Positions 1 through 64,000 of a DNA stretch of 64,000 nucleotides are shown here, in pieces. This DNA is from Octopus vulgaris. Lineage: Eukaryota. The stretch is from positions 33,480,001 to 33,544,000 of the forward strand of contig OX597832.1 of assembly GCA_951406725.2 (NCBI GenBank), in the 5' to 3' direction. How positions within the stretch are numbered: position 1 is the stretch's first letter; the number at the start of each line of letters is the position of its first letter. The position numbers were made by a program, and so were the translations under genes. The notes under the pieces were generated by a model that worked only from the letters and a program-made list of their open reading frames with translations, did not search any database and was not told the DNA's origin.

Positions 1-1593
1 ATGTCTGTGAAGAAACAAACTCTTGTTCTCATCTCAAGTCTGTATGTCGTACTATGGATGTGGTACTATACACATTGGTCGTGCTGTAGTATTAAGCTAC
101 TATATTAAAGATACATTGAAGATACATTATGGATATTGTAAAATCTAGTCTTACTTCAGACATGTAATGAATGCTAAATAATTTTTTATAAGTTATATCT
201 ATCAACCATAGTCGTGCCTCGCAAGTGAGTATAACCTGACAACATAGACGAAGCTTGAGTTATCTCAGGTCCCTATGCAGTCGAAAAGCAGGCAAAGACA
301 TAAGGAATATTTCCTGTGTAATATCGAGTGTTCCTGCCGGAAGGAGAAAAGTTCGCACCAACACTTGGATGGTACTCGTTCTCAGCTGGGGAGACTGAAG
401 AATCTATATGCGATCTATAAATATCATACAGTACTTCACGCACACACGCTTATGCACGTGTCTATATGTGTGTGTTTGTGCGTCTATGTGTGCGTGTGTA
501 TGTGTGTATGTGTATGTGTATGTGTATGAGTCTCTGTGTGTGCACCTGTGTGTGCGTGTGTCTATGTGTGAGAGAGAGAGAGAGTGTGTGTGTTTGTGCG
601 CGTTTATACCATTTAAAAACATCACTCACACCCTTATGTATGAAAATATATTGCTTCTAAATTTGCCTTTACAGCTCGAAGTATTTTATGCTCGATAATA
701 AATAATTACAAATACTCTACATTGCTGCCGGCTGCTTTATGACGAATACACAGCAGTGCTTCATCCTACAGTTGATGCTTTACGCTATTTAATGACTTCT
801 GATGTGTTCAGAAGAGATAAAAAATCACTTTTACACTTTTATCAACGCTAATACCGTAACGGTTAATACAGAGTACCGTAACTGAAGCGGATTAATACAG
901 TTTCATAGCTTCTCATTACATTTTATTACATATTTTTACAGTTGTTGAATAAATCTTCCGAACAACTGAACTGAAGCAAAATAACAGCAACATATTGCCA
1001 AATGTGTGTGTTTATGAACTTATGAGAATATTACTCGAGAACCTAAACATTGGCGATTCCTAACCTACTTCCCCAGTAAGTCCACCCTATATTATTCCCT
1101 ATAAGAAGGGAACACAGCAGAAATGGAAAGGTAAAACAAACGAAAGTTGGAAGACATTTTCAATAGTCTAATGATTAGTTTTAAATTCCTTAGGATACCA
1201 AACTATTTCATGCGATATTATTTCTGTATTCACTGCATGATGTCAACAATAGTGCCATACCTGGATATTAATGAAAATAAAATACTTGCTTGATTCCTAC
1301 GATTCAGTTTTAAACTTGAAGCAAGAAGGTTGAAGATAGACGGTTGCTACCATACATGTACTACATCGACTTTCCAGACACTGATGGTCAGGAACTTTTT
1401 TAAACAGAATTCATTTTACTAACAAGGAGTTCCAATCTCAATGACCGCCAGAGTATTTCTCTGGGCGATAATCTTTCATAGTACCTTAGAAGAATAAACA
1501 ATTAATACAGTTGCATTGCTCACGCTAACGAACATGTAAGTCTATTTCATATCTTTATCTAATTAAATTACATATATATATATATATATATTA

Positions 1594-2842
1594 TTGGGTT
1601 GGCAACGTCGTTCCCACCGTTTTTTTTAATTTAAATTTTTTTAAATGTTTAATAAAAAATAACAAACTAATTCAACTTTGTTGTTTACAACTTCTTCCCA
1701 ACGTTCGACAAGATTTTCAGTAACTCGTTGGCAGAAATCATCCGATTTCGACTCGAAAAGTTGATCCATCCAAGCTCTCAATTTTGCATCAGTATTGAAC
1801 GAAACTCCACGCATAACATTTGAAAGAGATGGAAAGAGGTGGAAATCCGTTGGTGCCAAATCAAGAGAGTACTGCGAGTGTGGCAGCACTTCCCAGTCAT
1901 GCGTTTGAATGGCTTCCTTAGTCATATTGGCGATATGAGGGCGGGCGATGTCGTGCAGCAGAAGAACTCCATGCTACCGATTAGGTCTTTTCTCTTCAAT
2001 ATGATCGTTCCATCTGTTGAACATAGAATTCCGCGTTGACCATTTGGTTCCGTTCAAGCAATTCGTAATGGATAATCTCTTCTCGGTTCTACTATACACA
2101 CAACATCGTTTTACGCGGATGAAGATCTTGTTACACGCGCGGTGTCTCTTGTTTACCGGGGCTAAGCCATTCCTTACGCTGCTTCATATTGATGTACAGG
2201 CACCATTTTTCGTCGCCAGTAACGATTCGGTAAAGAAATCGTTGCTTGTGTCCATGAGTTGAATGATGACGAGCAAGCAAACCAGCGGAGATTGTGTCTC
2301 GTTGATTTTTGTTGTTGTCACTCAGATCATGCGGAACCCATGCTCCATACTTCTGAACCTTTCCCATCGAGTGAAGATGCTTCTCTATAGCAGTGTGGAA
2401 GCATTCTATTTTCTCTGCCAATCCCCTTGTCGTTTGATGAGAATTTTCGTGTAAAAGTTCGTGTAATCGCTCTTCATCGAGCTCAACTGGACGGCCAAAA
2501 CGAGGTGCGTCTTTGAGATCAAAATTTCCATTTTTGAACTTGGCATACTAATCACGCGTGGCTCTTTCAGCTATGACACCCTCTCCATACACAGCACAAA
2601 TGTCCCGAGCAGCTTTTGCAGCCTTAGAACCTTGATTAAAAGCAAAAAGAAGGAAGTGTCAAAAATGCTCGTTTTTCTTAAATTGACATTCCATTTTAAT
2701 GATTTGAAAATAAACAAAATTTAACTAAAACTAGAAATGATTCAAAAATATAATTCTCGAAAAAATAGATTTCAAAATTTTAAAACGCAATAAATTCCAT
2801 AATTTATATAAAAAAAACGACGGAACTTAGTTGCCAACCCAA
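1594..2842 (-). mobile_element. Full-length (1249 bp) decayed mariner (DD34D) DNA transposon, mellifera-like
   Basis: Imperfect TIRs TTGGGTTGGCAACgtcgttcc (from 1594) and ggaacttaGTTGCCAACCCAA (ends 2842); TA at 1592-93 and 2843-44; transposase remnants inside. Confidence 0.95.
1641..2694 (-). pseudogene. Mariner transposase pseudogene
   Basis: ATG at 2694: MECQFKKNEHF*HFLLFAF...DAPRFGRP...GAWVPHDL...IVTGDEKW...HDIARPH...HSQYSLDLAPTDFHLF. WVPHxL and YSPDLAP-like motifs and D,D,D triad are present, with several stops and a frameshift. Confidence 0.95.
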
Positions 2843-3872
2843 TATTTAGAGATAACCAAATCGTGGTTGGGAAGAAATGGAAAACCCTGAGAGATTTTTG
2901 AAATAAATATTTCTAAAAATAGATAATGTAGTTGTATCTATAAAAATGCTTTATATCATCGTATTTATTTCACATGGGAAAAACTAAATCAATGAAATGC
3001 AGCTTCCATGAGCACTGCCTTTCACAGGATTCGAAACACTATGCTTTATACATCAACGGAGAATTTGATAATTATGCAGCAACAGTTAGAAGTTATGATA
3101 GCAATAACACGCAGTTATTAACATCTACTTGTTTCTGAACATGAACAAAGTTTCTTGTGTTACTCATCCTTAATGAAGTTACGAATAAAATAGAATATTT
3201 AACAAGTTTCCTTTTTACATTTTTATATTATCTCACCTAAAATTTCAAATTCATAGCCATTTTTATAACTGAAAGATGCCACTTTATTGTTATCGCATCG
3301 ATAATGAAAATTAATTACTGCACGAAGAAAACATTTCGTCCAATCATATTGAAGCATATTGCTTAATTAACAAATAGAGCATCGAGTTCTTTACCGTTTA
3401 TTTCTAAACATTATTGGACGAACGGAGAACATTAGCAACTATTATCTTCAGGTGTTTCAAATTACACTGTTTTTAAAATAATGATCCCAATAAGCTTATA
3501 TACGAATGTGTGTGTAGAAAGATATGTACACGTATGTATTTATGAATGCATTTATGTTTCATGTACGTATGTATGAATGTGTATGTATATACACAAATGT
3601 ATTATGCATGTATATACACATATGTATGCATACACATTTATATATGTGTGTGTACAGATAAGAATCTGTAAATATGTCTATGTGTATATGTAAAAATTAT
3701 ATATATATATATACATCTGTATGTATATGCATCTGTTTGTGGGCATATATACATATACATATGTGCGCATGTATACATATGTGCGTGTGTGAGGTGTGTC
3801 TATATATACACATATATATATGTGTGTATGTATATACGAATATATGTGTGTATACATATATGTATATCTTTA

Positions 3873-3929
<57 letters not shown>

Positions 3930-4999
3930 TTGTGTGTGTGTGCGTGTATGTGTGTGTGCGCGCGTGTATGTGTGTGTGTGAGTTTGTGTTGAAACAAAAT
4001 ATAAGAATTCAATTATGCTTCATCTTTTCACCATTTCAAATTTTGCAACATTTCCATGAAGAACATTAGAAATAGAATAAAAAAAGATAACAGAAGCAAT
4101 ACAAACAAACACCGGAGAAGAAAACTCAAATAACGAACATGACAAAACAGTCATAAATATATTCATTATCGGAATTTTAATTTTTCCCTTTTCAAAATGA
4201 AAAATATAAATATTTAAATAAAACGTAAAGTAATTATCAAATAAAGTGTACGTAGAGTAATAGTTTTTTTTTTTTTAAAGTTAATTTTGTATTTTTATTT
4301 GTTTTAAAGTTTGTGTACTTAATAGTCCCTTCAGAATATATTTACTCCCGTTCTTCTGTTTATTTATTTATTTTTTTGGACTTTGAATTTTTTTGTTTTC
4401 TTTTGTCCACGTTGTTGTTGTTGTTGTTAGGTGTTCATTGTTTTGTTTATTGCTGGTTTTTACGAATTTGGTGTGAAATTTTGCAACTCCCAGTAGCACT
4501 TAAACATTAACGTATATATGTGTATATATCTATGTGTGTGCATGTTCGTGCGTGTGAATGTGTGGGTGTGTGTGGGGGGGTGTCTGTGTATATGCGTGTA
4601 TATACATATATATTTATATATAACTATGCAGATACATGTATGCACTTATGTCTATATATCTATTTATCTATCTATATGTATGTGTGTGTGTGTGGTTATA
4701 TTTTATGTGTTCGTCTTTAAAGTATCTAACCAGTCGGTTTTATGCTTTATGTATTTGTGCATGTATATATGTATAAATGGATGAGATTACGTATGCATGC
4801 ATTATAAAAAATCAAGTTATTGTTGTTCTTTATACACCAACGGATCGGAAAATTAAGTAGTTATTCTGCCTGGTGGGGTTTTAGAGGAACAAATCGATCA
4901 CATTATATTACTTAATCACACAAGTTTTCTGTCCTTACCTTTCATCTTCAGTACCGCTCAAGTCTATGAATGGTTCGTCTCTCTTTCAGAATGATGATG

Positions 5000-6595
5000 G
5001 CATCACAAAATATTGGACTCAGCCCTTCAAAGATCATTTATTTTATACAATCCCTCAGCTAATGAGGAAAAGAATATCAATAACCTGCCTCAAAATGATA
5101 TTGTCACTGGAAAAAGATTAAGGAAATTAATCTTGAATAGACTCCGGGTAATGATAGTTTTGAAATCTTCATCTCTGGGTGTGTCATACTTGCTGTAGAG
5201 ATCCATCATCGAATGTCAGACGTTTGGCCGGGAACTCCTGTCCCCATACACTGGCTTGATGTGATTATAATTTCGTACTTCTAAAGAAAATGGATCTAAA
5301 TAACTGTGCAGAAATTACAGAGGAATAAACTTAATTAAAGCTGTTGGTGAGGTTTTTACAAAAAAAAAAGATATGTCCCTCTGTTATCCCGGAAAGTCAA
5401 TGGAATTTTAAATCCGGCCTTGGTACAATGGATATGAATTTGTCTGCAAGTCAACTCCATGAGATATGCATCAGTCATTGCATAGCTCTTTAAAGTCTTT
5501 GTCGATTTAAAAGAAGCCTTCCACACTTTTAATAGGACTGCTCTCTGGAATATTCTGTGAAAATTTGAACATCCACTCCAAAATTTGACAACTTGTTTTA
5601 CGTTCAAAATTTTCTTTGCAGAATTAATTTCCATCGATAATGGCGTTCAACAGGGTGATATTTCTGCCCCAAAAATGTATCGACGACTTTTGTCGAAATA
5701 TTTCGCTTATAAATCCATCGATCGCTCTCCTACACAGTTAAGGTTGTCGATGTAATGCAGCTAAACACAAAATTGAACATTTGACAGGTCCTTGTTTGTG
5801 AGTACCTTTACGTTGATTGATGTTCTCGTTGTTCACAAAGAAGTCATGCTGCATGCGGACAATAATGGCTCTCTTCTCTGGAGCATGGACTGTTTTTTGA
5901 CTTACCATTAGTCTGAAAAAGAGAAACGATATGTTCTCTCAGCCACCATGCCAGTCCTATATCGAACCTAGTCTGAAAAAGAGAAACGATATGTTCTCTC
6001 AGCCACCATGCCAGTCCTATATCGAACCTAGCATCTTCGTCCAATGTACAAGACAGAGTATTCTTGAGTTTTCACCAACCTTGTCAGCATTGTTTCTACA
6101 GTTGGATTTCTCGACTTTAAATTAAATATGATGATCGAAGAAGCTGGCTAAATATTTGGAAGGCTTGAAAACTGTGTGTGGTCTGACAGACAGTTGACCA
6201 TGAAAGTTAAGCTCAGCATTTACGAATAATGCGTCTTCACTTCCCTTTAATATCTTCTGAACTTGGACTAAACACCGTTGTCACACCAAGGCATTGGTAA
6301 GATTTCCTCGAACTTGCGTTAAGAGGATCTTAAACATTAAGTGGTACGTTCTAACTCAAGATATTGTTGTTTTTCAGCAAACCAACACATCCAGTTTTAA
6401 TGCTCCTCTTTCTTATTAGGATGACGGATGACAGAATACCTAGGCAGTTGTTTCACGGGGAATTACGAAGTGATAAATATCGGAGATATAATCTTTAAAA
6501 ATATGTTTAAGAATGCATTAAAAAATAAGTATCTCAGAGTGAATAATTAAGACTGGGACCAGGTAATGGAAAATAGATTGGTTTTGGAAAGAAGT
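5000..6595 (+). mobile_element. Highly decayed RTE-clade LINE (RT region); boundaries approximate
   Basis: Frame fragments CRNYRGINL (~5306), VIPESQ..FKSGLGTMDM, VFVDLKEAFHTFNRTALWNIL, NGVQQG..SAP, LTISLKK..QPPCQSYIEPSIFV, RMTDDRIPRQLFHGEL (~6420) match RTE ORF2 motifs. Confidence 0.85.
5909..6031. repeat. Perfect 60-bp tandem duplication inside the RTE relic
   Basis: tagtctgaaaaagagaaacgatatgttctctcagccaccatgccagtcctatatcgaacc x2, followed by tag. Confidence 0.97.
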
Positions 6596-6651
6596 GACCC
6601 ACAACTCACACATACATACATCTATATATACATGTACACAAACATACATAA

Positions 6652-6709
<58 letters not shown>

Positions 6710-9700
6710 GGTGATTCAAAAGTCACCATACATGTGTATGTATGTATGTGTGTATGTATGTATATACACACACACACACACATCAGAACATAACAGTTCC
6801 TTTGCTGAAACGCCAACTTGTAATACGAACATTGATAACGATGTTATTTATATTGTCTTCATAGCGATCTCATTAAAAGGTAATGTTTCTCCTCTATTGC
6901 TGAAGCTATCGAAGGTTACTTAAAATTCGCTAAAAATGGAAATGTCACATGATTTATATAACTTTCAATTCTTTATAATTTTAAAAATATACATTGAATA
7001 TTACTAATCTATTTTCCATTTCTTTAAAATATTCTTATGGTCTTTGGCAAAATTCGAGAGAAAACTTTGTAAAGCATAGATTATATTTTAAGAAAAATAT
7101 GAATCAAGATGAATCTAGTATAAAATTATATATAACTTAATTACTTGTGTGTGTGTGTGTGTGTGGATATTTACGTTTACATTTCTATGAGTATTTTGGA
7201 GGTAGAAAGACAAGTTAACAGTGAATAAGTAGAGCGTCCGTTGATATTTAGAAATATTATTAATTATCGCGATTCGTTTGGAACCATAAATGCTGTCCGG
7301 AAATCTTTCGCGCTTTCGTCTACACAGGAAAATGCGTAAACGCCTCGTCTGTTTACGTACAAAAACATGTGGTGCGTTCATATATCTGTTATAATACGTA
7401 TTAAATGGTTAGAAGCAAGGAAGACAAGTATAACTAATGAAGTTTTGGTGCTGATAAATTATGTGACAAATTTTCAGTCCATATCAAACTTATTATATGG
7501 GGAAAATAAAATTATTTTAAACTTTTTCCATCGGGGAAATCCTGAATAAATAATGGTGGTAATTTTTCTAAGCATTTACCAAACATTTGAATGTTCCTCC
7601 TTTACATATTTTTATAGATCACATTTTTCGACATCCATGTCTGAACTAATAATATCCGTATTTTCCTTACACTGGAATCAATGACAGAGTTCATTCCACG
7701 TAGTATGGTGTAAGTATCTATTTATGCATAAGTATGAAATGGAATATCTATATTACATTAGAAATGAACATCAGGCATGTTTGCTTGCTTGCAATGTTAC
7801 ACGGCCAAATCGGCGCATAATGGGAAAATACTTCGAAAGTAAATTGCCCCCGAAATATTAATACAAATGGAACAAAACAAGTTTCGCGTAAATCGGACCA
7901 CCGGTTATTTAGATATTCTGGGTTTTGAGGGGTATACATACCAAAAACGGTGCATTGTGGGACAATACTCCAAAAATAACTCATATTGAAAGGGAAGAAA
8001 CTATAACCATTCCATTAGACACATTACGATGAGAGGGAACCATCTTTCTATCTCGGAAAGACGTTAAATTGTGTTCCAGCATTTTGTCATTTGCAACAAA
8101 ATATCGAATGATGTGAATTCTTGCAGAAATATCAACTGTTATTTAGTAACGATTTTCATCTTGACAATTGTATAAAAGAGTATTTTTTCCTGACCGACGA
8201 CGTCCCAATACAATGAAAATATGAATAAATACATTAATACATATAAATTCACCGACCCTACGACGCCATTATCAATGTCCAATCTCCTTGTCACAAGTGT
8301 CCTAAATCTAAGTTGTTTTTTCTTTAGATCCGCGTGAACCTCCGTTAATTTACATTCTTTGTAAACGTGCATCTGATTTATTCCATCATCATAAATTCCT
8401 ATTTTCTCTAACACATTATCCAGTCATTCCATTTTATTACCGTGTGGTTTAAGAAAAATGAAGCTTATGTTTCTGGCGAGTTGAGTGATTCTATAAAAAG
8501 CTCTTTCACTTATTTCATAGCATTCTTGTTGCCTAGGTTTCGGTCAGTCTTGAGCTGACGGGTCTAAAGTCAACGGCGTTCTTACCACAGCTTACATGTA
8601 TATTTATAACATTATATCTACATAATCTAATGTTCTATTCAGCTTTTCAGGCAGTAAATTTTAATTTGAAGAAGATTTTGGGTGTTGTTGAATAGACCGG
8701 TTTATTGCTAAGCAAATGCTGTTTGGGAAAAACAACAGCTTCAATTTCTCATTAGAAAAATAGAGATAAGAGTTTACGGATAAATTCATAATTAATGGAT
8801 AATCCAGATTAATTCGAAGATAATTAATGTAAGCAGGTTTGGTAGGTTATCTGTAAATGAAACTCCTACACACTCACCAAATAATTTATCGTCCATCAAT
8901 ACAGAAAAGCAGTTGTGTTATTGTTTCGGAGTTTCTATTGCCGACGGCGCTCCAGCCATGATTAGTTCGTGTATTTGTAAGTCGAGGAGTCCAATATGTC
9001 TACCCCTGATTGTTACAGCATAATACTATTTAAGAGAGATTCAGTTGATGGTTTTAAGGAAAAGAACGGCTTTTAATCTGCCAACCAGTTAAACACCACC
9101 ATCTGGCCCAGTGCGTGGGAGTATTTTTCGGAGCATGTTTCGGTAGAGACCTTTAGATCGGTAGCCATTCTGAAGATTTCATAATTCCGTTTGTATCCAG
9201 CCATTTTCAGATGTCCTTTAAAACGATGTTAGTGCCGATGGCGCCATACAAATAATAAACAACTGTTATCAATTATAAATTGATTCCCATCCATAAATCA
9301 GAAGAGAAAAAAAAAAACAGAGAAGCGAACGGAAAAATTACTAAAACCAAAATATAAAAAAAAATTAATATTTGTCCGCCGATGCAAAGGAATGAAACGG
9401 GAAACTTTGAGGAAAGTCTAAAATAAGAAAGAATTTTGAGCCAAATAAAAACACGATAAAATACAAGATTTAATTATCTTTCTGGAAATATAATCCTTAT
9501 ATTGGATTGCAAAATACAATTCTACGTCAAGGATTTATTGTTTTACAGTGAATAATTCTGTTTTTAAGATAAGAAAAGAAGAAAAATCAAATATGAGTAT
9601 GGGTACTACAAACGAGATAGAGATGAAGAGCGACAGAAATATTCAGTGAAAGATAGAAATATAGAAGAAATAGGTAGATAGATAGAAAGTTACAGAGAAA

Positions 9701-10670
9701 CAGATAGAAATAGACGAGAGAGAGAAATAACTAGAAAGATATGCTGAGACACAAAGAGAAAGGTAAATAGCTGGACAAGGACTGAGAAGAAATGATAAGG
9801 GATACGGATATAAATAGAAGAGGAATAATAGGGTTTGAAAGAGGGTTTGGAAGCGATTGTTAAGAAGGAGAGATGTAATGTAACTGAGATAAAGCAAAAT
9901 GGATAGCAACAGATATTTAGTAGGAATGAGAGGGGAGACAGTGATCGTGCTTCAGAGCGATAAAGGGGAAAAGATAGAGAGAGAATGGGAGAGTGATGAG
10001 CGAGAGGAAAGTCAATAAAAGAAGAAACCGTCGATAAAAAAATAAGACACATAAATAAACAACTATAATAAAACAAAAAGTAAATACTGAATAAAATGAA
10101 TGAATCAATCAAATAAATAACAAGAGATAAGAATTAACAAGATACAATTAAACAACAACTCTAACAAGATTTAGTAAAAATGAAAGAAATTGAGAAGGAA
10201 AAGATGTAAAAAAAAAGGAAAAATAAAGACAGTGAAGCAGGTTAACTAAGAATGTACTAATTACCATAAAACATCGAAGAACTACTTAAATTGTCGATAA
10301 TGTTTGATGGCGATTCCTCGTTTGGTTTATTAGCTTCCATCTTTAGTCAGCAAATTGTTTTTGCTTTAGTTTTATTCACGCTGCAGTTTCATTTGATTTA
10401 TCGAATCTTCGTCTCGCAAAGTCGTGTCTTTTCCTAAAAACCTTCTGTTGTTTGCTCTTATTCTTCTTCTTATTTCTTTTCTATCCGTTTTCATGTTCTT
10501 TTCTGGTTTCATTCTTTGCTCTTTCATTCAATAAAACTATTCAGGACAGAAAATTCGATTTCACTACTTTTAGCCATTATTTACTGCTTTTTCCCTTTTT
10601 CTGTCTCTGTTTGCTGTACTTTAACTTCTGAACTGTTAGGTCAACTCCCAAGGCTCCCCAAGGCTATATT

Positions 10671-10760
<90 letters not shown>

Positions 10761-11377
10761 GATATATATATACATAAATATATATATACATAAATATATA
10801 CTCATATATATATATAAGTATGAACAAGTGTATATATATTTGTTAATATACTTATACATAATAATAAGAAGCTTTCAAATACTCATCCGAATATAAATTG
10901 ATAACTCAATAAATTATTTAATTTCCTACACAAAGCAAAATGTTTGACAATAAGTTGGAAGTGTCTGCTTCGCGACGAAGGTGTGTCATTGACTTAGACC
11001 TTACAGCAGGCCAATGATTGCGTGGCACATACTCCTTTTTAAAGGTTAAAATGATTTCACTGAAACAGTGCACAATATTGACACAAATTAGATTAAAAGG
11101 AAAGACCAAAATGAGAGTTTCGAAATTATATTATACATAAATATGAAGGTACAAATATATATCACATAATATGACCTAATTTATCAATTTTTATGATAAC
11201 TATGACCTAATTTTGCTTATCAATTTTTCCAGAGGGAGAAAAGAAAGAGTATCAAGTGTTACGGAGGGAACATATCCATAACATAAAATCGACTTTAAAC
11301 CGTCAATACAGAATAGATATTAGTGTCAGTGTACATATATATATATACATATATATAATATATATATATATATATAG

Positions 11378-12798
11378 ATGTGAAAGTTGGATTGTGAAAG
11401 CACGTGGTTGAATATATAGAAAATAGTAAAAAGTGAAAAAACTACAGAAGGCTTGTTTTAAAAGGTTAAAAAATATATATATGAGTCAATATGTCTGAAG
11501 AATGTTATAAATTGTTTTCTTACAATGACATAGTTTAGAAGAAATGACCGGTTTCGCGTTCAGCTTTTCAAATTTCTTACATCGTTATGTTTACGTTGAG
11601 AAGAGTTATCGTTATGTTTATGTTGAGGAGAGTTCCAGATAAGGGGAGGTAATAAGTGATTTCTTCGGTGTAAGGGAGATAATCGTTTAAAATTGTTTGC
11701 ATTTCTTTTGGAGTGAATTTCTCTGTAAAATTATGTTGGAATGGTTAAGTTTGGGCTTGTATTTTTCAATGAAGAATGTTTCCTTGTTTAGTCTAATTTG
11801 TGTTGGTGTTCCGATAGCACATTGGTAAAATGGGAAGATTAAAAATTGTGGTAGTAGTTGCTTTGCGCATTTCTCAATGTGCTCACTAAAGGGTATCATT
11901 CTGTAATCTGTTGTCGATGCAGTGTGCATCTACGTCTGAGTGATAGTCCCGTGGACCCCACGTAGTTTTGGTGGCAGCCCAAGAATTTTATGACATAAAT
12001 TGTGTTTTCAGAGGCACAAGTAAAATTAGATTTGATCTTGAATTTCTGTCCCTCTTTGAAGAGGAATTCTGATCCTTCTAGCAGGTTTGGTCATGTTGCA
12101 CAGTTCGGTCTACCACATTTTTTACTTTTGCATCCGTAATTTCAGAAAACAATTTTGCCTTTGTGAGAATCTTTTTAAGTGATTTAGGTTGTTTGTAGCT
12201 TTTAATGATTTGGTGTATGTTTAGAATTTCCTTTAATTTGGGGTCCTTATGAAGTATTGGTAAATTCTGTGTGATGAAGGTGAAGGCTTCTTTGTTTCTG
12301 GGGTTGTATGTGGATATGTAAGGTAGTATTTTCGGGGAAGGTGTGTTGTTGTGTTGAACTTTTCTTAAAGTTTCTATGTTGATTTCTGTTGCACGTCTGA
12401 TCCCATCCTCTATGAGTTGAGCTGGGTAATGTCTGTCAATTAGGGTGTTTTTGAGTTCTTGCAGTCTAAAGTTCCTGGTATTTTGTTCTGACACTATTGT
12501 GCATATCCTTCTTGCAAGGTTGAAGGAGATGTTTGTTTTAGTGTGTCTTGGGTGGGATGAATTAGAAAGAAGGTATTGTTTGGCGTATGTGGCTTTGTAA
12601 AAAATGTCTGTTTCTATTTTAAGGTTAATTTTTTTAATTAGTATATCCAAGAATGGTAGCTCCTTTTGGTTGTATTCCATTGTGAACTGTATATTTGGCT
12701 TTATGCTGTTCAATAGGTTTTTAAATTTTAGGAGTTTATCTGTGTTTTCATTCCAGAGTATAAAACAATCGTCCAGGAATCGTTTCCAATTCTCTTTT
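11378..12798 (-). mobile_element. 5'-truncated Penelope-like element (Neptune-type): RT C-terminus, Cys linker, GIY-YIG endonuclease and 3' pLTR
   Basis: KENWKRFLDDCFILW (RT catalytic motif), LPFLDILI..TDIFYKAT..SSHPRHTKTNISFNLARRICTIVS, CGRPNCAT*P..FTCASENTIYVIKFLGCHQNYVGSTG..RRRCTLH..KETFFIEKYKPKLN; both ends abut (TA)n. Confidence 0.92.
11539..11578 (-). ncRNA. Minimal type I hammerhead ribozyme, U3-A8 core variant, in PLE pLTR
   Basis: Minus strand: AAGAAAU-UUGAAAA-GC ugaac GC-GAAA-CCGG-UC-AUUUCUU; 7-bp stem I, palindromic stem III, GUC cleavage triplet. Confidence 0.8.
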
Positions 12799-12827
12799 AT
12801 GTATTATACATATATAAATATATATAC

Positions 12828-13470
<643 letters not shown>

Positions 13471-13472
13471 TA

Positions 13473-13694
13473 TCAAAATGGATATGACTTACTTAATACA
13501 GATTCGATAGTCCTACCTGTATTTTCTACAACTTTGATTTTAAGACCAGTTGTGCGCAGGATTTTCTTAAATGACCTACTGAATTCGTTCCTAGGGGAAG
13601 CGTCAACAAACATTATACTGCGCAAATTTTTGTTATCATTCAAAGTAATATTTCTATTTCTTTTGCTGGTGTCCCTCTCTAACCTATCCCAGAA
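13473..13694 (-). mobile_element. Third PLE fragment (RT-EN linker, resembling Naiad/Chlamys-type)
   Basis: SIMFVDASPRNEFSRSFKKILRTTGLKIKVVENTGRTIESVLSKSYPF resembles the recalled linker motif LFVpaTP..eL....kikVVEk.G.tl...L..snPF. Confidence 0.6.
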
Positions 13695-13713
13695 CATACA
13701 TACGTACATACAC

Positions 13714-14056
13714 ACGTATAGGCGTGCACGCAAGCATACGCATGTACACATATGTATATGCACATATTTATATGCATAGATACATACACACATACATACA
13801 TACATACATACATACATACATACATACATACATACATACATACATACATACATACATACATACATACGTATAGGCGTGAACGCAAGCATACGCATGTACA
13901 CATATGTATACGCACATATTTATATGCATAGATACATACACACATACATACATACATACGTATAGGTGTACACGCAAGCGTACGCATGTACACATATGCA
14001 TACCCACATATTTATATGCATAGATACGTATATGAATACATACATACATACATACA

Positions 14057-14086
<30 letters not shown>
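13714..14086. repeat. Three-copy composite minisatellite with variable (CATA)n spacers
   Basis: Unit acgtataggcgtgcacgcaagcatacgcatgtacacatatg...atttatatgcatagatac at ~13714, ~13866 and ~13958. Confidence 0.9.
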
Positions 14087-14087
<1 letters not shown>

Positions 14088-14126
14088 CATGAAGTAACTG
14101 TTACTTTCTCAGATGCAGCACGGGAT

Positions 14127-14177
14127 TTTGTCAGTGAACAGGTCGCGGTCTAAAAGCGACGAAAATATTTTGACAAA
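14127..14177 (+). ncRNA. Minimal type I hammerhead ribozyme, G3-C8 core variant
   Basis: UUUGUCA-GUGAACA-g-GUCGC ggucuaaaa GCGAC-GAAA-AUAU-UU-UGACAAA: 7-bp stem I, 5-bp stem II, palindromic AAAAUAUUUU stem III; lies in a ~230-bp island (14087-14316) between microsatellites. Confidence 0.78.
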
Positions 14178-14317
14178 TTAAATTTAAATGTTGAACTGAA
14201 TCTAACGGCTTTTGTGTGTTTCTTAACTGGCTTATAAACACCTTCCACGCTGCAATTGTTTTTGTTTCGGCACACGACCTCAGATCAGGTCACTTGCTAT
14301 GCAAGTACATCTCCATA

Positions 14318-14380
<63 letters not shown>

Positions 14381-15012
14381 ACGAAATTTGTGTAAAGCAG
14401 GATTTGAAGTAAAAGCGTGAAATTTTATACAAATTCTATATGAGTTTCTCCATGAACAAGACGATAGTAACTAATTACTTTAGCGTAATTAGGCCAAGAT
14501 TAAGTTGGGCCAATTGCCTCTTGTCAAGCTGTACAGTCAACTTAATTATATTAATTAAAGTAAATATAATTGTTTTCAATTTAATATTTGACTTCCTTGT
14601 TTTTTTCTGCTTCGTCTTACACGGTCAGTCTATGTCTTTGTTTATAGTTGTTGTTGCTGTTGATACAACTGATGCAGCTACGATGAAAGGAATACAATAC
14701 AGGTAGGATTATTTTTATCAATCATCTTCAGCTACCATCAACAGCATCATCATCATCATCATCATCAATATCAGCATCCACACGTCCTCTATTATCAATA
14801 TAATCCTCATCATCTTTCCCATCATCATCGTCTTATTCATCATTCACATCATCACCATCGACCACACATTCACAATATTTTTGTCTATCATTCCATCTTC
14901 CGTTTCTCTTTTGAAAACCCATAACCAGCCACCTTTTATAATATGTTTGATTATTTGATTCAGATTTCTTCCCAGAATTTCTTGCTACTTCAGCATCTTT
15001 TATTAATATTAT

Positions 15013-15176
15013 TTCTGAGTTCAAATTCCACCGAGGTCGACTTTGCATTTTTATCCTTTTTGGGTCGATTAAATAAATATCAGTTAATCACTGCGGTCGA
15101 TGTTATCGACTTAATCCCCTTGTCTGTTCTTGTTTGTCCCCTCTATGTTTATCCCCTGTCAGCAATAAAGAAATAA
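15013..15176 (+). mobile_element. 5'-truncated tRNA-derived SINE (Nin-domain-like family)
   Basis: gagttcaaattcc (B box), then gtcgactttgc...gggtcgat core and tail ...taaagaaata; matches copies at 30171 and 32350. Confidence 0.9.
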
Positions 15177-15220
15177 ATTATCATTATTATTATTATTGTT
15201 ATTATTATTATTATTATTAT

Positions 15221-15293
15221 TCAGTAGTTTTTTTTTATAGCGTGCTTTCACTTCACTACAGAGCACAGCTCTGTGTGCCTTGGGTATGTGCTT
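15221..15293 (-). mobile_element. 3' terminus of an R4/Dong LINE in (TAA)n
   Basis: Reverse complement catacccaaggcacacagagctg...gtgaaagcacg...actactga matches the 3' UTR of the RLE element at ~38310-38382. Confidence 0.8.
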
Positions 15294-15315
15294 ATTATTA
15301 GTATTATTATTATTA

Positions 15316-15357
<42 letters not shown>

Positions 15358-15358
<1 letters not shown>

Positions 15359-15995
15359 GATCATTAATTATATGTTTGACTTTTGCTTGGTATTTATACA
15401 AGTTGGCACCAAATCTCAGTCAGAGACCTCAAGGGATAACAAGTTAGAGGTTCATGCTGGTGTTATGCCTAGGTTGTCATATATTTGGGTTTGCACATAA
15501 TATTGTTCTAGCGCCATCCTTCTTAACACTTCGTGGGTCAATGGGGCATGCAACATCAAATATATAGCATATGTGGTGCACCTTGACCACCACTATTAGG
15601 TCCGGTCTGTTATACTCTGGCAGCTAATCGGTTTGGATTGAGAAATCCCAGAGAATTTTGCTAATTTCCTACTCTTTCAGTTTCTTCGGTTTATGTTCAT
15701 ACCACGACGTGCCTCTTTCTGGCCCCCACTTTTCGCACAGTTTCCAGTGTAGCATTTTCGCTATGTAGTCGCTTCGCCACAACTTGTAGTGGTTTTGGAT
15801 AAGTCTGGAGCATTCGTATCGTGATATGGGCAATGGTTTCATCCGCTCTATTGAAGATGCGGCACAGCAGAGACGCCTGCTCATTCCTCAGGTTGACCCT
15901 CCAGCTCGTGGAGGCGAGGTACGTCATTAGGCTCTCGAGTTCGATATGCACGCAATCTTCCACAATTTTGAGATCCCTTCCTCCATTTGCTCTCT
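15358..15995 (-). mobile_element. R4/Dong-clade LINE relic (restriction-like endonuclease domain plus 3' end)
   Basis: LQRANGGRDLKIVEDCV, LCRIFNRADETIAHI, ECSRL..WRSDYIAKMLHWKLCEKWG..WYEHKP..KILWDFSIQTD..NRPDLIVV..IFDVACP; ends in (TAA)n. Confidence 0.88.
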
Positions 15996-16634
15996 GAAGC
16001 CCAGTATATCCATCATGACTACCCACCTCATAAGAGTACACCAGTCACATGCATCTCAACCATATGGTGATCACATATCAAGATAAACAGCACAATGAAC
16101 TTGCAGGTGGGACAAAGTTAGAATTTTGTTTCAGGTCGAACAGCCCATCCCACTCAAATGAAATTGAATTAGGGTTGTTTGAGGATGTTAAAAATTCCTA
16201 TTAACACATGGCTATGAAGCTCCCCCACTACTCCTGCTTTTGATCAGAGATGCACATATCGTCAGCCACTAAGGAACATGCTCAAGTGGTTAAGGTCAAA
16301 CAACTGACAACCAAATCTGTGGTATTGAGCAGAATATTTGCTGTAACCCATCTTTTATACCAAGACAAAACAATGTACATGATAACACTTCCAATCAGTT
16401 AAGATCAGAAGCCACGAGACCCACTGCCTGGTACTGCATCAGGGCATTATTTTTATTATGGAGTGAGATACCTGTGCATGTCATCAAAGTGACACTGGGG
16501 TACAATTATACGAAGCCCAATACACCCATTATAAATACCCGTCTAATAAGGGTACACCAGGCACATGCACCACAACCATATGTACGCGATATGGTGATCT
16601 CATATCCAGATAAACAGCGCATGATCTTGCAGGT
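15996..16634. repeat. Unclassified interspersed repeat, two partial tandem copies
   Basis: 15996-16108 (gaagccc...gtacaccag.cacatgca..caaccatatg..agataaacagc..cttgcaggt) recurs at ~16512-16634. Confidence 0.75.
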
Positions 16635-16852
16635 TCCCCGTTTTGCTGATTTCTATTTCAAGATCTTTATATTTGCTCAGATTTTGGTAGGTCTTGACAG
16701 ATACGTTTATATCGATTGGGACAGTCATATCAATGAGGAGGCATGTTCTTTGTCTGAAGTCTTTCATTATGATGTCTGACCTATTTGCATCTATCTTTCT
16801 GTCAGTTTGAATGGTGAAGTTCCAGAGGAGTGAGATGTGGCCATTTTCAATA
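16635..16852 (-). mobile_element. R4/Dong RLE fragment, 5' end in (TAA)n/(TAG)n
   Basis: IENGHISLLWNFTIQTDRKIDANRSDIIMKDFRQRTCLLIDMTVPIDINVSVKTYQNLSKYKDLEIEISK. Confidence 0.88.
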
Positions 16853-16865
16853 TTATTATTATTAC

Positions 16866-16982
<117 letters not shown>

Positions 16983-17246
16983 CACTAGCAGTAGCAGCAG
17001 CAGCTTTTCTTCGTCCATCAGTATTGTTGCTATTTTTTATGTTTTCCCCACAAATAAGTAGAAAAAATATTTACATGCTAGTTTGTTTTCAAAGAGACCA
17101 GCGACAATTCTTCTTCTTCTTCTTCTTCTTCTTCTTCTTCTTCTTCTTCTTCTTCTTCTTCTTCTTCTTCTTCTGCTTCTTCTTCTTCCTCGTTCTTGCT
17201 GTTGTTACCGGGATGAGTTTGCACAACTCCCAGCAACACGGGGTTG

Positions 17247-17311
17247 ATGGAGCAGAAATTCGCCTCCAGCTACCAAATGCGAAACGACGAGGAAGACGAT
17301 GACGACGACAC

Positions 17312-17344
<33 letters not shown>

Positions 17345-17461
17345 TAATAATAGTAATATTGATAATAATAATAATAATGTGAGCTTGGTGAATCTGCGCG
17401 ATCTCCGATTCAGTGCCATTACGTGCCACGCGGACCACCTACAGCTTTGTGGATGCATATG
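17247..17461 (+). CDS. Candidate first coding exon of an unidentified host gene
   Basis: ATG at 17247, MEQKFASSYQMRNDEEDDDDDT(N-rich)VSLVNLRDLRFSAITCHADHLQLCGCI, ending at a consensus donor ATG|GTAAGC; CpG-richer than flanks. No family recognised. Confidence 0.35.
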
Positions 17462-18608
17462 GTAAGCAGAAAATTTTGCTGAACCTATCGGATGTCTTTT
17501 GTCTATGTAAGTCTATGGTACCACTGTATGCTTTACAACGTATTTTCATACGGTATCAACCTCGTATATCTATACATGTGTGCGCCCGTGTGTATGTATA
17601 CATGTATGTATGCACGTGCGCCAGTTTGTCAGTGCATATGTATGCATGTGTGTATACAGAGAGATGGGAACAGACTGCCACATAAACACATCCACACATC
17701 CTCAATATATGTGTGCGTGTGTGTATGTATGTACGTATATACATGCGTATATGTGTATATACATATATGCATATATACAACTGCTATTGTTAATATCACA
17801 TACAGATTGATAAATCTGATATACATACATGCATACCTACAAACGTGTATATATATATATACATGCAGAAATCAGAAGCGTACATCCTAGTGCATCACAG
17901 GAGATGCAATTAAAATGACAGACTGGTTGGCTTCGACCCAATTGAGGACAGACCGAATGTGTTTCCGTGAACACGAAGATCGTGTTAGCAAGTCCATTAA
18001 TCAGACGGAAGATCAACCATAATTGTATTATCGCAGTTTTGTCAATGTTTGCTTTCTGCTGAATGAAGAATCTGTAACTAAGGCTCTAATTAAGCAATAT
18101 GGCGCTTGCGTTTATTGAGATGAGAATCACTACAACAATGGCGGCGTGTGATTATAGTTATTGTGGTGGCGCTGATGATATTGCCACAGAATCCAACATT
18201 GCCAAAGGTTTATGTTTGTTTCTTCTGCATATATTTTGCTGCCATCTTTCTTTTTGTCTCTTCGTTCTCGGGATTTCAACTTCTTTATATTTTTTTCATT
18301 CTTTCTTACTGAGAATCTTTTCTTCATACATTTTCATCTTCTGCTAATTTACTGCCTTTTGTCTCCTCCTATTTTCTACGTCTTATACCCTTCTTTTGCT
18401 GCTATTGTTGTTTTCTATGCCCAATGAATTTCTTCTTCCCTTTTTTCTCCACTTTCTCCTCCTCCTCCTCCTCCTTAATTATTCATATTCTTACTTGTTT
18501 TCTTTTTGTTGTCCATTTTTTCTTCTTGTACTTCTTCCTTTTCTTCTATTTCCTCTACTACTACTACTACTACTACGACTACTACTGGTGCTGCTGCTGC
18601 TGCTGCTG

Positions 18609-18729
<121 letters not shown>

Positions 18730-20018
18730 CTTCTATCCACATTCTTTTTCATATTCTCTGTCTTTCGTTTTTTCTCCATACTCTGCTTTCTCTTCTCTTT
18801 CCATGCCCACCCTGCAGTATGATGGTTTGATGTCTCAGCTGGTCATGCTGACGGACAAAGTACTATTGAGGAGGTGCCCAAGAACCCTACCCCCACGATC
18901 CTCCCAGGAATGAAGGGTGAATGGCTGACACATAACGACCACTCTAGCTTGGGTTAAATACTGTGAAATATTGAACGTTCCACTGGTTCAGACAAGATAA
19001 AAACAAAGTTGCTGGCATCCAAATATTCTGCGTACAAATTTCAATGTGTGTCTATGTATGTGTGTGTTTGAGTGTGTGTCTGTGTGTATGAGAAAGAGTG
19101 TGTGAGTGTATGTGTGTATGTCCAAAGATGCTTGAACATGTGTAATCATTTTGGCGTAAATGTAAGCCCAGACGCCTAGATTAAGAAAGAGGGATGCGTC
19201 GTGTAATTCGAGGAAGATTTAGCTGCTAATTTTATCAGGTCTAGTGACGAGAATTATATATTCCCATATGGGAAACATCTACCAGCTTATTTATCAATGT
19301 TATTTTTCAGAGTGTGACAAAAACGTATACAAAAACTTATTTGGTATTCGAAGAGAAAACAAATATATTTTCAATGTTTAGAAATGTTTTGAGCGAGAGC
19401 AACGCACTCTGCCTGAGGCTAAAATTTTATTTTTCTGTAACTTTTATTTTACTTCCCACTGTTGTATCTATTGTTGATATTGTTGTTGTTGTCGTCGATT
19501 TAATTAATCTATCATATAACAGCATGATGTCAACACGATGTATTGTACACAAGTCATGTATTATAATTTCGTTTGTTTGCGCATACATCGACATGGTGTG
19601 TTGTAGCGAACAGACCCGAGATACTTACATATGTTCACACACACGTAATGAAAGTTCATCATATACGCACACATTTATAAGTCACACATTTATACAAACA
19701 CACACACACACACATAAATACTGCAACTAATTTATAGATACAAACAAATGTCGATATATCCATGAGGGTTAAGAATGACTAAATTTTGTCTACTGGAATA
19801 TATTTTTATGCAAACCTTCCTAAAAAGTCAATCGCTGTCGATACTCACACGTATATACGCGTGAGTACATATGAAGAGAAGTGTGTACATACATATATCT
19901 GTACGTATTTGTGTGATTGTGAGTGTGTGTGTGTGTTATGTAATACAAAAGTAACACAAGAGTATGTATGTGTTTTTATTTATGTATATATACACATATA
20001 TATGTATATATATACATG

Positions 20019-20050
<32 letters not shown>

Positions 20051-20132
20051 ATTATATACGTATATATATATATGTATATATATATATACGTATATATATA
20101 TATACATATATATATATATTTATATGTATATA

Positions 20133-20163
<31 letters not shown>

Positions 20164-20170
20164 GTATATA

Positions 20171-20276
<106 letters not shown>

Positions 20277-20630
20277 CATACATACATACATATATACATA
20301 CATACATACGTACATACATACATATATACGCTTGTATTAATTTTGTGTTGGTTATTGCTATTCCCTGATTAGCGTCAATTTCCTGCAGTACTTCCGGTTC
20401 CCTGGCTATGTTACTTGCTGCGGTTTTAAGATGGTGCCTTTTCCTTTTCTATCTATTTGCTTCCTTCATATTTGAAAAGATTGTACTCATCCTTCCGCCA
20501 GCATTTAGATAATTTTGTTTTCTATTATTTCTCCAAATTTTATGCAACATTTTACCACAATTCTACAGGTTTATTGTCAGTTGATTATTTGTTACGGAGA
20601 AAGAAATGTGTGTGTGTCAATATACATATA

Positions 20631-20713
<83 letters not shown>

Positions 20714-20820
20714 GTATATATATATGTATATATATATATATGTATATACGTATATATATAAATGTGTATATATAAATATATGCGTATCGATGTATACATA
20801 TACATAAATATATATATATA

Positions 20821-20870
<50 letters not shown>

Positions 20871-20920
20871 GATATACGTATATATACGTATATATACATA
20901 TAAATATGTATATATATATA

Positions 20921-20988
<68 letters not shown>

Positions 20989-21409
20989 TGTTATTTTCAG
21001 TGTCATCAGCATTTATATATATATATATATATATGTATATTCGAATTAATGTGTGTATATCCCAGTTAAGCTCTAAGTGTAAATAATCTATTACAACAAT
21101 CTCTTTTGTCTCGCCACAAAAGCCAGTTTCTTTAAGGATCAATTATTTCTAAATATTTTAAAAACATTTTGAATAATTTTACAGCGATATTTCCAAGTTC
21201 GTTTGTTCTTCAAAGACATATTCTTATCTCTAATCTTTCTTTTATTTACTTTTGTTTATATTATGTTAAGCGGAATTAATATCGATATAAGCAGAGGATT
21301 TTATTGTGTAGCGGAACAAACCCCAAAACTAAAGTTATACCATTTCATTGTTTATAAGGAAGCACTTGTAGTAGGAATGAATACAACACACACGCACACA
21401 TGTGTGTGC

Positions 21410-21455
<46 letters not shown>

Positions 21456-21889
21456 CATATACATACATGCATATACATATATATACACATATATGCACAT
21501 ATATATATATACATAAGTACACATATATACATCTGTATATGTATTCGTATATAACTATTTGCATATATATATATACATATATATGTATATATATATATGT
21601 ATATATATATATATGTGTGTATGTATATATATATGTATGTGCGTGTGTTTGTGTCTGTGTGTATATATGTAGATGCAGGTAAAATGATAAGTAGATAGAT
21701 TGACTAATCGATAAATAGATCGGAGATCAGCCGTTAAACATTGTATTTGAATTCCCAGTCAAATCTCTATTACGAGAAAATTTCCCCCTTGTATGCTATA
21801 ATTATCCATGTCAGTAAATCTTTCGATGTGTTGTACTAGTTTATCAGAATGACAAACTAATTGCATTGTTGGTAAGGAATGATTTAATG

Positions 21890-22895
21890 ACTCTGTCCCT
21901 GCATTATTCCCCAGGATGTAGAAACTGCCTGGCACAGCTCTTGAGGCACTACGAATGGGTGTTAAAGCATCTGCCCAGCATTTCAAATGCGGATGTGACA
22001 TATCTCGACATTGCGAAATATTTGATAAAACCTACCACGGTGTGATATGTCACAAGTAGCGTGATCTCAGTATTGCTGGAAACGTTTCAGGGTAGCTGTA
22101 ACGTTTTAGAATATTGAAGTCGGGCATTGTGACCTCTAAGGAACCTCTAAGTAAACGAAAGCAACCTCTAAGGAAACTGAAATAAAGAGTGATGTTCCAT
22201 ACTTTACTGTGTTAGGACTACTGCTTTTCAGAGTGACTCCATGAGACATGCCCTCAACTGTTCAAGTAGCTATGCAGTTGATACAATGACCCAGGAGCGA
22301 CTGCTATACTTGAAAAAAAATCAGTGCATGACCTGGTTATTGAGAGGAGAAATGATGCATCCATCCAGGAGCATATTACTAATTTGGCAATAAAGTGAAG
22401 GAGGCTGATCGGCTGAATCCTTAAAAGTTTCAGAACGAGAGAACAGGAAACCATGAAGGTCCTCTGGAGTATATATGCCCTCAGTCGCTTAGACTACTGC
22501 TCCCAACTATGGTCACAAAACAATGTAAAATTAACGATGGAACTCGAAAATGTAAGGAAAAAGTTACATTCTCGAGTCATGCCGACTCATAAGGACCGGT
22601 TTCCTGGTTTCATGGCGTATATATTCCTGCCAGTCCTTTGAAGTATTACTCATTCTTTTCCAGCTGAGTGGACTGAAGCGACGTGAAAAGAAGTGGTTTG
22701 CTCAAGAACACAACGCGTCGCCCGCTCCAGGAATCGAAACCGCAATCTAGCTTTCATGAGTCCAACACTTTAAACAATAATCCACGTGCCTCCACATGCG
22801 GAACTCGAAGTAATCCAGCGACGCAAAACACAAATCGCCTTCTAAATGCATCAAACAAGTTACTGGGATAGGCTAAAAAGATAAAACTCTACCTT
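21890..22895 (+). mobile_element. Decayed CR1/L2-group LINE RT fragment interrupted by a SINE
   Basis: RNCLAQLLRHYEWVL..DVTYLDIAKYFDKTYHGVICHK; SRLDYCSQLWS..MELE | VIQRR..SYWDRLKKIKLY. Confidence 0.85.
22549..22799 (-). mobile_element. tRNA-derived SINE (CORE/V-like body) with 10-bp TSD
   Basis: Head ggaggcacgtgg...ggtttcgattcc (B box), body ttgtgttcttgagcaa; GGAACTCGAA at 22539-48 and 22800-09. Confidence 0.88.
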
Positions 22896-24733
22896 GTGGT
22901 TGGGGAGTAAACTGCTTACGCCCCCCCCCCCCTCAATTGACGCAGCTGGACCACTCATAGTCGTAACCGACCGTAAGACCGTAATTCTTATCAAGAAACC
23001 ACAAATTTGATGAGAAACAACTAGAAGATGATATCGATTTCTTGTTCGAATACAAAAGAAGGAAAAGCTAAATTGGAAATAGAGAGATTTGACTACATTT
23101 TGTCTGTTTATAGTTATTAGTCATATGACCGCTAACTGCCTGAAATGAAAAATTGTCAGATAGGCGTTACATCTTGCTAGAGTGTTACCGACAACAGAAT
23201 GATGAAAATACAGCTGTTGGTTCAAACCATTCTCTTTCGTATCTTTAGAAATGAATATTACCCGAATTTTGCACACGGAGCGGAAAAGAATTTATTAAAT
23301 TGACTTCCGATTAGTTGAGGGTATAACCACACTTATAAAATCGTGCATTGAAACAATTTCTGTTCCCGTCTGACATTCACAGGTTTGATTAAAACAAAAA
23401 TTGTTAAACAACTGTACATCATATTGTTTCTGGCGTAACGTTACCGTATAAAAATGAAAAATTTACATCAACCAGCATTAATCTATCTTTAACAAAAGGT
23501 ACGTCGGTTCACGAAATCCAAATATTCTTTTGCTGATTGAGATTATATTCCATTTCAATTGTATTGCTAATCCCTTGGCTAATTCCATGTATGTCTTATC
23601 AAATTTGTTATTCCTTGCTATATTCACCTATGTCTCAATACAAAACCACCATTATTCAGCCTCGTCTCATAAAAATTAATGTTATACAACTTTCAAAACT
23701 ACGCATAATCTTTTGAGGAATTTCTCTCCATAATATTTTAAACAACAATGGTTTCATTATTCTATATAATTTCCTCGCAAATCCCAACTTTATCTAATGG
23801 CACCTAGACCGCAAAGTTTCTTAGCGCCATATTTTTTCCTCAATAACAGCTGTTAATTACTCTCTGGAGATTATTTTAATTCAATTTAAAACCTTTTATT
23901 GCGAAAAGAGAAAAATAACTTTGCTTTCTTTTATGTCACGAACACGAAATGAAAGACGTCTATAGTCTGAATTGATCACTGAAACGCATACGGCACTGAA
24001 TGTATATATTTTCATCTTATTTTTTCGTTCGCCGCTTTTTCTTTATCAGTTCTATTAATTCTTAGGTTTCATGAATCAGGAAATATTTCATAGGAACGTT
24101 GATTGTTTTATAAATGTATAAAATATGTAGAGATTCAAAATTTAGTTTGCTTTCATATAAACGTTTCCATATTGTTACAATATTTCTTTTCATGACGATT
24201 TCGTCGTTGTTATTTTCGTAGTTTATTGTGGTTGTATTATTAATAATTTATAAACATTTTCGAACGGATATCTATCAACTTTTGAAAAAATTGTATCGCA
24301 GTAATTAATTGAACATAGTTAATAATTCACGTGACATATTTAATGAGTAATTAGTTCGTGGAAATTTGGTGATCATATTAATATTCTTCGTCAGTCTACG
24401 AAATAATGCATATGGAATTCATAGGAAATTGGCTCACCAATGAACAATGGCAGAGGGTGCGAAGAGGAATTATATTGACAAAACTTGAGAGAATGATAGC
24501 GCATGATAAGCACTCTCGACAGCATATGAGCATAAATTAATTAATACTGAATGAGCATGCATATACATACATAAATGCACACACAAAAACAAACATACAC
24601 TCTCTCTCACAAACACACACACATATACAAATATAAATGTGTGTTTGTATGTGTAGGCATGTCTATGTATGTAAGTATATATTTATTTATGTGCATACAT
24701 TCGTACATTCATACAGACATACATATACATATA

Positions 24734-24858
<125 letters not shown>

Positions 24859-26865
24859 GCAATAGAAGAAAAGGATTAATGTGGGAAATACGATGTAGAA
24901 GATATCAGTTATATAACAATTCTAGTACAAACAGTAGAGAAACAAACATTTGTGTAATTGCACAACTAACAACATCAACAACAGCAGCAACGACGACGAC
25001 AACATAAGGAACATCATAAACAACGAAAAGAGCATCAACAGCAACAACAACAACAGAATATCTATAATATGCAAAGAAATCCCCATTGACAATGATAACG
25101 AGAAATTGAAAATTTTAACAAACAACTCATAAACATTAATAGAACAAAACAAAAGAATGTGAAATGATAACAATTTGCAAAATAATGAATTAAATATTTT
25201 TATTGAATGTCAGATCTGTGAAATTAATTAAAACAGGTGCTTTTAACATACGATCGAAATGAGGTTTTCAATTTGCACCTCATTTCAAAAATCCTATTAT
25301 AGCCAAAGTATCGACGTTATTGATAAAAATCTATGGAATTATAAAAATGCCTGTGTGAACAAGTTATTAATTTGCATCGGCGTGAACTAAACATCCGTAT
25401 TTTAGATTTATTTCGTTTGTTAAATCCAGAAATGTGTTTAAGAATGAATTAAAGGAAATAAATCATGAACGCCATGTTAGTGATGTAGTTAATAAAGCGA
25501 AAATGAATTCAGAGATCCAAGAATCTTGTGAAAAATAGTTTGTTGTGTTTCCGGGTGCAAGCATGTTTAACCTTCGATCAGTTGTCTCTTGATCGTTTGG
25601 GGATGGGGGTGGGGAGAAAAATAAACAGATTATCGATTTTTCCATCATAGTGATCAGAGGAATGTTTTTGTAAAGGAAAAAAGGTTAATAAGGAGAGCTG
25701 GATCGTATCAAGGAAAATGTCGAATAAGGCTTTATAAATTCTGACCTCTGAAACTAAACCATCAATTATAATCTTTTCTTCTATTTAATCATAATGTTTC
25801 ATGTCAGCCACAAATCTGAGGAATTGCATGGAAAGTTCATTTTAGACAGTAGTAAAGAGTCAAAAAATAGGCGAGATTCGATTTCAGGCAAAACATAAAC
25901 AATAAAAATTGCCTCACATCAATGTAATGTTGTGACATCTGCCTGCTCATTTTACACATACAGGCACAAATAAATGGCAACAACGAAAAATGTAAAATCA
26001 TCGCCATAACACTTCCCTGTGTATGAGATGTGAACCCCTAACACTTTCTGATCTTGTAAACTTCTAGGTTTAACACCTGATGGTTCAGTGTACTGCAAGG
26101 TGTTATCGCCTTTGTTCTTACGAAACAATCTGCATAAGTAAATAATTCTTCAGTCTGTGCTAGTAAAAGCCACTGCATCATATTTTCTCTTCAACCTTAA
26201 CATCGCCATCATTTATATTATAATGAGCCTATATTAAAACGAGCCGATTGAATTGGCTGAAAGTTCCGAAACATCATTTTAAATTGAAATTCTCGGCTTA
26301 TCCAAAACATTGTAACTAAATGTTGTTTGCCGACTAAATACCTTTCAATACATCCGAAGACGCGGCAAGAGGCATTTAAAAAGATTATGTCCATTTCCAA
26401 ATTTTAAGGATATGCGATAGATATCGATTTTCTAATCTTACCGGTTCTTATACCGTTGCTGAAATTTTGCCATCCTTCGCTACACTTCCAATTACGTTTG
26501 TTAATTGCAATCCAAACGGAAAAGTCCATCAGGTATTTTATAAACGGAAATTAAAAAAAAAAGTGGGAGTGTCAATATGTTAAAATGATATTTTCTGCTT
26601 AGAATTAATCAAATGGAACTACAACCTCCAATCCTTAGAGAAAACGTTGCCGACTCAAAGAGATGAGAACCGCAGTGTTTACAGTCGGACGCGCATTTAC
26701 CTGATGGAATCACTCATCTGCGACGCTTTTAATTGACGGCAGATTTTTCTTTTAACAATTCACAGGTACGGATGTAGTTATTACAGCAATCACTCGATTT
26801 ACGCATGTATGTGTACATGAGTGTATATATGTGTGTATATGTATGTGTACGCTTGTATATATGTA

Positions 26866-26901
<36 letters not shown>

Positions 26902-27197
26902 TGTGAGATAAACAAAATATAGTCATGAATTAATTAGATTGTGAAACAGCGCTTTCAATTCGTCACGGGGTTTCGCCTTGATACGCAAGAGGTAACAGCA
27001 AAATTTCCCTCACACCACAACACATATTGGTGTAAAGAATCCAGTAATGAGAGAATATATCGAAATAGTTATAATTATAGCTGAATAATATAATGGATGT
27101 TCGCGATTGGAACGTCTTACGTCACAACTCTTTTCGAAATGGTCGAGCGTGTAAGGATAACATCAACGCAACCAACATAACATTCAGCAGAACACAT

Positions 27198-27282
<85 letters not shown>

Positions 27283-27611
27283 AATGCTGCTGTTTTTATG
27301 CCAACAAAGAACAGACCCTACACAAGTACAAACTCTCTGCTAGAAGTATCAACTCAGTCTCTCATTATTACTGTGCGAAGAGAGGTGTAACATCGAAGTC
27401 TTAGACGCCGAAAACAAAAGAGGGTTTAGTTATACGCGGTAAAACGAGGGTCAGCCAACAACAGCATCGACGACACGCACCACCAACAACCAAAACTGCA
27501 CAACTGCACAACAGTAAATGATAAGATGCACTACCATTGTAATTGACTTTGTAGTAATAGTGACCAAATCTCTCTGTAATGATACAAAATCGAAAGACAC
27601 CTTAACTGATT

Positions 27612-27900
27612 AAGTGACTGACCCATTAGAGACGATACTAGTATAGCTTATGACCCCAGGAAGACATCTCCTCCAGCTGCCTATTGACACACTGTCTCTG
27701 CTCTTTCCTTCCCATCTCCAGCCTGACGTGATACACACGGACCCGTGTTTCTGAGTGTCACGTCAGGCTGGAGATAGGAACAATGCTTTCCCTCTGGAAA
27801 TACCGATAGGACAGAGACAGTGTGTCAATAGGCAGCTGAAGGAGATGTCTTCCTGGGGCTATATGATATACTAGCATCGTCCCTAATGGGTCAGTGACTT
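27612..27900. mobile_element. Foldback/MITE-like palindromic element (~290 bp)
   Basis: Arms actgacccattag..ccccaggaagacatctcct.cagctgcctattgacacactgtctctg..tctccagcctgacgtga are reverse-complementary to tcacgtcaggctggaga..cagagacagtgtgtcaataggcagctg.aggagatgtcttcctgggg..ctaatgggtcagt. Confidence 0.9.
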
Positions 27901-28072
27901 TTAGGTGCCAAATATACATCACGACGTCGTGCTGCTACTGTTTATATCTCGCTCAGAGTTTCATTATTGCTATACAGCCACACACACACACACGCACACA
28001 CATATATATGGATATATATATATATATCCCAGCACAGTTCTTTCTGTCTCCATTTTCCTTTCTTATTCCTTC

Positions 28073-28106
28073 CTATTGAAGAGCGTAGGCTCGAAACGTC
28101 TAAGAC
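28073..28106 (+). ncRNA. Degenerate hammerhead-like motif
   Basis: CTatTGA-a-GAGC gtag GCTC-GAAA-CG-TC in a ~170-bp island after (TA)n; core positions 5/6 non-canonical and stem I poor. Confidence 0.45.
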
Positions 28107-28315
28107 TTTTCATTGTTACGGAGCGTCCAATTATTACACTTGCTTGTTGTTACCCCACATGTTTGTATTTTGTTTTCTGTATATTTGAACCATATATGCA
28201 TACACACATGTATGCGTGTCAGTGTTCGCGCGCGCATGTGAGTGAATGTAGCGTATCTATTTATCTCACTAACAATCAATCTATCTGTCTATATGTTTCT
28301 CTATCTATCTGTATA

Positions 28316-28371
<56 letters not shown>

Positions 28372-30170
28372 TAGTGTATCTACCTATTTATTTATCAATT
28401 TATAATATATGTGTATGCGTGTGAGTATATATGTGCGTGTGTGTGTGAGCTTGTGAGTGTACATGTGTGTGTTTTCCTGCGTATATATGTAGGAAAAATC
28501 AAATTAGATTTTGTAATTGAATTCCAATCGAAAAACCGCGTCCAGCGTTGAATATGAATATAAGAAGAAGCGATGTATTAATTCGTCCTAATGATATTTT
28601 CTTTACCAAATAAGGAAGACTTTATGATTCTTGTTTGCTTTTATACTAACCAATAATATTGTTGTCGTTGTTGCTTTTGTTGTTTCATGTTGTCATCGTT
28701 TTGTTGTTGTTTTTGTCGTCATCGTTGTGGTTGTTCTTATTGCTACTGCTGCTACCGCTGCCGCTGCTTCTGGTGCTGCTGTTGTTCCAGTGATGTTGGC
28801 TCTGGTAGCAGTTGTAGTAAATTAGTTTGTTTTAATTTTTTTTTCCTTCTTCTCTGATTATTCTTCTGTTCACACTTCAAAGCTTTGCTTTACACGATAA
28901 GATCTTGCTCTATCGAGGAAATTGGAAGTATTTGGTGTGTTCTCACTGACGATACACTCAGCAACCTTGACAAACTCTGCTCGACGTTCAATTATTTAAT
29001 CTACTTCAACACCAGGTGAGTGCTACACATCAACATTGTACTCACGTGTTCGCTCTCCCTCGTAGATAACGGATGCTTCAATATGCAGTTCTTAGCCTCA
29101 TATTACGCAACAGCAAAAATAAGATTTGCTGTGCTTCGATATCCCTAAATATAACAGATATATACGTATATATCTTTTATTTTTTAAATGTTTCAGTCAT
29201 TATACTGTGGCCATGCCGAAGCATCACCTTGAGGAATTTTTGGTCGAATGAATTGACTCCTAGAAGTTATCTTACGAGGACGTATAAAACTTATCCCGTT
29301 GTTAAACGGTGGTGAAGAACGAACAAGGGCACATACACTCATATATATGCGTGAGTGTGTGTATATATATGTATGTATGTATATATGTATGTATGCATGT
29401 AAGTATGTAAAGTTTATAAATTTCAATTTCATGAAAACGGAAAATACATACATAGAGTAAGCAATTATTACTATAGCCCATTTGAAATTAATAAATTCAT
29501 TCATATTACCTACGCTGCGTTTCGGCTGATTGTTGCTATTCAATATTTGCACTTCAATATGTATTATGAAGTTGAAAAAGATAAAACCACCTCAGGGCTT
29601 AATTGACTGATTTTTTACATCCTAATGGATGGGGAGATTATTCCGTTTGAATTGTAGCTTCTGCGTCTTAGATTCCGTTCTAGATCACCGGCCAACTCAC
29701 TCATGCTTCACACGCCAGCAATGTTTTGCAAAGCGCAAACGTCTTTTAATTATAATGGTAGAAACAGGCAGGGGATCTCCATACAGTTGTTCCTTCGTCG
29801 CATGAGTTCTTAAATATAAGTTTTAAGACTGCTCCTTGCATTGATGGGTTGCTTCCATCTAGCTTGGATTCCATAAACATTAAACCTACAAAAAAAAAAG
29901 AAACAATAAACGTAATATTAACGACAAAATTGTTAATATAAATATAATTATTGATGATAGAGAAACATTCACGTATTTGAGCAGGCGGTCCGAACAAAAC
30001 GTAGGTAGATCAACTCAACAGTAACAGTGACCGCATCTCCCAAACCCTCCCTCAACTAATGCCGGACAGGGATGAATGACGGGCTCGGGTTAAATGTGCC
30101 TGAGCAAGCTCAGTCTGTGGAGGCTGATATAAATTAATGAAGGTAGACATTAATTTGCATAACCAGAATA

Positions 30171-30401
30171 TATTTCTTTACTGCCGACAAGGGGCTAAAC
30201 ACAGAGGGGACAAACAAGGACAGACAAAAGGATTAAGTCGATTACATCGACTACAGTGCGTAACTGGTACTTAATTTATCGACCCCGAAAGGATGAAAGG
30301 CAAAGTCGACCTCGGCGGAATTTGAACTCAGAACGTAACGACAGACGAAATATCGCTAAGCATTTTGCCCGGCGTGCTAACGTTTCTGACAGCTCGCCGC
30401 C
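30171..30401 (-). mobile_element. Full-length tRNA-derived Nin-domain-like SINE
   Basis: ggcggcgagctg..gagttcaaattccgccgaggtcgactttgcctttcatcctttcggggtcgataaattaagtaccag..taaagaaata; AGAATA repeated on both flanks (TSD). Confidence 0.93.
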
Positions 30402-31386
30402 AGAATAAGCTTCATATCGGGCATACGCTGGTAGAAAGATATAAAGTAGCATTTAATAAATATTTATGCCCAACCAATCACATTCTAGAAAACACAATAA
30501 TGAAACAGAATACAACTATAAAACTCTGAATCGGATAGAGTTTCGGCGACATTCGATGGAATATTGTCTCGCCAAGTTTCCAGAAAATTGTCAATATTCC
30601 AACAGCAGGGTATTGCCATCGAGGGCCTTCCATTAACAGAGTTGTAAGAACGTAAGACAAAATGACTTGATACATTCTCCCTATAACCTAGATTTTGAAG
30701 TCGAATTCCGCTGAGCATTTCGTTTAATTCCTTGCAACTCTCTACATCAAAATATTACCAGTATACTGTCAGTCGAGGTAAGTGATGAAACCCCATATCC
30801 TCCAAGCTTCTGGCCCTGTGTTCAAATTACAAGCGATATTTAATCATTATTCGATAATTGAAACTAGACAGCTTCCCATCAATATATGCGTTCGAATCTA
30901 AACCTTTCGTGGAAGCCTATTTGCAGAATTAATTGAACAAGAAATAGCAGTTAAATCACACTCAAACCATAAACTATGTCTGAAAACAAAACACAGATTA
31001 AACTAAATAATGTCGTGCAACAATAAGGTAGGTTTTAAAAAAATCTAAGCCATAAAGGAAGAAATGGCGAGGGCCGGGGTGTTTGACAGAAACTCTTTAC
31101 GATTGGAATAAAAGTCGACCAGCACCAATTCCACAGCAATAACAGTAAAAAAACAATAATACTAACACCAACAACAACATTAATTAGAGGCTAAATTAAT
31201 GCAATCTATACAACGACGATGTCTCTAGATACTTATTATCTACAGGAAAATTTATCTAATCAACACGATTGTGGAAAAAGGGAAGTGAGCGTCTACCTAA
31301 TGTGTGTATATAAATATATGTTTGTGTATATGTGTGTATAGATGGAATATGTATATGGGTGGTGCGTATGTCTATGCTCTCTCTCT

Positions 31387-31460
<74 letters not shown>

Positions 31461-31539
31461 ATATATTTTGTTTGCATGAACTTGTAATGACTACATCAAT
31501 ACATTTGCATACGCACAGAATCTATCACATACACACACT

Positions 31540-31607
<68 letters not shown>

Positions 31608-32240
31608 ATATATATATATATATACATATATGCATGCATACATACATATATATGCATATATACACACACACATATACACATGTATTTATATACGTGTATG
31701 TGTGTGTGTGCGTGTGTGCGTGTGGGCGTGTGTGTGCCTTTCATGCTAAGAGGCTATTAAATAAGAGAACCATAGCTATGTTAGACAATAACATGCAACA
31801 ATACGAGAACAAGAAACAAACAGCATTCTTAATAACTGCAACGATAGAATGCGGTAATTTGTTACGCCAGTTATTGCTGTCTATCGTTATTGGCGGCGGT
31901 GGCGGTGGAGACAGTGATGGCGGTTCTGTAGTTTTAGCCACAGGTAAATCCTAACTGGTCAGACATGATTAAAAGCATTACAGCAGTGACCATTCTGGTA
32001 GTTTCATTTCTGGTAGACGTGACTGCTATTTCTAAGTAGTGAAACGATTAACTAGATAGCATTTCACTACAGTGTTGTATGAAATAACAACATAGCAAGG
32101 AAAACTATCAGATTCACCGCCAGGAGCAGATTCCTAGTATTTCTGTAGTTTAGACTCGAAAGCAAGGTGAAACAGAGGAAGGAGATGTTAATGGGCAACA
32201 TGACACACACACACACATACGCATTCATATACGTATTTAC

Positions 32241-32328
<88 letters not shown>

Positions 32329-32349
32329 ATAATAATGATAATGTCATAA

Positions 32350-32567
32350 GGCGGCGAGCTGGCAGAAACGTTAGCATGCTGAGCGTATTTCGTCTGTCGT
32401 TACGTTCCGAGTTCAAATTCCGCCGAGGTCGACTTTGCCTTTCGTCCTTTCGGGGTCGATAAATTAAGTACCAGTTACACACTGGGGTCGATGTAATCGA
32501 CTTAATCCATTTGTCTGTCCTTGTTTGTCCACTCTGTGTTTAGCCCCTTGTGGGTAGTAAAGAAATA
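32350..32567 (+). mobile_element. Near full-length SINE of the same family
   Basis: Collinear with the reverse complement of 30171-30401 apart from a short head deletion; sits in (TAA)n. Confidence 0.93.
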
Positions 32568-33465
32568 AATAATAATAATAATAATGTAATATATAAAACA
32601 CACACACACACACGTATATATATTCCGGGCGTTTTCTAAACGTTCTTGTCTTGACAATGCTAGAGATAAGAAGAATGTGTTGTGTGTTAGAAAGAATCTT
32701 GAAGACATGAATCTACCAACTCCAGCTGCTGCCTGACATCATGTGGCAAGAACGAAGAATCGACCTGGGGGCTTGATTTCAATATACCTGCATTGTTGAT
32801 GTGCAATGGTTCAATTGAGCGTCTGCTAACACGTTTAGGATGAATCCGCCTTGGTGATCTGGATCACCGAACAGCCAATGTACGTTGCCTAGCGAGATAA
32901 TCTGCTATTTGATGGTGTGGCTGTGTTTCACGCAGTTGACTGCTTTGAAGGCCCAGGGGTTCTTCTCAGACCAGACCTCATTAAATGTGATATGTGTTGA
33001 TGAGTGAATCGCTACAGGCAGTAAATGAACTGGAGAGAGACAGACAGACATACAGACAGATGCAGTTTCAGTTACTGTGCTGTAAAAAAAAGTGTGGGCA
33101 AGACCGTCAAGATTGATGTGGTTAGATGCTTCTACTCTGATTATGAGACGCGTCGATTGTGGTTAAATGCATTACAATGATGTAGAATATTTATTTTGTA
33201 TCCAGTCAACAATGAATGATTTTCACTCCTTTTGGCAAGGATATGGATCTTTTCTGTTGTCACAGTTTTCAATTCTTTTAATTTTCTTCGATTTGTTTTC
33301 AAATTTGGTGAACTGATGTACTTTTGTATGATAGTTAAGGAGATAAAATTCATTTTGAAATGAATTCATAAATAAAAGTTAGTAGCTTTTACACTTTGCA
33401 AGTTTTGCAAATTATTGCTAATTTTATCTAGTCGAAAGCCTCAGGTATATTGGTACCTTTTTCAC

Positions 33466-33554
<89 letters not shown>

Positions 33555-34096
33555 CGTGTGTGTGAGAGAGGGAGTGTGTGTGTGTGTATGCATTTGTGAG
33601 ATTAATTATTTGTTACTGCTAAATAATGTTATTCAATCTATCACGCCTGCTACTATCAAGGCGTACTAATTCTAAAACTACTACTACTACTACAATATCC
33701 CTTCTCCCAACAAATATTCCTATAGGATATCTGCTACAAACTTTACTAATAATACTAGTAACACTACTATTGCTACTGCTACCCCTGGTGTTCCTAATAC
33801 AACTGCTTCTTCGTTTGCACAAACGAGGGAGGTGTAGGTGCCACTCAATGGAAACCCGCCAAACGACCGCCTCCCCTGCACAGATGATAACATTGTTCTA
33901 TGCTATCGAGATAAATCATAATTGGCTCACAATTTCTATTGCTTCCTATTCATACAGAAGAAATGTTCCTCCACCGACTTAATCAGCAGAACTTGGGCTT
34001 CGCATTCAATTAGAAATGGTGCATTTAACTATATGCACACATGTACACGCACACACACACAATGTCACACACACGTACACACACATATATGCTTAA

Positions 34097-34131
<35 letters not shown>

Positions 34132-34606
34132 CAGATACATTTATATATTCGAGTGTATGTATGCATGTATGTATATATATATATACATATATATATACAA
34201 GCACACACGGGCGCATAAATGCATTTTTACATATAATTGTGCATACATTCACTGACACATACACACACGCACGAATATGCATGTGTCTGCTTGTGTGTTC
34301 GTAAATTTCCTGTGCATAGGTTTCTGCCTGCGTCTGTGTGTGTCTGTGTGTCCCAACACGTGCTTCCGTCTATTCGTGTCTTAGACTCCATGTGCTGCAG
34401 AACTTTGGCTTCGTAATTAAGTACAAATGTGAAAGCAGACTTAGACCGACCCAACTGCCTGCACATACGCGCACCTTAGCTCACCTATACCAGCACATAC
34501 GTGCGCGTGTGTGTACACATATATATCTGTGTGCATGTATGTATGTGGGTGTGTGGAATAATTATAACAATAGAGAAAACATCGACTGGTCCACACTCAA
34601 AATCCA

Positions 34607-35166
34607 TTGGGTTGTCTGGAAAGTTCGTGCCGATATTTAAAGGGGAAAAAAGGTCAATAAATACTTGCCATTACAATTTTAATCAACGAAATGTGAATCA
34701 TTTTGCTGCATAATGCGTCTCCTTCTTTCCTGTAACTTGAAAATACCCTCTTCCCAGAATTGAGGTGGTTTCATGGCAAAGAATTCATCAAGGTATCTTT
34801 TTACGTCATCCAAGGAATTGAAATTGTTACAAATAAGACTATTCTGCAGAGACCTGAATAAGGTGAAATTCGAAGGAGCAATATCTGGTGAATATGGAGG
34901 GTGGGGTAACACATCTCAGCCGAGCTGCAGCAAATTTGGTCTAGTTCCGAAAGCATCAAGTGCCGAAAATTAACTTTATTATCTTCAATTTTAAAGGGTT
35001 ACAGAATTAACACAGGTTTTAGGAACATAAACCTGCTTCTACGAAAAGATAAACTGTTCTCTAAATGGAGGTGTAGTCAAATCCTATTTTATGGACTCAA
35101 CCATGTTCTAAAATATGTCGAAAGGTCAGCTACTATAAATCGGCATGAACTTTCTGAACAACCCAT
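34607..35166 (-). mobile_element. Internally deleted mariner (560 bp) with both TIRs
   Basis: TIRs ttgggttgtctggaaagttcgtgccgat / atcggcatgaactttctgaacaacccat; N-terminal EDNKVNFRHLML joined to TRPNLLQLG*DVLPHPPYSPDIAPSNFTLFRSLQNSL..FWEEGIFKL. Confidence 0.93.
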
Positions 35167-35954
35167 GTGTACAGTGGTTTACAGCAATTGTATATTTGAA
35201 TAGTATATCCCCATAGAATTATTTTGTATTGCTTATATTTCGGTGTAAAATTCCCGAGTCATAGCGTTAATAATTTACTTCAAACGTCTTTCAGATTTTA
35301 CTCACTATATTCCCGTCTTCAGAACTTTCGGTGGTAAAACTGCTTAGGCGTATCTTCCTTGCAGATACGATATCCTCAGAAGCAAAAAGGCTGTGAACAA
35401 AGTGTAGAAGCCAAGAGAAATGCTGAATCCTTTTTTGTAACAATGCGAATGGAGGTATTTAGCAATTACTGAAGCTCATTTAATTGTGCATCCTCCTTCT
35501 GCTATATTGCGGGTAGTGTGTCAATGTCAGAAATTGTTTTAGCAATGATAGACTCTGGATAAAATGAACTGTGATTTATTTACTGAAGTTTGCCTTCTTT
35601 TCAAATTCAGATTTCTCAGAACTAATCGTTTTACTTAATTCCTCTTGGATCCCATTGAATGGGAGGCATTCAGTTACTTAGTAATGATAAAATGAATTGT
35701 ATTACTTTCCTAAACGATAATTCACTGTCTTATGATCATTAAAAGTTAGGCTGCTAAGCTGTTGTGGCTAGAATGTCTAGTCTGCTGGGTGAGATCATCA
35801 AAATAAAAGGATTTTGTCACATTTTGTCTCTTCTATGCATCTCAAATTTATTGAAATATCTCAAAATGTTCTTTGGATCTTTAACGATCATTTATTTCGA
35901 ATCTCACTTCAAATCCCGCTAGGGTAAACTTCGTCACTGTCGAATATAATATCG

Positions 35955-36146
35955 GTTTCAAATTTTCACACAAAACCAGCAATGTTTATGTTGGGTGTGT
36001 AAGTCGATTACAATGACCCCCAGTGCCTCAATTCGTACTTATTTCACCGACCTCGAACGGAAGAAAAGCAAAGATGATCTCAGAACGTAAAGTCAGTTGA
36101 AATAAAGCTAAGCCTTTTGTCCCGTCTTCTAACAATTCTGCCACCT
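35955..36146 (-). mobile_element. Old Nin-domain-like SINE
   Basis: aagtcgattacaatgaccccc..tacttatttcaccgacctcgaacggaagaaaagcaaag..ctcagaacgtaa. Confidence 0.75.
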
Positions 36147-37716
36147 ATCATCATCCAATTGGAATTCTTCATCACCCCCAATTATTCTTTCCGCCGCCAC
36201 CAATGAATCATTAAACAAAAATGGAAACTATCCTGTTGATCTCATGGCTCTGTGAGAAAAATCTGTCACTGGTTCTGTATTTTTCCGTTCGAGAAGGATG
36301 AAAACCAAAGTCGATTTCGCCTGGATTTGAACTCGGTATCATAGCAATAAATACTGCAGTGCAATCTATCCGATGCTCTATCGACTCTCTTAAGTCAGTA
36401 TTTTATGGAACAGCATTCAGTCCCTCTTTTATGATGAGACTTTGAAACTAAGGATTTCTAACGTGAGCTGCATCTGACTATATTTTATTGTTGTAGAGAA
36501 ATCTAATTGCTTTGATCGATAGCAGTTTTTAATTAGGATTTTATTTAATCGATCCCGGCAAATGAATTATAAAATCAACAATCATAGTATTATAATTTGT
36601 GTCATTTTTATTTAAGCCTTTATTTTTGTGCATAATGCGTTTTCTTTTACATGCTTTTTGAAGCCACGATTATGTAATTCAAGAGATGGGTTGCAGGTTC
36701 TGTCATACAGGGTTTATTATCCTTACTGGGATCTCCAACGTACTGGTTCCCGTTATGAGTATTTTATCGATAACTGCCGGAGTTTGAAAGCGAAATTCAA
36801 AGATCGGAAATAGATACTGCAAAGACACTCGCTCTCATCATTTCTGTCTATCCACAGTTCTTTCTCATGATTTTGGCCACAAATAGATTAAAATCAAAAG
36901 GCAAATACCAGAAAAAAAACTGACACTTTATCCAGTCCTGTTTTGAACTCAGCCATAAATTAAACAAACGATCTACCAACAGCTGAACTAATTTTTGCAC
37001 TCAACCATCTTGTCATGCTACATAATAATTGGCTTTTCGATGCCTACAGGGAAAGTCATCGATGACGCCAATCCACGCACTAAGAATTCTATCGGAATCT
37101 CGATGATAGCAAATCTTATTCTGTTAAAAAACAAAAAAACAAATATGGATGAGTCGACAGTTTTGGTAGATTCAATCGAATTACACGTTTCTGTTCATTT
37201 GCTGAGGTAGTAATTATTTACGAACGCTCGTCGTCGTCGTCGTTGTGGTGGCTAATATTGTCACTGCTGCCACTGCTGCTACTTCCAGTCCTATCCGAGG
37301 TAACCGAGTTAAAATACGGTCAAATGTAATTATCTATATTATTGTCTCTTATGAGATCTTTTCCACCTTTAAGCTATTATGGTGTAAATCAAAGCGGATT
37401 TTGTTGATATTTCTAGCAATTGCAGCCACCACGTGCAAGCACGAAGAGGGAACTGTTATCAGAAATGACAGAGTATCTAAGTAATTAACTTGTATTATTT
37501 AATTAATTGATTACCGTGCAACTAATTAGCTACATCTGTTTATATTATGAAGTAAAATGCAAAAGTGATTTCTTTCTCTTTCCTTCAAACATGGCGGATA
37601 CAAAATATTCACTTTGCGTAGAAGCATCGACATAGCATAATAGTTAAGAAGTTATTCTGTGCATCCATGTTCGATCACAATGTTCGGAGCCTTGGGAATT
37701 TTTAGTTTATTTATTT

Positions 37717-38075
37717 ACTAGCTGGTGTACCCGGTAATTCCAGGGGGTAAAGTTGTTCTATTGAAACGCCTTATTACTCTGATATAAGAAAGCAAATTCG
37801 TTATAACTCCCACAAAGGTGTATTTTCCGTCACGAAAAGGTACAAAGATCTGTCAGCTGGAACAGGGAGAGACTGGCGAGAGAGGTTTTTGGAGGTTGGC
37901 GAGAGGCAAAGTCATTCTACTTAGCAAAGGCATCTGGGAAATGTATAACTGCTGTCATTCACAGAAATCTATCGTTTTACCGCAAGAAAAGCGCTGTTGA
38001 AGTGTTAAGTGAAATTTGGTAATCGAGGATCGAATCCACGCTGTATCTGCATGAATCCACTACAAACACGTTGTG
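37717..38075 (+). mobile_element. Possible non-autonomous Helitron/Helentron-type element
   Basis: Begins ACTAGCTGGTGTACCCGGtaattCCaGGG, resembling the terminal hairpin typical of such elements; the far end was not identified. Confidence 0.35.
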
Positions 38076-38084
38076 GAATAAAAA

Positions 38085-38382
38085 AAATTATCTACTTCGA
38101 GGTAATTCGAATGCGGAGTCTAGAAACAAAAACAACTCCCATCATAATAGGCACGTTAGGTATGATAAAAAAAAAAAACATTCAGACAAATAAATAAAAA
38201 AAAATCACCAGGGCTAACAAGTATATACAACATACAAAAAATAGCTTTACTAGGCACCGCACACATCCTACGTAAAACACTTCCAATACAGTAAAAATAA
38301 GAGCAATCCCAGAACATACCCAAGGTACACAGATCTGCGTTCGATATGCAGTGAAAGCACGTGATAAAAATAAGACTACTGA
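38085..38382 (+). mobile_element. 3' end of an R4/Dong LINE
   Basis: EVIRMRSLETKTTPIIIGTLGMIKK..SPGLTSIYNIQKIALLGTAHILRKTLPIQ*, a short 3' UTR, then (GAT)n/(TAA)n. Confidence 0.88.
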
Positions 38383-38431
38383 ATGATGATGATGATGGTG
38401 GTGGTGGTGGTGGTGCTGGTGCTGGTGGTGG

Positions 38432-38516
<85 letters not shown>

Positions 38517-38519
<3 letters not shown>

Positions 38520-38710
38520 TTTGGTACAATTTCAGCACTTGCGGAGGAAGGAATAAGTTGATTACATCGACCCCAGTACTCAAATGTTACTTGTTCTATC
38601 GACCAAATTATGAAGGGCAAAGTCGACCTCAGCAGAATTTGAAATCAGAACTTGGAGAAAGACAAAACGACTCTAAGCATTTTAGACCCGGCACAGTATC
38701 AATTCTGACA
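38517..38710 (-). mobile_element. Old Nin-domain-like SINE
   Basis: gattacatcgaccccagtact..tatcgacc..ggcaaagtcgacctcagcagaatttgaaatcagaac. Confidence 0.8.
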
Positions 38711-39230
38711 AGGGTGAACAAGAGGAGGCGAACTTTCATCATAGAAGTACTTACACAGGGTTGATTAGGAGACTGAAAGCAATAACAACAACAACATCCT
38801 CAATACCAATTATAAAAATAAAAATATATACAAGACAAGAGAAAGTAAAATTTATTATAATAATAAGTCAAACGTAAAGAAAAGATCGATGATTTGTTCA
38901 ATTATTGGCTGTGCTTATTTCAAAGATGTCTCGCAACTCTTAATATAATGTTTGTCAGTTAACACTATACAACAATAGCTGGCTTCATGTAAACTATAAA
39001 CTTCCGCAATAAAAGAACATATATTTAATATATTGTAAAAGTTTTTCATAGCGAGAGACAATTAGATTGATAAAACAAAATACTGGAACGCTCTTGTCTA
39101 CACACGCGCATACACACTTGCACATACATACATACATAAATACATACATACATACATACAAATAAACAGACAGACAAATAAACAGACTAACATACAAGCA
39201 CACACACACACACAAACACACATATATTAA

Positions 39231-39263
<33 letters not shown>

Positions 39264-39358
39264 GTAATATATGTGTGTGTTTCTGTATTTATATAAGTAT
39301 GCGGCTTTGATTATGTTGAAATTATCAGTATTTCTCTTATTCTTGCCTTCGTATGTAC

Positions 39359-39995
<637 letters not shown>

Positions 39996-40377
39996 AATAC
40001 ATCTATATACACATACAATATATCTGTGTGTGTGTATAGAATTGCATATAATATATATACGTATACACATAGTGCACATGCACATATATATAGTAATAAT
40101 GGTAGAAATATAATTTCTCGGGATATCATAACAGAACTCTTTGTGCAAAGGATTCAGTAAAGAAGTCAATGGCTGTAAAGAATTGAAAAGAATTAAAGAA
40201 AAATTCCGAAATTATTCCAATCCAAAGTATCAATATAACTGAGTGAAGTCGAATTAATACTTCCAAAAAGAGCATTGTTATTCGTATATGTATATGAGTA
40301 CATATGTATGTATGTGTGTATGTATGTATGCATGTATGCATACACATACATACATATATACAGATAGCTAAATAGAG

Positions 40378-40456
<79 letters not shown>

Positions 40457-40670
40457 CATAGATGTAGTTAAATAGGTAGGTGGGTAGTTGGAAGATATAT
40501 GGATAGATTGACTGAAAAAATTAACAGAAAGCACAGTATATATGATTGCCGTCACGATGCATCCTAAATCACAAACGGGAAAAACTGATAGCTCTCTCTC
40601 TCATTCTCCCTCTTTCTCTCTCTCTCTATCTATTTATCTGTCAATCTGCCAATCTGTCTGTCTATCTATC

Positions 40671-40705
<35 letters not shown>

Positions 40706-41774
40706 CTATCAATCTATTTTCTTATATAGTTATATACACAGAGAATCATACTGCTTTAGCCACAACCGTACCAAAAAGCGATTCGTCAGAACTCGGTATT
40801 TAAACTTTGCAGAATTAATGAGCTCCAAGGGCGCAAGGGTATTAATTGGCTGACATTCTCTGCTGCTGTCCTTTATATAAAGTTGCACTTTAATACAGAT
40901 CGGAATTTTTATAAATAAATAAACAACCAAGAATGGAACATGCACAGTGCCATCCATTAAATTACAGTCCTTGCCGCCGTAAGGAATTGTGAGTTTTGTG
41001 ATGACGCAATTTCATGAAATACTCGTAGTGGAATACATAGTAGAAATACCACGAAATTGGCGAAACGGCTGGAAACTAATAAGCTACAACGCGGTTGGAG
41101 AATTCAAAATTCAGCCTTAGATCAAATCCATTTAAAAATGGATCAAAGAAATGCAGACTCTGTATAGCAGAAGAAACACATACGTTGTGACACTCTAGGA
41201 GCCATAGTATCTTTTTAAAATATAGAAGTGAGATGTTCACCAGATGCATACATTAAGAAAAGTTTATCTGTTTGGAAATAAACTTAGACAGAATCTGAAT
41301 CAAATTATTTCTATGTTCAGAGATACGATCTTCTGAGGTAAGACTAAATGTGCTTGTCGAAAATAAGCCTCCACGTATGAGGAATATCGATAACTCTCAA
41401 GTGTGTTAAATGCCTCATTCTACGCAAACAAACGACGACCGAAGAGTACACATCATATACACGCACACGCACGCGCACATGCACACACACACACTCACAA
41501 GGGAATATATCACGCACACACCAATATGCACACACAAACAAACACACACGCGCGCATATAACGAGATTGTGTGTTAGAGAAAACAATAGATCAAAAGAGA
41601 CATGAAAAATTATATTAAATACATATGAGTCGTAGGACTGTATTAAGTGTGTGTGTGTGTCTAGGTAAATACGTATATCTACGTATGTATATAGATAAAT
41701 ATATGTAAAAATGTATATATATATATATGAATGATATATAGAGCTAGTTAACCATAGAGATAGATAGATACATG

Positions 41775-41838
<64 letters not shown>

Positions 41839-41923
41839 CATACATACATACATACATACATACATACATCCATAGATAGATAGATAGACAGATACATCCA
41901 TAGATAGATAGATAGATACATCC

Positions 41924-42025
<102 letters not shown>

Positions 42026-42982
42026 GCAATAACAAGTCAATGAAGTTTAAAATATTGAAGATTTGATGAATGGCAATACGGATAATGAAGGACAAAGCAT
42101 TCAGAAACGAAAGAAAAACTTCATGTCTGAAGAAGGAAATATACGAATTGTTTGGAATACACAATAGCATTTTTTTGCAAAATTAATATTGAGAAATTTG
42201 GCTTCAACACACACTGATAATATTGTTGGTTATTTCCTGCTTATCATTTGTTGTTGTTGTTGGTGATGGTGGTGATGGTGGTGGTGAGTTTTGTTTCTGT
42301 TGTTCTTACTGTTGTGGCGTTGTTGGTGTTTTTTCAATGGAATATTGTTTTGTTAATATTTGAAAATTATTCTTATTTGTGTAGGCTTTGTATTATGTAT
42401 ATTGTTGAGTGTCTATATTTCTATATATCTGCCTATGTATCTGGCTATATATACTTTCGTATGTGTTGATAGGTATGTACTGTTCAGTTTGTATTTATGT
42501 GTACATATGTGTGTAGGTTCTCTTCTATATGTGTGTATGTTCTCTTCTATTTTTAATTATTTGAAGTCTTCCTGTACGGAAGGAACTGATGTCCATCAAA
42601 AACCCAGAATCCCATCGTTGTAATGTAAGAACGAAGAACAAATTCTTGTTTTGAACCTGAGAAAAGTCTTGCATATTTTTACTGTCGCACTTATAGATTA
42701 TAGACTTTGTAATGTCCAAATTAACTGCTTGAGTTCTTTTTCCTTTTTTTCTTTTGTGGGGGTCGGCGACGGATGATCCTAACCTTCCCAGATTGTCGCT
42801 TCATAATTTATTCAAAAAACTAAGTGCATCAATTATTATTTGCATAAATGTAAATTTATAACCAGGTATACAAGCTGAAAGTTTCAAAGATGCCATTAGT
42901 CATTCTGTTCCTCTTTGATTTTCGAAGAGTTACTCACATCAGTAGAGTTAGTCATATCTGTGACGCTATATATATATATAAT

Positions 42983-43020
<38 letters not shown>

Positions 43021-45573
43021 TTTTATGTATAAGCGATTATGATCCACTTTTAATCTAAGATTTCCCGCCAACAGGGGAAGTTCCGTTTCTAAACATCGGA
43101 CAGTGTGGCAATAATGGAATTCATACAAGGGCGTCTCGTATATAGCCATCTACATTCATATGGACAAGCGCACTTATATATTTATATATGCCCCTTAATT
43201 GTAGGGTCTATACATGTACATATGTCTCTGTGCACGCGCGCGGGTGCTCCCGTGTGTATGTGAATGTGTGCCCGTGCGCACTTTTGAGCGTGTGTTTGTG
43301 TGATAAAGTATGATATGCTTTGTTAAGAATCAGATATGGTTTTCGGAGAAAGGATTTCGTTAGCGAATACCGAAAGTATCAGTGTAGTGGATATATTTGA
43401 ACGAATAATGAAAGCAAATGGCAATGGTTTTAATACATGATTAGATCCTAGCAAGAATATGTGTTAACTGAAATGGTAAAGGAAGTAGAATTAGAAACAA
43501 TAAACGAATGACTAATGACCATCGTGAAACTTTCCGGTTAACAAACGAATTAACAGATTTCGGAAATGATAAATAAATGCAGACGGTTTAGTAAGTTTTC
43601 AAAGTTCGATTGAATGGCTGATAAATTCTCTTCAAAAGTAGTCTCGTCGGAAACTGGACTTGATTCTACTTAATAAACATTTATTTAGGTAAACTTCATA
43701 CTCAAGATTATAAAGAATTGGAAAGACACATCCTTAGAAAGCGGACTTCATTGGGAGACATCCAATATGCAAGGAATAGCCAAAAATGAAAAAGGTAAAT
43801 GAACAAATCAAAAACGGAGAATCCACTCTGGAAGCAGGGAAAAGAGTACATGGAACGGAATCACTGGCGAAAGGCACAGGGATTATGATAATCCACATGA
43901 AATCTTTCTGCAAGAAAATGAAGCATTTCAAACCGAAACCAAGATTTATGAAACGGACGGTTTTCACTCTCACAGGAATCCAAGAATACAAAGAAGAAAT
44001 AGGAGCCAAAGCTGTTTGACATACAATGAATTTGAAGGACAGAGGAAAATAGAATATAAGTATATAAGTTAACCAGTAAGGCTAACCATCGGAAACTGCC
44101 TTCTATACGTATACAAAATAAGTTAAACGAAGTCTTTATTATCTTCACTAAGTCACATATAATGTAGGCCATTGCTTTTATTTGTATTTATCATGCAGAA
44201 CACCTCACCGCAAACCAATAAAATGTGGTTTGGGACTAAATTGTTGATAATTGCTATCGCTCTATCTTTGATGTTTGTTCAATTCTTAGTTTTGCTAATT
44301 GAGTAAAATGTACTTGAGTTCTAATAACACAGAAATATGCATGTCGTTCCACCAATTAGACTTAAGACCATACACTCTCCATATACTGTTTTCCTTATAT
44401 ATTGTAAAATTTCACTAATTTCATGATGAAGTTGTTTCTATTGCTTATTGTTATTTGAGTGATTATTTTTGTCAATTAACAGCATGGATACTACCATTCA
44501 ATAGATATATTTGTAACCCATGATATCAAATGGGTGACACCCTAGTGTGATGTAATGTAAAGTTGTGGATAGATGTTAGCTAGTCCAAACTTGTAGAATC
44601 AAGTATTTTGTTTCTGAAGAGAATTCTTATGAACTGTTTCTATTTTTATTGCATTCATAACTTCCATCTTGTTTATTTCAAACAAAGAACATCGTATGAA
44701 TATGGCAAGGTTTCTGTTGGTTTACAAGTGGCCTCAAACTTTATTCTCAAAACAACAAGACAAATATAGCAGAGTAAAGTTTGGTATGAAGATATGCTCT
44801 AGGCCTGAGAAAGTGAAGAATGGGAGCGAAGCAGAGTAAGATACATCTCTGCAGGTAACAAATTAATTAGAACATAGAAAAAAACATGGTTGGCGTTAAT
44901 ATGTAATTGTTTGTATTTAAGGAGATCAAACAGATATGAAACGATGGGGAAAGATGAAGAGGTACTTAAGTAGATGGAGTATATCGTGAGAAAATTCAGA
45001 AACTAATTGAGAGAAACGGCTTTAAAAATACAAATAAACAACTTCTCTGAAATATTTAGCACGGAGGAAGATCACTGCATTCATAAAGCATTATTGATAA
45101 ATAAATATTTATATAGTGCAGAGGGAAACTATAGAAAATAGAGCTTTACTTAACGTAGGACAAGAATGCGTAGGAACATTCTGGAGTGTAAGGATTGTTG
45201 CAAGGCAGTTGTAGTTCTCTGGTGAATGCAATGAGGTCTTTTTTAATTAGATGCTCTTTTCATAAAATCGTACCTTTCATATCTTACTGTTATCCTTCCT
45301 CTATCATAGACGTGACGACTGTTGGAAAGGCATACACAATCGAGGAAATTTAATTCCATGTTTATCATTTCAAAGTGGTCTCCGATAAAGAACAGGAAAT
45401 AGGGATTATAGAGAACTTTCAGTTTAGACCAACAAAGCCTAATCATCAATTAGAGCCAGCCTTTTAATGTTATACAGGGTATGCAGCCTCTCAGTTTCGA
45501 TTCCAATTGGAGCCATGATTTATAACATCTGCCTAGATATCACAAGTACAAATCCAGTCCAAAGGCTAGTTAT

Positions 45574-45618
<45 letters not shown>

Positions 45619-45751
45619 CATACGTACATACATATATATAAGTGTGAGAGTGTATATATATGCGTGTATTATATATATATATATATATATGTGTGTGTGA
45701 GTGTGTATATACATGCGTGTGTGTGTGTATGAATATATATATATATGTATG

Positions 45752-45790
<39 letters not shown>

Positions 45791-45898
45791 GTGTAAAATC
45801 AAAACTCTCTATATCTGTTTATATATGCATACATATAATCGTTTTTACATAGGTATATATAAGTTTATATACATATAATCACTTTTATGTGTGTATGC

Positions 45899-45997
<99 letters not shown>

Positions 45998-48234
45998 CAG
46001 TTGTAATGTCTTTATCGAATAACTCAATTATGATTCTTGACTAGTTTTTCGATTTACAAAATATCCCGGCTAATGGAAAACAGTGTGGAACAGATAAAAA
46101 GGATAAGAATTATTAATTTTAAAAATAACCATGGTGATGCTTGTGATGATGATGATTGCGATAATAAAGCTGATGACGAGGATGATGATGATGATGATGG
46201 TGCTGGCGACAAAGAAGAGGCTATAGACTGATGATGTCGATTTCCTAAATATCAATAATAATAAGAAGAATTATTATTATTATTATTTTGGCAAGAGTAA
46301 CAACAATAACAAATGTAGTCATAATATCTATGGTGTCAATGCAAACTATACTGCTACCGCTGATGTTGATGATGATGATGATGATGATGGTGATGTTGAT
46401 GATGATGATGATGATGATGTGACAATGATGATGACGACGTTGCCGCTGAGGATAACGCCTATCGTACACTAGATTTTGGATAGCGATTCAATTAACGGCA
46501 GAAATACTTCAAACCGGCTTCTTTCTGTCTCCATATAACAACTCGTGGTAATTTGAACACTGCTTAAACATCTTTGCTAAGCACACACACCTCATGTATA
46601 TACATGTGTGTGTATGTGTGTGTGTGCGTGTGTGTGTGAGTGTGTGTGAGTGTGTGTGCAGTGAGAGGGGGGAGAGAGGGGAGTGAGAATCATTTAGGAA
46701 TCGAAAGCATATTTTGTTTTCTTGCTATTAACTTTCTACTTTCGATCTCAATTATTTCAGCGTCTTTCTTTTGGAGAAACTTCAGAAATTTTTAGTGCAA
46801 ATTTTAATATACATCACACTAACACACACACACACACATACACACACACACACTCATACACACACACAAACACACACACACTCATGCACACACCCAAACA
46901 CACACGCACACACACATACGCACGCGCGCACACACACACTCACACACACGCACACACACATACACGCACACATGCACACACATACATATATGTATGACTA
47001 TGAAATAGCTTACAAAAATGTTGTACGGATTTTAAAGATTATTAAACTAATTTCGTAGAGTATCCGTTTCATTAGATTTTATCGTTAGAAGCATATAATT
47101 AATGAAAATAAAATAAAACATTAACGGAGGTTCAATGTCGGTAAAGACGAACTAGATATGGATCTAAAATATATGTCTTACCTTCTTGTAGCTGGCATTT
47201 CACGTCACCATATTGATAGTTAGAACAGAGCAAAAATTAAAGCGATGTTTTATGAGGAAGGAGACGGGCGGACACAATAACCTTTACAGTTAAGTCTGTA
47301 GCATGACGCGTTCAAATCGCAAAGAAGGTTAACGTTGCCTTTTATTTTCCTAGGGTCGTTAAGATAATTAATAGTTATCTACTTTTATCATCTGTTGTCA
47401 ACAATAACCCCCTCCCGCTCAAAATACTCCATCTGACTTCGTTAGAAATTCAAACATTCTCGATGTTACGGAAATTTTGCTGTACACAGATCTTGCCATA
47501 AACCTTCATTCCGTAACCAGAAATCTGCTTTCCTGCCTGGTTACGTTGACATTGACATCTTGTGATTCTATCAATGCCGGGAAACATTAAAAATATCTCC
47601 GTCTGTCTCCATACGACTTCAGATATTTATTTACATATTGTGCTAAAACACCGGATATACGATATGAGAAATACGTTTAATTAATATGGATTAACCAGTT
47701 GAATTTAATCTATTATTTCAGAGGGGATTATTCGTCAATGTAGATATCTGCAAAGCAAATACGTCTTTATTCGTAGAATTAGGTGGACCGAGGTACGTAA
47801 ATGCTATTCTTTTTATCGATAACGGAGAATACTTCACAATCATTTGACCTAATACCACCATCAATCAGCAACAATCGAACAACCGATGGACTCCAGTGTT
47901 TCAAGGACATCGATCTCGCGCTGTCTTGCCCGCAGTACGATCTGCGAAATCCACGACACGGTTCCTACCTCCACACGAGACCTAAAAAGCGAAAGAAACT
48001 CTAATTTAATTTATTTTCCTGGAAATTCTAGAAATATATTCTCCAATGTGCCTTTCTCCTTTTAATATCCTGCAGACGATCAAGGAATAAATTTGGATAC
48101 ACCTCACGAGTCAATGTATAGATGGCGTTGCTAGTCCATTCCATCTCCTTAAATATCGTTAGAATATGCAAAACGGTTTTATCAGTGAGTAGGGTGCATG
48201 CATGTAATTATTGCTATTATTAGAGTTGGTCAAA

Positions 48235-48445
48235 GGCGGCGAGCCAGAGAATAGTGCGTCGAAGAAAGGTTTAGCACCATTTCGTCGCCCACGTTACGTT
48301 CTGAGTTCAAATTTGACCATGATCGACTTTGCCATTTATCCTTTCGTTATCAATAAAATAAAAATCAGTTCACGACTGGGTGTCGATATAATCGATGTAA
48401 TCCGTCCCCTCTAAAAACGCTAACCGTTTATCAACATTTGAAAAG
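48235..48445 (+). mobile_element. Nin-domain-like SINE
   Basis: ggcggcgagcc..ttacgttctgagttcaaattt..atcgactttgccatttatcctttcg..ctgggtgtcgatataatcga. Confidence 0.82.
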
Positions 48446-50389
48446 ATCATTATTACAATTGTTACTGATTTAATTCATGCTTCACACAAATCAGGCAAGT
48501 TCAGTAAAGGCTTATGAGAACAGCTTTCCTTTCTAACGATATAAAAATTATAGACTGATACTCTAATATTTGCGAAGTAGGAGTGTAGTGGGAACTGAGG
48601 GTAACTTTGCATCTAATATTTGAATTAGGAGGACATGTTCTAAATAAGAACCAAATAAAAAATGTGTAGAAAAGCACAATAATGTGGATCCCTGCATTTG
48701 GAACATTAATCAACTTCAATAATTTAAGTGTATTAAAAGTATTATTTATGCCAAGTGGGAGTCGATTGTCAAGATAAAATAAATAACGTAATAAATATTT
48801 AAACGGTTTTAATTCATCAAATATAAAACTTAATTACTTAATACATTTCACAAAAGTTGACCCAAGTTGCCTCCATGGTGGTCTTTGGCATGTTGGTAGA
48901 GTATGGAACACTGTCTTTTGTCGTCATATTGTCTCAAATGTTCATTTAGTCTTTCTGCAATTCTCCTAGATGTCTCCCCTATGTATGTCATGTTCATGTC
49001 TTTACAAGCATCTTCTATGCAGCTTATGCTGTAAAATACATACTGTAAACTAAATCTGCATCATATCCAAGCACCCAAAAGACCCAACACTCAGACAAAT
49101 ACGGGAGTACGTCCTTATAAATGAAACCTCCCCAATACTAAATAAGAAATATAAATAGTAGATATAATACCTCCACATCCACAGTTTACACAGGTAGAGT
49201 AGAATAGTTAGCAGACTGTTATGTAGATTTATGTAGATAGATGTATATATGTGTGTGTGTGTGTATGTATGCACGTATTTTTTTATGTTAGCATATGGAT
49301 ATGAAAATAAACAGATCAACATAGAGACGGATAGGTATATAGTTTATAAGAACAGACAAGCACACGTACGCAAATGGAGACTAACACTCATGATCATATA
49401 TAGACACACTTTACTCCACTCAAGGACAAATGGAGACACGAATCCACACATATAGAGATGCACATCGATCCATACATACAAACATGGAACATAGATGCAT
49501 AACACACACACGCACACACACAGACAGACATGCACACACAAGGAAACAGAGGTGTATACATATACAAACACGCTCATACACACGCATACATACATATAAT
49601 ATACAGAAACACGGACATGCAAGCACATGAATATACAGGCTACATACATACAGATGAACACACATAAATACATTAATACACATACATACATACATACATA
49701 CACACATACATACGTACATGCATGTATGCATAGGCACACACACACTGACCCACACACATGCGCACAAACAAACAAAAGGGAACGCAGTGTAAATAACGGA
49801 CAGAATCAAGACTATTGAAAAGGTTGCATTTGTATAAGAAAAGTGAGTGCGAAAAAGAAATAAATCGAAAATCGAAATCAAGTATTTGAAATTAAATCAG
49901 GTCGATCAGGGAATACCGAAGCCAACCAAAATGCGGAATCAACAAGAATCATAGGAATGTCAGAGACGCGCAGACGCTTTGTATATTTCAAATAATTTGA
50001 GGTGAATGATAAATAATATTCTTTTGAAAATTTATCTAATTAAACGTCGGCCATTTAATCAAACATGGAACATATTAATTACAGGTGAATGCAAGATGAA
50101 AGAAAAATCTTGCAGGTGTTTTGGAATAATAGAATTAAAGAATAAATGAATCATAATGGTTAGTGTTTCGGAAGAAAAAGTTATCGATAAATTATTTATT
50201 CGCAGACACTTTACTGCAACTCGGAGAGTAATGCATTTGTCGTCAGTTAAAATAAATAGGTTTTTCTCCTTATGGGAATATTTAAACAAATCGATTTCTA
50301 TATATCCACATAATATGCAAAAACAACAACCTAAAACAAAAGTCTATTGCTGTACTCATACACGTAGTATTTAAAGCTGTGAGAGTGGT

Positions 50390-50520
50390 AAAATCGAGGG
50401 CGCGTCGGATAGAACGTTTACCGCATTTTTTCATGCTTTTTACGTTCTGTGTTCAAATTCCGTCAAAGTCAACATAATTTCTTTCCCTTCGGGAACGATA
50501 AAATATAATGCCAGTCAATT
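50390..50520 (+). mobile_element. Old SINE fragment, same family
   Basis: ttacgttctgtgttcaaattccgtcaaagtcaac..cccttcgggaacgataaaat. Confidence 0.7.
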
Positions 50521-53500
50521 AATTATTACCTCCCTTCTGAGCAGTTGGTATTTAACCATGCAACGGACTGGTGACTCTTTTAGTGTGCTATATAGTGACC
50601 TCGATCACTTGTAAGGTGTGGAAACCGGGTAGCCAGCCTTATGTTTCCCAGGGATCTAGAAACACAAAAACAAAAAAAAATAGACAAAGAAACATAAATA
50701 ATTATAACACAAATGATCTGATATGCCAAAAATGCTGGGGAGAAAATGAACTGCTATGTTTTTATAAATGTGGTTCAATTAATTGAAGTATATGTCGCAA
50801 TTTAATCCTACTTAATAGCATTTTTAAAACAAAATATGTTTTTAAAACATTTTGCATGAAATTTTATGAGAAATAAAAAGCATGAAAAATCGCCAGTTTT
50901 CTCCTTTTTTTTTGCCATTATAGTGAACGTCAGGATAAAATAGAAGTGGGTAGTATTATACCCAGTGAAGAATCGTCAGAGAGTTGTTTTTGGACAGATT
51001 TTTATGACATAAAGGATTTTTTTGTTTTAAAGTATTGAATATATCAGGTGCTGTAATTTTATGCTTCGTTTAATAGGTCTGTATAATCAATTTCTTTAAT
51101 GCAGTGCTTAAATCCAGCTTATTACAATATGGATAGCTAGAGTATGTCTGTTTTATTTACTCTCGTGTTATGAGTTCAAAGCCAAAGAAAACAATATAAA
51201 CACGATGATTAAAAATATTAGCTCAATTCTTTAAGAAGGATACATAACATATCCTGATAACTACAAACTATAGAACAACAAACATATTCTCTTTAAATGT
51301 ATCAAAAATGTTTCCAGTAAACGGGAAAAGGGGATCTAGAATTAGAGGAAAAATAACTACAAGAAGTGACGACAAAATCCTATTAATTCTTAGTTATAGA
51401 CGGAGGGAGAAAAAAGTTGTTGGGAATTACTAAAGACAGATCCAAACTCAATTAGAAGTTGAGAAAGTCTTTGGAAGTTCATTGTGGCCCATTTCATTTT
51501 GACCAGGAAATTGTTTGTATGCAGATACCCTCTCATCAACCAATCAAGGTTCAGAATGGATTAGCTGAAGGGAGAGAGAGCACTTAACCGAGATCTCATT
51601 ACTGGGGAATGAACTGGAGAAAGGTGAAATGATGAACCTTGCTCAAAGTTACAATGTTTTGTTTCCCAGAGCAGGAATGGAACTGACGTATTTATGGTTG
51701 TAAATTGATTTATAATTTGCATTCTGAAGTTGAGTGCCATTACACGTCTCGAATATTAAAATGGTGTGTACTCCCACGCTACACACACAAACACACACAT
51801 GCAAATATATATATATATATATATGCATATGTATGTATATACGTATGTATGCATGTAAGTATGCATCTGTGTATGTATGTATGTGTGTGTGCACAAATAT
51901 TATTCCCTACGTATACACACACAAGTACATATATGTGCATATGCCTATTGTTTGATATATCTATCTTTTTACACCTAGTTCCATAATATATAATATCAAT
52001 AAGGATGTATATTTATGCTATACCGCCACCGGACGTGTAGAGATAGTCACATGATAGCATTTATTGATTGCTTTATATATCTAAATTTAATTACTATATT
52101 GATATCTAAATCCTTGTGCGTAACCATCTTTCACTTTCTCCTCCCCCTCTCTCTTTTTGTCTGTCTCGCTCTCTCTCTAAACACACACACACACACACAC
52201 ATATATATGAATACATATCTTATATATAGATATAGATATATCTTGGAGAGATATATTTGTTCTGATCGTGAATATGGCTGAGCTCTTCTTGAATTTTACT
52301 GTTTTTACCTTTATTTATATTTTGTAATTAAATCAGTTGCAATGTTTATTACATTATCTATTTTGTCATGCTAATTGTGTCCCTGTGGACAGTTCTTACT
52401 TGTCGTTCTATATCGAAACTGATTTATTATTTATAGATGTAAATGAATCAATATTAACACCTACGCTGCTCTCAGTGATATCTGAGATGGCCGAGCGAAC
52501 CGCAAATATGAGAACCACCTCGAATCAGAAGCCACTCAGTTCTCTTGCAATCATTACACTTCGAATAAAATCGTACTCTTTATCATTTTCATTTACGCTA
52601 CCTTTTAATGTGTATCTTTGAAGCTGGTCTGGGTGGACGGTTTGACAGGCTGACGTGGGTGTGAAGACTGCATTGTGTTGCAATATTTTCGTTAGTAGAA
52701 TTGCTATGGCCCTGATCTCCTTGCTAACTCTAACCACTTCACAGAGTGTACTCAGAATTTTGTTGTTGTTGTTTTTCCATATCACCAACATCAATGAGGT
52801 CATCGTGTAACTGGCAAGGCTAAAATTACCTTCGACTAAGAAAGAATAGAATAAGAGGGGCCGGCTATATGCAGGCATATGAAATGTGAATGTTCTAGAA
52901 ACGGGGGCTTTCACAGAGCTAATTCATTGCTGTAGAAAACATTCATCGTTATTCACCTCATGGAAGACTGATTTGGATCAACCAAGTGGAACCAAATGAG
53001 CGATAAGACAGTCATGAGATGGTGTCAGGGCGAAGCCTCACTGTTTGTCAAAATAAATAGATGAGGTAGTTACAGGGTTTTGTGTCTTCAGTCATGCAAC
53101 TTCTGAATCAAGGCAAACTGTGTGCTAAACACTAACAACAACAACAACCGACTACAGTGAAAGAAGATATTAGTTTGATATTGTAAGCATATTTCAAAAC
53201 AATGAACATCGTTAAAATTTGTCGACATTTTGTTTCGAGTAACAAACGGTAGCGTGTCCCCCAAAAAGGTGTCACTTGTAATTTCCAAAATATCGCAGAT
53301 GTTAAAACACCAAGCAAAAAAGAACAGAAAGAAACCGTCTTCACTGCATACTTCATCGTTTTGTTCACTCGTCCTGTCAATTACTTAGGTTCGATCGGAG
53401 GTTTCGGATCCTTAGTGAAACAATTTCCCCTCCCGCATAAGGGGGATGCTGGAAACTGGTGATTAATGAATTATGATCAGCAGTACGATACATACACGCA

Positions 53501-54092
53501 TACATAGTTACATACATACCAACACATACGCGCACACACAAGCACACATACACGTACATGCACACACGCACACACAAACAGAGAGGGAGAGAGAGAGACA
53601 AATACCTGCACGCAAGTATACACACGTACAGAACAGAGAAGATAGCTTAGATATACGAACACATGAACTCACAGAAACATATCTATGTACACGCGCACAT
53701 ACACACAGACATATTGTAGATATTAGTATATGTCTATATAAATATACAAACAAACACTATATATATAAATATACATATGTATATATGCATATATATATAT
53801 ATACATACATACACATGTACATATATATATATATATATATATATAGGGTAAGATTATTAATAATAACAATTTAACCAATTCAGTACGTTGAAAACACATT
53901 TTAGTTTAATTATACACAATATTCAATAATTATATACATAATTATAATGAGGGGTCTGCTAATTACTTCGCCACGTACTGAATTAGAAATAGACGCAACT
54001 TTCTTTTCAACTATCATAAGAACCCCAAGAAAATAACACTTTTTTTAATGTAGGCAAAAGGGAAAATGATGAAGGAAATTCGACAGCGAATA

Positions 54093-54154
54093 ATTACAGA
54101 CGCGTTTCCAACTTAAAGTAAAACATAATTACCTTTTGTTCTCATCAGTGTAAT
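54093..54154 (-). ncRNA. Type I hammerhead ribozyme, near intact
   Basis: AUUACA-CUGAUGA-gAAC aa AAGGUAA uuauguu UUACUUU aa GUUg-GAAA-CGCG-UC-UGUAAU; perfect 6-bp stem I and core; only the first stem II pair is G/G. Confidence 0.85.
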
Positions 54155-54528
54155 ATCCAAATATAAATTTGCAAGTGTTGGAATAAATATGCATGCAATC
54201 GAGCGTCGTCGCGTGACTAATATTTAACTTCACTTCCAACGTTATAGAGTCGAGCGTGATTCATATTTAAACTTTATACCCACGTATATGAAATGACTTA
54301 TCCCGCAGAAAACTGCGGTTTCGATCATGGAGTGACATATAATTTAATAATAATAATATACTGTAAGATCATTAATAATAATTATTTTACCAAGTAGTCA
54401 GTTCGTTAAAAGAACATTTTAGGAAAATTATACAAAATATTCTACAATTGGAACCCTGATAATCCGTTACTGCACTTTCTCAACATATCTATTCGTTTAG
54501 ATCACCAGTCAAGTAAATCACCATATTC

Positions 54529-54596
<68 letters not shown>

Positions 54597-54667
54597 CTGT
54601 CTAATAAAGGCCCGAAACATATGTACCGCTGAATCCTTCGCATCATGTTTTTATTTTATTTTGATCA

Positions 54668-54710
<43 letters not shown>

Positions 54711-55064
54711 AACATATATATGTACAAATATATATATATATATATATATAGTGGGTAGACCGATAGTTACAAGGATGTTTACATGAATATCAATATTATA
54801 TGCCGGCAACCGTGGAGATTGGCGACGTACCGTAAAGGGAATACAAAGGAGTGACAGAGAGAGAGAAATGAAAGAAAGGAAGAGACGTAAACAGAGACTA
54901 TGGCACTACAACCAGTCAGAAACAGTCTTCGCTACATTTGCGGTACCTGCAGAGGGAGTGTTTGTCCAGGATAGGACTACACAGCCACAGCAGGAAATGT
55001 ATCAGGACATGAAATATAAAAGCCGACTAGACTACTCATATATATGACAGAAAGGATGCCATAC

Positions 55065-55152
<88 letters not shown>

Positions 55153-55216
55153 GTATATGTATATATATAGTCTTAAACAAGAATATCATTGACAGTAGCT
55201 TCCAAGACTTGACCAG

Positions 55217-55268
55217 ATTGGTGAACGTCTGACGAAGGCTTGAGTGGCCGACATTTAGAAATCAGTCA
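55217..55268 (+). ncRNA. Degenerate hammerhead-like motif
   Basis: CTGACGA-a-GGCT tgagt GGCC-GAcA; distal gattggt/atcagtc pairing; GAAA mutated. Confidence 0.45.
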
Positions 55269-55422
55269 ATATTCCTGTTGAAGAGTAATAAATTTGCACT
55301 CTACGAAAATATAGATTAACCCATCAGATTAAAGTAAAATTGCTTTTATTATAAATAAACATAAAAGCAGGCATTAATATATATAATTGAATAAGAAGGA
55401 GTACGGTTAGACAGCTGTTTCA

Positions 55423-55527
55423 TAAACACTACACATGTTTCGATACAGCATAAATTCACATAGACAGGATTTAAATTATACAGTTTACCTGTATAACGGG
55501 ATCCAGTTGTATCTCCTCAGGTGATAT
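55423..55527 (-). ncRNA. Hammerhead ribozyme with extended stem II
   Basis: CAC-CUGAGGA-GAUACA[~60 nt incl. UUAUACAG guaaa CUGUAUAA]UGUAUC-GAAA-CAUGUG-UA-GUG; intact core, short stem I. Confidence 0.75.
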
Positions 55528-55684
55528 ACAATCGCTGTCCCCGTTAGTAAACATTTGACTTCGATGCTAGCACATCCAGCTGTTTTATTCAATTTTACTT
55601 TCACACCCGATGAATGCCTAAACCTAGACTTGAACTTACTACCAGCTATTTGGTAATTCTAACAGTGAACGAGCTCTAGTTTCA

Positions 55685-55840
55685 TTATTAACATTATTTA
55701 CATTATTTACGTTTGACGGATATTTGTCCTCATCTTGTATGTTGTTAGCACAACGTTTCGGCTGATGTACCCTCCAGCCTTCATCAGGTGTCTTGGGAAA
55801 TTTTGAACCTAGGTTCTCATTCCTAAGGTATTTTTCGATG
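55685..55840 (-). mobile_element. Inverted copy of the HHR-bearing module
   Basis: Reverse complement of 56034-56180, about 21 differences in ~147 nt by manual count. Confidence 0.9.
55747..55792 (-). ncRNA. Minimal type I hammerhead ribozyme
   Basis: GaCAC-CUGAUGA-a-GGCUG gaggguacau CAGCC-GAAA-CG-UU-GUGcU; palindromic AACGUU stem III. Confidence 0.82.
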
Positions 55841-55917
55841 CCCACGAGCATACGGCGTACTGGTTTAGAGCGCGGACTACTAACCCCAAGATTCCGACTT
55901 CGATTCCAGGCAGCGAT

Positions 55918-55975
<58 letters not shown>

Positions 55976-56205
55976 GTGATGATGATCATGATGATCATGA
56001 TCATGATCATGATACTAATAATAATAACAACAACATCGAAAAATACCTTAGGAATGAGAACCCAGGTTTGAAATTTCCCCAAGACATCTGAAAAGGGGTG
56101 GAGGATATATCAGCCGAAACGTTCTATTAAGAACAAACAAGATGAGGACAAATATCTGTCAATTCTAAATAATGTATATAATTCTTCATCTCTTAACTAT
56201 AGAAC
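55841..56205 (+). mobile_element. tRNA-headed SINE-like element: tRNA-like head, (AAT)n, HHR module
   Basis: Head 55841-55920 with A-box-like tacggcgtactgg and B-box-like gacttcgattcc; microsatellite 55921-56033; module with decayed HHR (CTGAAAA..CAGCC-GAAA-CG-TT, 56083-56128). Confidence 0.7.
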
Positions 56206-56362
56206 AAAATTCTATTTTGTACTCGACTACATTCCTAACGGAATACACCTTAAGTTATAAATATATTTACATATATAAATAATTCATTGTTAATAAATGC
56301 CAGGGCGCGTTGCGTTATATATATATATGTGTGTGTGTGTCTGTGTGTGTGTGTGTGTGTGT

Positions 56363-56397
<35 letters not shown>

Positions 56398-56473
56398 CAT
56401 ATATATATATTTATGTTTGTCCGCATGTATGTATGTAATGTATATTGCAACAGTAATTTTATATCTTGAACAT

Positions 56474-56533
56474 AGAGTTACCCAAGGTTTCGCATCCACA
56501 AAGCAAAGTCGTATGGACAGCTCTTCAGACTCT
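56474..56533 (-). ncRNA. Type I hammerhead ribozyme, fully canonical core
   Basis: AGAGU-CUGAAGA-GC u GUCCAUA cgacuuugcuu UGUGGAU GC-GAAA-CC uug GG-UA-ACUCU; all three stems pair; GUA site. Confidence 0.87.
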
Positions 56534-56910
56534 CTACATATTCTATTGGGGTTCAGCCTGTGTATTACTATGTGTTTGCCCTCTGTAATCTAAATGTCAT
56601 TAACCGGGCTTCTCTGTGTTCTGCTTGAGTATTTTGGCAGAGCATTAACGAGCCCTTCCGCTCATTGAGCTCCCGAGAGTGTACACCTGTTCGCTCCACT
56701 CTGCTGCATACCGTCTCCCACTAAACGGAGCAGGAGGATACACGCAAAGCGAAAGGATCACTGAAGGGGTGACAAATGAGTGATGAAAGATTTCCGGACA
56801 AGAACCAATATATAGTGCGTGTGTCTATTTGCCAAACTAAAAATGACCGTCCCGAAATTGAACAATATCGCTTTGAACAAACTGTTTCACATCAGGAATT
56901 CATAAATGTT

Positions 56911-56966
<56 letters not shown>

Positions 56967-57047
56967 TGTGTGTGTACGTATATATAGTTATTTTTTAAAC
57001 TCAACATTACAGGGATTGCCTGGTGTCTCAAGCTCCACACACTGAGA

Positions 57048-57086
57048 TCGCCCGATGAATGCAGTGGCGTGGAACACGAGTCATGA
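57048..57086 (+). ncRNA. Degenerate hammerhead-like motif
   Basis: tcgc-CcGATGA-ATGC agtg GCGT-GgAA-CACGAG-TC-atga; two core substitutions, geometry intact. Confidence 0.45.
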
Positions 57087-57735
57087 GGGAATATGTGAGA
57101 TCAGTTACAACAATCACCCATATAATTTACAGCCTGTATAAGTAACCCTTCTCAGAGAGAATGGAATAAAAATGAATATCACAAGAGAGAGACCATGAAG
57201 AAAGGGGAGGGGAAAATGTGATACAAGGATCTAAACAAGCAAACTTAGGAGAGAGGAAGCAATGAAGGAATATAATGTGAAGGAAAAATCAAATCAATAA
57301 TCAAAAAAGGGTAGGATGACGATAAGTACTGGAAGGAAAGAAGCATGGTTGAATGTCGTGGTACCCTTTATGAGAGAGGAAAGAAAGAGTTCAGAGAACA
57401 AGAAAGGTAAACAGATGACTAGGTACTTACCTATACATATATATATAAACACTCACACAGATAAATTTATAGATATACATAAGCGTTTATATATATATAT
57501 ACGCACATATACATATATACATATGCATAAATACATCTACACACACACAAACACACACATACCTATATAAGCGAATGTGGTTTCAACCCAATCTCTTAGT
57601 ACATGTATAGATTGCTGAAATCTTATGTCCCTTGCTCGAAGCATTTCGCTAATTCTTGTTATCTAGAAATTTCACCTTAAAAGTTTTTCTAGGACTGCAT
57701 ATGCATATATACAAAGATAGATACACTAACGTACG

Positions 57736-57797
<62 letters not shown>

Positions 57798-58529
57798 CAT
57801 ATAGATATTCACTAAATATATAGGTATATGGTTATATCTAAATTAAATTTGCTTCTATCAATCTACCTGTATGTGTGAGTGTGTGGTGATATTTAGGCTA
57901 AATTTGTATCTATAACATTATCTACGTACCCATGCATAAGTGTGTGTTTGTATGTGTGTATGTATGTTTGTGTATGTGTGTTGTGTGTGTATGTATACGC
58001 GGTTGGCTCCGAGACAAATGTCTATTGGAAATTAGCGATCAGTAAGATAAAGCGGTGAAAGAGTTGTTAATACTTTAAGAATGAGACATTTTAGGATTAT
58101 CTTCGTCTTTGGGGAATTTATGCTGTAGAATGCGTTACGTCTGATATTTTGGTAACACTAATGCGCCTGGCTTCGCAGAATCTTCAGATCAATTGACTAA
58201 ACACAATGCTTTCTATGGTCTGGTCTAATTATCTTTGAATTCAAATATCTCTAGGGATTACCCTTACTTTTCAATTACCATGTTCTGTTAATAATTTAAG
58301 CATTACACAATAGATTCCGGACTTGAAATTTTTCGTGTCTTGAGTAGAACGGAACAGAAAATGAAAATCCTATACGGACTTAACGAAGTTTTTCGGGTTA
58401 ATACTACGCTTCCAATTTCATTGGTCTGTTGTGCTCTTTTGTTATTATTTCTCTTTTCTCGAAAGCTAGTATGTTCTGTCTGCCAAGGATATAGCCGAAG
58501 AATGGGTGGTCAGAATGTTTTAGTGAATT

Positions 58530-58950
58530 GGTTTCTAATTTTGGCACAAGGCCAGTAATTTCAAGGGTGGAAGCATATCGATCGCATCGACCCAGGTGTG
58601 TAATTGGCACTTATTTTACTGACCTCACCCCTAAAGGATAAAAGGCAAAGTGAACCTCACCAGAGTTTGAACTTAGAAAATTGTTATGCCGCAATACTAC
58701 ACAGTGGCTGTGTGAGCTACGAAATCCTCGTTCCACTGTTATGTCGCACGTTCAGATGACTGCGGGATATTCGAACAATATAAGACTGGTTATAAGATAG
58801 TTTCTAATTTTAGGAAAATGTTTGCAGTTTTCAGGGGTGGTGATTACTAGATTACAGCGACCTAAGTACAAGAAGGGTTTTATTTTTTATTGACCCAGAC
58901 ATGATGGAATTGACTTCGGAGAGATTTGAACTGAGAATGTAAAGAACCAG
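58530..58950 (-). mobile_element. Two adjacent old Nin-domain-like SINEs (~58530-58680 and ~58800-58950)
   Basis: ggtttctaattttggcacaagg..catcgaccc..aaaggcaaagtgaacctc..tttgaact; second copy gtttctaattttagg..ttgaccc..gatttgaactgagaatgtaaag. Confidence 0.72.
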
Positions 58951-59510
58951 AATAAATATTAAACGGTGTTTATCTGAAACTGAACAATTGTAAGAAAACA
59001 AAACTTTTGAGAACTATAAAAGGAGAAGAAGCGGAAACATTATCCAAGACAGTTAATCAAAAGACGATGAGCCAACGGATGTTTTACGTTTATTTGCATC
59101 TGCATGTGACTAAGAAAACTGCTGCACAAAAGTACAGCACAACTAATAAAAGAATGCAACGTTAAGGCTTGGCGAAAGAGAACATATTTAGGCATCCAGG
59201 AAGACATAACGTAGCATGTGAAAGTGAAAGTAGCATTTAAAATGAAGCATGAGATTAGTAAAACGACCATAAGAGGAACAAAAATATAATTAGTTTAAGG
59301 ACATTAGTTACTCTTGTAATTAGCTATTTATTTAATATAATGAATCGGATATTGAGTGAGAAACGAAAGAATGGTAACTCATATTATACATATACATACA
59401 TATACATACATACATGTATGCATGTATGTATGTGTGTATGTAAGTATGTATGTGTGCGTGTGTATGTATTAATTACGTGTATATGTGTAGGTGTGTATGT
59501 ATATTTACAT

Positions 59511-59575
<65 letters not shown>

Positions 59576-59645
59576 ATATGTATATATATGTATGTCTGTA
59601 TATATGTATGAATGTATTTGTGGTATAGTATGTGTAGGCGTTTTT

Positions 59646-59692
<47 letters not shown>

Positions 59693-60355
59693 GTTATGAG
59701 ATGATTTAGAATATAAAACATTAAATACTGAATCAGGAATATATAGGCCATAGAAACAAAGAAACTTAGAACTCTCATAAATAGTAAGCATTATTAACAA
59801 ATTAGAGGGGCTTTTCTCTGAAAGTAGCTAAACGGCGAGGGAGAAAATCTATTTATTAATTAAAGAACACAGAACGCGAAAAGGAGAAAAATAAAACACG
59901 ACAACCATTTCTCTATGGATGAAAGGGAAATGATGTCCATCCTGGATGATGGGGAAACGCAGAGAATGTTGGGGGATGACAACATAATTATTGCAGAAAT
60001 GTGTAGAAACGCTAAGTAGTCATTAAACGACTTTAGCTATTCAATTAAAAATATGAAGACGAGTAAAAAAAAAAAAGTTCAATGCGAAACTGGAAAAGAC
60101 GATCCAACAACGACGGATAAATTTTGCAGGCCTCCGTCGTCGTCGGACTTAACAACCTTTCCATACGTTTCTATTTTTCTTTTCTTGCTCGCATGGGGGA
60201 TGACCCTGAATTTATGCGGGGCGCAGGACTTTAAAGTGTTTCAGAGCTGGCATGCACAAAATCATTTGGCCCAACTGGGATGAAAATCTGCTGTTGGAGT
60301 GGATCACCACGGGTGATGTGATGCAGACTAAGCGAGAGAGAGAGAGAGAGAGTGT

Positions 60356-60396
<41 letters not shown>

Positions 60397-60437
60397 CTTG
60401 AGTGAGTGAGAGGCAGGCAAGTTAAGTCAACGAGAAA

Positions 60438-60842
60438 TCTGGAGTGATTGTGTGGTAAAAAGCTTGTTTCCTAATGCCATAGTTCTAGGTTTACTTCCGC
60501 TGTATGGCATCTTGGGCCGATGTCTTCTACTATAGCCTCAAGTCGACTAAAGCCTTGATAGGGAATCGGGTAGAAGGCCGTCATATAAGTGCTTGTGTAT
60601 GCATATATATGGATGGTGCATGTATTAGTGTGTGTGTGTATGTGTGAGTGTGTGGATGTGTATGTGTGTGTGCGCGCATGTAATTTCATGCCTATGCTTG
60701 ACAACCGGCGTTGGTGCGTGTACCTCCTCTTAACCTAGCGGTTCAGCCAAAGAGGCCGCTAGAATAACTACCAAGCTTATTTTGTGCCGTTGGACTTAAA
60801 ATTCCTTGGATTAAGTGCAATCAAATGAGTCAATCAAGTAAA
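60438..60842 (+). mobile_element. tRNA-derived SINE of a third family, with an internal (TG)n
   Basis: Head ggagtgattgtgtggtaaaaagcttg..ggtttacttcc, body cttgggccgatgtcttctactatagcc, (TG)n, tail cttgacaaccgg..taacctagcggttcagc..aagtaaaa; a reversed head fragment lies at ~61015-61071. Confidence 0.7.
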
Positions 60843-61736
60843 ATTTTAAAAAACAAAAGAAAAAGCCATTTGATTTTGCTAGAAATAATAGCCAAACTTT
60901 TCTTCAGATTCCTTACATAATCTTTTTAGAAACAAAGCAAAATAAATATTGGATGGTGTGGCTTAAGAATCAATATGTTTCTATAACAAAAACTCATCCA
61001 ACTGCTATACAGAATGGCTGAACCCCAAATCGTGTCGTTGGGAAGTCAACTTCTGAGCACGGAGCCACGCCGGTTTTTTCTTTTTTTGCCATTTTTATTA
61101 AAACTATTTTCTATTATTGTCAAGATCAAAGTTGCAGTGTCAATGATACTTTTGATCTCAAGACATACAGGACGGATGGTTAGAAGGATGGTAGTTCTTC
61201 ATCAAATCTTGCTCCAGGGTGAACTCAGCTAAATGCAGCCAGGAATCAGGTGATGGGTGCATGCTTGTGGGAATGAGGATGCTCGAAGTTTTCGAGCGGG
61301 CAATACCTTACATTTCCAATCATATTAATTCATAATTAAAGAATCACAAACGCAAGAAGTCATATCACGTCTGACGATATATAAAAATTCTACAAATACA
61401 CTACGCAGTCATGTATGTAATTATTTCATCGGCCTCGAAATGATGAGGCGTAAAATTGAGGTCTGTAGAAGCCAGCACGACCAGCGAATGATTGCTTCAT
61501 CCAGGTTTTTGTCTTAAACATTACACTTTGAAGTATACCTTTTCAGTATTTTCTGACTGCTCAAGAAACGATGTGCATAACATGAGTGATGCCATTTCTA
61601 TATCCAGCAGGCAGCAATGGTCAGCTGCTGACTCTTGCTCCCGCTGTTCATATATATACACATATATACATATATATATACGTATATATATGCATACATA
61701 TATACATATATATATTCATACCTTTATGCATATATA

Positions 61737-61821
<85 letters not shown>

Positions 61822-62233
61822 GATTATATTTAAGCGGGACTATAGAAATGAGTAAAGTTGCTACGAAATACGAAGAGAACTTAATCCATTAACGAACACG
61901 TCGATGGGTTATTCAGAATGGGGAATAGTCATTCGACGTAATTCATCATTCTTCAGACAGGAACCAACCAACTTTTCGGTTTTCACTCTTTCACACTTTG
62001 TTAATTTTCTCTGTTTATTGACATACATATAATATATGCATAAATAGTGCCAAACACTCGCACAGACACACATGGCATCTCATACACAGCCATTAGAAAC
62101 CCGCTTGTATGTCTGTGTATGGGCTATATATAAAAAATCGAAAAAATATAGGGCAAAAATTAAATATTAATATTTGCCAGTGGCCAGCGTGAGTAAATAT
62201 ATATATATATATGCATATATATATATATTTATG

Positions 62234-62287
<54 letters not shown>

Positions 62288-62300
62288 TACATACACACAT

Positions 62301-62372
<72 letters not shown>

Positions 62373-63949
62373 AGGTAGGAGTAGATATGAATTCCAACAC
62401 ACACAAGCTGGGACAGTTGCCAAGCAAATACAAATAATTCTTTCGCTGTTCATGTATTGATGACAAAGAGAGAGACTCTCTAACCGACTGCAACGAAAAC
62501 AATTTCTTTTCTGCGCAGATTAGGAACTCATATGCATGCATACAACACACGGTTTTGTATGAGGCTAAGTTACAAAATATTTTATTCGTTGTCTTCAGAG
62601 AATCGTGTTTCTTGTTAATAACCGGATAAGCCAACAAATTCATTAACTAATATTTCGAAAATGATCATTGAAAATATTAATGAACTTTTCCAGTTGCAGA
62701 TTAGAACCTAGGTATTCTATGTTGCATAAATTCCCGTTATTGATATATCTACGTAAATAGGTCTGTGTGCATGTAAATATCTATGTATTGTTATGAATGT
62801 ATTTTAATAGACCACTCCCTTCATAGTTGACCATTTGTTCTACATTTTGTCTTGATTTTTTGCATGGCAGCCTCAGAATTAGCATAGAAGGAAAATGGTG
62901 GAAAACATACAAGACGTCACGGCGGGCATTGGACTCTTCTGCTAATATCTGCACCATGCATATGCATAAGTACACACACACACAGGAGCGCCTACATAGC
63001 GGTACCTGTTTATGTTGCAAGTCTAAACAGGTGCTGATGTGGTGTTGTTTGTCATTTGTGTCGAAGTAATAAATGAATGTATCGATAAATTGATAGCGAT
63101 AAAATATATAAAACTTGAGTCTATAAACAAATAAAAATGTAAAGCTAATGGGCTCGATGTTATGATTGACTACAATATTCGTAGACGTTACTATACAATG
63201 GCAGCTGTCCAATGACTAAAGCTAGTAAACAAACGATATATTTATGTATTGGCGTAAAAATATATTCATTAAAACAAACATAAACGAGCGTACATATTTA
63301 CGTAGATTCCTTCATAGTTGCATACACATGGCGTCTGGCATCATCATCAGCATCATCATCAGCAGCAGCAGCATCAGCAGCATAAGCATCATCATCAGCA
63401 GCAGCATTGTCATTGTATCATGTCGATATCCCTTCGATTATTCTGTACGGCAACCAAACTAAAACTTAAGTCATCTGTGGCCAATATCACCGAATGCTAA
63501 ATTACAACAGAATAAGAAGGGGCGACGACGACGGCGGAGAAGAAGAGGATGACGATGAGACGTCGAGAAATCAATTTTAACGACATTTGTTATTCTGAAT
63601 GTATTTTCTGATATTCGGCTTCTCTGCCATTTAATGTCTTTTACCATTTTATAGGACTCTGAGCACTGAATTTTTTATTTTAATTTTTATCGCTTTTTTT
63701 TTATTCGGACGAGGGTGCTTTGTCGCTGAAATTGTTCATTGTTATTATGTGTTGTTTGTAGGTTTTTTTAATCTTTTATCTTTTTTATCTTTTGTTCTTG
63801 TTTTTGCTTTCCATTTTGTTCCTAATTAACATAGAGTATATATCAATGAAAAGATAATAAAGTATTGATTCCTCTATTTGGCAGAGAAACCAAACATTTC
63901 AAGCGAACAAGAGGCATGACAGGCGATCTAGTCGGTTGTCTGCGCATGT

Positions 63950-63988
<39 letters not shown>

Positions 63989-64000
63989 GATGGCTCTCCG

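Follow-up and report, generated by a model that had tools for sequence, protein, structure and literature searches.

Minimal hammerhead ribozymes (min-HHRs) have been described in the pLTRs of metazoan Penelope-like elements (PLEs), where a nucleotide left unpaired between 9 and 10.1 is a hallmark of the motif (Cervera and de la Pena 2014, PMC4209133). A natural U3-A8 variant of the core pair 3-8 has been published (PMC3088659, PMC4209133), and the G3-C8 pair has been studied in the laboratory: the double mutation C3G/G8C partly restored cleavage of a Penelope hammerhead that needs its protein (PMC11167929), the G:C swap was the sole core double mutant tolerated in a deep scan (PMC9901934), and a G3-C8 hammerhead was more active with G17 than with C17, a result given as 'data not shown' (PMC3884650). 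As far as the consulted sections of these reports go, the swapped pair is partly active and cleavage is dispensable for insertion in vitro (PMC11167929, PMC9901934, PMC8495972). In the literature that we searched, G3-C8 appeared in engineered mutants only and in no natural hammerhead; the supplements of surveys and older reports may hold a case. Here we describe a G3-C8 hammerhead motif in a 64,000-nucleotide stretch of Octopus vulgaris DNA (assembly GCA_951406725.2, contig OX597832.1, positions 33,480,001 to 33,544,000 of the forward strand), hereafter the window, and compare it with these systems.

Results

Sequence reading, folding and a descriptor together assigned positions 14127-14177 of the window (+ strand) to a minimal type I hammerhead motif with G3-C8, an inserted G after A9, a palindromic stem III and U17. 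Stem I has 7 bp (14127-14133/14171-14177). The 5' strand of the core (14134-14141, +) reads G3 U4 G5 A6 A7 C8 A9 (GUGAACA, 14134-14140), with G3 in 99/100 and C8 in 92/100 copies, and is followed by the unpaired G at 14141, which lies between A9 and G10.1 and was absent from the preliminary description of this DNA. The next segment (14142-14160, +) is a stem II of 5 bp (14142-14146/14156-14160; G10.1-C11.1) with its loop II at 14147-14155, and the last one before the predicted cut (14161-14170, +) comprises G12 A13 A14 A15.1 (GAAA, 14161-14164), the 6-nt palindrome AAUAUU (14164-14169), U16.1 and U17 (14170), the cut being predicted after 14170. The core, stems I and II, the GAAA, the self-complementary stem III and the UUU triplet listed in that description were all present; UUU is a poor cleavage triplet. 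The hammerhead core was complete at U4 G5 A6 N7, A9, G12 A13 A14, A15.1-U16.1 and H17, and the 3-8 pair was of the Watson-Crick type (G3-C8), its identity departing from the canonical C3-G8.

Folding of 14127-14177 recovered stems I and II with a modest z of -2.64 (4 of 200 shuffles were equally good), and the opposite strand of the motif folded about equally well. A descriptor admitting any Watson-Crick 3-8 pair, which was built from the published minimal consensus and drafted after the motif was known, matched it; with at least 4 bp in stems I and II, 0 comparable matches were obtained over 200 block-wise dinucleotide shuffles of the 64-kb window, and the loosest setting gave 3 matches over 200 such shuffles. 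The Rfam scan of the window at the gathering threshold produced 0 matches and the relaxed descriptor picked the motif up, in line with the idea that an inverted 3-8 pair is missed by canonical descriptors. Within the window, a repeat finder reported only microsatellites and Pfam found nothing significant in four ORF fragments. Among the entries listed for the assembled contigs of four runs from four organisms, which contain this stretch, no variant of at least 5% was seen at 14134 or 14139.

The motif lies in the 3' terminal unique segment of a PLE that we call family A (14087-14314, +), of which about 14260-14314 forms a tail found on one arm only in many insertions; the ends of 58/100 copies fell near 14311-14315 and those of 27/100 near 14256-14260. 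Next to it are the microsatellite-rich 3' UTR of the family A element (13694-14086, +) and an inverted, truncated piece of the family A ORF, from the RT thumb to the linker (13421-13709, - strand), whose identity with the intact protein is 60-68% (tblastn E 8e-30; blastn 78%). The copy in the window is a truncated insertion, in which the inverted ORF piece 13421-13709 is joined to the 3' UTR at 13694-14314. A first look through the 2.8-Gb genome gave 1,994 candidates for the 230-nt island holding the motif, with identities of 92-94% in the best 40, and the protein search of the genome gave 6,187 candidates, many of them equal-scoring, with open frames of up to 1025 aa. The 1025-aa frame contains the YVDD RT motif, a CX3CxxC linker and a Pfam GIY-YIG domain over the cut-off; Pfam RT was unmatched for the family A protein and gave a weak match in the homolog P0081. 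The nearest named relative of this protein was an Octopus vulgaris protein (55%), a stretch of which was found at 100% in this genome.

In copies L013/L031 and L075 a GIY-YIG ORF was located upstream of the hammerhead on the same strand. Copy L075 consists of an inverted 3' arm with the tail, a 5'-truncated ORF, a 1-kb microsatellite-rich 3' UTR, the hammerhead and a tail-less end at (TA)n. The hammerhead is on the sense strand, about 1 kb past the stop codon and 145 nt short of the element end. On both strands of L075, allowing any Watson-Crick 3-8 pair, the descriptor matched two G3-C8 copies only, indicating that the G3-C8 motif is the one hammerhead of the element. A single ORF with RT plus C-terminal GIY-YIG, together with an inverted/tandem pLTR with a one-sided tail, are the features of an EN+ PLE; moreover, because long copies hold intact RT and GIY-YIG frames and the island is continuous with the ORF, family A is autonomous. 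The parent is a young, autonomous PLE with RT and GIY-YIG. The multicopy, Penelope-linked family of the preliminary description thus stood, and its non-autonomous, retrozyme-like character did not, since the island forms the 3' terminus of an autonomous element whose RT and GIY-YIG frames are intact. In addition, many short insertions, which are often arranged in tail-to-tail inverted pairs, begin immediately 5' of stem I, at about 14110-14126 (L237-L263, L297-L336); these starts may be due to RT that stopped or switched at the hairpin.

Genome-wide, the core 17-mer was G3-C8 in 6,746 of 7,447 exact matches (a tally of arms, not of insertions), G3-G8 in 241, G3-A/U8 in 181 and non-G3 in 279, the last class taking in other families. 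A hand count in an older family A subfamily gave G3-C8 in 71/86 and G8 in 5/86. When 100 distinct family A copies, picked irrespective of the core sequence, were compared, per-site variation was about 1-2.5% in the stems and core, 25% in loop II and 4-7% in the flanks. Sites varying in at least 10% of these copies numbered 0/42 in the stems and core, 5/9 in loop II and 11/114 in the flanks (stem/core versus flanks, Fisher p 0.037, indicative only because the copies are related and not independent). The AAUAUU palindrome was present and conserved among the 100 copies; loop II differed among the subfamilies and stem II was constant. The copy number and G3/C8 conservation on which the earlier reading had depended were borne out, the island being multicopy, the stems kept among copies and G3-C8 the family norm. 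Judging by these copies, G3-C8 is the majority state fixed family-wide in family A.

The G3-G8 class (241) was about 14 times as large as C3-C8 (roughly 17, estimated from 6 of the first 100 rows). Copies with G8 made up 8/28 on contig C16 versus 0/72 elsewhere, and several insertions had G8 in both arms (L011, L012/L035, L013/L031, L023/L033 and L043); the two observations suggest that sources with an unpaired G3-G8 core probably transposed. G3-G8 was considered as an ancestral intermediate and discarded, because G3-C8 already predominates in the older subfamily and G8 is scattered over several subfamily backgrounds. An old C3-G8 branch inside family A was likewise discarded, 7/7 of the C3-G8 matches examined being from other families. 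Family A itself is too young for compensatory changes to be visible, and none was observed in it. One pattern search for a second G3-C8 family with a different stem II start found none (236 matches versus 120 in the control); 30 loci from this search were 14 mutated family A copies, the rest being tRNA-like SINE heads, LINE-like pieces and chance matches.

Two sister families, identified by searching the genome with diverged relatives, had a hammerhead in the same 3' UTR position: C3-G8 in family B, which is 55% identical to family A over the RT-EN region, and U3-A8 in family C, of which one of two copies was parsed. Each carried the inserted G, a stem II of 5-6 bp of the form G-U-x-x-C and U17. 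In a quick tree the three families formed one clade (SH-aLRT 100), with A sister to B and C. By eye, further and older families showed C3-G8 together with the GUCA/UGAC inner pairs that stem I has in family A and with a stem II that starts, as there, with GUCGC; three of them were put through the strict parser and none passed. Among 76 metagenome loci, 20 had sequence past the ORF end; a syntenic minimal hammerhead was found in 12 loci, which represent 9 distinct elements, and no hammerhead was parsed in 8/20. The core pair of the 9 elements was C3-G8 in 6, U3-A8 in 3 and G3-C8 in 0, with U17 in 6/9.

Stem II pairs changed compensatorily among families A, B and C (C-G versus U-A; G-C versus A-U), and this stem covariation extended to the metagenome relatives. 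As read from these homologs, the true 3-8 covariation is across sister families and not in the local cluster. Since the sister families and metagenome relatives were C3-G8 or U3-A8 and none was G3-C8, G3-C8 would most simply be the derived state of family A. Some of these relatives departed from the consensus at other core positions: U15.1-A16.1 replaced A15.1-U16.1 in one metagenome relative (L121:4972-5020), C was found at position 9 instead of the conserved A9 in family B (L200 3' UTR) and in another metagenome relative (L123 3' UTR), and four records of a single element (L142, L143, L145 and L146) had A instead of G12, the general base, in the 3' UTR.

The preliminary description had also noted three of the four Watson-Crick 3-8 pairs within 3 kb and had taken them as natural covariation in one locus. 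The three pairs are there. However, they belong to three unrelated families lying side by side, the C3-G8 copy is decayed and the motifs have no DNA homology (best cross-match E 0.08), so that their proximity does not amount to covariation within a locus and this claim was abandoned. The C3-G8 hammerhead (13386-13431, +; C3 at 13389) belongs to an unrelated repeat family and follows a fragment of another Penelope-type RT (12935-13279); it has A for G12 at 13417, a broken palindrome and a stem I 3' strand replaced by the adjoining insertion, and 14 other aligned copies of its family keep GAAA. In members of that family (L208-L221) an additional A separates stem II from G12, and the palindromic stem III is 8 nt long. 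The U3-A8 hammerhead (11535-11578, - strand; U3 at 11571) is intact and has C17 and a stem II of 2 bp. It lies within the 3' UTR belonging to the third family, likewise of the Penelope type (RT/EN remnants 11690-12803, - strand), whose core was intact at 15/15 loci. The families of the 11571 and 13389 motifs gave 1,705 and 810 candidates, respectively; the RT fragments of the two share 53% identity, and neither is more than barely related to family A. New PLE copies tend to land in or next to older ones (PMC6765202, in the part consulted), a habit that accounts for the cluster. Elsewhere in the window there are a fourth minimal hammerhead (about 55740-55795, - strand; C3 at 55787, C3-G8, 4-nt palindrome, U17) in another repeat, and head-to-head inverted pieces of a related GIY-YIG endonuclease region (48836-49149), about 52% identical to family A.

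Discussion

We consider it probable that the motif is the 3'-end hammerhead of a high-copy PLE that has G3-C8 in place of the usual C3-G8, and that it is a weak self-cleaver assisted by dimerisation or by protein, with its predicted cut after 14170. The chances that this cleavage activity is biologically meaningful seem to us about even. By established hammerhead chemistry the cut would follow U17 (14170), the site that the preliminary description had also predicted. Stem III would be supplied by a second copy, the AAUAUU palindromes pairing between the two, and the 3-8 pair would be retained for its geometry, the identity of the bases being immaterial there. G3 would pair with C17 and extend stem I; hence U17, which avoids this pair and was already common in the clade, may have permitted the swap and let it become fixed. 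When C17 was placed in the motif in silico, the G3-C17 pair formed (-16.0 versus -13.8 kcal/mol). Cleavage would process tandem or read-through transcripts and would not be strictly required for insertion.

It is also possible, although on balance rather doubtful, that the motif is a true hammerhead descendant that is catalytically dead, in which G3 and C8 are two mutations of a master element that hitch-hiked, while the stems would persist because they serve some other function (protein binding, RT pausing or template switching) or simply because little time has passed since the copies diverged. The spread of G3-G8 copies fits this explanation, as do the reports that hammerhead mutants of an Anolis element insert unimpaired in vitro and that no RNA ends were found at its cut site (PMC11167929, in the part consulted). 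So do the dimer energetics, which are unfavourable: the hammerhead-type dimer was predicted at -25.4 versus -24.8 for two monomers, -27.2 for an A14-U17 extended form and -30.6 for a swapped-stem dimer, so the predicted active dimer barely beats two monomers and is not the lowest-energy form. The 5' ends of copies showed no sharp peak at the cleavage site either, with at most a twofold, unconvincing excess at 14171. In a hand tally of the first 100 of 224 copies, 10 began at 14171 (3 by microhomology), 3-6 at neighbouring positions and 11 at 14175; copy starts numbered 56 at 14171, 24 at 14170 and 37 at 14167, with 262 at the 14173 control, which is confounded by a subfamily insertion. Against a dead motif, two neutral mutations would rarely restore a Watson-Crick pair exactly at 3-8, and all the other core positions (G5, A6, A9, G12, A13, A14, A15.1 and U16.1) keep their canonical identity in subfamilies whose loop II and flanks are different.

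That the motif belongs to a separate retrozyme-like family, non-autonomous and multiplied by rolling circle, is very unlikely. Most copies are short and devoid of the ORF, as such an origin would predict; however, in long copies the segment and the ORF form one unbroken stretch, and the copies show 5' truncation, inverted arms and a tail on one side. Non-LTR retrozymes are non-coding head-to-tail repeats with a hammerhead each, and at the loci examined the copies were dispersed, ORF-linked and inverted, with no head-to-tail array of the unit. Finally, that an AT-rich repeat resembles a hammerhead by chance, for which the modest folding z-score, the similar folding of the reverse strand and the lack of an Rfam match could be cited, is extremely improbable given the 0/200 comparable shuffles and the syntenic canonical hammerheads with matching stems in the sister families.

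Returning to the assisted self-cleaver, a family fixed for a compensatory swap in the core argues for selection on catalytic geometry, and the presence of C3-G8, U3-A8 and G3-C8 in three sister families that have almost the same scaffold offers a ready natural series in which such selection can be tested. Descriptor and Rfam searches miss thousands of motifs of this kind in one genome. More tentatively, and with a little less than an even chance in our estimation, an active retrotransposon lineage may have got across a valley of two mutations in the core and arrived at a working natural G3-C8 ribozyme by way of the pre-existing U17, so that within one octopus clade a single scaffold would now bear the core pair in three functional versions; many Penelope families taken as 'hammerhead-less' would then have been missed by descriptors.

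As far as its sequence indicates, this is a natural G3-C8 minimal hammerhead fixed in an autonomous octopus PLE, that is, a known ribozyme in a known host and not a new system. The element resembles the EN+ PLEs with C-terminal GIY-YIG and a Zn-finger-like linker (Neptune/Nematis; Craig et al. 2021, PMC8557442, in the part consulted) in its RT, CX3CxxC linker and C-terminal GIY-YIG, as well as in the inverted 5'-truncated arm, one-sided tail, (TA)n flanks and hammerhead near the 3' end. In contrast to those, the hammerhead core of family A is non-canonical, and the likeness is one of features. With the metazoan PLE min-HHRs, as described in the consulted part of PMC4209133, the octopus motif shares the type I order, the unpaired nucleotide 9/10.1, G10.1-C11.1, the palindromic 15.2-16.2 region, the location in a PLE terminal repeat and the predicted action as a dimer; it differs in having G3-C8 rather than C3-G8 or U3-A8, a longer stem I of 7 bp and U17. 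The natural U3-A8 covariants (Perreault et al. 2011, PMC3088659) are likewise a natural compensatory exchange at 3-8, whereas G3-C8, which is not among the variants listed in the accessible part of that report, places a purine at 3 and a pyrimidine at 8 and needs two transversions. The identical core pair has been engineered in a PLE context, as C3G/G8C in the hammerhead of Anolis Poseidon (Frangieh et al. 2024, PMC11167929), and also occurs as the G:C swap of the deep mutagenesis (PMC9901934). According to the consulted parts of both reports these swaps are partly active laboratory mutants, whereas the octopus swap is the natural majority state, present in thousands of copies.

Follow-up and report, generated by a model that had tools for sequence, protein, structure and literature searches.

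A 3-kb region (54093-57086) of the window, the whole 64-kb stretch of DNA analysed here, was listed in a preliminary description as carrying up to eight hammerhead ribozyme motifs, which raises the question of what these motifs belong to, how they came to lie together and whether they act. The window is part of a 72-Mb contig in a 2.8-Gb animal genome, its repeats have a cephalopod-like appearance, and microsatellites are abundant in it (117 tandem-repeat rows). Comparisons with copies elsewhere in the genome showed that the eight listed sites correspond to six insertions, with seven family-derived sites and three complete motifs. The six insertions represent six dispersed repeat families (A-F) within 2.5 kb that are unrelated in sequence, as had been held for most of the motifs. 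Families B, C, D and F are the 3' ends (pLTRs) of coding Penelope-like elements (PLEs) and family A has the organization of a non-coding tandem retrozyme; E is the only one of the six hammerhead-bearing families with neither a coding partner nor retrozyme character. The region is most probably the product of six independent insertions that piled up one after another, Penelope-type enzymes favouring TA-rich DNA. This reading builds directly on family membership, the coding partners found for B, C, D and F, the head-to-head arms, the one-sided tails, the nesting of C, the insertion ages and the association with TA tracts.

Hammerhead motifs of the region

A type I descriptor (CUGANGA, helix II, GAAA, a short helix III, UH and helix I) gave three matches in the whole 64-kb window, all within the 3-kb region and all on the minus strand. 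The descriptor tolerates an unpaired base 3' of helix II, which is needed for family F, and the count in the window is three either way. The matches are the family B motif at 55424-55526, with a long helix II, a minimal motif at 55746-55793 in the inverted arm of family C, and the family D motif at 56473-56534, the best formed among the three. The cores previously read as intact at 55423, 55747 and 56474 are thus the sole strict matches in 64 kb. The type I core (CUGANGA, GAAA and NUH with helices I and II) is present at these three of the eight listed sites, as well as in A, B, C, D and F copies elsewhere. The G10.1-C11.1 closing pair of helix II is kept at 55424, 55746 and 56473 and lost at 54093, where the single motif of family A (54093-54154, minus strand) has C11.1 changed to G. 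This fourth site had also been called intact. It does belong to a hammerhead family, but the G at 11.1 breaks the helix II closing pair; each of the 23 aligned copies carries C or T at this position. Helix III is formed by six different self-complementary or near self-complementary short sequences, one per family.

Shuffles of the region (1,000 each) contained on average 0.001-0.002 strict motifs, with a maximum of 1. The descriptor scan therefore exceeds shuffled sequence, whereas the Rfam models gave no hammerhead: none of 25 matches in 54000-57200 (to E=10), neither of the two matches of further scans and none among the 150 matches listed of 395. The Rfam output here consists of microRNA matches driven by microsatellites and is noise. 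The listed site at 57052-57085 (plus strand) is a look-alike and not a hammerhead. It is single-copy, its one candidate in the genome being itself, and it has two core changes and no helix I; motifs as loose as this occur 3.8 ± 2.0 times per shuffled region compared with six observed.

Coding partners of families B, C, D and F

Members of B, C, D and F show the arrangement of EN+ PLEs, in which a co-oriented frame with RT and, C-terminally, a GIY-YIG endonuclease lies upstream of the pLTR. Pfam hits to the endonucleases were to GIY-YIG only, all under the curated cut-off, and nothing was found by Pfam on four longer PLE pieces. As previously stated, no coding PLE lies within the 3 kb; coding PLE fragments are present elsewhere in the window, at 12.1-13.6 kb and 48.8-49.1 kb.

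Family F (54595-54670, plus strand) is a 3' tip left by 5' truncation of a young coding PLE, placed between (TA)n tracts and 100% identical to the best 40 listed of 840 candidates. Only the GAAA half of the hammerhead is present in the window. In other copies the true CUGAAGA lies ~45 nt upstream and the full motif is present, so that the site at 54601, described as a decayed motif, is instead the 3' half of a young one cut by 5' truncation, and the core read there is the interior of helix II. Three copies (L167, L168 and L169), which form head-to-head pairs, have RT, thumb, Cys-rich linker and GIY-YIG frames ~1.9 kb upstream. The Pfam match to GIY-YIG on this partner is weak (E=0.075) and is joined by an Atlas lead. 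Family D (56440-56536, minus strand; 251 candidates) is likewise the 5'-truncated 3' tip of a coding PLE, with a GIY-YIG C-terminus ~200 nt upstream in two of 24 loci (L072 and L084). The D and F endonucleases are 38% identical. Family B (581 candidates) is the 3' end of an old coding PLE, with its hammerhead arm at 55377-55582 (minus strand). A broken GIY-YIG frame lies upstream and co-oriented with B in three of 24 loci (L050, L059 and L061), within sequence common to several copies. For family C, a thumb and GIY-YIG frame ends ~30-45 nt before the head of the unit in L247 and L261, which are among 30 loci with an exact head, and in the additional locus L067. A free-standing SINE was therefore rejected as the nature of C, the C unit being the end of a coding element in these three loci. 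The young Poseidon-like family at 12 kb of the window was rejected as the partner of C, since the C tail was found in none of 30 copies.

The Cys-rich linker before the endonuclease is a Neptune trait. From their linker and endonuclease motifs, read by eye, B, D and F may be Neptune elements, and C may belong to Penelope/Poseidon on motifs read in the same way.

Families A and E

Family A occupies 53856-54449 (minus strand) with ~1.1 copies of a non-coding, tandemly repeated unit of 520-530 bp. Among its 58 candidates genome-wide, a terminal direct repeat and tandem copies were found at L038, L039 and L041, the last with two family A cores 530 nt apart. The unit is closed, its upstream neighbour being its own 3' end. 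A co-linear PLE frame of its own was found in 0 of 23 loci (counts exclude L027, which is the same place as L023), and the flank of L016 yielded no coding frame. Non-coding tandem units that each carry a type I motif, as in non-LTR retrozymes, were found in A only; B, C, D and F do not have this organization. By the layout of its sequence, family A is retrozyme-like.

Family E (451 candidates) is present as a short head-to-head insertion at 55171-55375 (plus strand). Its hammerhead at 55229-55265 is decayed, as had been recognized, with GAAA reading GACA, and both core halves are kept in only one of 14 copies. Insertions of this family are short and palindromic. No coding partner was found in 14 loci; the sequence upstream of E in L140 was considered as a partner and rejected as another repeat.

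Nested and head-to-head insertions

The inverted tail arm of B (plus strand) is split into a first part at 55584-55682, which is interrupted by C, and a second part at 56211-56281, which continues it. The two parts are directly joined in seven other B loci (L053, L054, L056, L063, L064, L066 and L070). Family C lies between them as one head-to-head insertion (55683-56210), flanked by an 8-bp target duplication (55675-55682 and 56211-56218, 7/8 matching). C inserted into the tail of B. The C structure consists of head, (AAT)n, hammerhead and tail. A tRNA-like head (55842-55920, plus strand), with a box A and a box B read by eye and both altered here, is directly followed by the (AAT)n tract (55921-56034, plus strand) and by the sense arm (56035-56210, plus strand), which carries a one-sided tail and the hammerhead listed as decayed at 56088. 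That motif has indeed lost G8, but it is not a separate element: it is the second arm of the insertion that carries the motif at 55747, the two arms forming a 115-nt inverted repeat with 83% identity. In the hammerhead of the inverted arm, helix I is reduced to 3 pairs from 5 in most copies.

B, C and E are all head-to-head with one long tail, and the tails of E and B adjoin each other with a single short TA run between them. The combination of 5' truncation, an inverted partner arm and a one-sided tail is seen for B, C and E in the window and for A, D and F in other copies. Identities to copies are 100% for F, 93-96% for C, 82-90% for D, 82-87% for B (best 40), 70-92% for E and 71-94% for A, showing very different insertion ages across the pile. 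Two further ends belong to the same pile. One is a LINE 3' end without a hammerhead (54752-55060, plus strand; 92% to L192 and 82% to L195), which is possibly RTE-like by its motifs; an RT C-terminal frame lies upstream in L195. The other is a seventh PLE-type end (56752-56905, plus strand), absent from the preliminary list, which matches L045, L112, L119 and L122 and has a degraded hammerhead-like core at 56761; a GIY-YIG frame lies upstream in L045.

The elements point both ways: A, D and the motif arm of B are on the minus strand, and F, the LINE tip, E, the full arm of C and the 56752 end are on the plus strand. These mixed orientations were counted in favour of independent insertions. They argue against a piRNA-cluster-like trap that keeps transposon pieces in one orientation, as does the single further family match in the other 61 kb of the window; despite the high local density of transposon ends, the LINE tip included, such a trap is very unlikely. 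The long TA tracts that separate the pieces could also have led an assembly to join repeat ends wrongly at microsatellites. However, contigs from further public runs extend across the E-B junction (X17, 55170-55451, with 1 difference; X18, 55190-55452, with 2 differences), the B-C junction region and the D flank (X19, 55522-55709 and 56479-56900), although one contig-source run could be the assembled sample itself, and C has a target duplication. An artefact of this kind is extremely improbable.

Density of insertions and TA tracts

Control DNA of 1.0 Mb (100 stretches of 10 kb, 80 spread and 20 flanking the window) contained 35 strict motifs from 23 distinct insertions, compared with 0-4 in five shuffles. 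The genome thus holds ~35 strict motifs per Mb. Three distinct strict motifs in 3 kb have a Poisson chance of 5e-5, corresponding to ~50 bins per genome. The motif density of the region is thus above both shuffled and random genomic controls, in agreement with the preliminary description. Counting by homology, decayed pieces included, gave 69 family insertions in 1.0 Mb with TA repeats masked, 13 of them from the large family C (4,395 candidates). The unmasked count (95 per Mb) was discarded because family E queries carried TA repeats, and four F loci were excluded from the neighbour and TA-tract counts as partner arms of the same insertions. With a library built around the window's own families, the controls have at most two families per 3 kb (8 of 100 stretches) vs. 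six in the window, a flat genome rate predicts 0.09 six-family bins and only one of 149 loci around known elements reaches four families. The pile is a true extreme. Sixteen of the 18 strict families in the control sample were seen once, indicating that many families are missing from the library.

Insertion density rises about eightfold with TA tracts, from 0.07 per 3.3 kb where no tract is present (5 insertions over 68 segments) to 0.58 where there are nine or more (14 over 24 segments), and the correlation holds over all 300 segments (rho 0.21, p=3e-4). The window region has nine TA tracts, a number reached by 24 of the 300 control segments. Loci less than 250 nt from a TA tract make up 20/23 for A, 18/24 for B, 16/24 for D and 10/10 for F, compared with 33% of random pieces; the preference is not seen in C (2/19) or E (6/14). 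The earlier suggestion that ribozyme-bearing retroelement pieces gathered at TA tracts agrees with both the family memberships and the tract association. Since the insertion rate rises eightfold with TA density, a few such piles are expected genome-wide: the TA-rich rate, which rests on 14 events, predicts ~2 six-family piles per genome, a number that grows once families missed by the sample are included. Insertion may itself produce TA tracts, in addition to being promoted by them.

Earlier Penelope ends, local chromatin or a fragile site might also attract insertions beyond the effect of TA density, making the hotspot self-reinforcing. The six PLE-type ends in 3 kb (seven with 56752-56905), the nesting of C in B, the tail-to-tail contact of E and B and a C insertion in the frame of another PLE at L250 fit such attraction, and a review reports that PLEs often land within copies already present or beside them (PMC6765202). 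However, the 149 known elements have 40 extra families around them compared with 32 expected (p=0.09), the counts per control stretch are not overdispersed (mean 0.69, variance 0.63) and the flanking 200 kb are ordinary (6 strict motifs). Self-reinforcement is therefore unlikely here, though of all the alternatives it deserves some weight. Co-clustering of the A-F families in particular was rejected; they seldom co-occur elsewhere, with 3 A-F neighbour cases in 144 loci.

Serial, independent insertion would proceed as follows. Target-primed reverse transcription would start at the pLTR end, primed on AT-rich or TA-repeat DNA, and would stop early, so that only the hammerhead-bearing tip is laid down. 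AT-rich cleavage, priming on AT-rich DNA and an internal start of reverse transcription have been reported (Frangieh et al. 2024, PMC11167929). The insertions would accumulate separately over a long time, with the motifs as passengers that are presumably now decaying neutrally, and the pile would be the upper tail of an ordinary process with no function of its own. Counted against this explanation are the extremity of the pile, the lack of a coding partner found for A or E and the sub-threshold Pfam matches.

Prospects for ribozyme action

The motifs had been interpreted as a community of non-coding retrozymes, of which the intact minus-strand ribozymes would cut a host transcript into defined RNAs. 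All three strict motifs do lie on the minus strand, family A is non-coding and tandem, and the three-pair helix III of D might act alone. However, B, C, D and F, which make up four of the six families, are coding-PLE ends, so that most of these islands are pLTRs of autonomous elements, the very outcome that had been named as contradicting the idea, and the non-coding part of it fits only A. The reported contrast between intact minus-strand and decayed plus-strand motifs collapses when 54093, 54601 and 57052 are reclassified, and three of three on one strand is at chance level (p=0.25). Among these three, one lies in an insertion that runs both ways, as its inverted arm, and helix I has just 3 pairs in B and in the left arm of C. 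Minimum-energy folds of nine stretches were not better than shuffles (z -1.2 to +1.2), in a single-strand test that is uninformative for dimer-type motifs. Minimal motifs are reported to need dimers, lone ones being weakly active, and single minimal motifs gave no detectable cleavage (PMC4209133). Helix III differs in sequence among the three intact motifs, which would make cross-family dimers unlikely. The proposed processing of a minus-strand transcript is thus unsupported, and a retrozyme community acting in this way is quite improbable. As passengers of independent insertions, the motifs would cut poorly if transcribed, because such motifs are reported to need a partner of the same family.

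The tRNA-like head of family C

The 3' end of C is sharply set, with stop positions within ~6 nt across 47 distinct ends, none of which has a tail that continues into a frame common to the copies; no coding frame was reached from the longest C tails (6 places). Among the 30 exact-head loci, a sample biased by the search, which required an intact head, a coding frame lies directly upstream in 2 and a short spacer piece in 2. The remaining loci start at the head or at its inverted copy. This sharp start suggests, from sequence comparison, that a polymerase III-type promoter gives rise to a short RNA. In the head, box A and box B are visible by eye, and ARAGORN and Rfam made no tRNA call. C may also amplify as short copies; stand-alone non-coding direct tandem arrays of C were not found, its insertions being head-to-head. 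Contigs of a run presumed to be RNA contain family C sequence, none of it unique to this locus, and give no evidence on expression either way.

We tentatively propose, at slightly less than an even chance, that C is a coding Penelope element with a captured tRNA-derived Pol III promoter in its end repeat, whose short head-(AAT)n-hammerhead RNA would be copied tens of thousands of times by the parent enzyme. On the same tentative footing, C would be a SINE that originated within a Penelope element and depends on it for mobilisation, and its short ends and adjoining TA tracts would seed piles. If the head proved to be a working polymerase III promoter, C would show how a Penelope element can give rise directly to a SINE-like family. 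No paper was found on a tRNA-like head inside a coding Penelope pLTR, only analogues (schistosome hammerhead SINEs and TRIMp3 elements).

Relation to known systems

Dense local piles arise in this genome, in which strict hammerhead motifs extrapolate to 100,000 and Penelope-related families number well over a hundred. The pile offers a compact test bed, with six natural hammerhead families of varied age and helix design in 2.5 kb, none of them seen by Rfam, for whether lone pLTR ribozymes cut at all. A literature search on hammerhead, octopus and Penelope found no paper covering these six families, and the word ribozyme is absent from the available text of an octopus repeat annotation (PMC13282606).

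Minimal type I hammerheads are known from the pLTRs of animal EN+ PLEs, where they are massively dispersed (Cervera and de la Pena 2014, PMC4209133), and PLE insertions are known to have an inverted 5'-truncated copy, a one-sided tail and a bias to microsatellites (Craig et al. 2021, PMC8557442). The motifs of the pile resemble them in the invariant core, the short palindromic helix III and the extra base before helix II (C, E and F), in their position at the 3' end of RT/GIY-YIG elements and their mostly solitary truncated copies, and in the inverted partner arm, one-sided tail and microsatellite targets. They differ in the long helix II of A, B and F (loops of 30-60 nt) and in that the Rfam models miss all families here. 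Six families within 2.5 kb are not described in the available text of these two accounts.

Non-LTR retrozymes are tandem non-coding units (Cervera and de la Pena 2020, PMC7229834), and the axolotl has 126,247 hammerhead motifs (PMC7229834). PLE pLTRs have been argued to be the source of retrozyme units (Li, Clavereau and Pollet 2026, 10.64898/2026.07.22.740005). Family A resembles metazoan non-LTR retrozymes in its non-coding AT-rich tandem unit, its one type I motif per unit and its PLE-style inverted insertions. At 520-530 bp, its unit exceeds the 150-450 bp given in one account (PMC7229834) and falls within the 51-972 bp of the other (10.64898/2026.07.22.740005). The copy in the window, with one damaged motif, is not 'active' under the two-unit rule of the latter, whose invertebrate sample, in its available text, comprises three insects and one anthozoan and names no mollusc.

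Family C resembles Poseidon PAc of the green anole (PMC11167929) in the pLTR hammerhead, the internally set tail and the AT-rich targets, and the PAc account fits the two 3' end points of C; a tRNA-like head is not mentioned in its available text. The inferred C unit is like the schistosome SM-alpha and Sj-alpha SINEs (PMC6765202) in joining a Pol III-type promoter to a hammerhead unit, and like the TRIMp3 elements Cassandra, Helenus and Ajax (PMC10886601) in having a Pol III-type promoter inside a terminal repeat. SM-alpha is arranged in direct tandem whereas C is head-to-head and doubles as the terminal repeat of a coding PLE, and TRIMp3 elements are described as dependent on LTR retrotransposons. 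With pLTR hammerheads and non-LTR retrozymes both known, the families of the pile are likely further members of these systems rather than a new RNA system.

Family C copies as insertion targets

The (AAT)n stretch of family C, which separates the tRNA-like head from the hammerhead, is often hit by other retroelements (L003, L012, L014, L015, L018, L019 and L245). Thus, the family C copies are themselves targets. At one further locus (L243, G000 C1:183.53 Mb), a complete family C unit lies head-to-head with a coding PLE of another family that is truncated at its 5' end, and the junction of this single case is what a template switch within one insertion would give.

Penelope-like ends and coding fragments

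A seventh PLE-type end is located at 56752-56905 on the plus strand of the window, with a degraded hammerhead-like core at 56761 and a helix II. No helix I or III was found nearby in the relatives of this end (L045, L112, L119 and L122), and because of this the end may be a re-wired hammerhead. Family F, the young coding PLE represented by L167 and L168, looks recently active. It has a low-complexity 3' UTR of 1.9 kb and an A-C mismatch closing helix II, and identical family F ends are carried by many loci.

Coding PLE fragments occur at 12078-13637 and 48836-49149 of the window, including two Poseidon-like RT/thumb pieces arranged head-to-head, pieces resembling the endonuclease of L045 and a match to a hammerhead family at 13368-13427. 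A young Poseidon-like family (G000 C3:86388282 and others) has 15,743 candidates, and its open frames reach 869 codons. The five copies examined show GAAA and a palindrome at the 3' end, where the canonical CUGANGA was not found.

Two tandem retrozyme arrays were chance encounters within the random sample, one at L096 (2272-4548; seven motifs spaced by ~359 nt, with one inversion) and the other at L193 (3159-5089; four motifs spaced by ~643 nt).

Non-PLE elements

Broken frames on the minus strand at 1641-2547 of the window resemble a mariner-type transposase in their motifs; the tested piece of these frames has no match in Pfam. The plus-strand LINE 3' tip at 54752-55060, lying between TA tracts, is taken to be RTE-like, also by its motifs. 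In the L192 copy of this LINE the 5' piece is inverted, giving a head-to-head shape that is more typical of PLE insertions.
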